Source: an uncultured Candidatus Rokubacteria bacterium
Lineage (GTDB): Bacteria > Methylomirabilota > Methylomirabilia > Rokubacteriales > DASRDR01
Assembly (NCBI GenBank): GCA_963826115.1
Contig: CAWGVS010000005.1
Location: forward strand, 128,001 to 192,000
Reading direction: 5' to 3'
DNA length: 64,000 bases
Made by a program: the position numbers and the translations under genes. The notes beneath the pieces are model-generated. The model saw nothing but the letters and a program-made list of their open reading frames with translations, searched no databases and was not told the origin of the DNA. Shown one piece after another: positions 1 through 64,000 of this stretch (within the stretch, counting starts at the first letter, position 1; every line of letters begins with the position of its first letter).

Positions 1-1130
1 GTCTGCTGCTCCAGCGCTTCGGTGAGGTCGCGGTTGCGGGCCTCGAGCTCCGTGAACAGGCGGACGTTCTCGATCGCGATGACGGCCTGCGCGGCGAAGG
101 TCTCGAGGAGCGCGATCTGCTTCACCGAGAACGGTCGGGCCTCGTGTCGCCAGAGCACGATCGTCCCGATGGGGATCCCGTCTCGGAGCATCGGCACGGC
201 GAGGAGAGCCCGGTAGCCAGCCAGCGTCTGCACAACCGGGAGCTGATACTCCGGATCGATCCTGACGTCGTGGATGTGCACGGTACTGCGGTCGAGTACC
301 GCGCGACCGTTCCCGCTGCCCCGGCTGGGCCGGAACGGGAAGACGTCGCGCCGGAGGAGCGCGACCTCCTCGGGCGGGATGTTGTGGTACGCGTCGAGGG
401 TGATCAGCTCGCCGTCGAATCGATGGACGCTGCTCATAGCCGCGTCGCAGAGCCGCGCGGCGCTCCGTGCGATCGTGTCGAAGACCGGCTGGACGTCGGT
501 GGGGGAGCTCGAGATGACGCGCAGGATCTCGCCGGTCGCGGTCTGCTGCTCGAGGGCTTCGGTGAGCTCTCGGTTGCGCCCCTCCAGTTCCCGCGCAGGC
601 GCTCGTTCTCGAGGGCGATCGCCGCCTGGTCGGCGAAGGTCCGGAGGAGCGCGATCTGTTTCGCGGTGAACGCGCGAACCTGCGTCCGGCGGATCGTGAT
701 GAGCCCGATGGCGAGGTCGTCACGCAGGAGCGGGACGATCAGGAGCGTGCGGAACCGCTCCTTGAGGTCGCGGAGGCCTGGGTAGCGCCGTCGGACAGCG
801 GCCGTCGTAATGTCGCGAAGGTGAATCGTGCGGCGCTCGAGAACGGCACGGCCAGTCACCAGGCGTGGCGTGATCGGGATCGCCTGGCCCACCGGCCTTA
901 CCGTGGGAACAGACCCGTGGATCGCAAGGACTCGGAGGTGGTCACCCTCCACCCGGTAGATGTGGGCATCGGTCGCGTCGCAGAGCCGGGCGGCGGTGCG
1001 CGCGATCGCCTGGAGGATGGCGGGCGTGTCCGGCGAGGCTCCGGCGCCCTTCACTCGCGGGGCGCGACGGTCGCGGGCCCGGGCCTTCGGCCGGAGTCTG
1101 CGGTCGCGTCCGGTGTTTGCCAGGCGCCAT
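1..1130 (-). CDS. Tandem multi-GAF sensor protein, N-terminal part (runs off the window's left edge); one frameshift near 591
   Basis: ORF 434..1225 encodes a GAF domain (LQAIARTAARLCDA...LLRTFADQAAIALEN). After a 1-nt shift at ~591 it continues ELEGRNRELTEALEQQTATGEILRVISSSPTDVQPVFD into a second GAF domain. The linker repeats at exactly 540-nt spacing (nt 1-50 vs 541-590). The start is uncertain: ATG 1130 has a GGAG RBS but is in another frame; an in-frame GTG lies near 1054. Confidence 0.8.
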
Positions 1131-1261
1131 CTGTCAGTCTCCGGAGGTCGGGCCGACGGCCCGGCTGATGGAGCGGACGGAAGCTGAGCGTCCCGAAGGT
1201 ATTCCCGCGGCCGCCGCCAGGTCAAGCGGCGGGCCCGGTGACGGGACGACTGAGAACCGGC

Positions 1262-2296
1262 CTACGGCCGGATCACGACCTTGCCGATGACCTCGCGACG
1301 CTCCATGGCCCGCTCGCCGTCGGCCGCCTGCTCGAGCGGGAGCACGCGGTCGATGACCGGTCGGAGCTTCCCGGCGAACGCGAGACGCATGATCGTGAGG
1401 AGATCGTTGTGCGTCCAGCCGTTCGAGCCCTGGATCGTCTGCTCGCGGCGGAAGAGATAGCGGATGTCCGTCGGGCCGATCGGGCCCGACGTGGCGCCGG
1501 CGGTGACGAGGCGCCCGCCCTTGCCGAGGGCCCGGATCGAGCGCTCCCACACGGCGGCGCCCACCGTCTCGACGATGACGTCGACGCCGCGCTTGCCGGT
1601 CAGCCGGCGCACGGTGACGTCCCAGTCCTTGTCCTCGGCGTAGTTGATGGCGACGTCGGCGCCGAGCTCGGTCGCGCGCTCGAGCTTCTCCGCCGTCGAC
1701 GCGGTGGCGAAGACCCGCGCCCCGGCCAGCTTGGCGATCTGGATCGCCGCCAGCCCGACGCCGCCGACGGCGCCGTGAACGAGCACGTCCTCCCCCGCCT
1801 GGACGCGCGCGTGGGTGACGAGCATCCGCCAGGCGGTGCCGAACGTGATCGGGAGGCACGCGGCCTCCTCGACGGGGTAGCTCGCCGGCAGCGGGATCGC
1901 CTGGCGCGCGGGGCACTTCACGTATTCCGCGAGGCCGCCCGGGTCCATCTCGCCGAGCATGTGGACCCGGATGCACTTCGGGACCTCCCCGTCCCGGCAG
2001 TACTCGCAGACCCCGCAGCCCCAGGACGGGTTCAGCACGATGCGGTCCCCGACGCGGGGGGAGTCCACGCCCGCCCCGACGGCGTGGACGACGCCGGCGA
2101 TGTCACCGCCCGTGATGTGGGGGAGGGGCGTCGGCTCGCCGGGCATGCCCTCGCGCGTGAAGATGTCGAGCGGATTGAGGGCGCACGCGTCGACGCGCAC
2201 GACGATCTCGCCCGGCCCGGCCACGGGATCGGGCCAGCTGGGCTCGTAGGTCAGGACGTCGGCGCCGCCGTGACGGTGAATGACCATCGCGCGCAC
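1262..2296 (-). CDS. Zinc-binding medium-chain dehydrogenase/reductase
   Basis: [16 protein letters not shown] structural Zn motif, [11 protein letters not shown] nucleotide-binding motif, GKVVI C-terminus. Confidence 0.9.
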
Positions 2297-2309
2297 GAGG
2301 AGTCTCCGT

Positions 2310-3413
2310 TCAGGCCGGGTCGGGGTGGAGTTCGAGCGCCGCGACCACCGCCTCGCCGACGGCCTCCGTCGAGGCGCGGCCGCCGAGGTCGGGCGTCAGG
2401 ACGTGGCCGGCGCCGGTCACGGCGCCCACGGCCGCCTCGATCCTGGCGGCGGCCTCCGTCGCGTCCTCGTTGCCGTCGCGCCGGCCGAGCCACTCCAGCA
2501 TGAGCCCGGCCGAGAGGATCGTCGCCAGCGGGTTGGCGATGCCCTTGCCGGCGATGTCGGGCGCGGTGCCGTGGGAGGGCTGGAAGAGCGCGTGGTGGTC
2601 GCCGATGTCTCCGGACGGCGCCATGCCCAGGCCGCCGACGGTGGCGGCCGCCAGGTCCGAGATGATGTCGCCGAACATGTTCTCGGCGACGACCACGTCG
2701 TAGTGGGCCGGCCGCTGGACGAGGTACATCGTCATCGCGTCGACGTAGGCGTGCTCCGCCTGGATGTCCGGGTAGTCGGCCGCCACCTCGTCGAACAGCG
2801 CGCGGAAGAACGCGTAGCTCTTCAGCACGTTCGCCTTGTCGACGAGGGTCACGCGGCGGACCCCGTCCCGCGGCGCGCCGTGACGCCGGCGCGCGATCTC
2901 GAACGCCTGCCGGCAGATCCGCAGCACGCCGGGCCGCGTCACCACCAGCGTGTCGGTCGCCACGTGGCCGCCGACCAGGACGCCGGCCCCGCGCGAGGCG
3001 TAGAGCCCCTCCGTGTTCTCGCGGAGGATCACGTAGTCGATCCGGTCGCGCTCGCCGAGGCGCAGCGGCGACGGCACGCCGGGGTGGAGCCGGATGGGCC
3101 GGAGGCCGAGGTAGAGGTCCAGCGCGATGCGGAGCGTCAGCTGCGGCGCGATCTCCGTCCCGTCGGGAAAGCGGACGTCGGGAAGCCCGGCCGCGCCGAA
3201 CAGGATCGCGTCGGCGGCCTGGCAGACGTCGAGCGACTCGCGCGGCAGCTCCTCGCCGGTCCGCCGGTAGCAGTCGGCGCCGGCCTCGACCTCCTCGAAG
3301 TCGAGCTCGAGCCGGTCGGGCCGGGCGACCGCGCGGAGGACCTCGATCGCCTCGGCGACGACCTCCGGCCCGATGCCGTCGCCGGCGAGGACCGCGATCC
3401 GGTAGGGCGGCAC
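2310..3413 (-). CDS. Isocitrate/isopropylmalate (tartrate-type) decarboxylating dehydrogenase
   Basis: [55 protein letters not shown]; GTG start at 3413 just after the pdxA stop. Confidence 0.9.
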
Positions 3414-3415
3414 GC

Positions 3416-4462
3416 TCAGGTCCGGGTCGCCGCGCGCTCGCGGCTCCGGGCCATCTCGGCGGCGACGAGGATCGCCTCGACCATGCTCTCGGGATTCGCG
3501 GTGCCGGTGCCCGCGCGGTCGAAGGCGGTGCCGTGGTCCACCGAGACCCGGAGGATGGGGAGCCCGACGGTCACGTTCACGCCGGACAGGCCCGTCCACG
3601 CCTTCTTCGCCTCGTCGTAGCGGAAGCCCAGCGCCTTGACCGGGGTGTGGCCCTGGTCGTGGAACATCGCGACGACGCAGTCGAACTCGCCGCCGGCCGC
3701 CCGGCTCATCAGCGTGTCCGCGGGGTAGGGGCCGGTGGCGTCGATGCCGTCCTGGCGCGCGTCGGCGATCGCGGGCCCGATCGCGACCTGCTCCTCGTCT
3801 CCGAAGAGCCCGCCCTCCCCGGCGTGCGGGTTGAGTCCGCACACCGCGATCCGCGGCCGCGCGATCCCGAGGTCCCGCATGGCGCGATCCCCGAGCTTGA
3901 TCGTTCGCAAGACCCGCTCCCGCGTGACCAGGTCCGGGACCCGGCGGAGGGCCACGTGGGTCGTGACGTGGATGACGCGGAGCTCCTTGCCCATCAGGAG
4001 CATGGCGTAGGCCTTGGTGTTCGTGAGCTCGGCGAGGATTTCCGTGTGCCCCGAGTGGCGGACGCCGGCGGCGGCGAGCGCCTCCTTGTTCACGGGCGCC
4101 GTGACGATCGCGGCGATCGCGCCCTCCTGGCAGAGGCGCACGCCGCGCTCGATGTACTCGTACGCGGCCCGCCCGCAGACGGCGCTCACGCGCCCCATCT
4201 GGAAGGTCGCCGGGTCGGCGTTGGCGAGGTCCAGCACCTCGATCCGGTCCGGCGCGAACGTGGCGTCGCTCACCCGCTCGATCGCCCGCACCGTCTGGGT
4301 CACGTGGGCCGCCCGCGCCGCGATGGTCATGACCCGCGCGTCGCCGATCACCAGCGGACGGGTCTTCTCGCGCACGTCCGGCTTGGCCAGCGCCATCGCC
4401 GCGATCTCGGCGCCGACCCCCGCGGGGTCTCCCATCGTGACGCCGAGCACCGGCCGGGTCAT
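3416..4462 (-). CDS. pdxA: 4-hydroxythreonine-4-phosphate dehydrogenase family (probably PdxA2, D-threonate/erythronate-4-phosphate dehydrogenase)
   Basis: TMGDPAGVGAEI, TAPVNKE, GHTEILA, GLNPHAGE, MFHDQGH, RVSVDHGTAFD; adjacent to a DUF1537 kinase. Confidence 0.93.
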   Translation of the reverse strand: MTRPVLGVTMGDPAGVGAEIAAMALAKPDVREKTRPLVIGDARVMTIAARAAHVTQTVRAIERVSDATFAPDRIEVLDLANADPATFQMGRVSAVCGRAAYEYIERGVRLCQEGAIAAIVTAPVNKEALAAAGVRHSGHTEILAELTNTKAYAMLLMGKELRVIHVTTHVALRRVPDLVTRERVLRTIKLGDRAMRDLGIARPRIAVCGLNPHAGEGGLFGDEEQVAIGPAIADARQDGIDATGPYPADTLMSRAAGGEFDCVVAMFHDQGHTPVKALGFRYDEAKKAWTGLSGVNVTVGLPILRVSVDHGTAFDRAGTGTANPESMVEAILVAAEMARSRERAATRT

Positions 4463-5592
4463 GCGCAGGCCTTCCAGGCGCGGACGAGGGCGTCCGCGTC
4501 GCCGAAGCCGCCGGCCTTCGTCATCACGACCAGGCCGTCGAAGGGTCCGCCCGCGAGCGACCCCAGCGCGAGACCGGGCTCGAGCTGGCCGGCGAGCCGG
4601 ACGCCGCCGGCGTCGAGGGCGCGCAGGACCGCGATCGCCGTCTCGCCGCCGGTCAGGAGCAGCGCGCCCGGTCTCTGGCGGTCGATCTGATTCCGCGCGG
4701 CCGCCGCGAGGCGGCGGACCGTCTCGCGACGCCGGTCCGGCTCCGGCGTGCGGCCGTCATCCGCCGAAGCCACGACGGTCAGGTCCGCGCGCTCGCCGAG
4801 CCGCGAGATCTGTTCCCGCGTCACCGGATTCGCGCTGCCAGCCACGATCAGGAGCGGCCGGCGCGGGAGCGCGGGCCGGCCCGTCGCCGCGCAGACCTGG
4901 CGGCGCGCGAGGGCGGTCGCGAGGCCCGCGGAGCCCGCGAGGAGCACCGGGACCTCTCCCGCGGCCTGCGCCAGCACGGCCAGGTCCTCGGCCGTCTCCG
5001 CGTCGGCAGCCAGGACGCGTCCGCCCGCCGAGAGGAAGCGGTCGAGGCGCGCCGCCACCGCGGGCGCGCCGTGGCGGACCGTCGCCAGCGCGAGGGACGC
5101 CGCCGGTCGCAGGCCGCCGGCTCCGAGGAGCCCCAGCACGCTCGCGCCGGTCGACGGGAACGTGGGATCGCGCGCGATGGGCGTCCGGTCGGCGGGCTCG
5201 CCGTCGATCAGGAGGCAGCCGTCGACGACCGTGCGACCCTGCGCGGGAAACGCCGGCGCGAGGAGGGCCGCCGCCACGCCGGTTCCGATGAGCATCCCGT
5301 CGAGCTCGGCTCCGATCTGTCCGCGCAGCGTGGAGTCGACCTTCTTGTAGAGCACGGACGGCGCCTCGGCCCGGAGGGCGGCGCCGGCCTCGCGGGCGCG
5401 CTCGCGCGCGATCTCGGCGCGCTGCTCCCGGCTCTCGGTGTCGATGACGAGGACGTCCGCGCCCGCGCTCGGTGCCGTCGTGCCATCGGTCCCGTCCCGC
5501 ACGACCACGAGGGTCGCGAGCCCGCGCACGGCGAACGGCGCGGCGGTGTCGCACGCGCCCGTGAGGTCGTCCGCCTGGATCCCCACCAGCAT
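4459..5592 (-). CDS. Four-carbon acid sugar kinase (DUF1537/DtnK family)
   Basis: ADDLTGACD, YKKVDSTLRG, APAFPAQGR, LTGGETA, TKAGGFG; stop overlaps the pdxA ATG. Confidence 0.9.
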   Translation of the reverse strand: MLVGIQADDLTGACDTAAPFAVRGLATLVVVRDGTDGTTAPSAGADVLVIDTESREQRAEIARERAREAGAALRAEAPSVLYKKVDSTLRGQIGAELDGMLIGTGVAAALLAPAFPAQGRTVVDGCLLIDGEPADRTPIARDPTFPSTGASVLGLLGAGGLRPAASLALATVRHGAPAVAARLDRFLSAGGRVLAADAETAEDLAVLAQAAGEVPVLLAGSAGLATALARRQVCAATGRPALPRRPLLIVAGSANPVTREQISRLGERADLTVVASADDGRTPEPDRRRETVRRLAAAARNQIDRQRPGALLLTGGETAIAVLRALDAGGVRLAGQLEPGLALGSLAGGPFDGLVVMTKAGGFGDADALVRAWKACA

Positions 5593-5599
5593 GGCGCCC

Positions 5600-5628
5600 A
5601 CGTTAGCCCGCCCCTCCGGGAGGGTCAA
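5600..5628 (-). promoter_or_regulatory. sigma70-type promoter, probably leaderless, for the kinase-pdxA operon
   Basis: TTGACC-17-TAACGT, then 7 nt to ATG 5592; no SD. Confidence 0.6.
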
Positions 5629-5640
5629 GGAGACGCCCGT

Positions 5641-5669
5641 TTGACCGAGCCGATCCGCGCGGTTAGAGT
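5641..5669 (+). promoter_or_regulatory. sigma70-type promoter, probably leaderless, for the hotdog-osmC operon
   Basis: TTGACC-17-TAGAGT, then 7 nt to GTG 5677. Confidence 0.6.
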
Positions 5670-5676
5670 CCGGCTC

Positions 5677-6566
5677 GTGACGACGACGACGCGGAGCGGC
5701 CTCCTGCCGGGGACACCACTGCCGGAGCACCGGATCCAAGTGCGGAACCTCTTCCGCGATGCCGCGAACCGCATCCACGACGACGCCGTGGCGCGGCAGC
5801 TCGGGTACGCTGGCGCCCTCGTCGCCGGCGTGACGATCTACGGCTACCTGACCCGGGTCGCCGTCCAGGCGTGGGGCGCCGACTGGCTCCGGCGGGGGAC
5901 GGCGAGCGTTCGCTTCCTCCGGCCGCTCTACGACGGCGAGACGCTGGCGATCGGCGGGCGAGCGGTGGGACGGTCGGCCACCGACGCGGCCGGCGAGGGC
6001 GTCATCGAGGTCGAGGGCGGCACCGCGCCCGACCGAGATCGCCGTGGCGATGACGGCTGGTCTCGCGTGGGGGGGAGCCGTCATCGCCCCGGATCCGCGC
6101 GGGTATCCGGCGGGGCCGCCGCCGGCCTCGCTCGCACCGGCGACGGCGGCGGGTCTGGCGGCGCTCGGGGTCCTGGGATCGCCGGTCCTCACGCTCGACG
6201 AGGCGACGCTCGCCCGGGCGGCCGACGACCTCGACGACCCCTCGCCGCTCTACCGCGGCGCCGAGGGCGTCGCGCATCCGGGCCTGCTCCTCCGTCAGGC
6301 GAACCGCGCGCTCGCGGAGAACGTCGCGCTCGGGCCGTGGATCCACGTGGCGAGCGACGTCGCGCACTGCGGCCTGGCGCGCGGCGGGCGATCGCCTCGA
6401 GACGCGCGGCCGCGTGCTGCGGACCTACGAGCGGAAGGGGCGGGGGTGGGTCGACCTCGACGTCCTGATCGTCGCGGACGACGCGCGCCCGATCGCGCGC
6501 GTCCACCACACCGCGATCTACCGCATCCCGGCCCCGGCGGCCGGGGAAGGAGCGCGCCATGAGTGA
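5677..6566 (+). CDS. Double hotdog-fold (MaoC-like dehydratase) protein with two apparent frameshifts (~6030, ~6385)
   Basis: NRIHDDAVARQLGYAGALVAGV...VRFLRPLYDGE in frame 1; second domain HPGLLLRQAN...PWIHVASDV in frame 2; GDRLETRGRV..YERKG...HTAIY in frame 3, ending at TGA 6564-6566. Confidence 0.75.
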
Positions 6567-7038
6567 AGTCGGCGTTGCCTACGTCTCCAAGGTCCGGATC
6601 GAGCGCGTCCGCGGTCCCCTCCGCCGCGCCTTCCTCCCGGCGGAGCCCGAGCCCGTGGTGTTTGGCGTTCACGGCGCCGTGGCGACGCACTACGGTGTTG
6701 ACATGGAGGGACGCGAGGCGCACGCGACGACCCTCGACTACGTGGTCGCTGCTGCGGCCGGCTGACTCACCGGGACCCTCGGGGGCGCGCTGGAGGCGCG
6801 CGGGATTCCGGCCGGGGAGGGGCGGCTCTGGTCGGAGGCAACCGGCGAGGTGGAGACGGAGAACCGAGTCTTGATCATCCGCCGCATCCACGTTCGCTAT
6901 CACCTCAGGCTGAGTGCCGAGCAACGCGACGCGGCGGAGCGGGCCCACGCCGCGCACCAGAGCCGTTGCCCGGTGGCGCTCACGCTCCGGAACTCGGTGG
7001 CGATCACGACCGAGCTCGGCCTCGAGCTCGAGACGTAG
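6559..7038 (+). CDS. OsmC/Ohr-family protein, probable selenoprotein (in-frame TGA at codon 69)
   Basis: ORFs 6559..6765 and 6850..7038 are the same frame. Read-through gives DYVVAAAAG-U-LTGTLGGALEARGI...HQSRCPVALTL (159 aa) with TGA at the first catalytic Cys position and a second Cys at residue 137. Confidence 0.8.
6770..6811 (+). promoter_or_regulatory. Putative bacterial SECIS element
   Basis: Lower stem CCGGGACCC/GGGATTCCGG, upper stem GCGCGC/GCGCGC, apical loop TGGAG beginning 25 nt after the TGA. Confidence 0.65.
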
Positions 7039-7087
7039 CCGAGGCCACCGCCGCCCGCGCCATCGGGCGGTGAGCGGCGCCTCGTGC

Positions 7088-7116
7088 TGGACCCCCGGGT
7101 AGCACCCTGCTAGAAT
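7088..7116 (+). promoter_or_regulatory. sigma70-type promoter for dctQM
   Basis: TGGACC-17-TAGAAT with extended TG. Confidence 0.5.
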
Positions 7117-7191
7117 CGCCGGCGGTTTGCGGAGCTCCGGAGCCCCGAGGCGGGTTCCCGGTCGCGAGGCCGGTCGCCAGATGGAGGCGCC

Positions 7192-7722
7192 ATGCGCGAG
7201 CTAGCCCGTCGCATCGACTGGTTCCAGGAGCGCGTCGGCCGCTTCACCGCGTGGCTGATGTTCGCCATGGTCGCGGTGGTCTTCGTCGACGTGGTCTTCC
7301 GCTACCTCTTCAGCAAGAGCTCCGTCTTCACGCAGGAGCTCGAGTGGCACCTGTTCGGCGTCGTCTACCTCCTGGCCGCCGGGTACACATTCCTCTACGA
7401 CGAGCACGTCCGCGTCGACATCCTGTACGCGAGGCTCTCCCCGAGGGGCAAGGCCTGGGTCGACTTCGTCCTGATCTTCGTCATGCTCGTGCCCACGTGC
7501 CTGCTCGTGATGTACACGTCGATCCCGTTCGTCCGGAACTCGTTCGTGACCAACGAGGGGTCGCCGGACCCCGGAGGCATCCCGGTGCGGTGGGCGCTGA
7601 AGTCGGTGATCATCATCGGCTTCGCCCTGCTCCTCCTGCAGGGCGTTTCCGAGGCGATCAAGCGGTTCTACTGGGCGATGGGCTGGGAGACTCCCGAGAA
7701 GCGCGTGCAGGAGATTCACTGA
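7192..7722 (+). CDS. dctQ: TRAP transporter small permease
   Basis: 4 TM segments, ELEWHLF, HVRVDILY, SPDPGG motifs; GGAGG RBS. Confidence 0.92.
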   Translation: MRELARRIDWFQERVGRFTAWLMFAMVAVVFVDVVFRYLFSKSSVFTQELEWHLFGVVYLLAAGYTFLYDEHVRVDILYARLSPRGKAWVDFVLIFVMLVPTCLLVMYTSIPFVRNSFVTNEGSPDPGGIPVRWALKSVIIIGFALLLLQGVSEAIKRFYWAMGWETPEKRVQEIH

Positions 7723-7786
7723 TGCCGATCGCGACGATCGGCGCGGGACCGCCACGGCGGCTGCGGGCGCGCGGGGGGAGCCGCTG

Positions 7787-9121
7787 ATGTTCGGGATCCC
7801 GTGGGACCAGACGCTCGGCGCCCTGATGTTCGTCGGGATGATCGTCTTCCTCTTCTTCGGGTTCCCCGTCGCGTTCAGCCTCACGTTCACCGGGCTCGTG
7901 TTCGGCCTCATCGGCTTCGGGCTCAACTTCTTCAACATCCTCCCCCTGCGCATCTGGGGGACGATGACCAACTTCACGCTGCTCGCGGTCCCGCTCTTCG
8001 TGTTCATGGGGGTGGCCCTCGAGAAGTCCGGCCTGGCCGAGGAGCTCCTCGAGACGATGGCGCTCCTGTTCGGGAGGCTCCGTGGCGGCATCGCGATCTC
8101 GGTCGTCGTGGTGGGCGCGATCCTCGCGGCCTCCACCGGGATCGTGGGCGCGAGCGTCATCACGATGGGGCTGGTCTCGCTCCCGACGATGCTCCGCCGG
8201 GGGTACGACAAGCAGCTGATCACGGGGACGATCTGCGCCTCGGGCACGCTGGGGCAGATCATCCCGCCGAGCGTGATCCTCGTCCTGCTCGGGGACATCC
8301 TCGGCGTGTCGGTCGGCGACCTCTACATCGGCGCGTTCCTGCCGGGCTTCGTCCTGGTCGGCCTCTACATCGTCTACCTGGTCATCCTGGGGCAGTGGAA
8401 GCCGCACCTCGCGCCGCCGATCCCCCGCGAGGAGATCGCCGCCTTCCAGGCGCAGGCGCTGCGGCGGGTCGCCGTCGCGCTGGCGCCGGCGCTCGTCCTG
8501 ATCGTGGCCGTCCTCGGCTCGATCTTCATGGGCATCGCGTCGCCGACCGAGGGGGCGGCGGTCGGCGCCATGGGCGGCCTCCTGCTGACGCTGGTCAAGG
8601 GCCGTTTCACGATGCCGATGTTGCGGGACGTGTGCCGGACCACGACGCGGATCACCAGCCTGGCCTTCATCATCCTGGTGGGCGCGAACACGTTCGGCCT
8701 CGTGCTGCGGGGCCTGAACGGGGACAAGCTGATCCAGGACCTGCTGCTCCACCTGCCGTTCGGCCCCTACGGCGTCCTCGCGGTGGTCATGCTCGTCATC
8801 TTCATTTTGGGGTTCTTCATCGACTTCTTCGAGATCTGCTTCATTCACGTCCCGATCCTGACGCCGGTGCTGGTGCAGCACTTCCACTTCGATCCGGTCT
8901 GGCTCGGGGTGGTGATCGGCGTGAACCTCCAGACGTCCTTCCTCACGCCGCCGTTCGGGTTCGCGCTCTTCTACCTGCGGGGGGTGGCGCCGCCGGAGAT
9001 CCGGACCGGGGACATCTACCGCGGCGTGATCCCGTTCGTCTGCCTCCAGCTGATCGGCCTCGCGTTGATAGTTGCCTTCCCGGAGATCGTGTACACGCTC
9101 ATCCGCGTCTTCCGCGGCTGA
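7787..9121 (+). CDS. dctM: TRAP transporter large permease
   Basis: GFPVAFSL, LLAVPLFVFMG, ASTGIVGAS, GTLGQIIPPS, SFLTPPFG. Confidence 0.95.
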   Translation: MFGIPWDQTLGALMFVGMIVFLFFGFPVAFSLTFTGLVFGLIGFGLNFFNILPLRIWGTMTNFTLLAVPLFVFMGVALEKSGLAEELLETMALLFGRLRGGIAISVVVVGAILAASTGIVGASVITMGLVSLPTMLRRGYDKQLITGTICASGTLGQIIPPSVILVLLGDILGVSVGDLYIGAFLPGFVLVGLYIVYLVILGQWKPHLAPPIPREEIAAFQAQALRRVAVALAPALVLIVAVLGSIFMGIASPTEGAAVGAMGGLLLTLVKGRFTMPMLRDVCRTTTRITSLAFIILVGANTFGLVLRGLNGDKLIQDLLLHLPFGPYGVLAVVMLVIFILGFFIDFFEICFIHVPILTPVLVQHFHFDPVWLGVVIGVNLQTSFLTPPFGFALFYLRGVAPPEIRTGDIYRGVIPFVCLQLIGLALIVAFPEIVYTLIRVFRG

Positions 9122-9134
9122 GGCGCGCCCCCGA

Positions 9135-9176
9135 CAAAGAGAAAGGCGGCGAAGCCGGGTGGCCCCGCCGCCCTTC
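9135..9176 (-). terminator. Rho-independent terminator for dctP (between convergent genes)
   Basis: GGCGGCG...CGCCGCC stem followed on the minus strand by TTTCTCTTTG. Confidence 0.6.
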
Positions 9177-9198
9177 GCTCTTCCGGTCGGGCGGTCCC

Positions 9199-10296
9199 TT
9201 AGGCGGGCGCCGCGATCTGGGTCTGGTAGGTGCCCTCGCCGAGCGAGGCCCAGTCGTGGATCACCGCCTGGAACTTCGCGATGGACGCCGCGACCTTCTT
9301 CGCCTGCGGGGTCTTCTCCGACTCTTCCTTCAGAACCTCGACGGTCAGCTTCTTCAGCTCCTTCAGCGTATCGCTGGAGAGCTGAAGGATCTCGACCTTG
9401 CTCTTGAAGTCGGTCCGCAGCTTCATGAGAGCCGCGGCGTTCTTGTTGTCGTAGTCCATCAGCCCGTACACCTGGACGGCCGCGCAGGCCTCGTCCACGA
9501 TGTGCTTGAGGTCGGCGGGCAGGCTCTCGTAGGCCTTCTTGTTGAAGCCGAACTCGGCGGTGGTGCCGGGCTCGTGCCAGCCGGGATAGTAGTAGTAGCG
9601 CGCGGCGTTGTGGAGCCCGAGCTTCATGTCGTCGTGCGGGCCGACCCACTCGGTCGAGTCGATGACGCCGCGCTCGAGCGCGGTGTAGATCTCGCCGCCG
9701 GGGGTGAGGACGACGGTGCCGCCCGCCTTCGCCACGACCTTCCCGCCGAGGCCCGGGATCCGCATCTTCAGGCCCTTCAGGTCCGCCGCGCTGTTGATCT
9801 TCCTCCGGAACCAGCCCGCCATCTGGGGGCCCGTCGACGGGCCGGGGCGCGGCACCAGGTTGAACGCGCTGTACGTCTCCTCCCAGAGCTTGAGCCCGTC
9901 GCCGTGGAGGTACCAGCCCATCATGCCCTCGGGGTTCATGCCGAAGGGCACGGCCGAGAACCACTGAACCGCCGGCTCCTTGCCGGCCCAGTAGTAGGGG
10001 GCGCCCATGAAGCACTCGATGGTGCCCTGCTGGGCTGCGTCGAAGCAGCCGAAGGCGGGCATCAGCTCGCCGCCGGCGAACACCTGGATCTTGAGGCGGC
10101 CGCCGCTCATCTCGTCGACGAGGCGACCCATCGTCTGAGCGGCGCCCTGCAGGACGTCCAGCGCGGGGGTCCAGGTGGTCGACATTCGCCACTGGAACCG
10201 CTGCTGGGCGATGACGTTGGGAGCGTCGACCGTGACCGCCGCCGTTGCGGCCACGAGCGCGCCACCCGCCTTCACGATGAACTTGCGCCGTTGCAT
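9199..10296 (-). CDS. dctP: TRAP substrate-binding protein (TakP/keto-acid type), Tat-like signal
   Basis: MQRRKFI signal, QMAGWFR, GLKMRIPGLGG, EWVGPHDD, YYYPGWHEPG; GGAGG RBS. Confidence 0.93.
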   Translation of the reverse strand: MQRRKFIVKAGGALVAATAAVTVDAPNVIAQQRFQWRMSTTWTPALDVLQGAAQTMGRLVDEMSGGRLKIQVFAGGELMPAFGCFDAAQQGTIECFMGAPYYWAGKEPAVQWFSAVPFGMNPEGMMGWYLHGDGLKLWEETYSAFNLVPRPGPSTGPQMAGWFRRKINSAADLKGLKMRIPGLGGKVVAKAGGTVVLTPGGEIYTALERGVIDSTEWVGPHDDMKLGLHNAARYYYYPGWHEPGTTAEFGFNKKAYESLPADLKHIVDEACAAVQVYGLMDYDNKNAAALMKLRTDFKSKVEILQLSSDTLKELKKLTVEVLKEESEKTPQAKKVAASIAKFQAVIHDWASLGEGTYQTQIAAPA

Positions 10297-10348
10297 GGGC
10301 ACCTCCCGCATTGGAGTGGGAACACGCCGCGCCTCGAAAACTGGCGCG

Positions 10349-10421
10349 ATCTTAGCACCCGGCTTCGACGAGGGTCAAACCGCCAGCTGCCTTGACAGGG
10401 CTTCCAGCGACGGGCTAAATA
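10349..10421. promoter_or_regulatory. Back-to-back sigma70-type promoters (dctP / ABC binding protein)
   Basis: Minus strand TTGACC-18-TAAGAT (10378-10349); plus strand TTGACA-18-TAAATA (10392-10421). Confidence 0.55.
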
Positions 10422-10450
10422 CCCGAGCGACCGACGGAAGGAGACTCGCC

Positions 10451-11794
10451 GTGCCGCGCTCCATGGGCCCCAGCAGACGCGACGTTCTGGCCGGCGCGGC
10501 CGCGGCCGCCGCCTCGGGGCTCGCCCCTGCCATCGCGCGCCGCGCGCACGCCGCCCCTCCGGTCCTGCGAATCGCCCAGTGGACCCACTTCGTGCCCGGC
10601 TACGACGAGTGGCTCGACCGGAAGTTCTCGCGGGAATGGGGCGAGCGGAACGGGGTCACCGTCGAGATCGACCACCTCGCGCTCAGCGAGCTCAGGGCGC
10701 GCGCCGACACCGAGGTCGGGACCCAGCAGGGACACGACCTCTTCGCGTTCCCGGAGCCTCCGGCCGCGTACGAGGCCTACGTGACGCCCCTGACGGAGGT
10801 CGTCGCGGAGTGCGAGCGCCGGTTCGGGCGCCTCCCGGGCTTCATCCACAAGGGCACGTTCAACCCGCGGACGAAGCAGTACTTCGCGCTCCCCGAGAGC
10901 TGGGCCCCGGCGCCGCTCCACTACCGGACCGACCTGTGGGGGGAGGCCGGCCTCAAGCCCGACACGTGGGAGCTGCTCCGCGACGGCGCCCGGAAGATCC
11001 GCGAGAAGCGAGGGATTCCGGCGGGATTCGGGCTCGCCCCCGAGCCCGACAGCAACATGACGCTCCGCGGCCTCCTGTGGGCCTTCGGTGCCGCCGAGCA
11101 GGACGAGTCCGGGCAGGTCGCCATCAACTCGCCCGCGACGATCCAGGCGGTCAAGCTGATGGCCACGATCTACCGGGAGTCCATGATCTCGGACGTCTTC
11201 CTGTGGGACGCGGCCTCCAACAACCGCGCGTTCGTCTGGGGGCAGGCGTCGATCATCCAGAACGCGATCTCGGCGATCCGGAGCATGGAGAAGAGCAACC
11301 CGGAGCTCGCGAAGAAGGCCACGCTCGCGCCGCCCGCCGCGGGGCCGGCCGCGCGCCTGGCGCCGGCGAACGTGCTCCACTGCTACGTGCTCTGGAAGTT
11401 CTCGGACAAGGCCGATCTCGCCAAGCGATTCCTGATCGACCTCGTGGCGGCCGGCGACGACGCGTTCCGCGCGAGCGAGTTCTACAACCTGCCCAGCTTT
11501 CCCCGCGCGGTCCACGACCTGCCGAAGAAGGTCGGCGCCGGGAAGCCTGGCCCGGGCGGGAAGTCCGCCGCGGGGATCCCCGCGGACCGCTACGTGCTCC
11601 TGGCCGAGGCCGACCGCTGGAGCGCCGCGCCCGGACATCCGGGGTACTTCACCGCGGCCATCGACGAGACCCTGCAGCGGGGGATCATCCCGCTCATGTT
11701 CGCGCGGGCCGCGCGCGGCGACCAGTCGCCCGAGGTTGCCGTGCGGGCCGCCGAGACGGAGATGCGCCGCATCTTCGCCCGCTGGCAGCGGTGA
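10451..11794 (+). CDS. ABC transporter extracellular solute-binding protein (family 1), Tat signal
   Basis: SRRDVL...AHA Tat signal, QWTHFVPGYD, YRTDLW, WDAASNNRA; AAGGAG RBS before GTG. Confidence 0.85.
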   Translation: MPRSMGPSRRDVLAGAAAAAASGLAPAIARRAHAAPPVLRIAQWTHFVPGYDEWLDRKFSREWGERNGVTVEIDHLALSELRARADTEVGTQQGHDLFAFPEPPAAYEAYVTPLTEVVAECERRFGRLPGFIHKGTFNPRTKQYFALPESWAPAPLHYRTDLWGEAGLKPDTWELLRDGARKIREKRGIPAGFGLAPEPDSNMTLRGLLWAFGAAEQDESGQVAINSPATIQAVKLMATIYRESMISDVFLWDAASNNRAFVWGQASIIQNAISAIRSMEKSNPELAKKATLAPPAAGPAARLAPANVLHCYVLWKFSDKADLAKRFLIDLVAAGDDAFRASEFYNLPSFPRAVHDLPKKVGAGKPGPGGKSAAGIPADRYVLLAEADRWSAAPGHPGYFTAAIDETLQRGIIPLMFARAARGDQSPEVAVRAAETEMRRIFARWQR

Positions 11795-11822
11795 GCCCGG
11801 ACGCGCCGGTGGCGCCCACGGC

Positions 11823-12716
11823 ATGAAGCGGCTCGCCGCGAAGCACGCCTTCTTCCACTTCGATCCCGCGCACCCGCCGGCGCTCAGGATCAAGCCGGGG
11901 GAGGAGCTGCTGATCGAGGTCCAGGACGCTTTCGGGGGCGAGCGGGACATCGCGCGAGTTCCCGATCCATTCACCTCGGAGTGGGAGGGGCATCCGACGC
12001 CGCCGGCCACGGGGCCCGTATACGTCGAGGGGGCGGCGCCGGGGCAGACCCTCGCCATCGACATCCTCGAGATCAAGCCGGCATCCGAGGGCTTCGTCGC
12101 CATCCAGCGCAACGCGGGCTTCCTCCCGGACCGCTTCCCCACGCCGCGGATCAAGCGCATCCCGATCCGGGACGGCACCGTCCTCTTCGACGGACTTCGC
12201 CTGCCCGCATATCCGAACTTCGGCACCTTCTCGACGACCCCGGCCTCGGGCGGCCGGGCGGGCATCGCGGGCTTCCACGGGGGCGACCTCGACCAGAAGG
12301 AGGTGGCGGCGGGTAACCGCGTCTACCTCCCGATCTTCGTCCCGGGCGCGCTGTTCGGGCTCGGGGATCCCCACGCGATCATCTCGGACGGCATCGCCTG
12401 CGGAACCGGGGTCGAGTGCGCGGCGACCGCGCGGCTTCGCTTCGAGGTCCTGCCCGAGACGGTGGCGCGTCCCCGTATCGAGACGCCGACGGCGCTCCAC
12501 ATCGTCGGCTTCGGGCCCGATCTCGACAGCGCCGCCCGCGACGCCGTCGACCAGGGCGTGGCTTACCTGGTCGAGAGCCACGGGATGGACGCCGAGGACG
12601 CCTACATGCTCCTGTCCCTCGTGGGGGACCTCGTCGTCGGCACCTCGCCGCGCCCGATCATGGGCGTGCGGCTGGTCGTCCCGAAGTCGGTCCTCGCCCA
12701 GCTCTCCAAGGGCTGA
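11823..12716 (+). CDS. Acetamidase/formamidase family protein
   Basis: TGPVYVEGAAPG, HGGDLD, YLPIFVPGALFGLGDPHA..DG, DAYMLLSL. Confidence 0.88.
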   Translation: MKRLAAKHAFFHFDPAHPPALRIKPGEELLIEVQDAFGGERDIARVPDPFTSEWEGHPTPPATGPVYVEGAAPGQTLAIDILEIKPASEGFVAIQRNAGFLPDRFPTPRIKRIPIRDGTVLFDGLRLPAYPNFGTFSTTPASGGRAGIAGFHGGDLDQKEVAAGNRVYLPIFVPGALFGLGDPHAIISDGIACGTGVECAATARLRFEVLPETVARPRIETPTALHIVGFGPDLDSAARDAVDQGVAYLVESHGMDAEDAYMLLSLVGDLVVGTSPRPIMGVRLVVPKSVLAQLSKG

Positions 12717-12792
12717 CCCGCTCTCCGCGCGCCGTTGCGCCTCCCCGGGCCGTCTGTTACAACTGGCGGAGCGGACACGTGCCGCGAAGCCG

Positions 12793-13533
12793 ATGGCGGG
12801 CGAGCTGTCAGTCCTCGTGGCGTTCGTGGGAGGCCTGTTCTCGTTCCTCTCCCCCTGCGTGCTGCCGCTGTTCCCCTCGTACCTCTCCTTCATCACCGGG
12901 ATGTCGCTCGACCAGCTCCAGTCGGCGGCCTCGGACGACCGGCAGCGGCGCTGGATCCTCGCGCACTCGCTCGCCTTCGTCGTCGGGTTCTCGACTGTCT
13001 TCGTGGGGATGGGGGCGTCCTTCAGCGCGCTGGGACAGCTCCTGTTCGACTACCGCGATCAGATCCGGCTCGTGGGCGGCATCCTCATCATCGTCTTCGG
13101 CCTGTACGTCGCCGGGGTGCTCCGCCTGGGGTTCCTCGGCCGCTACCAGCAGATCCAGCTCCGGACGAAGCCGGCGGGGCTTCTCGGCTCCTGGCTGGTC
13201 GGCGTGACGTTCGCGATCGGGTGGACGCCGTGCGTCGGACCGATCCTCGGGTCGATCCTCTCGCTGGCCGGGACGGCCGAGACCGTATCGACGGGGGTCG
13301 CGCTCCTGGTCGCGTACTCCGCCGGGCTCGCGCTGCCGTTCGTCCTCTCCTCGGTGGCGCTCGGCGCGTTCCTGACCGCGTTCCGCCGATACCGCCCGTG
13401 GATGCCCGTCGTCGAGCGCGTGGCCGGCGCGCTGCTGGTCGTGGTCGGCATCCTGGTCGCCACCAACTACTTCATCGTCCTCAACTCGTACGCGCTGAGC
13501 CTCACGCCCCAGTGGCTGCTCAAGCGCCTGTAG
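12793..13533 (+). CDS. ccdA: Cytochrome c biogenesis/thiol-disulfide transporter CcdA
   Basis: SFLSPCVLPL and GWTPCVGPILG motifs, 6 TM segments; upstream TTGCGC-17-TACAAC promoter candidate at 12735-12763. Confidence 0.93.
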   Translation: MAGELSVLVAFVGGLFSFLSPCVLPLFPSYLSFITGMSLDQLQSAASDDRQRRWILAHSLAFVVGFSTVFVGMGASFSALGQLLFDYRDQIRLVGGILIIVFGLYVAGVLRLGFLGRYQQIQLRTKPAGLLGSWLVGVTFAIGWTPCVGPILGSILSLAGTAETVSTGVALLVAYSAGLALPFVLSSVALGAFLTAFRRYRPWMPVVERVAGALLVVVGILVATNYFIVLNSYALSLTPQWLLKRL

Positions 13534-13577
13534 GACGGGCGGGCCTCCGGGACCGCGCGCGCCGGCGGGCCTGAGCC

Positions 13578-14486
13578 GTGGCGGTCCGTGTCACCGTTCC
13601 CGCGAGCTCGGCGAACTTCGGGCCGGGCTTTGACGTGCTCGGGGTGGCGCTCGCCCTCTACAACGTCGCCGAGCTCGCGGAGGCCGACGGGGTCTCGGTC
13701 GACGTCGAGGGCGAGGGCGCGGCGAGCCTCCCGAGGGACGCCCGGAACGTGGTGATCCGCGGCGCCCGCCTCGTGTACGAGGCCGCCGGCCGTCCGTTCC
13801 GCGGGCTGGCCGTGCGCCAGCGGAATCGCATCCCGCCGAGCCGCGGCCTCGGGTCGAGCGGGAGCGCGTGGCTGGCCGGCATCCTGGGCGCGAACGCAAT
13901 CCTCGGCGACCCTCTGGGGCCGGACGCGGTGATGGACCTCGCAGTCGCGCAGGAAGGGCACCCGGACAACCTGGGCGCCTCCCTCCGGGGCGGCGTGACG
14001 GTGACCGTCTGGGATGCCGAGACCCGGGCCGTGGTGTCGCTGCCCGTGCCCGACGGCATCGAGTTCGCGCTGCTCGTCCCGGACTTCGAGGCGTCCACCG
14101 CGGCGGCGCGCGCGGCGCTCCCCGCGAGCTACCCGCGTCGCGACGCGGTCTTCAACGTGACGCGCGTCGCCCTCCTGGTGGCGGCGTGGACCCAGGCGCG
14201 GTGGGACCTGGTCGGGCAGGCCATGGGCGACCGGCTCCACCAGCCGTACCGGAGCCGCGCGATGTTCCCGTGGCTCGACGGCGTGATGGCGGCCGCGCGC
14301 GATGCCGGCGCGCTCGGCGCGGCCCTGTCGGGAGCCGGCCCCTCGGTGCTGGGCCTCGCGCCCGCGGGCGCGGGGGCCGCGGTCGCCCGCGCGATGGCCG
14401 ACGCGCTGGCGGGGACCGGGCGCCGCGGCGCGGGACACGTCCTGGCCGCCGACACGCGAGGCGCGCGGGTCGACCTCCTGCCCTGA
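13578..14486 (+). CDS. thrB: Homoserine kinase
   Basis: VPASSANFGPGFDVLG, IPPSRGLGSS, EGHPDN, DRLHQPYR, LSGAGPS. Confidence 0.95.
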   Translation: MAVRVTVPASSANFGPGFDVLGVALALYNVAELAEADGVSVDVEGEGAASLPRDARNVVIRGARLVYEAAGRPFRGLAVRQRNRIPPSRGLGSSGSAWLAGILGANAILGDPLGPDAVMDLAVAQEGHPDNLGASLRGGVTVTVWDAETRAVVSLPVPDGIEFALLVPDFEASTAAARAALPASYPRRDAVFNVTRVALLVAAWTQARWDLVGQAMGDRLHQPYRSRAMFPWLDGVMAAARDAGALGAALSGAGPSVLGLAPAGAGAAVARAMADALAGTGRRGAGHVLAADTRGARVDLLP

Positions 14487-14513
14487 CGGGGTCCCGGCGC
14501 GCTCCGCCGGGGG

Positions 14514-14542
14514 TTGACGGGTCGGGGGGCCCTTGCTATCGT
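14514..14542 (+). promoter_or_regulatory. sigma70-type promoter preceding a ~200-nt leader
   Basis: TTGACG-17-TATCGT with extended TG. Confidence 0.7.
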
Positions 14543-14755
14543 CGCGGCAACCCAGCAACCACTCGTCAAGCGTGGCACTTTCCGTTCGACCCTGGGTCCC
14601 TACACCCCGCTGAGCGAGCCGCTCGCACTCGTCCGCCGCTTGCCGTCCCGCGTCCCCGCGCACCGGGCATCCCGATCCTTCCAGGAGGTGAGACCGCGCC
14701 GCGACCGTCCCGCACGCTCCTCCGCCCCTCGTTCGTCAAAGGAGACGCACGACCC

Positions 14756-15103
14756 ATGAGCCAGGACAAGGTGTTGACGTGCCGCGACTGCGGCAAGGAG
14801 TTCCTGTTCACGGCCGGCGAGCAGAGCTTCTACGCCGAGAAGGGTTTCGAGCACGAGCCGACCCGGTGCCGCAATTGCCGGGCGACGCGGAAGGGCGGGA
14901 GCGCGGGCGGCGGCGGGATGAGCGGGGACACCGGAGGCCGCGCGCTCCATCCCGCGGTGTGCTCGGAGTGCGGCAAGGAGACGCAGGTGCCGTTCCGGCC
15001 GACCGCGGGCAAGCCGGTGTACTGCCGAGACTGCTTCCAGAAGCGGGGGAACGGCGGCGGTGGCCGGCCCGGCGGCCGGCGCAGCCCCGCCTACTTGGAC
15101 TGA
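14756..15103 (+). CDS. Zinc-ribbon domain protein with CxxC-x17-CxxC domain
   Basis: LTCRDCGKEFLFTAGEQSFYAEKGF..EPTRCRNCR and AVCSECGKETQVPFRPTAGKPVYCRDCF; AAAGGAGA RBS. Confidence 0.92.
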   Translation: MSQDKVLTCRDCGKEFLFTAGEQSFYAEKGFEHEPTRCRNCRATRKGGSAGGGGMSGDTGGRALHPAVCSECGKETQVPFRPTAGKPVYCRDCFQKRGNGGGGRPGGRRSPAYLD

Positions 15104-15315
15104 GGGGACTCCTCGGGCGGCTCGCGCAGGGCCTCGACGATCACCACGACGAGCCCGGCGAGCGCCAGCGCGATTCCTCCGGCGATGCCGGCGGAAAACG
15201 GGTTCGGCAGGACCTTGCCCGAGAAGAACATGAGCCCGATGCCGAAGGCCAGCATCCCGAAGCCGAGACGCAGGCGCGGCGTGAGGACGGGCTCGGACGA
15301 GGGATCCTGCGGCAT
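15091..15315 (-). CDS. Small membrane protein (2 TM), hypothetical
   Basis: 74 aa with two hydrophobic helices; TTGACT-17-TACAGT promoter lies 7 nt upstream of the ATG. Confidence 0.7.
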   Translation of the reverse strand: MPQDPSSEPVLTPRLRLGFGMLAFGIGLMFFSGKVLPNPFSAGIAGGIALALAGLVVVIVEALREPPEESPQSK

Positions 15316-15384
15316 CGCCGGTACTGTAGCGAGGCGTCCGAATACAGTCAAACGCAATCCGGGGATGGAGAGGGGAGGGTGGTG

Positions 15385-15864
15385 ATGAGCAAGGCGCCCG
15401 TCATGCTCCTGGTGACCGCGACCGTCGCGTCCGTCCTGATCGGCTGGTTGCCGTCGTCGCGACTCGCGGAGGCGGACTCCCTTGGAGATCCCGTGGCCTT
15501 CGCCCTGTGCACGGCCGAGGGCGCCCAGGCGGTGGAGAAGTGCCAGGCGGTCGGGGACCCCCCGGCTTACCAGGTTCCCAATCGCCGTCGACTGATCATC
15601 GAGCAGGTCTCCGGCGACTGCGGCGGCGACGGCGCACCGGGAGAGCCGCTCCGGATGACGATCGTCGCCCAGACCGGCGGCGTCGTGGTGGAGCACGCGA
15701 TCATCGGCATCCCGCGTCCGCCGCAGCCCGGTGGTCTCATCCCGTTGACGCGGACCCGCATCTACGCGGACGCCAAGTCATCGGTGACGATCGGGCTGAC
15801 GGAGATCCCCGCCTTCTCCGGGCGCTTCTGCCGTGTCGCGTTTTCCGGCCTTCTGGTCAAGTGA
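15385..15864 (+). CDS. Hypothetical secreted protein
   Basis: Signal-like N-terminus, four Cys, YQVPNRRRLIIEQVSG...FSGLLVK; GGAGG RBS. Confidence 0.65.
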   Translation: MSKAPVMLLVTATVASVLIGWLPSSRLAEADSLGDPVAFALCTAEGAQAVEKCQAVGDPPAYQVPNRRRLIIEQVSGDCGGDGAPGEPLRMTIVAQTGGVVVEHAIIGIPRPPQPGGLIPLTRTRIYADAKSSVTIGLTEIPAFSGRFCRVAFSGLLVK

Positions 15865-15920
15865 CCGCCGCAGAAGGCGTTCGCCATGCCCCGCTGCGAG
15901 GCGCGAAGGGCGCAAAAGGC

Positions 15921-15949
15921 TTGACTGCCCTGGGGCCGAAGGCTACCCT
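15921..15949 (+). promoter_or_regulatory. sigma70-type promoter for dcd-pup-fmdB
   Basis: TTGACT-17-TACCCT. Confidence 0.6.
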
Positions 15950-15997
15950 GAGGCTGGCTCATGGAGAGCGGTTCGCCGCCCGTGAGCCGGTGCCCGT

Positions 15998-16552
15998 GTG
16001 ACGATCAAGAGCGATCGCTGGATCAAGCGGATGGCCCTCGACAAGGGCATGATCGAGCCCTTCGAGGAGCGGCAGTTTCGTTCCGGGGTGATCTCCTACG
16101 GGCTCTCGTCCTACGGGTACGACATCCGGATCGCCGATTCGTTCAAGATCTTCACGAACGTGTTCAACACCGTCGTCGACCCGAAGTCGTTCGACTCCCG
16201 GTCTTTCGTCGACTTCCAGGGCGACACGTGCGTGATTCCGCCGAACTCGTTCGCGCTCGGCCGCTCGATCGAGTACTTCCGGATCCCCCGCAACATCATG
16301 ACCATCTGCGTAGGCAAGTCGACGTACGCGCGGTGCGGCATCATCACGAACGTGACGCCGTTCGAGCCGGAATGGGAAGGCTTCGTGACGCTCGAGATCT
16401 CGAACACGACGCCGCTGCCGGCCCGGATCTACGCCAACGAGGGGATCGCCCAGGTGCTGTTCTTCGAGTCGGATGAGTCCTGTGCGGTCTCCTACGCGGA
16501 CCGGCAGGGCAAGTACCAGGCGCAGCAGGGCATCGTATTGCCCAAGGTGTAA
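15998..16552 (+). CDS. dcd: dCTP deaminase
   Basis: [54 protein letters not shown]. Confidence 0.97.
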
Positions 16553-16561
16553 GGGGGCGAC

Positions 16562-16762
16562 ATGGCCGAGCAACAGAAGAAGAAGGTCGAGCGCCCGAAG
16601 GGCGACGGGGACGGCGACGGGGCGGCCGCGAACCCCGAGGTGTCCAAGAAGGGCAAGAAGATCAAGGAAGACCTCGACAAGCTCCTGGACGAGATCGACG
16701 ACATCCTCGAGGAGAACGCCGAGGAGTTCGTGAAGAGTTACGTCCAGCGGGGCGGGGAGTAG
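16562..16762 (+). CDS. pup: Prokaryotic ubiquitin-like protein Pup (GGE type)
   Basis: 66 aa, low-complexity charged N-terminus and C-terminal DKLLDEIDDILEENAEEFVKSYVQRGGE, closely matching the Pup consensus LLDEIDDVLEENAEDFVRAYVQKGG[QE]. Confidence 0.92.
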   Translation: MAEQQKKKVERPKGDGDGDGAAANPEVSKKGKKIKEDLDKLLDEIDDILEENAEEFVKSYVQRGGE

Positions 16763-16768
16763 CCGGCG

Positions 16769-16984
16769 GTGCCGATCTACGAGTACCGCTGCGCGGCGTG
16801 CGGCCGTTCGTTCGAGCGGCTCGTCCACGGCCAGCAGGCGGTGGCGTGCCCCTCGTGCGATAGCCCCGACGTGACGCGCCTCCTGTCCCTGTTCGGCTTC
16901 AAGAGCGGGCAGGGATTCGTGGCGTCGACGAGCGGCGGCGGGGGCGGGTGCGGCTGCGGCCGGGGCGGGTGCGGCTGTCACTGA
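16769..16984 (+). CDS. FmdB-family zinc-ribbon protein with Gly/Cys-rich tail
   Basis: MPIYEYRCAACGRSFE...CPSCDS...GCGCGRGGCGCH. Confidence 0.92.
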   Translation: MPIYEYRCAACGRSFERLVHGQQAVACPSCDSPDVTRLLSLFGFKSGQGFVASTSGGGGGCGCGRGGCGCH

Positions 16985-17016
16985 CGCCCCGGGGGCGAGC
17001 GAGGGCGACGAGCGGC

Positions 17017-17047
17017 AAGGGGGCCCGCAGGCCCCTTTCGCGTTTCT
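17017..17047 (+). terminator. Rho-independent terminator after fmdB
   Basis: AAGGGGGCC-cgca-GGCCCCTTT followed by cgcgtttct. Confidence 0.6.
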
Positions 17048-17071
17048 GGTGATCGGTCGAGGAGGGGCGGC

Positions 17072-20000
17072 GTGGGGACGGCCCTGACCCGGGAGGCCTT
17101 CTCCCTCGAGGCGAAGTACCGTCTCGAGACCGGCCGCGTCTTCATGTCGGGCGTGCAGGCCCTCGTGCGCCTCCCCCTGGACCAGCATCGCGCGGACCGG
17201 CGCCGGGGCCTCGACACCGCGACGCTGATCTCGGGCTACCGGGGATCCCCCCTCGGCGGGCTCGACCAGACGGTGGAGCGGCACCGAGGCCTCCTGGCCG
17301 AGCACCAGGTCGTCTTCATCTCGGGCGTCAACGAGGACCTCGGCGCGACGGCGGTGCTGGGGAGCCAGCTGGCCCACCTGTACGGCGGCGCGCGCCACGA
17401 TGGCGTGCTCGGCATGTGGTACGGGAAGGCGCCCGGCGTCGACCGGAGCGGCGACATCCTCCGCCACGCCAACTTCTCCGGCGTGGGGCGGAACGGGGGC
17501 GTCCTCGCGCTCGCCGGCGACGATCCCCAGGCGAAGTCGTCGACGCTTCCCACCCATTCCGAGGTCGCCTTCTACGACTTCCAGATGCCCGTCCTGTTTC
17601 CCGGCAGCATCCAGGACATCCTGGACCTCGGCCGCCTGGGCTTCGAGCTGTCGCGCTACTCCGGGCTCTGGGTGGCGCTCAAGGTCGTGACCGACGTCGC
17701 CGACGCCGTCGGCACCGCCGAGGTCCATCCCGAGCGGGTGCGGATCGTGGACCCCGGCTTCGTCCACGACGGGCGGCCGTGGGAGATCCGCCAGCTGCCG
17801 GGCCTCCTGCCCCCGTACACGCTCGAGGCCGAGCGCGACATCGTGTACGGGCGCCTCGAGGCCGCGCGGGCGTTCGCCGTCGCCAACGGGATCAACCGGA
17901 TCACCGTGGACACGCCGGGCGCGTGGCTCGGCATCGCCTCGGCCGGGAAGACGTACTACGACCTCCGCCAGGCGCTGACCGACCTCGGGCTGGACGACGC
18001 CGCCCTCCGGCGCCACGGCATCCGGCTGCTGAAGCTGGGGATGCTCTATCCGCTCGAGCGCGGGATCGTGCGGGAGTTCGCCCGCGGGCTCGAGGAGCTG
18101 CTCGTGGTCGAGGAGAAGCGCGGCTTCGTGGAGCTCCTGCTGCGCGAAGCGCTCTACGACCTCGCCGACCGTCCGCGCATCGTGGGGAAGCGGGACGAGG
18201 CGGGGCAGGTCCTCGTGCAGGCCGACGGGGAGCTCGACGCCGATCTCGTCGCGCGGGTCGTCGCCCGCCGCCTCGAGCGCCGGGTCGCCCTCGACTCGGC
18301 GCGGGCGCGCGTCGCGGTCATCGAGGCCGCGCGGGAGCGACCGATCTCGCTGACCCTGGCCCGCCCGCCGTACTTCTGCTCGGGTTGTCCCCACAACCGG
18401 TCGACCGTCGTGCCCGAGGGCTCGATGGCCGCGGGCGGGATCGGCTGCCACGGCCTCGCGATGAACATGGGCCGGAACGTCATCGGGATCACCCAGATGG
18501 GGGGCGAGGGCGCCCAGTGGGTGGGCCTCGCGCCGTTCGTCGACGTGCCCCACCTCTTCCAGCAGCTCGGCGACGGCACGCTCTTCCACTCGGGCTCGCT
18601 CGCGATCCGCCAGGCGGTGGCCGCGGGTACCCATGTGACCTACAAGATCCTGTACAACTCCGCGGTCGCGATGACGGGTGGCCAGGACGCCGCCGGCGCC
18701 CGGCCGGTGCCGGACCTCACGCGGCAGCTGGACGCGGAGGGCGTGCGGCGCATCCTGGTGCTGACCGACGAGCCCGAGAAGTATCCGACGGGGGCGCGCT
18801 GGGCGCCCGGCGTCGAGGTGTGGCACCGGGACCGCCTGGACGAGGCGCAGCGGATCCTGCGCGAGCTGCCCGGGGTCACCGCCCTCATCTACGACCAGCG
18901 CTGCGCGGCCGAGAAGCGCCGCCTCCGGAAGCGCGGCAAGCTGCCCGATCCCGCGATGCGCGTGGTCGTCAACGAGCTGGTGTGCGAGGGGTGCGGCGAC
19001 TGCGGCGTGAAGTCGAACTGCCTGTCCGTGCAGCCGGTCGAGACGGAGTTCGGCCGCAAGACCCAGGTCCACCAGTCGTCCTGCAACAAGGACTACTCGT
19101 GCCTCCGGGGCGACTGCCCGTCCTTCCTCACCGTCGTGCCGGCGGCCGGGCCGCGGCCGAAGGCGCGGAAGCGCTACGTCGTGGACCGGGAGATCGCCGA
19201 GCCCGCGCTTCGCGTGCGGCGGACGGCGGGTCTCTTCCTCATGGGGATCGGCGGCACCGGCGTCGTGACCGTGAACCAGATCCTCGGCACGGCCGCGCTC
19301 CTCGACGGCAAGCACGTCGCGGGTCTCGACCAGACGGGGCTCAGCCAGAAGGGCGGGCCGGTCGTCTCGCACCTCCGCATCGGCGAGAGCGAGGCGGACG
19401 TCGCCGGGAAGGTCGGGGTCGCGGAGGCCGACGCCTACCTCGGGTTCGACCTGCTCGTCGCGACCGCGGCGCCCAACCTCCTCCGCGCCCGGCCGGATCT
19501 CACGATCGCGGTCGTGTCCACCACCCAGGTGCCGACCGGCGCGATGGTGGCCTCGACCGACGTCGCGTTCCCCGACCCCGGCGGGCTCCTGGCCGCCGTG
19601 AACCGCGTCACGCGGAAGGACGAGAACGTGTTCGTGGACGCGGTCGGCCTCGGGGAGGCGCTCTTCGGGGACCACATGGCCGCCAACATGATCCTGCTGG
19701 GCGCGGCGTACCAGGCGGGCGCGATCCCGGTGCACGGCGCGGCGATCGAGGAGGCCATCGCGGTCAACGGCGTCCAGGTCGAGATGAACACCCAGGCCTT
19801 CCGCGTCGGGCGGCTCCTCGTCGCCGACCCCGGCTGGGTCGCCACCGTGCAGCGGACCCGGGCCGGGGCCGTCGACACCCGCGCGGCGCTCGACGCGCCC
19901 GCGCGCACCCTGGTCGACGCCGCGGGCGCGAGCGGCGAGCTGCGGCGGCTCCTCGAGGCGAGGGTCCCGGAGCTGATCGCCTACCAGGACGAGGCCTACG

Positions 20001-20548
20001 CGCGCGCCTACGTGGACTTCGTCCGGAAGGTCGCCGAGACGGAGCGCGCGGCGGTGCCCGGCGAGACGCGCGTCGCCGAGGCGGTGGCGCGGTACCTCTA
20101 CAAGCTCATGGCCTACAAGGACGAGTACGAGGTGGCGCGGCTCCACCTTCGTCCCGAGGTCCGCGCGTCGATCGAGGCGGAGCTCGGGCCGGCCGAGGTG
20201 CGCTACCAGCTCCACCCGCCGATCCTCCGGGCGCTGGGCATGCAGCGGAAGCTCTCCCTCGGTACGTGGGTGGAGCCGCTCTTCCGGCTGCTGGTCGCGA
20301 TGCGTCGTCTCCGCGGCACCCCGCTCGACCTGTTCGGGCTCGCGCGAGTCCGCCGGATCGAGCGAGCCCTCGTCGCCGAGTACCGGACGATGGTCGAGCG
20401 GACGCTCCGCGACCTCTCGCCGGACCGCCACGAGCGCGCGCTCAGCATCGCGCGCCTGCCCGACCTCGTCCGCGGCTACGAGGACGTCAAGCTCCGCAAC
20501 GTCCAGCGGTTCCGCGAGGAAGCGCGGGCCCTCGGGGCCCAGGGCTGA
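17072..20548 (+). CDS. Indolepyruvate:ferredoxin oxidoreductase family (fused alpha/beta)
   Basis: SGYRGSPLGG, WYGKAPGVDRSGD, YFCSGCPHN, CEGCGDCG..SNC, GIGGTGVVT, YKDEYEVARL. Confidence 0.95.
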   Translation: MGTALTREAFSLEAKYRLETGRVFMSGVQALVRLPLDQHRADRRRGLDTATLISGYRGSPLGGLDQTVERHRGLLAEHQVVFISGVNEDLGATAVLGSQLAHLYGGARHDGVLGMWYGKAPGVDRSGDILRHANFSGVGRNGGVLALAGDDPQAKSSTLPTHSEVAFYDFQMPVLFPGSIQDILDLGRLGFELSRYSGLWVALKVVTDVADAVGTAEVHPERVRIVDPGFVHDGRPWEIRQLPGLLPPYTLEAERDIVYGRLEAARAFAVANGINRITVDTPGAWLGIASAGKTYYDLRQALTDLGLDDAALRRHGIRLLKLGMLYPLERGIVREFARGLEELLVVEEKRGFVELLLREALYDLADRPRIVGKRDEAGQVLVQADGELDADLVARVVARRLERRVALDSARARVAVIEAARERPISLTLARPPYFCSGCPHNRSTVVPEGSMAAGGIGCHGLAMNMGRNVIGITQMGGEGAQWVGLAPFVDVPHLFQQLGDGTLFHSGSLAIRQAVAAGTHVTYKILYNSAVAMTGGQDAAGARPVPDLTRQLDAEGVRRILVLTDEPEKYPTGARWAPGVEVWHRDRLDEAQRILRELPGVTALIYDQRCAAEKRRLRKRGKLPDPAMRVVVNELVCEGCGDCGVKSNCLSVQPVETEFGRKTQVHQSSCNKDYSCLRGDCPSFLTVVPAAGPRPKARKRYVVDREIAEPALRVRRTAGLFLMGIGGTGVVTVNQILGTAALLDGKHVAGLDQTGLSQKGGPVVSHLRIGESEADVAGKVGVAEADAYLGFDLLVATAAPNLLRARPDLTIAVVSTTQVPTGAMVASTDVAFPDPGGLLAAVNRVTRKDENVFVDAVGLGEALFGDHMAANMILLGAAYQAGAIPVHGAAIEEAIAVNGVQVEMNTQAFRVGRLLVADPGWVATVQRTRAGAVDTRAALDAPARTLVDAAGASGELRRLLEARVPELIAYQDEAYARAYVDFVRKVAETERAAVPGETRVAEAVARYLYKLMAYKDEYEVARLHLRPEVRASIEAELGPAEVRYQLHPPILRALGMQRKLSLGTWVEPLFRLLVAMRRLRGTPLDLFGLARVRRIERALVAEYRTMVERTLRDLSPDRHERALSIARLPDLVRGYEDVKLRNVQRFREEARALGAQG

Positions 20549-20567
20549 CACGGGGGCCGGCGGACAC

Positions 20568-21458
20568 ATGGACCTGCGCCAGATGGAGGTGTTCGCCGGC
20601 GTGTACGAGCTCCGGAGCTTCTCGCGGACGGCGTCGGCGCTCCGCCTGACCCAGTCCACGGTGAGCGAGCACGTGCGGCTCCTCGAGGAGGAGCTGGGGA
20701 CGCGGCTGTTCGACCGGCTGAGCCGCGAGACCGTCCCCACGCGCGCCGGCGAGCTCCTCTACGGCTACGCGCGGCAGATGCTCGCGCTCCGGACGGAGGC
20801 TCGCCAGGCCCTCGATCAGTTCCTCGGGCAGATCACGGGGACGCTGATCATGGGCGCGAGCACGATTCCCGGCGAGTACGTCCTGCCGGCGGTGATCGGC
20901 CGCTTCCGCGAGCGGCACCCCCGGGTGTCGATCACCCTCCAGATCTCGGACACCCGGGGCATCGTCCAGGCCGTGCTCGATGGTCAGGTCGACGCGGGGG
21001 TGGTCGGGGCCGACCCCGCCAACCGCGGGCTGGAGACGCGGGCGCTCATGCCCGACGAGCTCGTGCTCGTGGTGCCGCCAGACCACCGGTGGAAGGATCG
21101 GTCGGAGGCCACGATCGACGAGCTGCGGACCGAGCCGCTGATCGTGCGCGAGCCCGGCTCGGGCTCGCGGCAGGCCTTCGAGGACGCGCTGGGAGCGGCG
21201 GGCCGGAGCCTCGGCGAGATGCAGGTCATCGCCGAGATGGGCTCCACGAGCGCGATCAAGCAGGCGGTCAAGGCGGGCGTCGGCGTGTCCGTCATGTCGA
21301 GCCGGGCGGCCGAGGACGAGTGCCGTCACGGCCTCCTGGCCTGCGTCCGGCTGAAGGACCTCGCGGTGACGCGACACTTCTACGTCATCACGCACGCCAG
21401 CCGATCGCGCTCGCCGCTCTGCCGCGCCTTCCTCGACTTCCTGCAGGGTCCCGCGTAG
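20568..21458 (+). CDS. LysR-family regulator (CysL-like / selenium-metabolism-associated type)
   Basis: HTH SFSRTASALRLTQSTVSEHVRLLEEELG; GASTIPGEYVLP and REPGSGSR are typical of the CysL-like subgroup. Confidence 0.9.
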   Translation: MDLRQMEVFAGVYELRSFSRTASALRLTQSTVSEHVRLLEEELGTRLFDRLSRETVPTRAGELLYGYARQMLALRTEARQALDQFLGQITGTLIMGASTIPGEYVLPAVIGRFRERHPRVSITLQISDTRGIVQAVLDGQVDAGVVGADPANRGLETRALMPDELVLVVPPDHRWKDRSEATIDELRTEPLIVREPGSGSRQAFEDALGAAGRSLGEMQVIAEMGSTSAIKQAVKAGVGVSVMSSRAAEDECRHGLLACVRLKDLAVTRHFYVITHASRSRSPLCRAFLDFLQGPA

Positions 21459-21481
21459 CCGCGTCGCGGCGCCGAAACGAG

Positions 21482-21515
21482 CGACGCCCCGGAAGGCGTG
21501 CCTCCCGGGGCGTCG
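21482..21515. terminator. Hairpin between convergent genes
   Basis: CGACGCCCCGG...CCGGGGCGTCG 11-bp inverted repeat. Confidence 0.5.
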
Positions 21516-21542
21516 GGGTCGCGCGGCGCGAGAGCGCGGGCG

Positions 21543-22625
21543 CTAGAGCGAGATCTCCCGCGACCTGATCGCGTAGCGGAACGTGTCGGGGTCGAGGCAG
21601 TCGAGCCGCGTCGCCGCGGTCTCGGCCTGCGGGTACATGAGGAAGGCCACCGGGGCGCCGGGCGAGCCAGGCAGCCTGAGGTCGTGGGCGTAGTTGTAGG
21701 CGAGCCAGTTCATCTCCCAGGCGCCGAACAGCTTGGCCCGCGCCTTCAGCACCTGCGGATCGTCGAGGGGGAGGCCGCCGGCCTTCTCCTCGAGGACGAC
21801 CTTGCGGACATCGGCGGGGTCCACCGGCACCCAGCCGTGGCCGGCGGCGTAGAACTCGGCCCGGCAGTGCTGGGCCTTCGTGATGTCGCCGCTTCTCCCG
21901 AGGCTCTTGAAGTCCGCCGAGTCGGCGACGCGGATACCGTAGACGTCCCGGGCGGGGATGCCCAGCGACCGCGCGAAGCCGACGAACAGCGCGTTCAGGT
22001 CCGCGCACTTGCCGCCGAGGTTCCGAGTCTCCAGCATCGTCTTGATGTCGCCGAGCCCGCACCCCCGGACCTTCGCGTCGCGGAAGGTGTTGTCGACGAT
22101 CCACTCGTAGAGGGCGCGGGCCTTCTCCACGTCGGTCCGGGCGGCCTTCGTGATCTCCCGCGCGGTCTCGGCGACGATGCCGTCCGTGGGGATGAGGTCG
22201 GTCGCCTGGAGATAGCGGCGGAGCGCGGCCGGGTCCTCGACCGCGCCGGCACCCGGGCCGCTCAGGTCCACCTTGCGGTCGCGCGTGGCGATCCGGCTGA
22301 CCACCTCGAGGACCGGTCCCGTCGTGCCGGCCGGCCACTCGGCGACCACGAAGCCGGCGTCATACCGCGGATCGCGGACGGCGTCCGCGCTGACCGCGTT
22401 CCCGGTCCACGTGCGCCCGAGGGTCCGGTGGTAGTCGGTGTCCTCGGAGAGGGGCAAGGGCACCCACGCCCGGGTCACGCCGGAGGGCGCGGCGATCTCC
22501 ACCCGGGTCGTGACCTCGAAGGTCCGCCACCGGCCGGCGTCCGCCGCCCAGACGGCGGGAAGCCTGGCGAAGCCTGCGGCCATCGAGGTCAGAGCGGTCG
22601 TCCTGAGAAACGCGCGTCGGTTCAT
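21543..22625 (-). CDS. Tat-exported transglutaminase-like protein
   Basis: MNRRAFL Tat signal; GGKCADLNALF (Cys), QHCRAEFY (His), WVPVDP (Asp); AAGGAGG RBS. Confidence 0.9.
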   Translation of the reverse strand: MNRRAFLRTTALTSMAAGFARLPAVWAADAGRWRTFEVTTRVEIAAPSGVTRAWVPLPLSEDTDYHRTLGRTWTGNAVSADAVRDPRYDAGFVVAEWPAGTTGPVLEVVSRIATRDRKVDLSGPGAGAVEDPAALRRYLQATDLIPTDGIVAETAREITKAARTDVEKARALYEWIVDNTFRDAKVRGCGLGDIKTMLETRNLGGKCADLNALFVGFARSLGIPARDVYGIRVADSADFKSLGRSGDITKAQHCRAEFYAAGHGWVPVDPADVRKVVLEEKAGGLPLDDPQVLKARAKLFGAWEMNWLAYNYAHDLRLPGSPGAPVAFLMYPQAETAATRLDCLDPDTFRYAIRSREISL

Positions 22626-22687
22626 GTCGCTGGCCCTCCTTGAGGCACTCGGTGTCCCGGCCACGCTAGTGTGACGAGCCCGAGCAT

Positions 22688-22733
22688 ATTCGGGATTCCC
22701 TATGAGCACAAATCGGAATTCACGATGAGCACA
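22688..22733. promoter_or_regulatory. Tandem LysR-type operator (two 23-nt repeats with T-N11-A)
   Basis: ATTCGGGATTCCCTATGAGCACA / AATCGGAATTCACGATGAGCACA (19/23 identical); the second contains the palindrome ATCG-N7-CGAT. Confidence 0.6.
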
Positions 22734-22770
22734 CGCGCAACTCATCGGAATCGGGCGGACCGGGACCGCC

Positions 22771-23316
22771 TCAGGAGTCCTTCTGGAGGAGTGCCTCGAG
22801 GAAGGCGTGACCCTGGGGGCCATCCCATTCGCGGGCCCCTTGGGCCGAGTAGAGCGGCACGCCGGTCCGGCTCAGGACGACGGTGGAGGGAAGCGCCCAG
22901 ACGCGGAAGAGGCGGGCCACGCTCTGCTGCGGGTCCAGCCCGACCGGGAAGGTGAGGCCGTGGCGCTTCAGATAGGTACGCACTGCGGACGCGCCTTCGC
23001 GGTCCACCGACAGCGCGAGCACCACGAGGCCGCGGTCCCGGTAGGCTCGCGAGATGCGCTCCATGGCCGGCATCTCTTCGAGGCACGGCTCGCACCAGGT
23101 GGCCCAGAAGTTCAGGAGGACCACCTTGCCCCGGAGGTCGCCGATCGCGATCGTGCCCCCGTCCGGCGTGGCCGCGGTGAACGGCGTGGCCGGCCCGCTG
23201 CCGCCGAGCCGCGTGAGCGAGAGGACGTCCGCGGGCCCCTCGGCCCGGGCCGTCGCCACCGCCAGCAGACCGAGCGCCAGCGCGCGCGCGGCGAGACGGA
23301 CGGCGCGGCGTCTCAC
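22771..23316 (-). CDS. TlpA/ResA-type thiol-disulfide reductase
   Basis: Signal/anchor, GKVVLLNFWATWCEPCLEEMP, LPST; start estimated at GTG 23316. Confidence 0.9.
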   Translation of the reverse strand: MRRRAVRLAARALALGLLAVATARAEGPADVLSLTRLGGSGPATPFTAATPDGGTIAIGDLRGKVVLLNFWATWCEPCLEEMPAMERISRAYRDRGLVVLALSVDREGASAVRTYLKRHGLTFPVGLDPQQSVARLFRVWALPSTVVLSRTGVPLYSAQGAREWDGPQGHAFLEALLQKDS

Positions 23317-23353
23317 GCGGAAGCCGGCGCCGGGGGTCCCGAGAGACCCCGGG

Positions 23354-24229
23354 TCACCGGGCGGCGCGGAGGCGGGGCAGGACGTCCGCGGCGACGCGCT
23401 CGAGGACCGGGAACTGCTCGGGCCCCGGGGCGTCGACGATGAACTCGTTGACGCCAGCCTCACCGTATCGGCCCACCATCTCCTCGAACGCCCCCACGCT
23501 GGACCAGGGATCGGCGAGCCCCTGCTCCTTCATCTTCGACGCCCACCCGTAGAACGACCGCCAGATGGCGCCCGGGTCCCGGCCGATCGCCCGGCAGTGC
23601 TCGTCGAGAACCTGGTTTCGCTCGCGCATCTCCTGAACGGTCCCGAACGAGTTCCAGGAGTCCGCGTACTCCGCGCAGATCCGGAGCATGCGCGACTTGT
23701 GGGCGCCGAGGGTCAGCGGGGGCCGCGGCCGCTGGATGGGGCTCGGGCGAACGTGGGCGTCCTTCAGCCGGTAGTACTTCCCCGCGAACGTGACGTGGCC
23801 ATGGCGGAGGAGCCCGTCGACGATCTGCACGGCCTCGTGGAACCGCCCCACCAGCTCCCCGGGCGGCGCGAGCGTGATGCCGAACTGCTCGTGCTCCGGC
23901 ACGAACCATCCGGCGCCGATTCCGAGCTCCAGCCGGCCATTCGAGATGTGATCGACGGTCATCGCCTCGTGGGCGAGGAGGCCGGGATGGCGGAACGTGT
24001 TGGAGCTGACCAGCACGCCGATGCGGATGCGTGACGTCCGCGCGGCCAGCCCGGCGAGCAGCGTCCACCCTTCGTAGTACGGCCCGGTCGGGCGGCTCGG
24101 CTGGTTGAAGTGGTCGCAGTCCCACGCGCTGTCGAAGCCCAGCCGCTCGAAGTACTGCCAGCGCTCGACGTTGACGTCGAACGGGAGGTTCTGATCGGTG
24201 CACAGGCCGAAGCGCATCCCACGGGGCAT
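23354..24229 (-). CDS. LLM-class flavin-dependent oxidoreductase
   Basis: GFDSAWDCDHF, EGWTLLAGLAARTSRIRIG, DHISNGRLELGIGAGW, PIQRPRPP; GGAGG RBS. Confidence 0.92.
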   Translation of the reverse strand: MPRGMRFGLCTDQNLPFDVNVERWQYFERLGFDSAWDCDHFNQPSRPTGPYYEGWTLLAGLAARTSRIRIGVLVSSNTFRHPGLLAHEAMTVDHISNGRLELGIGAGWFVPEHEQFGITLAPPGELVGRFHEAVQIVDGLLRHGHVTFAGKYYRLKDAHVRPSPIQRPRPPLTLGAHKSRMLRICAEYADSWNSFGTVQEMRERNQVLDEHCRAIGRDPGAIWRSFYGWASKMKEQGLADPWSSVGAFEEMVGRYGEAGVNEFIVDAPGPEQFPVLERVAADVLPRLRAAR

Positions 24230-24308
24230 TCCCGACCTCCGGAGCGAGGGTGACGGACGCCGGAGCGCGTCTCCAGCCTCCGAGTATGAGAGGCGGGGCG
24301 CGGGAGCG

Positions 24309-24575
24309 TCAATCGGCCCGGTGGGGGGCTTGCTTCTCCTTGCGGATGAACTCGATGAGGCGCTGCGTCAGCTCCGGGGGGATGTCGTCGGCTTGCAGCG
24401 TGCGCGCCATGTGCACCGTGTTGCGGTAGGTGTTGACGAACGTCACGCAGGGTGGACAGAGGTCCAGGTGGATCTCAAGCGCCCTGGCGCGCTCGAGCGG
24501 CAGCTCGCCCGAGATGTAGTCCACGAGGAGCTCCACGCACTCGTCGCAGCGCGCCACGTGGGGGATGAGTTCCAC
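24309..24575 (-). CDS. Zinc-finger (zf-HC2/ZAS) anti-sigma-like protein
   Basis: CDECVELLVDYISGEL...HLDLCPPC (HxxxCxxC). Confidence 0.85.
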   Translation of the reverse strand: MELIPHVARCDECVELLVDYISGELPLERARALEIHLDLCPPCVTFVNTYRNTVHMARTLQADDIPPELTQRLIEFIRKEKQAPHRAD

Positions 24576-24789
24576 GCTCCGTCGCTCTCCTCCGGCCCGG
24601 CGGCCGCTCTGGCCCGAGCCGCCCTGATCGTAACACGGGGGTCCCGGGGGGGCGTCCGGCCGGCCCGGCCGGGGTCCACCCTGTTCATGAGACGGCCCGG
24701 GCGGGCGAATGGGTGCGGGGCCGCGGCGCGGGCCGGCCCCTGGGAGCGGCCCGTCGACTCCGCTATCATGGCGTCTCGAGGAGGCCGCC

Positions 24790-25248
24790 ATGGCGCTCAA
24801 GAAGCTCGGCCACGTGGTCCTCAAAGTCCGCGACCTCGACCGGTCCGAGGCGTTCTACACGGGCGTCCTCGGTCTGGCGGTGACCGGGCGGATGCCCGGG
24901 CGCATGGTGTTCTTCGCCGTGCCCGGCAACCCCGACTCGCACGACCTCGGTCTCTGGAAGGTGGGGGCGGACGCGGCAGCGCCCGCGCCGAAACAGGTCG
25001 GCCTGTTCCACGTCGCGTGGCAGGTCGAGCGCGAGGAGGACCTCCGGACGTTCCACGACTCGCTTGCGGCACGGGGGATTCCCGTCCAGCTCACGATGGA
25101 CCACGGCGCGAACCTGTCCGTGTACTTCGAGGACCCCGACGGGAACATGCTCGAGGTCACGTACGAGAAGCCGCGCGAGACGTGGCCTCCTGGCCAGAAC
25201 CCGTTCGCTGGCCGCGAGCCCCTGCCGTTCCAGGCCGCGCCCCGCTGA
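24790..25248 (+). CDS. VOC/glyoxalase family protein
   Basis: LGHVVLKVRDLDRSEAFY, HDLGL, GLFHVAW, SVYFEDPDGNMLE; GAGGAGG RBS. Confidence 0.9.
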   Translation: MALKKLGHVVLKVRDLDRSEAFYTGVLGLAVTGRMPGRMVFFAVPGNPDSHDLGLWKVGADAAAPAPKQVGLFHVAWQVEREEDLRTFHDSLAARGIPVQLTMDHGANLSVYFEDPDGNMLEVTYEKPRETWPPGQNPFAGREPLPFQAAPR

Positions 25249-25265
25249 CCCGCGAGACCGCCGAG

Positions 25266-26624
25266 ATGGAGCCCGTGCTCGCAGCCCTCGCCCGCTTCGT
25301 GGTCGCCACCTCCGAGGTCTCCGTTCCCGACGAGGTGCGCGAGCACGCGGCGCTGGTCGTCGCCGACACCGTGGGCGCGATCGTCGGCGGGAGCCAGGAG
25401 CCGGAGATCCAGCGGCTCCACGCCGGCGCCGACCGCGCGGCCGGGCCCGCGACCGTGCTGGGGGCGGGCTTTCCTCGCGTCGAGCCCTGGTGGGCGATCG
25501 TGTCCAACGGTCTCGCGGGCACCATGCTCGAGCTGGACGAGGGCAATCGCTACGCGCTCGGGCACCCCGGGATCCACGTGTTCCCCGCGGCGCTGGCCGA
25601 GGCCGAGCGCCTCGGCCGGTCCGGCGGCGCCTTCCTCGCCGCGTTCACCGTGGGCTACGACGTCGCGGCGCGGCTGGGGGGCGGCGCGCCGGTCCGTCCC
25701 GTGATGCACATGCACGGCGTCCACGGCGCCGTGGGCGCGGCCGCCGCCGTCGCCTGCCTGCGTGAGCTGGACGAGGGCCTCACCGCCCGGGCGCTCGGGG
25801 TCGCGGCCGGACTGACGCTCCAGACGTCGTGGCGGACCGCCCTCGGAGGCGCCACCGTGCGGAATGCCTACGCGGGAGTCGCCGGCGCGAACGGCTGGCT
25901 CGCGGTCGACCTGGCGATGGCCGGGCTCACGCCCTTGCCCGACATGTTGTCCGAGATCTTCGGGCGGATCGCCGGCGCCGGGCTCGACGCCGCGTTCGTC
26001 CTGGACGGCCTCGGCGAGCGCTTCGAGATCGGCCGCAACTACTTCAAGCGCTACGCCTGCTGCCGGTACAACCACCCCGCGGTGGAGGCGCTGGAGGAGA
26101 TCCTCGCCGAGACGCCGATCGCTCCCGACCGGGTGGTGTCCATCCACGTGGCCGCGTCCGCGCGCGGCGCGACCATGAGCGAGCGTGAGCCGGTGGGCGC
26201 GCTCGGGGCGAAGTTCTCGATCCCGTACGCGCTGGCCGTCCGCCTCGTGCGGGGCGGCTGCGGAGTCGACGCGTTCCGCGAGCCGGCGCTCTCGGACGTG
26301 CGGGTGCGCGCGCTCGCGCGGCGCGTCGAGGTTGTCGAGGACCCCGCGCTCACCGCGCTCGTGCCGCGCGCCCGTCCCGCGCGGGTGGAGGTCCGGCTCG
26401 ACGACGGGCGCGCGCTCGTCCGCCAGGTGGACCAGCCGTCGGGCGAGTACGACCGCTCGTATTCCGAGGCTCTCCTTCGGGAGAAGTTCGTCGAGCTGGC
26501 CGCGCCCGACCTCGGGTCGGCGGGCGCGGCGTGGGACCTGTGCCGGCGCACGGCCGAGCTCAAGACGGCCCGCGAGCTCACCGACGGTCTCCGGGGGCTC
26601 GCCGCCACCCGGCATCCTCACTGA
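25266..26624 (+). CDS. MmgE/PrpD family protein
   Basis: ELDEGN..GHPG, YFKRYACCRYNH, AKFSIPY. Confidence 0.9.
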   Translation: MEPVLAALARFVVATSEVSVPDEVREHAALVVADTVGAIVGGSQEPEIQRLHAGADRAAGPATVLGAGFPRVEPWWAIVSNGLAGTMLELDEGNRYALGHPGIHVFPAALAEAERLGRSGGAFLAAFTVGYDVAARLGGGAPVRPVMHMHGVHGAVGAAAAVACLRELDEGLTARALGVAAGLTLQTSWRTALGGATVRNAYAGVAGANGWLAVDLAMAGLTPLPDMLSEIFGRIAGAGLDAAFVLDGLGERFEIGRNYFKRYACCRYNHPAVEALEEILAETPIAPDRVVSIHVAASARGATMSEREPVGALGAKFSIPYALAVRLVRGGCGVDAFREPALSDVRVRALARRVEVVEDPALTALVPRARPARVEVRLDDGRALVRQVDQPSGEYDRSYSEALLREKFVELAAPDLGSAGAAWDLCRRTAELKTARELTDGLRGLAATRHPH

Positions 26625-26637
26625 TCCGGAGGGACGC

Positions 26638-27798
26638 GTGGACTTCAGCCTGACCGAGGAGCAAGAGCGCTACCGGGCGCTGGTCCGGGAGTTCGCCCAG
26701 CAGGAAGTCGCGCCGCACGTGGCGGACTACGATCGGGAGGAGCGCTACCCGACCGAGATCGTGAAGAAGATGGCGCCGCTCGGGTTCCTGGGCGGCACCA
26801 TTCCCGAGGCGTACGGCGGTCCCGGCATCGACCACCTCACGATGGCGCTCGGCATCGAGGAGATGTCGCGCGTCTGCATCCACATGGGATCGGCGATGGG
26901 CCGGGCCGCCGGGCTCGTCGGGTCCGGCATCCTCCAGTTCGGCACCGAGGCGCAGAAGCAGCGCTATCTGGTCCCGCTCGCTCGCGGCGAGACCTTCGCG
27001 GGGACGGCGGTCACGGAGCCGCACTCGGGGACGGACGTCGCCGCCATGGAGACGACCGTCGTCCGTCGCGGCGACGAGTACATCATCAACGGCGCGAAGA
27101 TCTGGATCTCCGGCGTCGGCCTCGCCGAGTGGTACCTCACCTTCGCGACGCTCGACCGCGCGAAGGGGTCGAAGGGCATCTCTGCGTTCGTGGTGGAGCG
27201 CGGGTTCCCGGGCTTCAGCGAGCGGCTGATCCGGAACAAGCTCGCGTTCCGGCCCGCCCAGGTCGGGGAGCTCGTGTTCGAGGACTGCCGCGTGCCGGCG
27301 GCGAACCTGGTCGGCCGGGAAGGGGAGGGCTTGAAGGTCGCCCTCTGCGCCGTCGAGAACGGACGCCTCTCCGTGGCCTGCCGCGCGGTGGGTCTCGCGC
27401 AGGGTTGCCTCGACGCCTCGGTCGCCTATGCGCGGCACCGCGTCGTCCAGGGCCAGCCGATCGCCCGCTACCAGCTCGTGCAGGCGAAGATCGCCGAGAT
27501 GGTGATGGGGATCGAGTCGGCGCGCTACCTCACCTACCGGCTCGCGTGGCTAAAGGCCCAGGGGGTGCGCCGCGCGCGGCGCGAGTCGTCGATCGCGAAG
27601 CTCTACGCCTCGGAGATGGCGTTCCGGGCGGCGTCGGACGCCGTCCAGATCCACGGCGCGTACGGCGCCTCCGAGGAGTACGTGGTCGGCCGCTTCCTCC
27701 GGGACGCGAAGTTCCTCCAGGTGGTGGAGGGCGTGAACGACATCCACCGCGTCCTGATCGGCGAGTACGGCCTCGGCCTCCGCGAGGACCCCCGGTAA
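26638..27798 (+). CDS. Acyl-CoA dehydrogenase
   Basis: FSLTEEQ, IPEAYGG, VTEPHSGTD, INGAKIWIS, AVQIHGAYG, EGVNDI. Confidence 0.95.
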   Translation: MDFSLTEEQERYRALVREFAQQEVAPHVADYDREERYPTEIVKKMAPLGFLGGTIPEAYGGPGIDHLTMALGIEEMSRVCIHMGSAMGRAAGLVGSGILQFGTEAQKQRYLVPLARGETFAGTAVTEPHSGTDVAAMETTVVRRGDEYIINGAKIWISGVGLAEWYLTFATLDRAKGSKGISAFVVERGFPGFSERLIRNKLAFRPAQVGELVFEDCRVPAANLVGREGEGLKVALCAVENGRLSVACRAVGLAQGCLDASVAYARHRVVQGQPIARYQLVQAKIAEMVMGIESARYLTYRLAWLKAQGVRRARRESSIAKLYASEMAFRAASDAVQIHGAYGASEEYVVGRFLRDAKFLQVVEGVNDIHRVLIGEYGLGLREDPR

Positions 27799-27853
27799 CC
27801 ACCCTGGCTGATCTGCGTGGCGATGGCGAACTCCTGAATGGAGCTCGAATCGA

Positions 27854-28234
27854 GTGCCGCACAGACTGGGATTTGGCCCGTGTAGTTGCCTGAAACTTCC
27901 ACCGGGCTCCGGCATCAAGCAGTCCGTGTGTGCCCTGCTGCTCGAGCGGCTGGAAGGTTTGAAACGAGAGCCTCCCGCACGCCTCCGTGAGCTCCCCGGT
28001 TCTCGTGCCGATGAACGCGCCGCCGCGGGATGGAGATTGACCCTGACTACCTATTGCGGGGACGGCCCGGACGGCACGGTTGGCATCGTGGTTCAGGCGT
28101 TCGTGCCGACGTGGCGGTGGCCCACGTACGTGTCCCTCGGCGCCGTGGGCTACATGTTCGCGGAGGGATTCGTCCTGGCCCCGGACGACACGATCTCGGA
28201 GATGCCCGAGGAATGGCTCTGGCAATTTCGGTGA
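27854..28234 (+). CDS. Hypothetical protein (start uncertain)
   Basis: Protein-like C-terminal two-thirds (VVQAFVPTWRWPTY...AEGFVL); 5' part is atypically AT-rich. Confidence 0.5.
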   Translation: MPHRLGFGPCSCLKLPPGSGIKQSVCALLLERLEGLKREPPARLRELPGSRADERAAAGWRLTLTTYCGDGPDGTVGIVVQAFVPTWRWPTYVSLGAVGYMFAEGFVLAPDDTISEMPEEWLWQFR

Positions 28235-28299
28235 GCCCCGCCAAGGCGGTGGGCCGCTGAGGCCCCGAGGGGCCGGGGCGCGCACAGCGCGACGTATCG

Positions 28300-29223
28300 C
28301 TAGCTGCTGGCGCGGACCGCGGCGAACGTGCGGCGGAGGCCCTCGTCGAGCGGGACGCGGGGCGCCCAGTCGAGGAGCTGGCGGGCGCGCGAGGCGTCGA
28401 GGAGGCTCCGGCGCTGCTCCCCGGGACGCGCGGGGCCGTGGCGGCGCTCCCCGCGACCGCCGAACGCCGCGCGGAGCGTCTCGAAGAGCTCGACGACGGT
28501 CGTCTCGATCCCGGTGCCGATGTTGATCGGGCCCGTCACGTGGGGTCGCTCGAGAGCCCGGAGCGCCGCCTCGGCCACGTCGCCCACGTACACGTAGTCG
28601 CGCGTCTGGAGCCCGTCCCCGTTGATGAGGCACGGCTCGCCGCGCAAGAGGCGATCCGTGAAGATCGCGATCACTCCGGCCTCGCCGTGCGGATCCTGCC
28701 GGGGTCCGTAGATGTTCGCGAGCCGGAGGACGACGCCGCTCAGGCCGTGGAGCGCCTCCCAGCAGCCGAGGTAGAGCTCCGCCGCGACCTTCGAGGTGCC
28801 GTAGGGCGAGACTGGCCGGCTGGGGTGGCTCTCGGGCGTCGGGATCACGTCGGTGTCCCCGTACCCGGCGCCGCCCGTCGAGACGTAGACCACGCGGCGA
28901 GTCCCGGCCCGGCGGCAGCTCTCCAGGAGGTTGACGGTCCCGAGCACGTTGATCTCGGCGTCGAGGCGCGGGTTCGCGACCGAGCGACTGACCGAGGCCT
29001 GAGCGGCGAGGTGGACCACGGCCTCGGGCGTTTCGGCGCGGAAGACGTCGTCGAGCGCCGCGCTCCGGATGTCGGTCACGTGGAGCCGGGCGGCGGGGTT
29101 GACCTGCTGTCGCCGGCCAGTGCTGAGGTCGTCCACGGCCGCCACCTGGTGGCCGGCCTCGACGCAGCGGTCCACGACGTGGGAGCCGATGAAGCCCGCG
29201 CCGCCGGTCACGAGGATCTTCAC
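28300..29223 (-). CDS. NAD-dependent epimerase/dehydratase (UDP-glucose 4-epimerase-like)
   Basis: ILVTGGAGFIGSH, YGTSK, NIYGPRQDPHGEAGV, GDGLQTRDYVYV. Confidence 0.93.
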   Translation of the reverse strand: MKILVTGGAGFIGSHVVDRCVEAGHQVAAVDDLSTGRRQQVNPAARLHVTDIRSAALDDVFRAETPEAVVHLAAQASVSRSVANPRLDAEINVLGTVNLLESCRRAGTRRVVYVSTGGAGYGDTDVIPTPESHPSRPVSPYGTSKVAAELYLGCWEALHGLSGVVLRLANIYGPRQDPHGEAGVIAIFTDRLLRGEPCLINGDGLQTRDYVYVGDVAEAALRALERPHVTGPINIGTGIETTVVELFETLRAAFGGRGERRHGPARPGEQRRSLLDASRARQLLDWAPRVPLDEGLRRTFAAVRASS

Positions 29224-29231
29224 GCCGCCGC

Positions 29232-29306
29232 ATTATGGAGGCCCGGTCGGCGCGTGCCAAGCACCTTGTAGCGGGCCTTGGGCCACGTTCGCGTTCGGGC
29301 TAAGGT
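29232..29306. promoter_or_regulatory. Divergent sigma70-type promoters, both probably leaderless
   Basis: Minus: TTGGCA-17-CATAAT-8-GTG(29223). Plus: TTGGGC-17-TAAGGT-7-ATG(29314). Confidence 0.55.
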
Positions 29307-29313
29307 GAGCGCC

Positions 29314-31404
29314 ATGAGCGCGACCGGCGCCCCGGGAAGCGGGCGCGACCCCGCGGGTCTCGGCCGTCTGTTCGCGCCGCGCGCGATCGCGCTGATCGGC
29401 GTGCCTGGAGACCTCTCGCGTCCGGGCGCCCGCCCGCTCCACTTTCTCCGGCGTCACGGGTACGCGGGTCGCCTGTATCCGGTGAACCCCGGGCATCGGA
29501 CGATCGGGGACCTGCCGGCGTATCCGTCCCTCGACGCGCTGCCGGAGCGCCCCGATGTCGCGTGGATCGGCCTGCCGGCGGCCCAGGCGCCCACCGCCGT
29601 CGCGGCGTGCGGCCGTGCCGGCGTGCCGTACGCGGTGGTGCTGGGCGCCGGGTTCGCCGAGACCGGGGAGTCGGGCGCGCAGGAGCAGGCGCGCCTGATC
29701 GAAGCCGCTCGGGATGCCGGCGTGCGGCTCCTCGGACCGAATACCGTCGGTTTCGTGAACGCCTGGGACCGGGTCGCGCTCACCTTCTCGACCGTCGGCG
29801 AGCTCGACACCCTCGTCCCCGGACCGGTGGCCGTGCTCTCGCAGTCGGGCGGGCTCGGCGGGTGTCTTCTCGACCGCGCCACGGAGCGACACCTGGGCGT
29901 GGGTCTGTTCGTCTCGACGGGAAACGAGGCGGACCTCTCGCTGGCCGACTACCTCGACTGGCTGGTCGAGGACGGGCGCGCGCGCGCCGTCGCATGCCTC
30001 GTCGAGCAGGTGCGCGCCCCCGGGCGCGTCGCGGCTGCCGTCGAGCGCGCGGCGTCGCGCGGCATCGCGGTGGTGGCCCTCAAGCTCGGCGCCTCCGCCT
30101 CGGGCTCGCGGGCCGCGCGCTCGCACACGGGCTCGCTCGCCGGCGGGCGCGACGCCTGGAGGGCGTGGTCGCGGACGGCGGGGCTCATCGAGGTCACCGA
30201 GCTCGACCACCTCGTGGAGACGGCGGTCCACCTCGCGCGGACGCCGGCGCTCGGCGGGTCGCGCATGGCGATGGTGACGTCTTCGGGGGGCGTCGCGGTG
30301 CTGCTCGCGGACGCGCTGGAGCCCCGGGGCTTCGCGTTCGCCCCGCTCGCCGAGGAGACGGCGCGGGAGGTGCGAGCGCTGCTCCCCGCCTACGTGACGG
30401 TGACCAACCCGCTCGACATCACGGCCGGCCTCCCGGACGAGACCTTCGGTAAGGTGCTCGCCGCGGTGGCCGGGGACCCGGGCATCGACGTCGTCGTCGT
30501 GCCGCTCACGCTCGCCACCGCCGGCGGAGGCGCGGCGCGCGCCGAGCAGGTCGCGCGGGCGGCGCGCGGAGCCGGGAAGCCCCTGGTCGTTTGCTGGCCC
30601 GGGGGGCGGCTCGTCCGCGAGGGGTTCCGGGTGCTGGACGAGGCAGGCGTGCCGCTGTTCGCCACGGTCGCGGGGTGCGCCGCGGCGCTGGGCGCCGCCC
30701 GCGAGTTTCGGGACGTCCGCGCGCGGCCGGCGCGCGTGGTGCCACCGGCCGCCGCGCTGGCGGTCCCGGCCGGCGCGGGCGCGCTGTCGTGGACGTCGAC
30801 GCGGGACCTCGTGGCCGCCGCCGGACTCCGCATGGCGTCCGAGGTGATCGTCCGTGACGAGAGAGAGGTCCGCGCCGCGGCGGACCGTTTCCGCTATCCG
30901 GTCGCCGTCAAGGTGCTGGGACCGCTTCACCGGTCGGACGTGGGCGGCGTGCGGCTGGGGGTCGCCAACCTCGACGAGGTCGTCGCGACCGTCGCGTCGC
31001 TCCGCCCGCTGGGCGAGGCGTGTCTCATCCAGCCGATGGTCGCGGGGCTCGAGGTGCTGGTCGGGGCCATTCGCGATCCGGAACTCGGCCCGTTCGTCCT
31101 GGTGGCGCCGGGCGGCGTGCGGGCGGAGCTCTACGGCGAGCGCGCCATGGCGCCCGCTCCCTGCGATTCGGCGACGGCCGAGCGGCTGATCCGCGAGTGC
31201 CGGAGCCTCGACGCGCTCGTCGAGGGCCACCGGGGGGGCTCGGCCGCGGACCGCGCGGCCCTGGTCGACGCGATCGTGCGCGCCGCCGCGCTGGCGGCGG
31301 GGATCGGGTCGCGCCTCGCCGCCCTCGACCTGAACCCGGTGATCGTCGGGCCGCCGGGCGCCGGCGCCACGGTGGTGGATGCGCGCATCCTCATCGAGCC
31401 GTGA
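29314..31404 (+). CDS. Acetate--CoA ligase (ADP-forming) family
   Basis: LFAPRAIALIG, YPVNP, LGPNTVG, SQSGG, STGNEAD, SHTGSLAG, NPLD, HRSDVGGV, DLNPV. Confidence 0.92.
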   Translation: MSATGAPGSGRDPAGLGRLFAPRAIALIGVPGDLSRPGARPLHFLRRHGYAGRLYPVNPGHRTIGDLPAYPSLDALPERPDVAWIGLPAAQAPTAVAACGRAGVPYAVVLGAGFAETGESGAQEQARLIEAARDAGVRLLGPNTVGFVNAWDRVALTFSTVGELDTLVPGPVAVLSQSGGLGGCLLDRATERHLGVGLFVSTGNEADLSLADYLDWLVEDGRARAVACLVEQVRAPGRVAAAVERAASRGIAVVALKLGASASGSRAARSHTGSLAGGRDAWRAWSRTAGLIEVTELDHLVETAVHLARTPALGGSRMAMVTSSGGVAVLLADALEPRGFAFAPLAEETAREVRALLPAYVTVTNPLDITAGLPDETFGKVLAAVAGDPGIDVVVVPLTLATAGGGAARAEQVARAARGAGKPLVVCWPGGRLVREGFRVLDEAGVPLFATVAGCAAALGAAREFRDVRARPARVVPPAAALAVPAGAGALSWTSTRDLVAAAGLRMASEVIVRDEREVRAAADRFRYPVAVKVLGPLHRSDVGGVRLGVANLDEVVATVASLRPLGEACLIQPMVAGLEVLVGAIRDPELGPFVLVAPGGVRAELYGERAMAPAPCDSATAERLIRECRSLDALVEGHRGGSAADRAALVDAIVRAAALAAGIGSRLAALDLNPVIVGPPGAGATVVDARILIEP

Positions 31405-31489
31405 CGCCGCTCCGGGCGCGTGTCGCGCGTCGAAACGTCACGATCGCGGTCACGATCATCGCGAAAGGGCGCGGCGCCGCACAAAGCGG

Positions 31490-31517
31490 TTGCCGGCCGC
31501 GCGGCCCGGCCTATAAT
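31490..31517 (+). promoter_or_regulatory. sigma70-type promoter for the moxR operon
   Basis: TTGCCG-16-TATAAT (perfect -10). Confidence 0.6.
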
Positions 31518-31567
31518 GGGTCCACGCATCACGCGCTCGGACCGACTCCATCGACCGGGGGGTAGGG

Positions 31568-32578
<1,011 letters not shown>

Positions 32579-32600
32579 TCCCCGCATCAAGGAGACGTCC

Positions 32601-34073
32601 ATGGCATACGGCGCAGCCCTCGGCCTCACGATCTCCCGCCTGACGCGGCTGATACGACAGCGCCGTGCGCTGTTCTACGGCGTGCGCGGGCTGACGTGGG
32701 GCCTGTGCGTTTCGATAGTCCCGGTGGCGCTCCGCGCCATGATCGGGCCCTGGGCATTGCCCGTGGCGGGCGGGCTCGCCGCCGCCGGCGCGCTCGTCGG
32801 TGTCCTCTACGGCCTGCTCCTCCGGGTGCCGGCGGGGGACGCGCTGGGCTTGGCCGACCGCGCGTTCGGTCTCAAGGACCGTCTCGCCACGGCGCACGAC
32901 CTCCTCGGCCGTCCGGAGCGCGGGCACCTGGCCGAGGCGGCCATCGAGGACGCCGAGCAGCACGCCGGCCAGATCGCGCTCTCGCGGGCCGTGCCCTGGC
33001 GGTGGCCGCGGGAGATGAAGCTCCTTCCCGCTCCCGTCCTGGCCCTGGCGGTGCTGCCGTACCTCCCGCCGGTCCCGGTTCTCGACGTGTCCATGCCCAA
33101 CTTCACGCCGGCGACCGAGGAAGAGAAGAAGCCGGAGGCCACCGGTCCGCAGCAGGCGATCGAGCGGCACCAGCCGAAGAAGACCGAGAAGGTCGAGCGC
33201 GTGGAGATGCAGGACCGCGACTACCAGATGCGTCCCAACCCGGACAGCCGGGAGCACACCAAGGGTGACCTGGGCGCGGCCTTCAAGGACACGAACGTCG
33301 CGACCAAGCGGCCCGACTTCTCGAGCTTCCTGAAGCAGGGCGACGAGCGGATCCGGCTTCTCGAGCGGGTCGACAGCCTCCCCGACCTCCAGCGGGACTT
33401 CACGCAGAGCCAGTACAAGGTGATGTTCCGCAAGTCGCGCAGCCTCCTCTCCGGGATGGACCCGCGTCAGATGACGCCGGAGAAGCTCCGCCAGCTGCTC
33501 GAGGAGATGAACCGGATGGGCCGGCGCCCCAGCAGCGGCTCGGGCGGCGAGGGCGACTGGGGCCAGGAGATGATGGAGGGCGCCGAGGCGCTCGACCGGG
33601 GCCAGATGGACAAGGCCATGGAGGCCATGGAGCGGGCGCTCCAGAAGATGCGGGCGCAGGAGGAGCGCGACCGCGGCGGCAAGGGGCTCCAGAGCGGCAA
33701 GAATCAGGGCCGCGGTCGGGACGGGGACCGCGGCGCCGGCGGCCGCCCCGGCGAGGACGACCCGGACTTCGGCGAGGGGCAGGGCTCCCTCCCGGGGAAG
33801 GGGACGAACCCCGGGTGGCGGGGCGATCCGACGAACCGGCTCGGGCAGAACCCGCTCGACATCGGCGTCGAGGGCCAGATGCGCAAGGGGCGGCGCGAGT
33901 CCTACGACACGAACATGCTCGGCAAGGGCGCCCAGAATCCGTCGCGGCTGCCCTCGATGAGCGTGGTCACCCAGTACCGCAAGATGATGGAGGAGGCTCT
34001 GGCGAAGGAGGCGATCCCGCTCGACTACCGTAGTCAGGTGCGGGACTACTTCCAGGCGCTCGAGGAGCGCTGA
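32601..34073 (+). CDS. Membrane protein with long helical/disordered C-terminus (MoxR-operon associated)
   Basis: N-terminal TMs, DRAFGLKDRLATA, C-terminal IPLDYRSQVRDYF motif typical of MoxR-cluster partners; AAGGAG RBS. Confidence 0.8.
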   Translation: MAYGAALGLTISRLTRLIRQRRALFYGVRGLTWGLCVSIVPVALRAMIGPWALPVAGGLAAAGALVGVLYGLLLRVPAGDALGLADRAFGLKDRLATAHDLLGRPERGHLAEAAIEDAEQHAGQIALSRAVPWRWPREMKLLPAPVLALAVLPYLPPVPVLDVSMPNFTPATEEEKKPEATGPQQAIERHQPKKTEKVERVEMQDRDYQMRPNPDSREHTKGDLGAAFKDTNVATKRPDFSSFLKQGDERIRLLERVDSLPDLQRDFTQSQYKVMFRKSRSLLSGMDPRQMTPEKLRQLLEEMNRMGRRPSSGSGGEGDWGQEMMEGAEALDRGQMDKAMEAMERALQKMRAQEERDRGGKGLQSGKNQGRGRDGDRGAGGRPGEDDPDFGEGQGSLPGKGTNPGWRGDPTNRLGQNPLDIGVEGQMRKGRRESYDTNMLGKGAQNPSRLPSMSVVTQYRKMMEEALAKEAIPLDYRSQVRDYFQALEER

Positions 34074-34078
34074 GCCGG

Positions 34079-35002
34079 ATGGCGCGCCTCGTGCGTTCGG
34101 CCACCGCCAGCGGGCCGTCGCCGGCGGCTGAGCGCTTCTTCTCGAACGCGTTCCTCATGCAGCTCGAGCGCCTCGGTTTCGTGTCGAAGCGCTCGCACGT
34201 GGGCGCGGTCAAGGGCGAGCGGAAGAGCCCGCGCCGCGGCTCCAGCGTCGAGTTCGCCGACTACCGCCCGTACGAGGTCGGCGACGACCTCCGCTACGTC
34301 GACTGGAACGCGTTCGCGCGCCTGAACAAGCTGTTTCTCAAGGTGTTCATCGACGAGGAGGATCTGTGCATCCACCTCCTCCTCGACGCGAGCGGGTCCA
34401 TGGACTACGGCACGCCCAACAAGTTCCGGTATGCCGTCCGCCTGGCCGCCGCGCTGGCGTTCATCGGGTTCGTGAACCTCGAGCGAGTCGGCGTGGCGGT
34501 GTTCCGCGACCGGGTCGCCGAGGGGTGGCTCCCGACCCGAGGGCGCAACCAGTTCCTCCCGATCCAGGAGTTCCTCGCCAACCTCTCCCCCGGCGGGGGC
34601 ACGGCCTTCAACGACGCGCTCAAGCAGTACGCGCGGCGCGCGAAGGACGCCGGCGTGGCCGTCGTGATCTCCGACTTCCTGGACCCGGCGGGCTACACCT
34701 CGGGGCTGCGCGCGCTCATGGAGCGACGCTTCGACATCCACGTGCTCCACCTCCTGGCGCCCGACGAGCTGCGGCCCATGCTCGGTGGGGACCTGGAGCT
34801 GGTCGACGCCGAGACCGGGGAGGTGCGCGAGGTGTCGGTGGACGCCGAGGTGCTCCGGAGCTACGAGCGCCAGCTGGGGACGTTCATCTCGGGCATCGAG
34901 GGGTTCTGCCGGTCCAACGAGCTGGACTACGTGCGCGTCATCAGCGACATGCCGGTCGAGGACCTCCTGCTCCGCCGCCTCAAGGGGGGCCTGCTCCAGT
35001 GA
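34079..35002 (+). CDS. DUF58 family protein
   Basis: GSSVEFADYRPYEVGDDLRYVDWN, LLDASGSM, VISDFLD. Confidence 0.95.
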   Translation: MARLVRSATASGPSPAAERFFSNAFLMQLERLGFVSKRSHVGAVKGERKSPRRGSSVEFADYRPYEVGDDLRYVDWNAFARLNKLFLKVFIDEEDLCIHLLLDASGSMDYGTPNKFRYAVRLAAALAFIGFVNLERVGVAVFRDRVAEGWLPTRGRNQFLPIQEFLANLSPGGGTAFNDALKQYARRAKDAGVAVVISDFLDPAGYTSGLRALMERRFDIHVLHLLAPDELRPMLGGDLELVDAETGEVREVSVDAEVLRSYERQLGTFISGIEGFCRSNELDYVRVISDMPVEDLLLRRLKGGLLQ

Positions 35003-38000
35003 GCTTCCTGCAGCCCTGGGCGTTCCTGCTGCTCGGACTGGCGATCCCGCTGCTCCTCCTGTACTTCCTGAAGGTTCGCCGCCAGCAGCGTCGCGTGTCC
35101 TCGGTCATCCTCTGGACGCCCGTCTTCCGGGACCAGCAGGCGTCGGCCCTGTTCCAGCGGCTCCAGCTCGACCCGCTCCTCCTGCTCCAGCTCCTGGCGC
35201 TCCTGCTCCTGTGCGCGGCGCTCGCCCGTCCGACCCTCACGCTCCAGGGCAAGGGGGCCGAGCGGCTGATCTTCGTGGTCGACACCTCCGCCTCGATGAA
35301 GGCGCGGGACGTCGGGACGACGCGCATCCGCGAGGCGCAGCAGCGAGCGGCCGCCCTCATCGCCGAGGCGGGGCAGGGCGCCGAGCTGATGGTCATCGAG
35401 GCGGGCTCCCAGCCGACGATCCGCCTCCACTTCACCCGGGACCGGGACCGCGCCCGGCGGGCGATCTACGACATCGAGGCGCACGACCAGCCCAACCACC
35501 TGAGCGAGGCGATCCGCACGGCGCTGGCGCTGGTGCCCGCCATCGACCCGCGGATCCGCGTCCACGTGCTGACGGACGGCGCGTTCGACGCGGCGCAGGT
35601 GCGGGAGTTCCCGGATCCCCGGGTCCGGTGGGTCACGGTCGGCGGCGGCTCGCGGAACGTCGGCATCACGCAGTTCGCGGTGCGGAAGGCCTACTACGGG
35701 GCCTTCGACTACCAGGCGTTCCTGTCGGTCACGAACTTCTCCGACGAGCGCGTCTCGTTCCCGCTCGCGCTGACCATCGACGACCAGAAGATCAGCGAGC
35801 AGACGATCTCGCTGGACCCCCTGGTGAAGCGGAACGTCATCGTGCCGTTCACGCTCCAGACCGGCGGGGTGGTGAAGGCCGTGGCGGACGTCCGCGACGA
35901 CCTCGACGCGGACAACGTGGTCCAGGCGGTCGTGCCGGAGCCCCGGAAGCTCCGGGTCCTCCTGGTCAGTCCCGGGAACCTCTTCCTCGAGAAGGCGCTG
36001 CGCACCGACCCACAGGTGATCCTCGAGACGAAGACGCCCCCCGAGTACCAGGGCGGCATGGGGACGTACGACGTGGTCGTCCTCGACGGCACGTCGCCCG
36101 CGAAGATCGGCGGGGGCCGGTTCATCCTCGTCAACTCGACGCCCGGCGACGTCCCGATCGAGTCCCTCGGCACGATGGAGCAGCCCGTCGTCCTCGACTG
36201 GGTCCGCAACCACCCGGTCATGCGGTTCGTCGATCTGTCGAAGGTGGCGGTCGAGGAGGCGCTCCGCGTCCGGCCGCTGGCGGCGGGCAAGACGCTGCTG
36301 GAGGCGGTGGGTGGGCCCCTGATCTTCCTGCTCGAAGAGCCGCAGCGGAAGGCGGTGTTCGTCGGCTTCGACCTCTTCAAGACGGACCTGCCGCTGCGCG
36401 TCGCGTTCCCGCTGATCCTCGCCAACAGCATCCGGTGGCTCCAGCCCGTCGGTCTGGAGGGCTCGGACCTGATGGTCGCCGCCGGAGCGCCCTTCCTCCT
36501 CGCCGTCGAGCACGGCGTCCAGGAGGGCACGGTGCGCGATCCGAGCGGGACCTCGCAACGGGCGGAGATCACGCGGGGCGCGCTGTCGTTCGCGCAGACC
36601 GACCGGGTCGGCATCTACACGCTGAACACGGGCGGGAAGCGGGAGGTCCGGTTCGCCGTCAACCTCCTGGACGGCACCGAGTCGAACATCCGTCCGCAGC
36701 CGCTCGCGGTCTCGCCGGCGCCCACGGCCGGCGGCGTGGGCGACAGCTTCACGTACCAGCGCGAGCTGTGGCCCTTCCTCCTCGGCCTGGCGATGCTCAC
36801 GCTCGCGTTCGAGGGCTTCCTCTACTGGCGGAGGCAGACGGCCGGGCGTCTCGCGTGGCCGTCGCGGGCCTCGGACCGGTGGGCCCTCGCGAGCCGCGGG
36901 ACCGCGCTGGCGCTTCTCGCGTGGGCGCTCATGCAGCCCCAGTTCACCCGGTGGCTGGACCGGCAGAACGTCTTCTTCGTGGTCGACATGTCGGACAGTG
37001 TCAGCCTCGCCGCCCGCGAGACCGCCTACCGGTGGACCACGGGGGCGCTCGAGGGCATGAAGGCCGGCGACCGCGCGGGGCTGATCACGTTCGGGGGGGA
37101 CCCCCAGCTCGCCGAGCCGCTCCGGACCAACGCCACCTTCGCGCGCCCGCAGCCCCCGGCGGTGGGGCGGACCACGAACATCGCCCGCGCGATCCAGCTC
37201 GCGCAGGCCTCGCTGCCGCGCGGGGAGGCGAACCGCATCGTCATCCTGTCGGACGGTCGCGAGAACGCCGGCAAGGCGGTGGTCGCCGCGCAGGCCGCGA
37301 AGGACGCGAGCATCCCGATCTACTACTCGCCGGTCGGGCTCACGTTCCCCCAGGAGGTCGTCGTCGAGCAGCTGCTCCTGCCGAACGAGGTCAAGTTCGG
37401 CGAGCCCTTCTACGCGAGGGTCGTGGTGACCTCGGTCAAGGACGCGAGCGGGCGGCTGTCGCTGTACCGGAACGGCGAGTTCATCGGCTCGCAGGTGGTG
37501 CGGCTCAACGCGGGGAAGAACGTCCTGACGTACCGCCAGTCGCTCGAGCAGGCGGGCGTCCACGTCTACCAGGCGCTCGTCGAGGTCGAGGGAGACGTCA
37601 TCGAGGAGAACAACCGCGCGATCGGCATCACCGTGGTCCGGGGCAAGCCCCAGGTGCTCCTCGTCGACAAGGAGGAGGCGCAGGCCCAGAACCTGGCCAA
37701 CGCCCTCCGGTCCCAGTACTTCGACGTGCGGGTCGTCGGCCCCGAGGGCCTGCCGACGTCGATGGCCGGCCTCGAGAAGTTCGACGGGGTCATCCTGTCG
37801 AACGTCTCCTCGCTCAAGATGTCGCGCCAGCAGATGACCATGGTGCGCGACTACGTGCGCGACCAGGGCGGCGGGCTGGTCATGATCGGCGGCGAGGAGA
37901 GCTTCGGCCTGGGCGGCTTCTACCGCACGCCCGTCGAGGAGGCCCTGCCGGTCACCATGGAGGTGAAGCAGAAGGTCGAGATCCCGAGCCTCGCGGTCAT

Positions 38001-39366
38001 GCTCGTGATCGACCGGTCCGGCTCCATGGCGATGGGCATGAAGGACAACGACAAGATCAACAAGCTCGAGGTCGCGAAGGAGTCTTCGCACCTGGTCGTC
38101 GATCTCCTCGACGAGCGGAACGAGGTGGGCGTTCTCTCGTTCGACACCGAGTTCGTGTGGCACGTGCCCATCCAGGCCGCGAAGAACAAGCAGGCCATAC
38201 ACCGCGAGATCTCGGCGATCAAGGCCGGGGGCGGGACCGACGGCTACCCGGCGGTGCGCGAGGCGTACAAGGCCCTCTTCGACCGCGACGCATTGCTCAA
38301 GCACGTCATCTTCCTGTCGGACGGGCAGATGACGCGCGGGGATTTCGCCGGCCTGGTCCGGCGGATGGTCAAGGACAAGATCACGGTCTCCGGGGTCGCG
38401 ATCGGCTCCGACGCCGACGTCCAGCTGATGAACGACGTCTCCAAGTGGGGGCGCGGGCGCTTCTACTTCACCGAGGAGACCAGCACCGTCCCGCGGATCT
38501 TCACGCTGGAGACCCAGCTCGCATCGAAGGCGTCGCTGATCGAGCAGCCGTTCAAGGCGATCGTGACGAGTCCGAGCCACGAGGCGATCCAGGACATCGA
38601 CTGGCCCAAGGCGCCACCCCTCGGCGGTTACGTCGCGACCAGCATCAAGGGCACCGCCGACCAGCTCCTCATGACCCACCAGGAGGATCCGCTCCTGGCG
38701 GCCTGGCGGTACGGCCTCGGGCGGTCCGTGGCCTTCACTGCCGACGCCAAGGCGAAGTGGGGCATCCTCTGGCTCCGGTGGCCCAACTACAACAAGTTCT
38801 GGGCCCAGGTCGTCCGCTGGACGCTCCGAGCGAACACGCGGAGCGACACGACCGTCAGCGTCGACCGGCGAGACGGCCAGGCCGTGGTCACCGTCGACGG
38901 GATCGACACGAAGGGCGAGTTCATCAACTTCCTGGACGGCCAGCTCGGCGTCGTGAATCCCGACAAGCGGCAGTCGGTGGTCGAGATCGAGCAGGTCGCC
39001 CCGGGCCGCTACCGCGGCACCTTCCCGACGCCGGGTGAGGGGGTGTACCTGGCGGGCTTGACGACGCGCCGAGAGCAGCAGATGTTCGGGTCGCAGATCG
39101 TGGGTACCGTCGTACCCTACGCCCAGGAGTACCGGGAGCTGGGGGCCAACGAGAGCTTCCTGCGAGAGGTGAGCGAGCTGACCGGAGGCGGTCCGCTGAG
39201 CGACGCCAAGGAGTCCTTCACGCTGAACCGGCGCCGCTCTCGGATCCCGACCGACCTGTGGCCGTGGCTGGTGGGGCTGGTGACCGTGGCGCTGGTGCCG
39301 GAGATCGCGATGCGCCGGGTCGGCCCCGCTCTCGCGCGGCTCGCGTGGTGGAGGACAAGGAGGTAA
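34999..39366 (+). CDS. Large BatA-N / vWA / Ig-like / vWA / GATase1-like / vWA membrane protein (1455 aa)
   Basis: BatA-type N-terminus ([12 protein letters not shown]), three MIDAS motifs (DTSAS, DMSDS, DRSGS), [23 protein letters not shown]; GTGA overlap with DUF58. Confidence 0.9.
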
Positions 39367-39371
39367 CCACG

Positions 39372-40733
39372 ATGGCGAGGCACACCGGGGTCCGGGTCCT
39401 GCGAATGCGTGGCCCGATGATCGGGCTGCTCACGGGGTGCGCCCTCCTGGCGTCCCTCGGAGGAAGCGCGTGGGCGAAGACGCGTCCGGTGCTGATCTTG
39501 CCGTACCAGTCGGGTGAGTCCGACCCCTGGTTCGGGGAGGCCATCGCCGAGACCCTGTACCTGGCCGCCCAGGGGACGCCGGCCCTCCTTCCCATCGAGC
39601 GGGGCCGGGCGATGCAGGCGGCCCGAGCCGCCGGCGGCGAGGCTGCCGCGGACCGGAGCCCGGTCGCGCTCGCGCGCGCGGTCAAGGCCGAGCTCGTCTT
39701 CCTCGGGGACTACCAGCGCACGGCCAGCGACGGGATCACGATCACGCCCCGCCTGCTGGACGTGAACACGGGCCGGACGCAGTCGCTCGACCCGGTCCAG
39801 GGTCCGAGCGACAAGCTCATCGAGACCCAGGCCACGCTGATCCAGGCCTACGCGAAGGCGCTCAACCTCGGCCTGAAGCCCGAGGAGACCGACCGGCTGG
39901 TGGCGGCCGCCAAGCCGACGTCCAGCATGACGGCCTTCGAGGCCTACGCCAAGGGTCGCCGCTCGGCGCTGGCGGGTACCCAGGAGGGGAACGAGGGCGC
40001 CGCGGAGCTCCTGGCGCGGGCGGTCGAGGTCGACCCCACCTTCGCCGTGGCCCACTACCAGCTGGGTGCGGTGCACCTGGTCCTCGGGAACCGCTGGAAG
40101 GCGGCGGCGCAGTTCCGGGCCGCGACCCAGGTGGACGCGGGCATTCCGGAGCCGTTCAAGGCGCTCGGCGACCTCTTCATGTCGAGCCCGCGGCGGCTGT
40201 TCGACCAGGCAATCGAGGCCTACCAGCGGGCGATCACGATCCGGCCGCACTACGCGGACGCCCACGTCGGGATCGGGGACGCCAAGGCCGCGAAGGGCGA
40301 GCACGAGGCCGCCATCGCGCACTACCAGAAGGCCTTGTCGCTCGACCCGCTGAACGCGCGGGTCCAGTTCGCGCTCGGCAAGATCTACTACACCGAGAAG
40401 GGCCTCTACTACGAGGCGGTCAGCGCGTACAAGAAGGCCATCGATCTCGACCAGTCCTTCCTCGAGGCCCGGATGGGCCTCGGCGAGATCTACGAGGAGA
40501 AGGGCCTCTACAAGGACGCCGTCGCCGAGTACAAGAAGGTGATCGAGGTCGAGTCGAAGCACACCGCCGCGCACTACAACCTCGCCATGGCCTACGAGAA
40601 GCTGGACCCCCGCGAGGCCATCGCGCAGTGGGACCGCTACATCGCGATCGCGTCCACCATTGCCACGGAGAAGGAATGGGTGGACGTGGCCCGGCAGCAC
40701 CTCAAGAAGCTGCGCGACAAGTACCCGCAGTGA
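39372..40733 (+). CDS. Secreted TPR-repeat protein with TolB-N/FlgO-like N-terminal domain
   Basis: Signal peptide ending AWA, multiple TPR units (AHYQLG, AHVGIG, VQFALG, ARMGLG, AHYNLA); AAGGAGG RBS. Confidence 0.88.
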
Positions 40734-40776
40734 GCCCCCGGGCGGGGGCCCGGCCCTCGCCCTGACGGAGCCGACG

Positions 40777-40805
40777 GCCGGCCGGCGGGGTCCCCGCCGG
40801 CCGGC
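40777..40805. terminator. Hairpin between convergent genes
   Basis: 13-bp perfect inverted repeat GCCGGCCGGCGGG-gtc-CCCGCCGGCCGGC. Confidence 0.5.
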
Positions 40806-40849
40806 GGCGCGTCCGGGCTCCGGCCGCCCGCTCCGTCTCGGCCCGGGGC

Positions 40850-43800
40850 TCAGCCCGACTTCACCGGCGCCTGCGCGACGAGGAACTCCACGGCGCGGTC
40901 GAGCTCGCGATCGAGGCGCATCCCCAGGTCGGCGATCCGGTCGGCGTCCCCGCTCGGGCTGAGGGCCTCGAGCTCGCCGGACAGCGCCTGGGCCGCCGTC
41001 GCGCCCACCGACGCGGCCGCGCCCCGGAGCGCGTGGGCGACGCGGCCGACCCGCGCCCCGTCCCGGGCGTCGAGGGCCTCGCGGAGCTCGGCGCGCCGGC
41101 GCCCGCAGCTCTCGACGAACAGGGCGGCGATCTCGGCCCTGAGCGCCTCGTCGCCCGCGGCCAGCCGGCGCGCGACCTCGAGGTCCACCGGCGCCGGCCC
41201 GGCCGCCTCGCGCGCGGGCAGGGGCTCCCGGTCGACGTGGCCGTCGATGGTGGCCGCCAGCGCGGCCGGCTGGATCGGCTTCGTGACGTAGTCGTCCATC
41301 CCGGCCGCGCGCGCCCGCGCCTCGTCGCCCGGCATCGCGTGCGCGGTCACCGCGACGACCGGGAGCCTCCCGCCGGCGGCGAACGACGAGCCCGGCGGCG
41401 GCGTCCAGCTCCCCGCCGCTCGCCGGGCCTCGCGGTCCCGGATCGCGCCCACGGCGGCGAGGCCATCCATGTCGGGCATCTGAAGATCCATCAGCACGAG
41501 GTCGAAGCGCTCGCGCTCCAGGGCCTCGAGGGCCGCGCGGCCCGTCTCGACGACGACTGCCTCGTGCCCCTGCCGCTCCACCAGGCGCGCGGCCAGGCGC
41601 TGGTTCACCGGGTTGTCCTCGACCACGAGGATGCGGAGCCGCTGCCGCCGCTCGCGCAGCGCGTGGCGCGTGACCAGGGCTGGCGGCGCTCCCGGGGTGG
41701 GCCGGACGCCGATCGCGGCGAGGACCGTGTCGAGCAGCTCGTCGCGCGCGATCGGCTTCGTGAGATACCCGCGGATGCCGAGGGCCCGGCAGCGGGCGCC
41801 GTCGCCGGGCCGCCCGGCGGCGGAGAGCACGATCAGCGCCGTGGCGTCGTTGGCGGGGTCGGCCTTGATCCGCTCGCAGAGCGCGAAGCCGTCGAGGAGG
41901 GGGGCTTCGGCCTCGGTCAGGACGAGGGCGAAGGCGGCGCCCTCCGACCGGGCGCGGGCGACGGCGGCGAGCCCCGCGTCGGCGTCCGCCGCCTCGGTCA
42001 CCCGGAAGCCCCACTGGCCGAGCATGTCGGCGACGATGCGCCGGTTGATCGCGTGGCTGTCGACCACCAGGGCCGCCTTCCCTCGCAGCGCCTCCACGGG
42101 CAGCGCCGCCGGCGCGGCGCCCGGACGCCCGAGCCCGAACCGCGCGGTGAAGTGGAAGGTGCTGCCCGCGCCGACCGGCGCTCTCGACCCAGATCCGGCC
42201 CTGCATCATCTCGACCAGCCGCCGGGTGATCGCGAGCCCGAGCCCGGTGCCGCCGTAGCGGCGCGTCGTCGAGCTGTCAGCCTGCTCGAAAGCCTCGAAC
42301 ACCAGCGCCTGCTTGTCGGCCGGGATCCCGATCCCGGTGTCCGCGACCGTGAAGTGCAGCGTGACCGCGTCGGCCGTCTCGGACGCCACCGTCACGCGGA
42401 CGACGACGGAGCCCCGCTCGGTGAACTTGAGGGCGTTGCCCACCAGGTTCAGGACGACCTGCCGGAGGCGACCCGGGTCGCCGACGAGCGCATCGGGCGC
42501 TTCCGACGCGACGTCCGCGGCGAGCTCCAGCCCCTTCTGGTGGGCGCGGAGCGCAAGCGGCTTGAGCGCGTGGCCGAGGATCGACCGCAGGGAGAAGTCG
42601 GCCGCGTCGAGCTCGAGCTTGCCCGCCTCCCCCTTGGAGAAGTCGAGGATGTCGTTGATGAGGTCGAGGAGCGCGTCGGCCGCCGTCTTGACCATCTGGA
42701 GGTACTCGCGTTGCTCGTCGCCGAGGTCGCTGTCGAGGAGGAGATCCGTCATGCCCATGATGCCGTTCATCGGTGTCCGGATCTCGTGGCTCATGTTCGC
42801 CAGGAACTCGCTCTTGGCCCGGCTGGCCGCCTCCGCGGTTTCCTTGGCGGCCCGGAGCTCCGCGGCGGCCCGCGCGTTCTCGAGCGCGAGGGCCGCTTGG
42901 TCCGCGAACGCCTGTGCGAGGCGGATCTCGTCGGCCTGGAAGCTCTGGCCCGCGGGGCGTCCCACGGAGAGCGCGCCGATCGCCTGGTCGCGGAACATGA
43001 TCGGGACGGCGAGCACGGCGCGGAACGGCAGCGGGGCGATGCGCGCCCGGACCTCGGCGGTCAGAGGCGTCCGCGGGTCGGCCAGGACGTCCTCCGCGGT
43101 CACCGGGCGGCGGTCCCGCACCGCGACGCCCGACGCGCCGGTGCCGGCCGGGACCCGTACGCCCTCGTGCCAGTCCGGGCCTGCGTCTCCCGACACGGCG
43201 AGGGCGACGAGGTCGCCCGTCGCGTCCACGCGGTAGAGGGACGCGACGCCGGCGTCGAGGAGGCCGCGGATGGTCGAGACGATCCGCTCCGCGACCTCGC
43301 CGGGGTCGAGGGACTGCGAGATGATCCGGCCGACCTCCGCGAAGCTCTCGGCGGCCCGCCGCCGGCGCTCGGCTTCCGCGAAGAGCCGGGCGTTCTCCAT
43401 CGCGATGCCGGCCTGCTCGGCCAGGTTGGTGGCGAGCGCGAGCGCGTCCTGGCCGAATCGATGGCCGCGCTCGCGGTAGACGTTGAGCGTCCCGAGGATG
43501 CGCGCCCCCACGCGGACCGGGACGGACATCTGAGCGCCGATCCGGTCGGCCCGCTGCCGCGCCCGATGCTCGGGCGAGAGGCGGGGATCCGAGGCGCTGT
43601 CCGCAGTGACGATCGGCTCCCCGGTCACGGCGACCTGGCCGCTGATCGACTCTCCCAGCCGGAGCCGCTTGCCGGTCAGGAGGTCCCGGGCTCCCGGCGT
43701 CACGGCCGCCCGCACGAGGAACTCGCCCTCGATCAGCCGGAACGCCGCCTCGCCGTGGAACAGTTCCGCGGCGGCCCGGGCGATGCCCTTGAGGACGGCG

Positions 43801-45989
43801 CGGAGGTCCAGGCCCCGCGTGATGCGCTGGGTGACGGCGACGAGCGCGCTGAGGTCCCGGCGGCGCGCCTCCGACTCCCGGAACAGCCGTGCCCGCTCGA
43901 TGGCGATGGCGGCGTGCGCGGCGAGGATGGAGAAGAGCTCGACCTCGGCCGGCGTGAAGCCATGCGGCGCGAGGTAGTGGCAGATCAGCACGCCGTGGAC
44001 CGCATCGCCGCTGGCCACCGGGACCGCGAGGAAGGCGCGCGGCGCCTTGGCGCGCACCAGCGCCTCGGTCGCCGGCGTGTACGCGAGGGTGGGGTCGGTC
44101 TCGCGGTCCCGCGTCCACACCGGGCGGCGCTCGACGAAGGCTCGACCGACGGCGCCCTCGCCCGGTTGCAGCACGAGGTCGCGACCGAACTCGGGGTCCA
44201 GATTGAGCCCCCGCAGGAGGACCAGCCCGCCTCGCGCCTCGTCGTGGGCGTAGATGCCCGAGGCGTCGCAGCCGAGGAGGTCCACCGTGGTGGCGACCAC
44301 CCGGTCCAGCACGAGGTCGAGGTCGAGCGACGACGCCAGCTGGCCCGCGACCTCGTAGAGCTTCGTGGCCTGCCTCGCCTGGCGCTCGGTCGCCGCATGG
44401 AGCCGGGCGCTCCGCAAGAGCATGCCGGCCTGGTGCCCGACCGCGTGGAGAACTGCGACCTCCGCCTCGTCGAACCGGCGCCGCTCTTGCCACCAGACGA
44501 GGTAGAGCGTGCCGGCCACCTGACCGTCGAGGACGAGCGGGATGATGAGCCCGGACTGGTGGGGGAACGAGCGGAAGAGCGGGAAGGTGAAGCGGGGATC
44601 GTGCGTGACGTCGTCGCTCCAGGCGATGCGCCCCTGCTCGAACACGGTTTCCCGGAACCCCTGCTGGGCCAGCGGCACCGGGCTCGCCGCGACCACTCCG
44701 AGAAGGTGCTTCGGCACGCGATAGGCCGCGACCGGATCGAGCCGCGTGCGCTCGGCGTCCACCAGGTGCGCGGCCACCGTGCCGGCTCCGGTGAGCCGGG
44801 CGAGCTCCCGGCAGATGAGTCGCAGGGCCTCGGACAGGTCCAGGGTGCCGCCGATGACCCGGGCGATCTTGAGCAGCGCCGCCGTCTCCCCGAGCCGCGC
44901 CTCGAGCGAGGCCTGCGCGGTCGCGAGCCGCTCCAGCATGCCGTCGAAGGCGCGGGCCAGTCCGGCGACCTCGGCCGGTCCGCCGGACGAGACCGACCGG
45001 GTCGCGTCGCCCGCCGCGATGGCGCCCGCGGTGTCGCGGAGCGCGGTGATGGGGCGGGACACGTACGTGGCCACCACGATGGCGAGCGCCACCGTGGCCA
45101 GCAGAGCGAGGAGCATCCAGTAGAGCAGACGACGGTAGGGCGCCCGGAGGTCCGCCTCGACCTCGGCGCGGTCCTGACTCACCCAGATCTTCCACCCGAC
45201 GTCGGGCACCGTCGCGAATCCGGCGAGGCGCTGGTCACCGCGGATGCCGGCGTACCGCGCGACCCGGCCCGAGGCCCTGGCCGCGACGAAGGGCCAGACC
45301 GGGCGCTCGGAGAAATCTCGGCGCTCGCGGATGTCCACCGGATACTCGTCGGCGAGGACCTTGCCCGCGGCCGTCGCCATCTGCGCGTACCCCGTCTGGC
45401 CGAATCGGATCCGGCCGGTGACCACCTGAAGGGCGCTCAACCGTAGCCACGCGGCGACCACGCCCCGCACGCCACCGGATCCGTCGCTGATCGCCGCGGC
45501 GACGGGGAGGCCGCTGCCGCTCGTCCGGACCGGATCGACCTCGACGTCCGGCCCGACGACCGTCCGGCGACTCGGCAACGACTCGCGGAACCAGGGCCGG
45601 CCGGACAGGTCGATGCCCGGCCCGCCGCCGCTCACGGTCGCCGGCGGATCCGACGCCACGACGCGGCCGGCAGCGTCGACGATCGCGACCGCGTCGAACG
45701 CGGGGTAGACGGCGCGCGTGCGCGCGAGGAGCGGTGCGGCGCCGCTCAGACTGCGCGTTTCATCGAGGTGCAGGGCCAGCATCTGGATGGCGTGCCGGTG
45801 CGAGCCGAGGAGCTGCTCGTGCTCCGACGCCAGCCCCTGCGCCAGGAGCTCGTAGCGGGCGGTCGCCTCGTCGATGGCGGAGTCGCGTAGCGAGCCGACC
45901 AGCACGATGCCGACCAGCGCGGCGGGAACTGCGGCGGCGAGGACCGCGCCGCCGACCAGGATCGTCCTCAGGCTCAGACGTTGCAGCAT
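40850..45989 (-). CDS. Hybrid histidine kinase Cache-HAMP-4xGAF-HisKA-HATPase-REC-REC-Hpt; one frameshift at ~42177
   Basis: [33 protein letters not shown]; after IWVES a 1-nt shift restores [12 protein letters not shown] and joins ORF 40850..42097 (two REC domains, AHALRGAA Hpt). Confidence 0.9.
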
Positions 45990-46269
45990 CGAGACTCCGC
46001 TGTGAGTCTACCGCCCCGGCCGACCGAGGGCGCCGCAACGGGTCCGCCCGACGCCCATGAGACGCATTTGTACCCATTTTCGCCCCGGCAGCCCGTCTTG
46101 CGCGTATCCCGTCGGATACGGCAGAGGCCCCGAGACCCTGAAGAACGCAGTGAAATCGTGACTTGTGGGGCGGCCAGGCTGTAGCATCGGGCGAAGGCGT
46201 TCCGCCTTCGAATCGTGCATTTTCTGCGATCGGTGAGCGAGCACCGTCTCGCGCGACGAGGAGCGTTCG

Positions 46270-48045
46270 GTGGGTGACGCGACGATGAGGGTGGCGCCGG
46301 ACCTGAAGACTCGGGGCAACGGGGAGTCGGGCCGGCCGGCGCCGGACCTCCGGGCCGCCGAGTACCTCGTGGAGGCCCTCGCGGACGCCGGCGTCCGTCA
46401 CGTCTTCGGCGTGATCGGCGGAACCGTCTTCCCGTTCTTCACCGCCACCGTCGGGCGGGCGGCCCAGATCGTGATGACGAAGCACGAGGCCGGCGCCGCC
46501 TTCATGGCCGACGGGTACGCGCGGGCGAGCGGCGGTCTGGGGGCGTGCGTCTCGACGTCGGGCCCCGGCGCGACGAACCTGATCACCGGCGTCGCCGCCG
46601 CCTACGCCGACTCGATCCCGATCGTCGTGCTCACCGGACAGGTGGCGACGAAGTCCTTCGGGCGAGGCGCGATGCAGGAGTCCAGCACCGAGGGCGTCGA
46701 CATCGTCGACGTCTTCAAGCAGGTGACGCGCTACAGCAACCTCGTCTTCCGCGCCGATCGGCTTCCCATGGTCTGGCAGAAAGCGCTGCGCATGGCGCTG
46801 GGCGGCCGTCCGGGGCCCGTACATCTCAGCCTGCCGGCCGACGTGCAGGAGCAGTCGATACAGCGGCCGGTGAAGATGCCTTTACCCGGCCACCCGAGCC
46901 GGACCTACGATCGCGCGGCGATCAAGCAGGCGGCGCTGCACCTCCTCCGCGCCCGCCGGCCGGCGATCCTCGCCGGCCACGGCACCATCCTGTCGAACGC
47001 CTCCGACGAGGTCCGCGCCATCGCCGAGATGCTGGAGATCCCCGTCGCGACCACGCCGAAGGGGAAGGGGGCCTTCCCTGAGGACCACCGGCTCTCGGTG
47101 GGGCCATTCGGCTATTCGGGCTCGCCGCTGGCGCAGTGGCACCTCCTCGAGAGCGGGGTCGACGTCCTGCTCGCGGTGGGCACGAGCCTCAGCGAGTGGG
47201 GCACGCTCGGGTGGGACCACCGGCTCCAGCCGAGCGAGGCCCTGCTGCATGTCGACATCGACCCGTACGAGATCGGCAAGAACTATCCCGTGACGGTTCC
47301 GGTTATCGGGGACGCGAAGTCCGGATTGACGGAGCTTGCGTACGAGATTCGCCGCCAGCAGCAGCGGTACCTGCACTGGCGGCGCGGGAACGGCAAGCTC
47401 GAGCCGCCGCCAGACCGTCCCCGCTTCCTGAACGCGGCGACGATGGACTCCAACGCGGTGCCGATCAAGCCACAGCGCCTGATCCGGGACCTCCAGGATT
47501 CGCTGCCCCGGGACGCCCTCGTGTTCATCGACGGCGGCGCGAATCGCTCGTGGGCGATCCACTACTGGCAGAGCCTCTATCCCCGGACCTTCTTCTGCGC
47601 GACCGGCATGGCGTCGATGGGTTTTGGCGTGGCAGGGGCGATCGGCGGGAAGTTCGCGCTGCCAGAGCGGGTCGTCGTCTCGATCACTGGTGACGGCGGC
47701 TTCCTGATGAACGGAATGGAGGTATCGACGGCCGTCCACTACGGCAAGCAGGTGATCTGGGTCGTCCTGAACGACGCCGGCTACGGCATGGCGTACCATG
47801 CGCTTCGGATGATGAAGCTACCCGACGTGGCGACGCGCTACCCGCGCGTCGACTGCGCCCGGGTCGCGGAAGGCCTCGGAGCGCAGGCGTACCGCATTCG
47901 CGAACCTGGGCAGATCAACCGAGAACTCATCCAGAAGATCCTTGCCAGTGGCCGACCGACCGTCCTGGACGTCGAGATCGACCCGGACGAAGTGGCTCCC
48001 TTCGGCGGCCGGCTCGAGACCCTGGGCGAGTATTTCGGCAGCTGA
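46270..48045 (+). CDS. Thiamine pyrophosphate-binding enzyme (acetolactate synthase large subunit-like)
   Basis: KHEAGAAFMADGYAR, TSGPGATN, GDGGFLM...LND TPP motif; GAGGAG RBS. Confidence 0.92.
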   Translation: MGDATMRVAPDLKTRGNGESGRPAPDLRAAEYLVEALADAGVRHVFGVIGGTVFPFFTATVGRAAQIVMTKHEAGAAFMADGYARASGGLGACVSTSGPGATNLITGVAAAYADSIPIVVLTGQVATKSFGRGAMQESSTEGVDIVDVFKQVTRYSNLVFRADRLPMVWQKALRMALGGRPGPVHLSLPADVQEQSIQRPVKMPLPGHPSRTYDRAAIKQAALHLLRARRPAILAGHGTILSNASDEVRAIAEMLEIPVATTPKGKGAFPEDHRLSVGPFGYSGSPLAQWHLLESGVDVLLAVGTSLSEWGTLGWDHRLQPSEALLHVDIDPYEIGKNYPVTVPVIGDAKSGLTELAYEIRRQQQRYLHWRRGNGKLEPPPDRPRFLNAATMDSNAVPIKPQRLIRDLQDSLPRDALVFIDGGANRSWAIHYWQSLYPRTFFCATGMASMGFGVAGAIGGKFALPERVVVSITGDGGFLMNGMEVSTAVHYGKQVIWVVLNDAGYGMAYHALRMMKLPDVATRYPRVDCARVAEGLGAQAYRIREPGQINRELIQKILASGRPTVLDVEIDPDEVAPFGGRLETLGEYFGS

Positions 48046-48123
48046 GTCGCGGCCGCCGCCGTCCGTCTGTCTGGTCGCGGCGGTCCGGCCCGCGCCGCCG
48101 GGGAGGCGGCTTCGTCGCGTGGG

Positions 48124-49329
48124 TCAGTGGCGCGCTGGTTCTTCGCGGCCGAGCCGGCGGAGGCCCCCCAGCGCGACGAGCGGCAGCGCGGCGACCGTCA
48201 GGAACATGACCTCGAAGCCCACGGCCTCGGCCACCTGGCCCGCCAGCATTGCTCCTCCGCCCACCCCCAACTCCCAGCACGCCGCAAATCCGGCCACACC
48301 GCTGGCTCGGCGCTCGGCGGGAGAACGGTCGACCACCGAGCTGAGGAGGATCGTGTGGGTGCCGCCGATGCCGAGCCCCGCGAGGACCGCGGCCGCCAGG
48401 AAGAGCCCGGCACCGTGCGCGATCGCGAGGAGGCCCATCCCCGTCGCGAGCGCGAGGAACACCGGGATGGTCGCCATCGTGGTACCCCAGGTGTCGTAGG
48501 CGCGACCGGCGGCCAGGCGAACGCCGAGGCTGCTCAGCGCCAAGAGCGCGAAGAACGTCCCCACGACCTCGAATCCCCGGTCGCGAGCGGCCACCGCGAT
48601 GAACGAGATGATCGTGCCGTAGGCGACGCTGGCCGCGAACTGGACGGCTGCCGGCAGCGCGACGACGCGCCACAGGGCGGGGCGCCCGGCGCGCGCCTCC
48701 CCTGTTCCCCGCGCGCCCGGGGGACGCTCCCGCGGGAGCGCGGACGCGCAGACGAGAGCCACGAGGGCGCTGCACGCCGAGGCCACGAACACGCCGTGGT
48801 AGCTGGTGGCCTCGAGGATCGCGCGGCCCGCGCCGGGGCCGATGGCCAGCGCCGCCGCCTGGGCGAGGCCGAAGACGCCCATCGTCGTGCCGCGCCGCCC
48901 CGGCGGCGCGAGATCGGCGGCCAGCGAGGCGGCGGCGGTGCTGAACGTCGCCAGCCCGATTCCGTGGAAGACCCGCCAGACAAGGAGCCCGGTCACCGAC
49001 GGGATCACCCAGTACCCGAAGGAGGCCAGCGCGTAGATCGCCGCACCCGCAAGCAGGAACCCGCGCCGTCCCGTGCGGTCCATCCAGGGCCCCACGAGAG
49101 GCCGCGCCGCCAGCGAGGTCAGGGCCAGGATCCCGATGATGAGCCCGATCTCCGATGTCGAGCCGCCGAGTTGGCGGAGGTAGAGGGGGAGGGTCGACAG
49201 GAGAAAGTAGAGCGACGCGAAGTGGAAGAAGGTTGCCGCAACGACGTAGGCGAGGGCTCTCGAGGGCGGGGCAGCCCCCCCGGGTCCGGGATCCCGCCAC
49301 CCCCCGCCGGTGCCGGAGTTGGCCGTCAA
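48124..49329 (-). CDS. MFS transporter (start uncertain)
   Basis: About 12 TM segments, motif A GPWMDRTGRR. Confidence 0.9.
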   Translation of the reverse strand: MTANSGTGGGWRDPGPGGAAPPSRALAYVVAATFFHFASLYFLLSTLPLYLRQLGGSTSEIGLIIGILALTSLAARPLVGPWMDRTGRRGFLLAGAAIYALASFGYWVIPSVTGLLVWRVFHGIGLATFSTAAASLAADLAPPGRRGTTMGVFGLAQAAALAIGPGAGRAILEATSYHGVFVASACSALVALVCASALPRERPPGARGTGEARAGRPALWRVVALPAAVQFAASVAYGTIISFIAVAARDRGFEVVGTFFALLALSSLGVRLAAGRAYDTWGTTMATIPVFLALATGMGLLAIAHGAGLFLAAAVLAGLGIGGTHTILLSSVVDRSPAERRASGVAGFAACWELGVGGGAMLAGQVAEAVGFEVMFLTVAALPLVALGGLRRLGREEPARH

Positions 49330-49401
49330 ACCGGCTCAGGACCGCGTCGATTGTGGAGAATTGCCCGACGGCCTCCCCGGCGGAAATGCCCCGTGGTTAC
49401 G

Positions 49402-49417
49402 TGGCATATCCATTGCA
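49402..49417 (+). promoter_or_regulatory. sigma54 (-24/-12) promoter
   Basis: TGGCATATCCATTGCA = GG-N10-GC with TTGCA, ~63 nt before ATG 49481. Confidence 0.7.
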
Positions 49418-49480
49418 AATTCGTCGAGCCCGGAAGTAGTGGACTCGGGGCCCGCTCTGCGGGCGAGGAGGAATTACCAT

Positions 49481-50998
49481 ATGACACCGCGACTTCGGAC
49501 ACGGGTCATCGGTCTCGCGCTGGCCGCGATCCTCCTGCCAATATCGGCGCTGGCAGCCGCCAAGGGTGTCGGCGATGCGCAGGAGCTGGTCGTGGCGGAG
49601 GCCACGGCCCCGCCGGCAGTGCTCGATCCCTTTAAGGTGTACGGCACCCAGGCGCAGAGCCTCTTCCGCCTCGTCTTCGAGCCGCTCTTCGACCGGGATC
49701 CAGACGGCAGGATCCGCACTCCGCTGCTCGAGCGCTGGGGTCCCGTGGACCGCCTGACCTGGGAGTTCCGGCTGCGCCCGGGCACCCGCTTCCACGACGG
49801 CGTGGAGCTGACCGCGGCGGACGTGGTCTTCTCGCTCAACCGCATCCTCGATCCCCAGGTCAACTCTCCTCGCCGGACCGAGTTCAGCGACATCGAGTCC
49901 ATCGTCGCGGTCGACCCCTTGACGGTCCGCATCACCCTGAAGCGGCCGTACGCGCTGCTCCCGGCCAGGCTCTCGCAGTTCAGCATGATCCTACCCGATC
50001 AGCTGCGGGGACGCCCCGAGGCGGAGTTCTTCCGGGAGCCGATCGGTCTCGGGCCCTTCCGGCTCAGCGAGCTGAATGACAAGCAGGCGGTTCTCGTCGC
50101 GTTCACTGACTATCACGGCGGCGCGCCCCGGGTCCCGCGGGTCGTCTTCCAGTTCATCGCGGAGCCCGAGCAGCGCCTGCGCCAGCTGCTCGCGGGCGAG
50201 GTGGACATCGTCACGAACCTCCTGCCGCAGCAGGTCGACTCCCTGCTCCGCGCGAAGGGCGTGCGGCTGCTGAAGCGGAACTCGGTCCGGTTCATGGACG
50301 TGTTCATCGACTCGCGCAACGGCCCCCTGGCCCGGGTCGAGGTCCGCCGCGCGATCCTCCACGGGACGGACGTCGAGGGGCTGGTGCGGTACATCGCCCG
50401 GGGGAACGGCCGGGCCATCGCGACGGTGACGCTGCCCGAGGATTTCGGCTTCAACGCGGCCCTCAAGCCGTACGCGTTCGATCCGGCCAAGGCCAGGGCC
50501 CTCCTGACCGAGGCCGGCTATCCGGACGGGGTGCGGCTCAAGGGGCTGGCCACGCACGACACTCAGGTCCTGGCCACGGCCCTCGCTCAGCAGTGGGCGA
50601 AGATCGGTGTGAAGCTCGACGTCACCGTGGAGGGCCGCGCGCCCACGATGTCCCGCTGGATCAAGGAGCGGGACCGGCACAACTTCCTGGTCCTGGATCC
50701 CACGAGCATCATCTTCGACGCGGCCTTCCAGCTGCGCGTGCACCTGGACCCCGCCCATCCGATGGGGCGCGTCTCGCACCCACGGGTGCTCGATCTTCTG
50801 AACCGGGCCGATTCCGAACAGGATCCGGAGGTCCGAGCCGCAGTGCTCCGCGAGGTGCAGGCGATCGCGTACGAGCAGGCGCTCACGATCCCGATCTACC
50901 AGGTGGTCGATCTCTACGGTGTGCGGGACCACGTGATCGACTTCGAGCCGTCCGCCGACACGATCCTGCGTCTCGGGGGAGTCGGATTGCAGCGATGA
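49481..50998 (+). CDS. ABC substrate-binding protein, family 5 (peptide/nickel type)
   Basis: Signal peptide, WEFRLRPGTRFHDG..LTAADVVFS, PIGLGPF, FDPAKARALL; GAGGAGG RBS. Confidence 0.92.
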   Translation: MTPRLRTRVIGLALAAILLPISALAAAKGVGDAQELVVAEATAPPAVLDPFKVYGTQAQSLFRLVFEPLFDRDPDGRIRTPLLERWGPVDRLTWEFRLRPGTRFHDGVELTAADVVFSLNRILDPQVNSPRRTEFSDIESIVAVDPLTVRITLKRPYALLPARLSQFSMILPDQLRGRPEAEFFREPIGLGPFRLSELNDKQAVLVAFTDYHGGAPRVPRVVFQFIAEPEQRLRQLLAGEVDIVTNLLPQQVDSLLRAKGVRLLKRNSVRFMDVFIDSRNGPLARVEVRRAILHGTDVEGLVRYIARGNGRAIATVTLPEDFGFNAALKPYAFDPAKARALLTEAGYPDGVRLKGLATHDTQVLATALAQQWAKIGVKLDVTVEGRAPTMSRWIKERDRHNFLVLDPTSIIFDAAFQLRVHLDPAHPMGRVSHPRVLDLLNRADSEQDPEVRAAVLREVQAIAYEQALTIPIYQVVDLYGVRDHVIDFEPSADTILRLGGVGLQR

Positions 50999-53900
50999 CA
51001 ACCGGAACCGGGGCCGAGAGCGGGGCCGCCGGGGCCACGCCGCGCCCCGTCCTCGTCCCGCGGCGAACGGGATGGCGGCGGGTGCGGTTCGGCATCGCCA
51101 CCAGGCTCACGCTGGTGGTGATCCCGCTCGTCCTCCTGCCGCTGGCGTCGCTCGCCTACGTCTGGTACTCCAGCACGAAGGCGGCGCTGGAGCTCCAGAT
51201 CCGCGAGGAGCTCCAGGTCCGCCTGCGGCAGGTCGCCCTCCGGCTCCGGCCGTTCCTCCGGGAGCGCGAGCTGGACCTCTACGACCTGGCGAGCTCGCCC
51301 GCCTTGCGCGACTATCAGACGCAGCTCGAGTATCGGCTGGTCCAGGAGGCGGATGTCGCCCTCAAGAAACTGGCCGAGCACTTCGCCCAGTTCCTGAGCC
51401 GCCGCGACGAGGTCGTGGCCGAGGCGCGCTACATCGACCAGACGGGCAACGAGCTGGTCAGCGCGACGGCCCGCAGCGTCAAGCGGGGCGGCCCCAACCA
51501 CGCAAACGCCCCGTTCTTCCTGCGGGCGAAGGCGCTTCGCCCGGACAACGGGATCGCCGCATCCGTGGAGATGTCCGACTCCCTCCAGATCACCGTGCTG
51601 CGGCTGGCTCTCCCCGTGTACAACGAGTGGAAGGAGTTCCGCGGCGCGATGGTCGTGGACCTGCCGCTCTCGTACTTCACGGCGACGCTGGCGGGGGCCC
51701 TGAGCGGGCGACTCGGGACGAACTTCCTCGTCGACGGTGGCGGCGCGATCCTCGGCCCGCCCGGCGCGATGGAGCGCCTGAACGCGTCGTGGAAGGGGCC
51801 GGGCAAGCTGCAGGCGATCCTCCGCACGCCGCCGGGCGACCCCCAGGTGGTCGTCCTCAGCGACGGGGGCCACGGGCTCCTGGTGCGGGCGGCGGTGGGC
51901 GCGCACGGGTGGTCGGTCGGCGTGCTGGCGCCGCTCGTCGAGACCGAGGGCCCGGTGCGCGCGCTCACCCAGTCGACGCTGGCCTACGGGAGCGCCGGCG
52001 CCGTGGTGCTCGTGCTCGCGGTCGTGCTGGTCGCCCGCGGGGCGAGCCGCCGGGTCCGGCGCCTCCAGGCCGCGACCGCCCAGCTGGCGGGCGGAGACTT
52101 CGGGCTCCGGGTCCCCGCGGAGGGCACGGACGAGGTCGCCGACCTCGGCCGCTCGTTCAACCTGATGGCCGAGTCGCTGGCGCGGCGCGACGCGGAAGTC
52201 GGGGCCAGGACCGAGGAGGCGCAGCGCCGGCGCCAGGAGCTCGAGGTCCTGAACGCCGTCATCCAGGCCGCGCACACCTCGCTTGACCTGCGGGAGAGCC
52301 TCGAGGCGATCCTCGACCGGCTGCTCACGCTCTTCGACTTCTCGGCGGGCGCGATCCGCCTCCTCGACGAGACGCGCGACCACCTGGTCCTGGTTGCGCA
52401 CAGCGGCCTCCGGCCGAGCTACGCGGCCAACCCGATCCCGCTGCGGATGGGCGAGGGCGACAGCGGCCACGCGCTCCGCGCCCGCCAGCCCCTGATTCTG
52501 AACGAGCCCTCGGAGATCGCGCCGTACGTGGAGCGCGTCCCCGAGGGGACGAAGGTGGGTGGCGTCCTCCTGATCCCGATCCTGTCGAAGGGCCAGGCGC
52601 TCGGCGCGGTCGTCCTGATCGGGGATCGGACGCTCGACTTCAACGAGACCGAGCTGCGCCTCCTCGGCAGCATCGGCCTGGAGATCGGCACGGCCATCCA
52701 GAACGCGCGCCTCTTCAGCCAGACGCAGGCCCTGCTGGCGGAGGCCGAGCGGCACCGACTCCGCGCCGAGGCGCTCGCGGAGATCGGGCGGTCCGTGACG
52801 GCGACGCTGGATCTCGACCGCGTGCTCGATCTGGTCGTCGAGCGAGTCGCCGAGGCGATGGGGGCGGACGCCGTCAGCATCCTCCGGCTCGACGGAGACG
52901 CGCTCCACTACCTCCGCGCCCGCGGCCTGTCCGCCGATCGGGAGGCGACCCTCGTCCTGAAGGCCGGCGACGAGCCCACCGCCGATGCGGCGCTGATGCG
53001 CGTACCGGTGTGGACGGCCGACCTACCCGCCGATCCGCGCTTCGCGGGGAGCCGGCACGCGCTGGCGCTGTTCAAGAACGAAGGGATCCGCGGGGTCCTG
53101 GCCGCGCCCGTCATCCTCGGGGAGGACGTGTGGGGCATCCTTGGCATCTGCATGCGCGAGGAGCACAAGTTCAGCCCGGAGGACGTCCGTTTCGCCGGCG
53201 CGGTCGCGCAGCAGGCGGCGATCGCCATCGGCAACGCGAAGCTGTACGCGGACCTCCGCTCCGCCTACGCGCAGCTCGAGGCCGCGCAGGAGCAGGCGGT
53301 GCAGACGGCGAAGCTCGGCGCCCTCGGGCAGATGGCGGGCGGCGTCGCCCACGATTTCAACAACCTCCTGGCCGCGATCCTCGGCCGGGCGGAGCTTCTC
53401 CAGCGGCGCACGTCCGACCCGACGGTGGTGCAGGGGCTCAAGGTCATCCAGGGCGCCGCGCTCGACGGGGCGGAGACGGTGCGGCGGATCCTCGGTTTCG
53501 CGCGCGCCAAGGGCGAGGAGCAGGCGGAGCCGGTCGAGATCGCTCCGCTCCTGCAGCAGGTCGTGGAGATCGCCCGGCCACGGTGGAAGGACGAGGCGCA
53601 GGCGCGCGGCGCGCTCATCAACGTGACGCTCGCCCTCGAGCCGGTGCCGCCGGTTCGCGGCAACGCGGCGGAGCTGCGCGAGGTCTTCCTGAACCTCCTC
53701 CTGAACGCCGTCGACGCGATGCCGACCGGCGGCACGCTCACGCTCGGCGTGCACGGGCGCGAGCCGGGTGACGGCGCGGGGGAGGGTCTCGGCGAGACGG
53801 TCGAGTGCTTCGTCCGCGATACCGGCGTCGGAATGTCCTCCGAGGTGCGCCGGCGGGCGTTCGACCCGTTCTTCACGACCAAGGGGGCCCGCGGTACGGG

Positions 53901-54438
53901 GCTCGGCCTTTCGGTCGTCTACGGCATCGTGTCGCGCCACGGCGGCCGTGCCCGGATCGACAGCCGCGAGAACGTGGGGACGACGGTCACGGTCCACCTG
54001 CCGGTGTTCACCGGTCGGCACGCCGAGCCGGCGCACGAGCCGAGCCCGGTGGAGATCGGCAGCGCGCGGATTCTCGTCGTCGACGACGAGGAGGTCCTGG
54101 CCCAGATGCTCGCGGACATCCTCCGACTCGAAGCCGGCCACGTCGTCGAGGTCATGACGGACGCGCGCGCCGCGCTCGACCGCGTCGCCGCCAGCCCGCC
54201 GGACCTCCTGTTCACCGACCTCGGAATGCCCGTCCTGTCGGGCTGGGAGCTGGCCGCCCAGGCCCGCGCGCTCCATCCTGGACTCCCCGTCGTCCTGGTC
54301 ACGGGGTGGGGGCACCAGCTCGACCCCGACCGCGTCCGCGCCTCGGGAGTCGTCGGGGTGGTCGCCAAGCCCTACCGGATCGAGGACATCCGGAAGGCCG
54401 TGGCCGGCGCGCTTGCCGGCGCGCTCCAGAGCACCTGA
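50995..54438 (+). CDS. Hybrid histidine kinase Cache-HAMP-2xGAF-HisKA-HATPase-REC
   Basis: GVAHDFNNLL, NLLLNAVDAM, FDPFFTTKG..GTGLGL, FTDLGMP; ATGA overlap with the binding-protein gene. Confidence 0.93.
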   Translation: MTTGTGAESGAAGATPRPVLVPRRTGWRRVRFGIATRLTLVVIPLVLLPLASLAYVWYSSTKAALELQIREELQVRLRQVALRLRPFLRERELDLYDLASSPALRDYQTQLEYRLVQEADVALKKLAEHFAQFLSRRDEVVAEARYIDQTGNELVSATARSVKRGGPNHANAPFFLRAKALRPDNGIAASVEMSDSLQITVLRLALPVYNEWKEFRGAMVVDLPLSYFTATLAGALSGRLGTNFLVDGGGAILGPPGAMERLNASWKGPGKLQAILRTPPGDPQVVVLSDGGHGLLVRAAVGAHGWSVGVLAPLVETEGPVRALTQSTLAYGSAGAVVLVLAVVLVARGASRRVRRLQAATAQLAGGDFGLRVPAEGTDEVADLGRSFNLMAESLARRDAEVGARTEEAQRRRQELEVLNAVIQAAHTSLDLRESLEAILDRLLTLFDFSAGAIRLLDETRDHLVLVAHSGLRPSYAANPIPLRMGEGDSGHALRARQPLILNEPSEIAPYVERVPEGTKVGGVLLIPILSKGQALGAVVLIGDRTLDFNETELRLLGSIGLEIGTAIQNARLFSQTQALLAEAERHRLRAEALAEIGRSVTATLDLDRVLDLVVERVAEAMGADAVSILRLDGDALHYLRARGLSADREATLVLKAGDEPTADAALMRVPVWTADLPADPRFAGSRHALALFKNEGIRGVLAAPVILGEDVWGILGICMREEHKFSPEDVRFAGAVAQQAAIAIGNAKLYADLRSAYAQLEAAQEQAVQTAKLGALGQMAGGVAHDFNNLLAAILGRAELLQRRTSDPTVVQGLKVIQGAALDGAETVRRILGFARAKGEEQAEPVEIAPLLQQVVEIARPRWKDEAQARGALINVTLALEPVPPVRGNAAELREVFLNLLLNAVDAMPTGGTLTLGVHGREPGDGAGEGLGETVECFVRDTGVGMSSEVRRRAFDPFFTTKGARGTGLGLSVVYGIVSRHGGRARIDSRENVGTTVTVHLPVFTGRHAEPAHEPSPVEIGSARILVVDDEEVLAQMLADILRLEAGHVVEVMTDARAALDRVAASPPDLLFTDLGMPVLSGWELAAQARALHPGLPVVLVTGWGHQLDPDRVRASGVVGVVAKPYRIEDIRKAVAGALAGALQST

Positions 54439-54469
54439 CGCGGCGCGGCTCCGGGCCGCGCCGGCGCGC

Positions 54470-55369
54470 TCACCCCTTCAACTTCGGGATGACGTCGCGC
54501 GCGATCCGCTCGAACGCCGGCCGCTGGTCGGCCACTGCGGGGAAGTAGAGGCCGAGCTCGGACATGCCGAGCTCGCGAAGACGGCCCACCATGTCGCCGA
54601 AGGCGCCTGCGGAGTCGTAGTACGCGAGGCGGCCACCGCTGGCGCGCGCCGCCGGGTCGAACATGAGGTAGGAGCGCCGGATCGACGCCGGATCCCGGCC
54701 GATGGCGGCGCAGGCGTCGTCCATCCGCGCCGCGCGCTCGGCCGTCTCGGCGAGCTGCGCGTCGAAGGTCTTGGCGAAGCTCAGACTGTTCCAGTTGTCG
54801 GCGTGGCGCGCCGCGTGCCGGAGCATCGCGGGGCCGAGCGCGGCGACGATGATGGGCGGGCGAGGCCGCTGGACGGGGCGGGGGTTCATCATCACGTCCT
54901 TGACCTGGTAGTACCGCCCCGCGTAGCTCGACTGCTCGTTCGAGAGCAGCCGGTCCACGATCTCCACGTACTCCGCGAACCGCGCCACGCGCTCCTTCGG
55001 CTCCCAGTTGGGGATGCCGATCATGTCGTACGCGGGATCGATGCTGAGGCCGGTGCCGAGACCCACCTCGAGCCGACCCCCGGAGACGTGGTCCACCGTG
55101 AGCGCCTGGCGCGCCAGCATGGCGGGGTGGCGGAGCGGGATCTGGGAGACGAGGGTCGCGAGCCTGATGCGCGTCGTGGCCCGCGCCGCGGCCGCCAGGA
55201 CGGTCCAGGCCTCGAGCCAGGGCGTCGCGGGCTTCGTCCAGTCCACGAAGTGGTCGGCGGTGCTGACCACGTCGAAGCCGAGGTCCTCGACGTAGGTGAA
55301 GCGGCGCACCATCTCGTCCCACGGGACGTTCGGCAGGACGAGGACCTGAAATCTCAGGTCGTGAGTCAC
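54470..55369 (-). CDS. LLM-class flavin-dependent oxidoreductase
   Basis: GFDVVSTADHF, EAWTVLAA, DHVSGGRLEVGLG, PVQRPRPP. Confidence 0.92.
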   Translation of the reverse strand: MTHDLRFQVLVLPNVPWDEMVRRFTYVEDLGFDVVSTADHFVDWTKPATPWLEAWTVLAAAARATTRIRLATLVSQIPLRHPAMLARQALTVDHVSGGRLEVGLGTGLSIDPAYDMIGIPNWEPKERVARFAEYVEIVDRLLSNEQSSYAGRYYQVKDVMMNPRPVQRPRPPIIVAALGPAMLRHAARHADNWNSLSFAKTFDAQLAETAERAARMDDACAAIGRDPASIRRSYLMFDPAARASGGRLAYYDSAGAFGDMVGRLRELGMSELGLYFPAVADQRPAFERIARDVIPKLKG

Positions 55370-55382
55370 GGCTCGACCGCGG

Positions 55383-56255
55383 CTAGCTCATCCCCGGCAC
55401 GAAGGCGTCGCGCCCGCGCTGGTACGTCGGCTGCCGCTGGGCGACGTTGCGGTTGACCAGCGGACGGAGGTAGAGCGGGCTCCGGAGGCTCCGGACCTCG
55501 TGCTCGACCGTGAAGAGCACCCGTCCCGTGTCCGGGTCGACGATGTTCTCGAACCGGTACTGGTACCAGTTGCTCTCCTCGGTGACGAGGCCCCGCTCCG
55601 CGAGCCAGCGGTGCGGCCCGGAGAAGTTCGCGATGTAGATCTGGACGTGGTGGCCGTCGTAGGGCGGGATCGGGTCCGCGGTCTCGCGGAAGACGAGCTC
55701 CTGCTGCGGCCCGACCGTGACCCGCGCCGCCACCGCGCCGCCGTGGCGGGCGACCACCGAAGGCGCGCCGAGCCCTTCCCGGTAGAAGCGCGCGATGCCG
55801 TCCGCGGCGCCCTGCTCGACGGTGAACTCGATGTACGGCATGCCGAGCGTCATGTCCCCGAAGGCCGGGCCGGGCGGGTGGCAGCGCAGGACGTTGCCCC
55901 AGGGCGAGACCACCCGGACGTGCTTGTCCTCGATCGAGTAGGCGAACCGGGTGCCGGCGAGCGGTCCCTTCACCGTGGCCAGACGCGCGGGGAGCTCGTC
56001 GAAGTCGGGAATGACGAGGCCGACATCGCCGCGGAGCACCTGCGCCGGGCCCGTGGGCAGGTGGAACTGCTGCTGGCCGATGTTGGCCCACATGTTCGTG
56101 AGCCCGACCATCAGGTACGGGTCGCGGGTCAGGCCGAGCCCCACGAAGTAGAAGAGCGTGGCGAGCTGCTGGTCCGGAATTTTGACGTTCACGTGCTCCA
56201 GCGCCACGATGTTGCCCACGTCCTGGGTGCTCCGGTCGTACTTGCCGTCCGCCAT
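55383..56255 (-). CDS. Conserved VOC/glyoxalase-like protein
   Basis: LEHVNVKIPDQQLATLFY, GQQQFHLP, YDGHHVQIY, EHEVRS; GGAGG RBS before ATG 56255. Confidence 0.75.
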   Translation of the reverse strand: MADGKYDRSTQDVGNIVALEHVNVKIPDQQLATLFYFVGLGLTRDPYLMVGLTNMWANIGQQQFHLPTGPAQVLRGDVGLVIPDFDELPARLATVKGPLAGTRFAYSIEDKHVRVVSPWGNVLRCHPPGPAFGDMTLGMPYIEFTVEQGAADGIARFYREGLGAPSVVARHGGAVAARVTVGPQQELVFRETADPIPPYDGHHVQIYIANFSGPHRWLAERGLVTEESNWYQYRFENIVDPDTGRVLFTVEHEVRSLRSPLYLRPLVNRNVAQRQPTYQRGRDAFVPGMS

Positions 56256-56377
56256 GGCGTCGCCTCCCGCTCGATGGGCCTGCCGTCGCCGCCAGCTTAG
56301 CGCGGTCTCCCCGGCGGGACAACGCTGCCGGAAGCGGCCCGGGACAGGGGAGCGGCGGCGGGACGGACTCGCCCGCG

Positions 56378-57176
56378 CTACGAGGTGGCGAGAAACTCGC
56401 CCACGAGCCGGGCGACGCGGTCCGGCTGCTCGAGGTGCGGGGCGTGGCCGGCCCCGTCGACGGTGGCCACGCGGGCGCCGGCGATCCGTCGTGCGAACTC
56501 CTCGGCGTACACCCGCGGGACGATCCGGTCCTCCTCTCCCCAGACGACGAGCGTCGGGGCGCTGACCCGGTGGATCCGCCGCTTCAGCCCCTTGTCCGGT
56601 ATCGGCCAGAGGAACTTGCCGGTGGCGCCCATGGCCCACTGGAGACCGACCCGCGCCAGGATCCGCGCTTCTGGGTCCTCCGGCGGCGCGAACATTCGTC
56701 GCGCGGCCTCGCCGTCGGCGTCGCGGAAGACGCGGCCCGGCGAGATCCGTGTGCGCGAGGAGCATCCAGTTGGGGATGGGCGTGTCGTCGCGCCAGAGCC
56801 CGAGCGCGTCGATCAGGACGAGCCGCGCCGCGCGGGCGGGGTAGGCGGCCGCGACCTCGCAGGCGACCATGGCCCCGAACGAGTGGCCGACCAGGTGCGC
56901 CCTCTCGAGACCGAGCCCGGCGAGGAGCTCCTCGTAGCACAGGACCAGGTCCCAGACGCCGTCGAGGGCGTAGATGTCGTCGGGTCGGTCCGGCGAGGTG
57001 CCGGGGTGCTCGGGAGCGTAGATGGTGAAGCGCTCGGCCAGCTCGTCCAGGAACGGATCCCACGCGAGCCCCCACGGCCCGTGGAAGAAGACGAGGGCGG
57101 GGCCGCGTCCTTTCGTGCGGACGCGCATGTGGACCTGGCCCTGCCAGACGGCGACCGTCCGGAGCGTGGCGGTCAT
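56378..57176 (-). CDS. Alpha/beta hydrolase; one frameshift at ~56737
   Basis: VFFHG, LVGHSFG nucleophile motif; continues in ORF 56378..56695 with WGEEDRIV and GHAPHLEQP. Confidence 0.85.
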
Positions 57177-58429
57177 CCGACGGTCGGGACGGCCGCGGCC
57201 GCCACCGGGGGACGGGCAGGCTCGCGGAGCCCCCGGGGCCACCAGTGGTTCACCCAGCCCTCGTCGTCCCAGAGCCCGCGGAGGTGGGGCAGGACCTCCT
57301 GGCCGAGGAGCGAGATGTTCTTCAGCGTGAGCTCGTGGGACATGGAGCCGATGTGGACGAGGAGCATCAGGTTCCCGACGCGCAGGCCCTTCACCACCTC
57401 TTCCTCGAGACGCTGACGGACGGTGGCCGGGCTTCCCGCGATCACGTAGCCCCGCTCCGCGAAATCCCGGAACTTGAGGTCCTTGGGATCCTCGGTCCGC
57501 CGCATGGGGTTGCGAGCGGCGGCGAGGAGGCTGCGGTAGTCCTGGTTGCCGGGCGGCGAGAACCACGGCGTCGGGACGTGCAGGCACTTGTGGTAGAAGT
57601 ACTCGACGTGCCGCGCGTAGTCCGCCTCGGCGCGCGCGTCGGTCTCCGACACTGCGACCAGCTGGAGGAACCCCGCGCGGTACGGGTTCGGCTCCTTGCC
57701 GCTCCGTGCCACGACGTCCCAGTAGGCGTCCATCAGCTTCTTCGCCGGCCGGGCCCCCGAGTAGCTCAGGAAGCAGTAGCAGACGTCGTGCTCGACGGCG
57801 AAGTCGAACGTGCTGATGCTTCCGGAGCCAGGCACCCACACCGGGGGATGCGGGGTCTGGATCGGGCGCGGCCACAGGTTCACGTTGGCCAGCTGGTAGT
57901 AGCGGCCGTTCCAGGCGAAGATCTCCCGTGCCTGCCACGCCTTGAGGGTGAGGGCGAACGCCTCGCGGTACCGCTCGCGCTGCTCGATCGGCGTGATCCC
58001 GTAGCAGAGGTTCACGTCCATCGGACTGCCGAGAGGCAGGCCGGCGACGAGTCGCCCCCCGCTGATGCAGTCGAGCATCGCGTACTCCTCGGCGACGCGG
58101 ATGGGCGGGTTCGACGTGGGCAGGGTGGACCCCATCTGCACGATGGCGACGTTCGTGCCCTGCGTGAGCTTGGCCAGCGCGCTCCCCATCAGGTTGGGGC
58201 TCGGCATGAAGCCGTATGCGTTCTGGTGATGCTCGTTGGTGCAGATGCCGTCGAACCCCGCGCGCGCGGCGTACAGGAGCTCGTCGAGCGTCCAGTTGTA
58301 GTACTCGCCCACCCGCCGGGCGTCGGCCAGCTCCCACCAGGGCGGCGTCACCCAGACCGAGTCGTAGCGCTGCTCGAAGTCGTCCGGAAGCTCCCGGTGC
58401 GGCATCAGGTGGAAGGCGCTGATCTTCAT
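57173..58429 (-). CDS. LLM-class flavin-dependent oxidoreductase
   Basis: GFDGICTNEHHQ..YGFMPSPNL, RVAEEYAMLDCISGGRL, PRPIQTPHPP; AAAGGAG RBS. Confidence 0.92.
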   Translation of the reverse strand: MKISAFHLMPHRELPDDFEQRYDSVWVTPPWWELADARRVGEYYNWTLDELLYAARAGFDGICTNEHHQNAYGFMPSPNLMGSALAKLTQGTNVAIVQMGSTLPTSNPPIRVAEEYAMLDCISGGRLVAGLPLGSPMDVNLCYGITPIEQRERYREAFALTLKAWQAREIFAWNGRYYQLANVNLWPRPIQTPHPPVWVPGSGSISTFDFAVEHDVCYCFLSYSGARPAKKLMDAYWDVVARSGKEPNPYRAGFLQLVAVSETDARAEADYARHVEYFYHKCLHVPTPWFSPPGNQDYRSLLAAARNPMRRTEDPKDLKFRDFAERGYVIAGSPATVRQRLEEEVVKGLRVGNLMLLVHIGSMSHELTLKNISLLGQEVLPHLRGLWDDEGWVNHWWPRGLREPARPPVAAAAVPTVG

Positions 58430-58630
58430 GGGGCTCCTTTCGAGACAGCGCGTCCACCGTACGAGGCGTCTCGCGACGCTGTCAATCCCGCCGTGACTCC
58501 GCGCGACCGCGCGGGGCGCGCCCGGCCGGGCCGTTGCGGCGGCCGGCGGCGGTGACCTATGCTGCCCGCGGCAGGGAGGGATCGACTTGCTCGAGGGCCG
58601 CGACGTCCGCGTCTCACCGACGGTCCGCTG

Positions 58631-59623
58631 ATGCGCATCGACCTCCACACCCACGTCGTGCCCGATCGCTGGGAGGACTTCGCGAGCCGCCACGGCGGCG
58701 GCCGGTGGCCGCGCCTGGTCCACCGCGACGCCTGCCGGGCCACGATCATGACGGGCGATGCCGTCTTCCGCGAGGTCGACGACCGGTCGTGGCGCCCGGA
58801 GCGGCGGATCGAGGACATGGACCGGCTGGGGATCGATCGCCAGGCGCTCTCGCCGCCTCCGATCATGTTCTGCTACTGGGCCGAGCCGCGCGCCGCCCAG
58901 GCCTTCGCCCGGATCCAGAACGAGAACGTGGCGGCCATCGTCGCGCGGTACCCGCGGCGATTCGTCGGGATGGCCACGGTGCCGCTCCAGGATCCCGCCC
59001 TCGCCATCGAGGAGCTCCGCGAGGCGCGCGAGCGGCTCGGCCTCCGCGCGGTCGAGATCGGGACCTGCCCGGGCGGACGGGACTTCGACGACCCGGACCT
59101 GTTCCCGTTCTTCGCCGCCTGCCGCGACCTCGACGTCGCGGTGTTCGTCCACCCCGCCGCGCCGCTCGTGGGGCAGGAGCGGCTCACGAAGTACTACTTT
59201 CAGCTGATCGTCGGGAACCCGCTCGAGACGGCGGTGGCCATCTCGAAGCTGATCTACGGCGGCGTGCTGGAGCGCCTGCCCGACCTCCGCATCTGCTTCG
59301 CCCACGGCGGCGGGGCGTTCCCGTTCACGCTCGGTCGGCTGGACTACGGCTGGTCGGTGCGGCCGGAGGGTCCGGCGTCCATCCCGAGACGGCCACGGGA
59401 GTACGCGCGGCTCCTCCACTTCGACTCCCTCACGCACAGCCCGGCCAACCTCCGGTTCCTGGTCGCCGAGTTCGGCGCCGACCGGGTGGTCATGGGCAGC
59501 GACTACCCGTTCGACATGGGCAGCCCGGACCCGGTGGCGGCCATTGGCGAGGCGGGGCTCGACCCGCGAGCCCGGTCGCTCGTCGAGGGGGGCACGGCGG
59601 CGCGGTTCCTCGCGCTCGCTTGA
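58631..59623 (+). CDS. Amidohydrolase-2 family (ACMSD-like decarboxylase)
   Basis: IDLHTH, VFVHP, VGNPLET, FAHGGG, MGSDYPFDMG. Confidence 0.92.
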   Translation: MRIDLHTHVVPDRWEDFASRHGGGRWPRLVHRDACRATIMTGDAVFREVDDRSWRPERRIEDMDRLGIDRQALSPPPIMFCYWAEPRAAQAFARIQNENVAAIVARYPRRFVGMATVPLQDPALAIEELREARERLGLRAVEIGTCPGGRDFDDPDLFPFFAACRDLDVAVFVHPAAPLVGQERLTKYYFQLIVGNPLETAVAISKLIYGGVLERLPDLRICFAHGGGAFPFTLGRLDYGWSVRPEGPASIPRRPREYARLLHFDSLTHSPANLRFLVAEFGADRVVMGSDYPFDMGSPDPVAAIGEAGLDPRARSLVEGGTAARFLALA

Positions 59624-59654
59624 CGCCCGCGGGTCCGGCGCGACAATGAAGGTG

Positions 59655-59927
59655 ATGAGAGCGATCGTCGCGGCCGCGACCCTTCTCTTCCTCGCCGGGG
59701 CGGCGAGCGCCCAGTCAGGCGGGGTGTCCGGGGCCATCGACCGGCAGCAGCAGAACCTGGCGATCCAACAGGAGCAGCGTCGCCAGGAGGTCGAGCGGCA
59801 GACGGGGACTCTCCAGCGGCAGCAGGAGCGGAGCCTCGACCTCCAGCTCCTCCAGCGGCAGCAGCCGATCCGGCCGCCGGGCTCGCCGAGCTGCGCGCCC
59901 GTCCGCGGCCCGCTCCTCTGCCAGTAA
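59655..59927 (+). CDS. Small secreted Gln-rich protein with a C-terminal Cys pair
   Basis: Signal peptide ending ASA, Q/R-rich coil, SCAPVRGPLLCQ; TTGACG-16-GACAAT lies 7 nt before ATG 59655. Confidence 0.7.
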   Translation: MRAIVAAATLLFLAGAASAQSGGVSGAIDRQQQNLAIQQEQRRQEVERQTGTLQRQQERSLDLQLLQRQQPIRPPGSPSCAPVRGPLLCQ

Positions 59928-59964
59928 GCCGACCGCCCGGCCGGCTCCGCGTCCCGGGACGCGC

Positions 59965-60936
59965 CTACGTGTCGAGCAGCGACTCGTGGAAGAGCTCGTC
60001 CGCCGACAGGCGCCGCGGCGCCAGGCCCTGGCGGAACGAGTAACCGGCCAGCGTCTCCACGGTCTTGCGGGTCCGGGCGACGCCGTAGGGGAACGGGTCG
60101 TCTCCCATCAGGGCTCGGGTCTCCTCGACCTCGGCCACCAGCCACGGCAGGACGTAGGGCAAGGTCGCCGTGTCCGCCACGCGCCGGTAGGCGACGCGCT
60201 TCGCCTCGCCGAACGCCTCGTAGAGGGCCCGCGGGAGCCGCGGGTGCGCGCGCGCCAGCTCCTCCTTGATGACCACCGTGTGCATGATGGGGAAGATCCC
60301 GGTCCTCTGGTAGTAATCGCGCTCCACGCGCCGGAAGTCCGGGAACAGCCGGCGCACCGCCGCGCCGCTTCCCGCGCCCGCCGGCCTCCGGGCGCCCACG
60401 AACGCGTCGAGCTCCCCGGAGGCCAGGAGCTGGCCGAGCGTCCGGTCGCCGGGCACCACTTGGTGGGGCACGTCCGGCGGCAGTGTCACGTCGACCTCCT
60501 TCACCGCCGAGCCCTCGCCGCCCTCGAACCACTGCATGTCGCGGGGGGCCACGCCGTACTCGTCCTCCAAGATGCCCCGGACCCACACGGCGGCGGTCAT
60601 GTGGTACTTCGGCACCCCCACGCGCTTGCCGACGAGGTCGCGGGGCTCCCGGATCCCCGCGTCGTCGCGCACGAAGATCGCCGAGTGTCGGAACGAGAAG
60701 GACGGGAAGACCGGAATGGCCACCAGCGGCACGCCGCGCCCGCGGAGCACGGTGTAGGTCGACAGGGAAAGCTCCGAGACGTCGAACTCGCGGAAGCGCG
60801 CCATCCGGTAGAACATCTCCTCGGGCTCCAGGGGGATCACCCGGAGCTCGACCCCATCCGGGCGCACCGCCCCGGTGCGGAGCGGCAGCGTGCGATCGTA
60901 GTCGCCGCAGGCGAGCGTGAGCGCGAGCGAGCTCAT
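59965..60936 (-). CDS. 4,5-dihydroxyphthalate decarboxylase-like / periplasmic-binding-fold protein
   Basis: LTLACGDYDRT, FDVSELSLS, IPVFPS..FRH, TGIFPIMH. Confidence 0.85.
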   Translation of the reverse strand: MSSLALTLACGDYDRTLPLRTGAVRPDGVELRVIPLEPEEMFYRMARFREFDVSELSLSTYTVLRGRGVPLVAIPVFPSFSFRHSAIFVRDDAGIREPRDLVGKRVGVPKYHMTAAVWVRGILEDEYGVAPRDMQWFEGGEGSAVKEVDVTLPPDVPHQVVPGDRTLGQLLASGELDAFVGARRPAGAGSGAAVRRLFPDFRRVERDYYQRTGIFPIMHTVVIKEELARAHPRLPRALYEAFGEAKRVAYRRVADTATLPYVLPWLVAEVEETRALMGDDPFPYGVARTRKTVETLAGYSFRQGLAPRRLSADELFHESLLDT

Positions 60937-60970
60937 GGCAAGTTGACGCCTCTCGGCTCGATAACCTAGC

Positions 60971-63034
60971 ATGCCCTCGCGGATCGGCGGAACCGGACGA
61001 TGGACGCTCCGCCGCCGAGCGCGCCGAACCCATGCGGGAGCTGCTCCGATAGCCGATCTCGTCCACGCCGCCTGGACCGGGCTGGCCCAGGTCGTCGCCT
61101 GGCCCACGTTCGGGCTGATGCTGATCGGCGTCGCCATCGGATTCGCCGTCGGCATCCTGCCTGGACTCGGGGGCCCGACGACGCTCGCCCTGATGCTCCC
61201 GTTCGTCCTCAAGATGAATCCGGTCGAGGCGTTCGCGTTCCTCCTCGGGATGCTTGCGGTGACGAGCACGACGGGGGATATCACGTCGATCCTCTTCGGC
61301 ATCCCGGGCGAGCCGACGTCGGCGGCCGTCATCGTGGACGGCCACGCGATGGCCAAGCGCGGGGAGGCGGGCCGAGCCCTCGGGGCCGCCATGATGAGCT
61401 CCCTCATCGGCGCCATCTTCGGCGCGCTGGTCCTCGGGCTCGCCATCCCCCTCGTGCGGCCCCTCGTGCTCGCCTTCGGCTCGCCGGAGTTCTTCATGCT
61501 GGCGGTGTTGGGGATCACGTTCGTGGCGTCGCTGAGCGGCGAGGCCCTGCTCCCCGGGCTGGTGGCGGGGGCGCTCGGCCTCTGGCTGGCGACGATCGGC
61601 CTCGATCCGCTCACCGGGATCCAGCGCTACACGTTCGGCCAGCTCTTCCTCTGGGACGGGATCGGGCTCGTGCCGGTGACGATCGGGTTCTACGCGATCC
61701 CGGAGCTGGTGGACCTCGCGGTCCACCGCTCGAGCATCGCCCAGGTGGACGTTGGCCCCGTGGGCGGGGTGTGGCAGGGAGTCCGCGACGCGTTTCGTCA
61801 CTGGTTCTTGGTCCTCCGGTGCAGCGCGGTGGGCACGTTCGTGTCCGTGATCCCGGGGCTCGGAGCGGCGACCACGCAGTGGCTCGCGTACGCCCACGCC
61901 GTGCAGAGCTCGCCCGATCGGGCGCGCTTCGGGAAGGGCGCGGTGGAGGGCGTTCTCGGTCCGGGGGCGGCCAACAACTCGACTCTCGGCGGGAGCCTGG
62001 TCACCACGGTGGCGTTCGGCGTCCCGGCCAGCGTCAGCACCGCGATCCTCATGGGGGCCTTCTTCATCCAGGGGCTGGTGCCGGGCCCGTCCATGCTCGC
62101 GCCGGCGCCGAAGGGCAACCTGGCGGTGACGCTCGCGATGGTGTGGACGATCGTGATCTCGAACGTGATCACGGTCGCGGTGTGCCTCCTCTTCATGAGC
62201 CAGCTGGCCCGCATCACGCGGATCCGCGGAACGCTCCTCGTCCCGCTCATCCTGACGCTCGTGTACGTCGGGGCGTTCGCCGAGAAGAACGTCTTCGAGG
62301 ACCTCGGCGTGGTGCTCCTGTTCGGCGCGCTGGGGCTCGCCATGGCCCGGCTCGGCTGGCCCCGGCCGCCCCTCCTCCTGGGCCTCGTGCTGGGGCCCCT
62401 GGCGGAGAACCGGCTCTTCCTCGCGACGGACAACTACGGCGCGGCCTGGCTCCTGCGTCCCGGCGTGCTGCTGCTCCTCGGGGTCGCGGCGGTCGGGATC
62501 GTGGTGCCGCTCCTCCGGCGGCGGAGACGACCGTCCCCGCCGGTCGAGGCGGAAGCGTCGCTCGCGCGCCCGCATCGCCGCCTGGACGCCCGCGTCGCCT
62601 TCAGTCTCGGGGTCGTGCTGCTCTTCCTCTGGGCGCTCTGGCAGAGTCGGGGCTTCGGCGTGCGGGCCGGGTTGTTCCCGTGGGCGGTGACCGTGCCGGG
62701 GCTGTGTCTGGCGATCGCGCAGCTCGCGCGGGATCTGGCGGGGACGCCCGCGCGGAGTCCCACACCGGAGCTCCCGTCCGAGGAGAGCGGGAACCGCACC
62801 GTCGAGATCGCCGCGTGGATCGTCGGGATGTTCGCCGCGATCTGGTTCCTCGGCTTCGCCGCTGCGACGCTTCTGACGACGTTCCTCTATCTCAAGCTGG
62901 GGGCGCGCGAGCGCTGGGCGACCAGCCTCGTACTGAGCCTCGCCGCCTTTCTCTTCGTGTACGGCCTGTTCCAACACGCGCTGGGCGTGCCGTTCCCGCC
63001 GGGCCGGGCGCTTGACTGGCTCGGGTACGGCTAG
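60971..63034 (+). CDS. tctA: Tripartite tricarboxylate transporter TctA with fused C-terminal TctB-like domain (start uncertain)
   Basis: GILPGLGG, ILFGIPGE, DGHAMAKRGEAG, GAANNS, FGVP; extra ~150 aa with 4 TMs ending LFQHALGVPFP. Confidence 0.88.
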   Translation: MPSRIGGTGRWTLRRRARRTHAGAAPIADLVHAAWTGLAQVVAWPTFGLMLIGVAIGFAVGILPGLGGPTTLALMLPFVLKMNPVEAFAFLLGMLAVTSTTGDITSILFGIPGEPTSAAVIVDGHAMAKRGEAGRALGAAMMSSLIGAIFGALVLGLAIPLVRPLVLAFGSPEFFMLAVLGITFVASLSGEALLPGLVAGALGLWLATIGLDPLTGIQRYTFGQLFLWDGIGLVPVTIGFYAIPELVDLAVHRSSIAQVDVGPVGGVWQGVRDAFRHWFLVLRCSAVGTFVSVIPGLGAATTQWLAYAHAVQSSPDRARFGKGAVEGVLGPGAANNSTLGGSLVTTVAFGVPASVSTAILMGAFFIQGLVPGPSMLAPAPKGNLAVTLAMVWTIVISNVITVAVCLLFMSQLARITRIRGTLLVPLILTLVYVGAFAEKNVFEDLGVVLLFGALGLAMARLGWPRPPLLLGLVLGPLAENRLFLATDNYGAAWLLRPGVLLLLGVAAVGIVVPLLRRRRRPSPPVEAEASLARPHRRLDARVAFSLGVVLLFLWALWQSRGFGVRAGLFPWAVTVPGLCLAIAQLARDLAGTPARSPTPELPSEESGNRTVEIAAWIVGMFAAIWFLGFAAATLLTTFLYLKLGARERWATSLVLSLAAFLFVYGLFQHALGVPFPPGRALDWLGYG

Positions 63035-63066
63035 CCCGCGACGCCGGAGACGGAGGAGGACACCAG

Positions 63067-63801
63067 GTGTCGGAAGAGACTGGCCTCGAATCGGTGCTGG
63101 ACGACCTCGTCATCGCCAACCGCATTCTTGCCAACGAAGGCGTCATCGACGCCTTCGGCCACGTGAGCGTCCGGCATCCGGGGCGCGCGGACCGCTACCT
63201 CCTGGCGCGGTCCCGGAGCCCGGAACTCGTCGAGCGCGGCGACGTGATGGAGTTCGACCTCGACAACCAACCGATCGACGAGCGCGGGCGCACGATGTAC
63301 TCCGAGCGGCCGATCCACGGGTCGACGTACCGGACCCGCCCGGACGTGAGGGCCGTGTGCCACAATCACGCGCGCTCGCTCATCCCGTTCGGCGTCACGG
63401 GGACGTCGCTCCGGCCGGTCTTCCACATCGCGGGCTCGCTCGGCGCCGAGATCCCCGTCTGGGACGTCCGGGAGGAGTTCGGCGACACCGACCTCCTCGT
63501 CACGACCCCGGCCCTCGGCGATTCCCTGGCGCGGAAGCTCGGCCGGCACCGCGTGTGCCTGATGCGAGGTCACGGCGCCGTGGTGGCCACGCACGACCTG
63601 AAGGCGACCGTCTTCGTCTCGATCTACCTGATGGTGAACGCCGCGCTCGTCAAGGAGGCGCGCGAGCTGGGCGAGGTGACCTACCTGAGTGACGGGGAGA
63701 TCCGGCTCACCGAGCAGATGAATTTCCGGGCGCGCTCGCAGAACCGCGCGTGGGAGTACTGGGCCCGGCGGGCCGGCTTCGCCACCACGGTCAACGACTG
63801 A
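63067..63801 (+). CDS. Class II aldolase/adducin family protein
   Basis: DAFGHVSVR, SERPIH, VCHNHA, LMRGHG; GGAGGAGG RBS. Confidence 0.92.
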   Translation: MSEETGLESVLDDLVIANRILANEGVIDAFGHVSVRHPGRADRYLLARSRSPELVERGDVMEFDLDNQPIDERGRTMYSERPIHGSTYRTRPDVRAVCHNHARSLIPFGVTGTSLRPVFHIAGSLGAEIPVWDVREEFGDTDLLVTTPALGDSLARKLGRHRVCLMRGHGAVVATHDLKATVFVSIYLMVNAALVKEARELGEVTYLSDGEIRLTEQMNFRARSQNRAWEYWARRAGFATTVND

Positions 63802-63827
63802 CGGGCGGGCGCCGCCGCGCCCGCCCG
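63802..63827. terminator. Hairpin between convergent genes
   Basis: CGGGCGGGCGC-cgcc-GCGCCCGCCCG. Confidence 0.5.
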
Positions 63828-63841
63828 CCGGAGCTGGCGCT

Positions 63842-64000
63842 CTAGTTGTAGAGGAGGTCCTTCAGCCTCGCCACCAGAGCGGGGTCCAGCGTGAAGAGCT
63901 CGGCGACCATCTTCTCGAGCTCCTCGCCGGTCACGGGATCCAGGGTCAGCTTGGCCTTCTCCGCCTCCGCCAGGAACCCCGGGTCCTTCAGGGTGTCTCG
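63842..64000 (-). CDS. C-terminus of a Bug/TctC tripartite tricarboxylate-binding protein (partial)
   Basis: Manual translation: RDTLKDPGFLAEAEKAKLTLDPVTGEELEKMVAELFTLDPALVARLKDLLYN*. Confidence 0.8.
   Translation of the reverse strand, partial: RDTLKDPGFLAEAEKAKLTLDPVTGEELEKMVAELFTLDPALVARLKDLLYN

Follow-up and report, generated by a model that had tools for sequence, protein, structure and literature searches.

To our knowledge, studies of pupylation have been almost confined to the Actinobacteria, and Ruc of Mycobacterium tuberculosis is the only member of the FmdB family to have been characterised. According to the sections of a review drawn on here, pup resides in a locus of the M. tuberculosis type, arranged mpa...dop-pup-prcB-prcA...pafA, and a Pup that ends in Gln and requires deamidation belongs to some Actinobacteria only (PMC8223512). 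Ruc (Rv0991c), which a passage of PMC13407613 lists with an FmdB family annotation, is a redox-activated chaperone according to the text of PMC7448276; it has a zinc ribbon, and its C terminus is disordered. In the same text, zinc binding and oxidation-activated holdase activity are known for Rv0991c alone, the gene neighbours of ruc are chaperones and proteases, and M. tuberculosis requires its Pup-proteasome system, acting through HrcA, to induce ruc. Neither pup nor arc is named among the ruc neighbourhoods in the main text of that paper, the figures of which could show more. A full-text literature search found no paper combining the prokaryotic ubiquitin-like protein with FmdB.

The Rokubacterial locus considered here is a variant of the known Pup system. 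It shares with the actinobacterial locus Arc/Mpa, Dop, Pup, PrcB, PrcA and PafA, each over the NCBIfam equivalog cut-off, as well as the conserved C-terminal half of Pup. It differs in that its host belongs to the Methylomirabilota, that pup is missing from the dop-prcB junction and lies on another contig, and that the genome has a second PafA paralogue. Is this pup an orphan, as an earlier reading made from the sequence alone (the sequence-only reading) had proposed? Or has it been displaced within the genome and acquired a new neighbour?

The dcd-pup-fmdB locus and its products

The window is the whole 64-kb stretch of DNA that was analysed (C5:128001-192000). The sequence-only reading had described in it a 66-aa open reading frame ending in GGE between dcd and fmdB, and had supposed the host to be non-actinobacterial. 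Both statements hold: inspection of the reading frames and the sequence places the frame there, with spacers of 9 nt between dcd and pup and 6 nt between pup and fmdB, and the host lineage is Candidatus Rokubacteria, in the Methylomirabilota. All three genes are on the + strand. The first, dcd (15998..16552, GTG start), encodes a dCTP deaminase of 184 aa (TIGR02274, 160.5 bits against a cut-off of 92.8; PF22769, 124.6 bits), and the dcd found at the equivalent position in relatives is 82-97% identical. The middle gene, pup (16562..16762), encodes a true Pup, as had been claimed, with scores above both the Pfam cut-off (PF05639, 76.4 bits against 27) and that of NCBIfam (TIGR03687, 63.5 bits against 41.45); Pup is the sole Pfam family reported for the 66-aa protein at E <= 0.1. 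It is present in single copy, since the whole-genome search returned one match among six scored candidates, the pup of the window. The third gene, fmdB (16769..16984), encodes a zinc-ribbon protein of the FmdB/Ruc family of 71 aa (TIGR02605, 57.9 bits against 31.3; PF09723, 54.8 bits against 34.4).

The C-terminal half of Pup is nearly invariant among 99 sequences, and the GG[EQ] terminus is kept in 114/114. The window's protein is like the Glu-ended Pup variants in its GGE end, for which deamidation is not needed. Unlike in those variants, the terminal residue in Methylomirabilota alternates between E (80/114) and Q (34/114), and it switches even inside the window's own genus.

The zinc ribbon of FmdB is formed by Cys8, Cys11, Cys27 and Cys30 and is followed by a Gly/Cys-rich tail with a terminal His. 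Across 99 sequences no change is seen at C8, C11 or C30 and hardly any at C27; four extra Cys are found in the tail of 99 of the 114 sequences, and the terminal His in 86. In the AF2 model, residues 1-44 have block-mean pLDDT values of 85-89 and residues 45-71 are mostly below 50 (45-51, 53-62 and 65-67, with block means of 44-49 past residue 40), and the model predicts the C-terminal region (45-71) to be disordered. Compared with Ruc as presented in the text of PMC7448276, the window's FmdB has the same order of a four-Cys zinc ribbon, starting from the initiator Met, and a disordered C-terminal region, and it has the same genomic association with proteostasis genes. The spacing between the CxxC pairs differs, however, being 15 residues here and 17 in Ruc, and where Ruc homologues have a hydrophilic tail, that of the window's FmdB is short and rich in Gly and Cys, with four more Cys and the terminal His. 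By analogy with Ruc, the window's FmdB may have chaperone activity. It is distinct from the five other PF09723 paralogues of the same genome. A search of PDB sequences with FmdB gave only zinc-finger and cytochrome matches at chance level, the best having E = 1.9e-05 over 16 residues.

A sigma-70-like promoter candidate, TTGACT-17-TACCCT, lies on the + strand, some 50 nt upstream of where dcd starts (15921..15949; TTGACT at 15921-15926 and TACCCT at 15944-15949). The consensus promoter scan made no call for it, the -10 hexamer matching at 3/6 positions, and it is retained because it is conserved in relatives, where the 33 unique sequences that precede short dcd give CTTGACT...TAC..T as a consensus of at least 80%. 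After fmdB, a GC-rich 9-bp hairpin and then CGCGTTTCT (17017..17038, + strand) may act as a weak terminator ahead of the following gene. The sequence-only reading had treated both signals as the bounds of the trio. The promoter sequence is there and conserved despite the silence of the scan; the hairpin is also there, but the terminator scan did not call it and the folding energy of its region is unremarkable (z = -0.53). The trio is probably a single operon and would most likely be co-transcribed.

Among 24 RNA runs, the matching share of the sampled words did not exceed 0.17. Contigs of four soil RNA libraries, which come from relatives at a likeness of at least 88%, cover dcd and pup, and in three of the four (X2, X3 and X5) the bins to either side of the dcd-pup junction have depth; fmdB has little coverage. 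Because these contigs are those of relatives, may include DNA carry-over and have no transcript ends, they cannot demonstrate a single transcript, and we base no claim about habitat or expression on them.

The genes that follow fmdB on the + strand provide context only. The next is an indolepyruvate ferredoxin oxidoreductase-family gene (17072..20548, 1158 aa; NF009589, 1475.5 bits), which is downstream of fmdB in family f1 and some others only; in family f2 the gene after fmdB is a LysR-type gene. In the window the putative LysR-type regulator gene lies at 20568..21458, the label coming from a reading of its N-terminal sequence rather than from an HMM. By tblastn synteny it is a downstream neighbour across the Rokubacteriales, in 15 of the 16 loci listed, and was not seen in locus L102.

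The proteasome genes and the distribution of Pup

That dop, pafA, prcBA and arc are absent from the 64 kb was confirmed, as no Pup-ligase, bacterial 20S or Arc match above cut-off falls within the window; the matches are on contigs C6 and C10. Contig C6 carries an arc-dop-prcB-prcA-pafA cluster that is complete save for pup (Arc 749-750 bits; Dop, TIGR03688, 634.9; PrcB 298.7; PrcA 332.1; PafA, TIGR03686, 625.3; all above cut-off), and the dop-prcB gap of about 70 nt within it contains no pup. A second pafA is on C10 (TIGR03686, 562.8 bits, above cut-off). Since this cluster without pup stands on another contig, pup has been displaced, not orphaned: the proposed orphan is physically apart from its machinery, but the machinery is not missing. 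The same separation is seen in relatives, where Pup is absent from 30/30 Dop loci, these having the order arc-dop-prcB, with prcA following where the stretch reaches it. Where pup and dop are on one contig, they are 301 kb (G036) or 1.2 Mb (G003) apart.

Pup was found in 141 of the 151 genomes of the phylum that were searched, together with a Pup ligase in 132. Nine genomes (85-100% complete) have Pup without a Pup-ligase match and five have a ligase without a Pup match; with both present in 132 and the mismatch running in either direction, it is attributed largely to the incompleteness of the bins. Only two of the ligase-less genomes, G031 and G083, have arc on long contigs (156 kb and 99 kb, respectively) where it is isolated, with no dop or prcBA alongside. 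No bacterial 20S beta match above cut-off was found in G027, G029 or G031. Some ligase-less cases were set aside as assembly artefacts or as unjudgeable; the arc fragment of G029 (L174) runs off the contig end.

Conservation and route of pup-fmdB

In 77 of 80 public loci fmdB is no more than 60 nt downstream of pup, although these loci are not independent because the relatives are all metagenome bins of a single phylum. Of the remaining three, two end at a contig edge and one (L100) is a different locus. The adjacency is also seen in 24/30 loci of relatives, and the pup-fmdB spacer is 0-8 nt in 94/114 pairs. A dCTP-deaminase-type gene lies upstream of pup, at a syntenic position, as a short Dcd in 40/106 loci and as a two-domain long DCD in 53/106; either form is restricted to the Rokubacteriales, and sister families have a moaB-like gene in its place. 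The sequence-only reading had asked after the synteny of all three genes, and of this the pup-fmdB part is kept while the link to dcd is that of one order. It would have counted against itself a recent rearrangement, with the synteny lost and a canonical pup-proteasome operon elsewhere; instead, the synteny is conserved and the C6 locus is without pup. The conserved unit is pup-fmdB. In long-DCD loci a conserved G.TA.AAT and a GGAGGG ribosome-binding site are found upstream of pup (44 unique sequences), and in these lineages pup has a conserved promoter-like element to itself, between DCD and pup.

The sister families preserve traceable steps by which pup left the proteasome locus and became fixed beside fmdB. 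Families f8 and f12 have moaB-fmdB, with pup at the canonical dop-pup-prcB spot (in f8, as separate loci). One f9 genome has the canonical pup and a moaB-pup-X-fmdB copy together. Family f11 has moaB-pup-fmdB-arc-dop-prcB-prcA-pafA, and families f7 and f13 have moaB-pup-fmdB alone. By this comparison moaB-fmdB is older than the arrival of pup.

Two simple forms of dependence between the proteins were rejected. Strict co-occurrence of FmdB with Pup fails in both f6 genomes, which have FmdB orthologue-like matches (78-79 bits) and neither Pup nor Pup ligase, so that FmdB can do without Pup. An obligate role of FmdB as a pupylation substrate fails too, since 8/114 orthologues contain no lysine. 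None of 20 longer Pup-containing proteins includes an FmdB domain (three are Pup-ligase-Pup fusions, and the rest have Pup alone or with unrelated domains), a negative result that is weak because a Pup fused at its C terminus would no longer have a free GGE. Complex prediction for Pup, Zn and FmdB gave no answer (score 0.00 in both runs, which had no controls) and neither supports nor opposes binding.

What the pairing may mean

On balance we think it probable that a single functional pup has been fixed next to a Ruc-like fmdB, such that the tag and a stress protein are made together for a proteasome encoded elsewhere. In the Methylomirabilota lineage, pup would have left the dop-prcB slot and settled directly upstream of a gene of the FmdB/Ruc family, and pup-fmdB would most likely be transcribed together with dcd from the conserved TTGACT-17-TACCCT promoter, the 9-nt and 6-nt spacers fitting coupled translation. 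Pup is made with Glu as its last residue, and PafA, supplied in trans by two paralogues, could therefore ligate it to target lysines without a deamidation step. Unfolding and degradation of the pupylated targets would then fall to Arc and the 20S proteasome, and Dop would act as the depupylase. The co-expressed FmdB would most likely be a Ruc-like holdase or stress factor, switched by thiols and zinc and belonging to the same proteostasis response, so that the cell would produce its tag for degradation along with a chaperone that senses damage. We infer a functional link between Pup and FmdB, and perhaps a physical interplay as well.

Might the pair reflect inheritance only? Since moaB-fmdB is older than the pup insertion, pup and fmdB could be neighbours by chance of history: pup would have been inserted between moaB and fmdB near the proteasome locus, and a shared promoter would have kept the two genes together with no functional interplay. 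The moaB-fmdB of f8 and f12 without pup, the FmdB-like genes of f6 without Pup or ligase, the origin of every locus in one phylum and the lack of a Pup-FmdB fusion among the 20 longer proteins are all in keeping with this. However, the pair has outlasted at least two later rearrangements, the split from arc and the replacement of moaB by dcd, and its spacing has stayed at 0-8 nt in most pairs while the flanking genes changed both up- and downstream. The text of PMC7448276, moreover, associates FmdB-family genes of other phyla with proteostasis genes and describes, for M. tuberculosis, a regulatory tie to the Pup-proteasome system. Inheritance only is possible, but we find it doubtful. A closer partnership, in which FmdB serves Pup as a specific cofactor, either as a thiol/zinc-switched adaptor that holds oxidatively damaged proteins and passes them to PafA or Arc or as a gate on the availability of Pup, seems unlikely; on this view the pair would function conjugation-free in those Rokubacteria that seem to have lost dop, pafA and 20S and keep pup-fmdB, sometimes with arc.

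The sequence-only reading had suggested that tagging could be linked to nucleotide or metal homeostasis; on that view Dcd, FmdB or both would be the specific targets or regulators, and the arrangement would exist for the sake of co-expression with dcd. A dCTP-deaminase-type gene does precede pup across the Rokubacteriales in two very different forms, at 9 nt in the window, and the additional Cys and terminal His of the FmdB tail resemble a metal site. Yet beyond the Rokubacteriales the upstream gene is moaB-like, the long-DCD loci have the promoter-like element in between, the lysine-free FmdB sequences speak against an obligate target, and the FmdB family, from what the text of PMC7448276 gives for Ruc, points to proteostasis; we judge the proposal improbable. 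Less credible still is a Pup whose function needs no conjugation, such as that of a non-covalent ligand of Arc or FmdB, its separation from dop and pafA being a reflection of this. The nine ligase-less genomes, the solitary arc of G031 and G083 and the missing 20S beta matches would fit, but the window's genome has Dop, two PafA, Arc and 20S, much of the mismatch is explained by incompleteness when 132 genomes have both partners and five the ligase without Pup, and the GG[EQ] end of every Pup sequence is that expected of a ligated tag. We consider it very improbable.

A whole non-actinobacterial phylum carries a Pup system, and some of its lineages are flagged as candidates for a Pup retained in the absence of a ligase. 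The conserved operon of pup and a ruc-like gene offers a concrete, testable hypothesis that would join the sensing and holding of damaged proteins to their tagging for degradation.

The gene trio and its partners elsewhere in the genome

The trio lies on one strand and begins with dcd (15998-16552), which encodes a 184-aa protein scoring 160.5 bits against TIGR02274 (cut-off 92.8). It is followed by pup (16562-16762), whose 66-aa product ends in GGE and scores 76.4 bits against PF05639 (cut-off 27) and 63.5 bits against TIGR03687 (cut-off 41.45), and by an FmdB-type zinc-ribbon gene, fmdB (16769-16984; 71 aa; TIGR02605, 57.9 bits, cut-off 31.3; PF09723, 54.8 bits, cut-off 34.4). The ORFs, the spacers of 9 and 6 nt and the profile scores confirm the trio as described in the sequence-only reading, and the host, Candidatus Rokubacteria of the Methylomirabilota, is non-actinobacterial, as that reading had supposed. 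The next gene (17072-20548) belongs to the indolepyruvate ferredoxin oxidoreductase family. Upstream of the dcd promoter region is a small ORF with two CxxC...CxxC repeats and Gly-rich linkers (14750-15103, + strand), which starts MSQDKVLTCRDCGKEF and lies inside a longer ORF (13868-15103); the upstream-of-dcd alignment shows that some relatives have a comparable coding sequence ahead of dcd.

Is this pup an orphan, as first proposed? It is the single Pup match in a search of the whole genome (G000) and it is away from its locus, but its partners are present. Contig C6 bears, on one strand and each over the NCBIfam equivalog cut-off, arc (TIGR03689, 749-750 bits), dop (TIGR03688, 634.9 bits), prcB (TIGR03690, 298.7 bits), prcA (TIGR03691, 332.1 bits) and pafA (TIGR03686, 625.3 bits). 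A second PafA paralogue is on C10 (101813-103165; TIGR03686, 562.8 bits). Since the machinery on C6 is complete, and the ~70 nt from the end of dop to the beginning of prcB contain no pup, the gene is displaced rather than partnerless. Extra PafA-like matches of similar kind recur within the genus, in several genomes. About 2.3 kb from the second pafA are two small genes (C10, 98800-99550) whose products, from a reading of sequence and not from a search, resemble gas-vesicle protein A.

The same displacement is seen in relatives. Among 40 from the same order, all 30 Dop loci have the order arc-dop-prcB with no Pup match (tblastn, E <= 1e-4), and prcA is also found wherever the fetched stretch extends to it. 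Genomes with pup and dop on one contig have them ~301 kb (G036) or 1.2 Mb (G003) apart; for family f7, a closed genome of 2.75 Mb gives a distance of 48 kb. The dop-prcB distance is ~890 nt in two loci (L151 and L154, from G005 and G010) compared with ~290-400 nt in most others; Pup was not matched in these longer spacers, where something else has been inserted.

Conservation of pup-fmdB and the place of dcd

The conserved unit is pup-fmdB. In 77 of the best 80 public loci fmdB is no more than 60 nt downstream of pup; of the remaining three, two are truncated at a contig end and L100 is a locus of another type. The pair is also present in 24 of 30 loci from relatives, with one more cut and the remaining five being diverged second pup copies (44-59% identical) without fmdB. 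The spacer is 0-8 nt in 94 of 114 pairs and 10-52 nt in 18, with two exceptions. These locus sets share genomes and come from one phylum throughout, so the samples are not independent.

Two of the diverged second copies (L027:502-1698, - strand; L032:1402-2838, + strand; 51-59% identical, that of L032 ending GGE) have, no more than ~10 nt downstream, an ORF of 329-378 aa that bears a conserved CPVCRC motif, and may represent another pairing of Pup with a Cys-motif protein. L100 (1900-8200; G161, 1.0 Mb, labelled Candidatus Saccharibacteria; contig 50% GC) has arc, a Dop-like gene, a pup ending GGE and 74% identical to the window's Pup, and a PafA-like gene. Its two ligase-family genes are just 28-36% identical to the Rokubacterial ones, and neither fmdB nor 20S genes were found in 12 kb. 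Either a very small genome has a Pup system here, or the contig was mis-binned.

The gene upstream of pup varies. Across 106 loci with a called ORF it is a short 184-aa Dcd in 40, a 378-aa two-domain DCD in 53 (profile matches PF06559, 205.6 bits, and PF22569, 215.8 bits), a moaB-like gene in five, a count that leaves out f7 moaB genes missed by the GC3 filter and recovered separately, and a singleton in eight. Short and long dcd share one syntenic slot; PF06559, the long-form model, has no match in G000. The promoter proposed earlier, TTGACT-17-TACCCT (15921-15949), is an element conserved upstream of short dcd as CTTGACT...TAC..T (33 unique sequences), and dcd-pup-fmdB in G000 is therefore probably one operon. 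In long-DCD loci, the 48-112-nt spacer ahead of pup contains G.TA.AAT (often TGnTAGAAT) and a GGAGGG ribosome-binding site (at least 80% consensus, 44 unique sequences), so that pup-fmdB appears to own a promoter there. The suggested link to dcd thus holds as a probable shared operon here, but it is specific to the order, and expression of pup elsewhere does not require it. In two loci, L069 (2600-4520, + strand) and L184 (5500-7400, - strand; G117), the short dcd upstream of pup carries an in-frame insertion of ~420 aa that begins with Cys after the conserved ...LGK, ends HN before STYARCG and has a LAGLIDADG-like stretch. Its features, read by eye, suggest that this dCTP deaminase contains an intein with a homing endonuclease.

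The route of pup through the phylum

Pup is present in 141 of 151 genomes across the phylum, each at least 85% complete, and other families of the class preserve intermediates of its move. In f8 and f12 fmdB directly follows a moaB-like gene. The f12 order (L132) is moaB-fmdB-arc-dop-pup-prcB-prcA-pafA, a few hundred nt separating fmdB from arc. In f8, moaB-fmdB is followed after ~3.7 kb by an arc gene that lies at the end of its contig (L176), and separate loci (L136-L138) have the canonical arc-dop-pup-prcB-prcA-pafA. In f11 pup has come to the front of the locus, where moaB and fmdB flank it (moaB-pup-fmdB-arc-dop-prcB-prcA-pafA), and in f7 and f13 moaB-pup-fmdB is free-standing. A single f9 genome combines a canonical dop-pup-prcB copy with a moaB-pup-X-fmdB copy, as a route of duplication then loss predicts. 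In Rokubacteriales the pair is part of a syntenic block of ccdA-like, thrB-like, dcd, pup and fmdB genes, in some cases the oxidoreductase gene, and then a LysR-type gene, the ccdA, thrB and LysR labels being readings of the sequences.

The C-terminal half of Pup is invariant or nearly so (99 sequences). Its last residues are GGE in 80 of 114 and GGQ in 34, with both forms present even in the window's own genus, and this switching fits with Dop being kept. Pup occurs with a Pup-ligase-family gene in 132 of the 151 genomes, without one in nine, and the ligase without Pup in five; five have neither. Bin incompleteness can account for much of this mismatch. In G031 (156-kb contig; L173, G031:C5:8000-22000) and G083 (99-kb contig; L183, G083:C87:1-9000) an arc 77-82% identical to that of G000 lacks adjoining dop, prcB, prcA and pafA, and no Pup ligase was matched anywhere in either bin, both of which still bear pup-fmdB. 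No bacterial 20S beta subunit over cut-off was found in G027, G029 or G031. Pup without ligase in some lineages is a lead, not a claim.

The Pup-linked FmdB and its relation to Ruc

The Pup-linked FmdB never varies at Cys8, Cys11 and Cys30 and hardly at Cys27; of 114 sequences, 99 have four additional Cys in the tail and 86 end in His. Clearly unlike the five other PF09723 paralogues of G000, it can be recognised as an orthologous group. For the window's protein, an AlphaFold2 model (99 sequences) is confident over residues 1-44 (block-mean pLDDT 85-89, three strands) and mostly below 50 from residue 45 on. The predicted architecture, an ordered zinc ribbon and then a disordered tail, is that published for Ruc (Rv0991c) of M. 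tuberculosis, a four-Cys zinc-ribbon protein with a disordered C terminus, which binds one zinc and, once oxidised, acts as a holdase chaperone (PMC7448276, Becker et al. 2020). As that paper describes, heat induction of ruc needs the Pup-proteasome system, via degradation of HrcA, and Ruc homologues adjoin dnaK, dnaJ, grpE, clpB, hrcA, groES/EL, ftsH and ridA in several phyla; the passages drawn on here name neither pup nor arc as a neighbour. A 2026 paper gives Rv0991c as annotated to the FmdB family (PMC13407613).

Are Pup and FmdB then dedicated partners? Such a partnership is weakened by orthologue-like FmdB matches (78-79 bits, profile of the Pup-linked FmdB) in the two f6 genomes, both of which lack Pup and Pup ligase alike, by moaB-fmdB being older than the arrival of pup, and by the absence of an FmdB domain from 20 longer Pup-containing proteins. 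It is weakened also by the eight of 114 FmdB orthologues that have no lysine, which rule out FmdB as an obligate pupylation target. The functional meaning of the pup-fmdB pairing is something that we infer.

That this group has Pup is not new, since public annotation already applies the label 'ubiquitin-like protein Pup' to proteins of Rokubacteria. A full-text literature search found no paper joining 'prokaryotic ubiquitin-like protein' and 'FmdB'; the Ruc paper is among the literature naming both 'pupylation' and 'zinc ribbon'. 'Rokubacteria' is absent among the listed matches for pup, pupylation and Rokubacteria, and none of the literature naming pup, proteasome and Methylomirabil- concerns this arrangement, as judged from the search listing. 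This is a known Pup-proteasome system in an unusual, conserved arrangement, in which a relocated, single-copy pup is fixed to a Ruc-family zinc-ribbon gene and the machinery is in trans.
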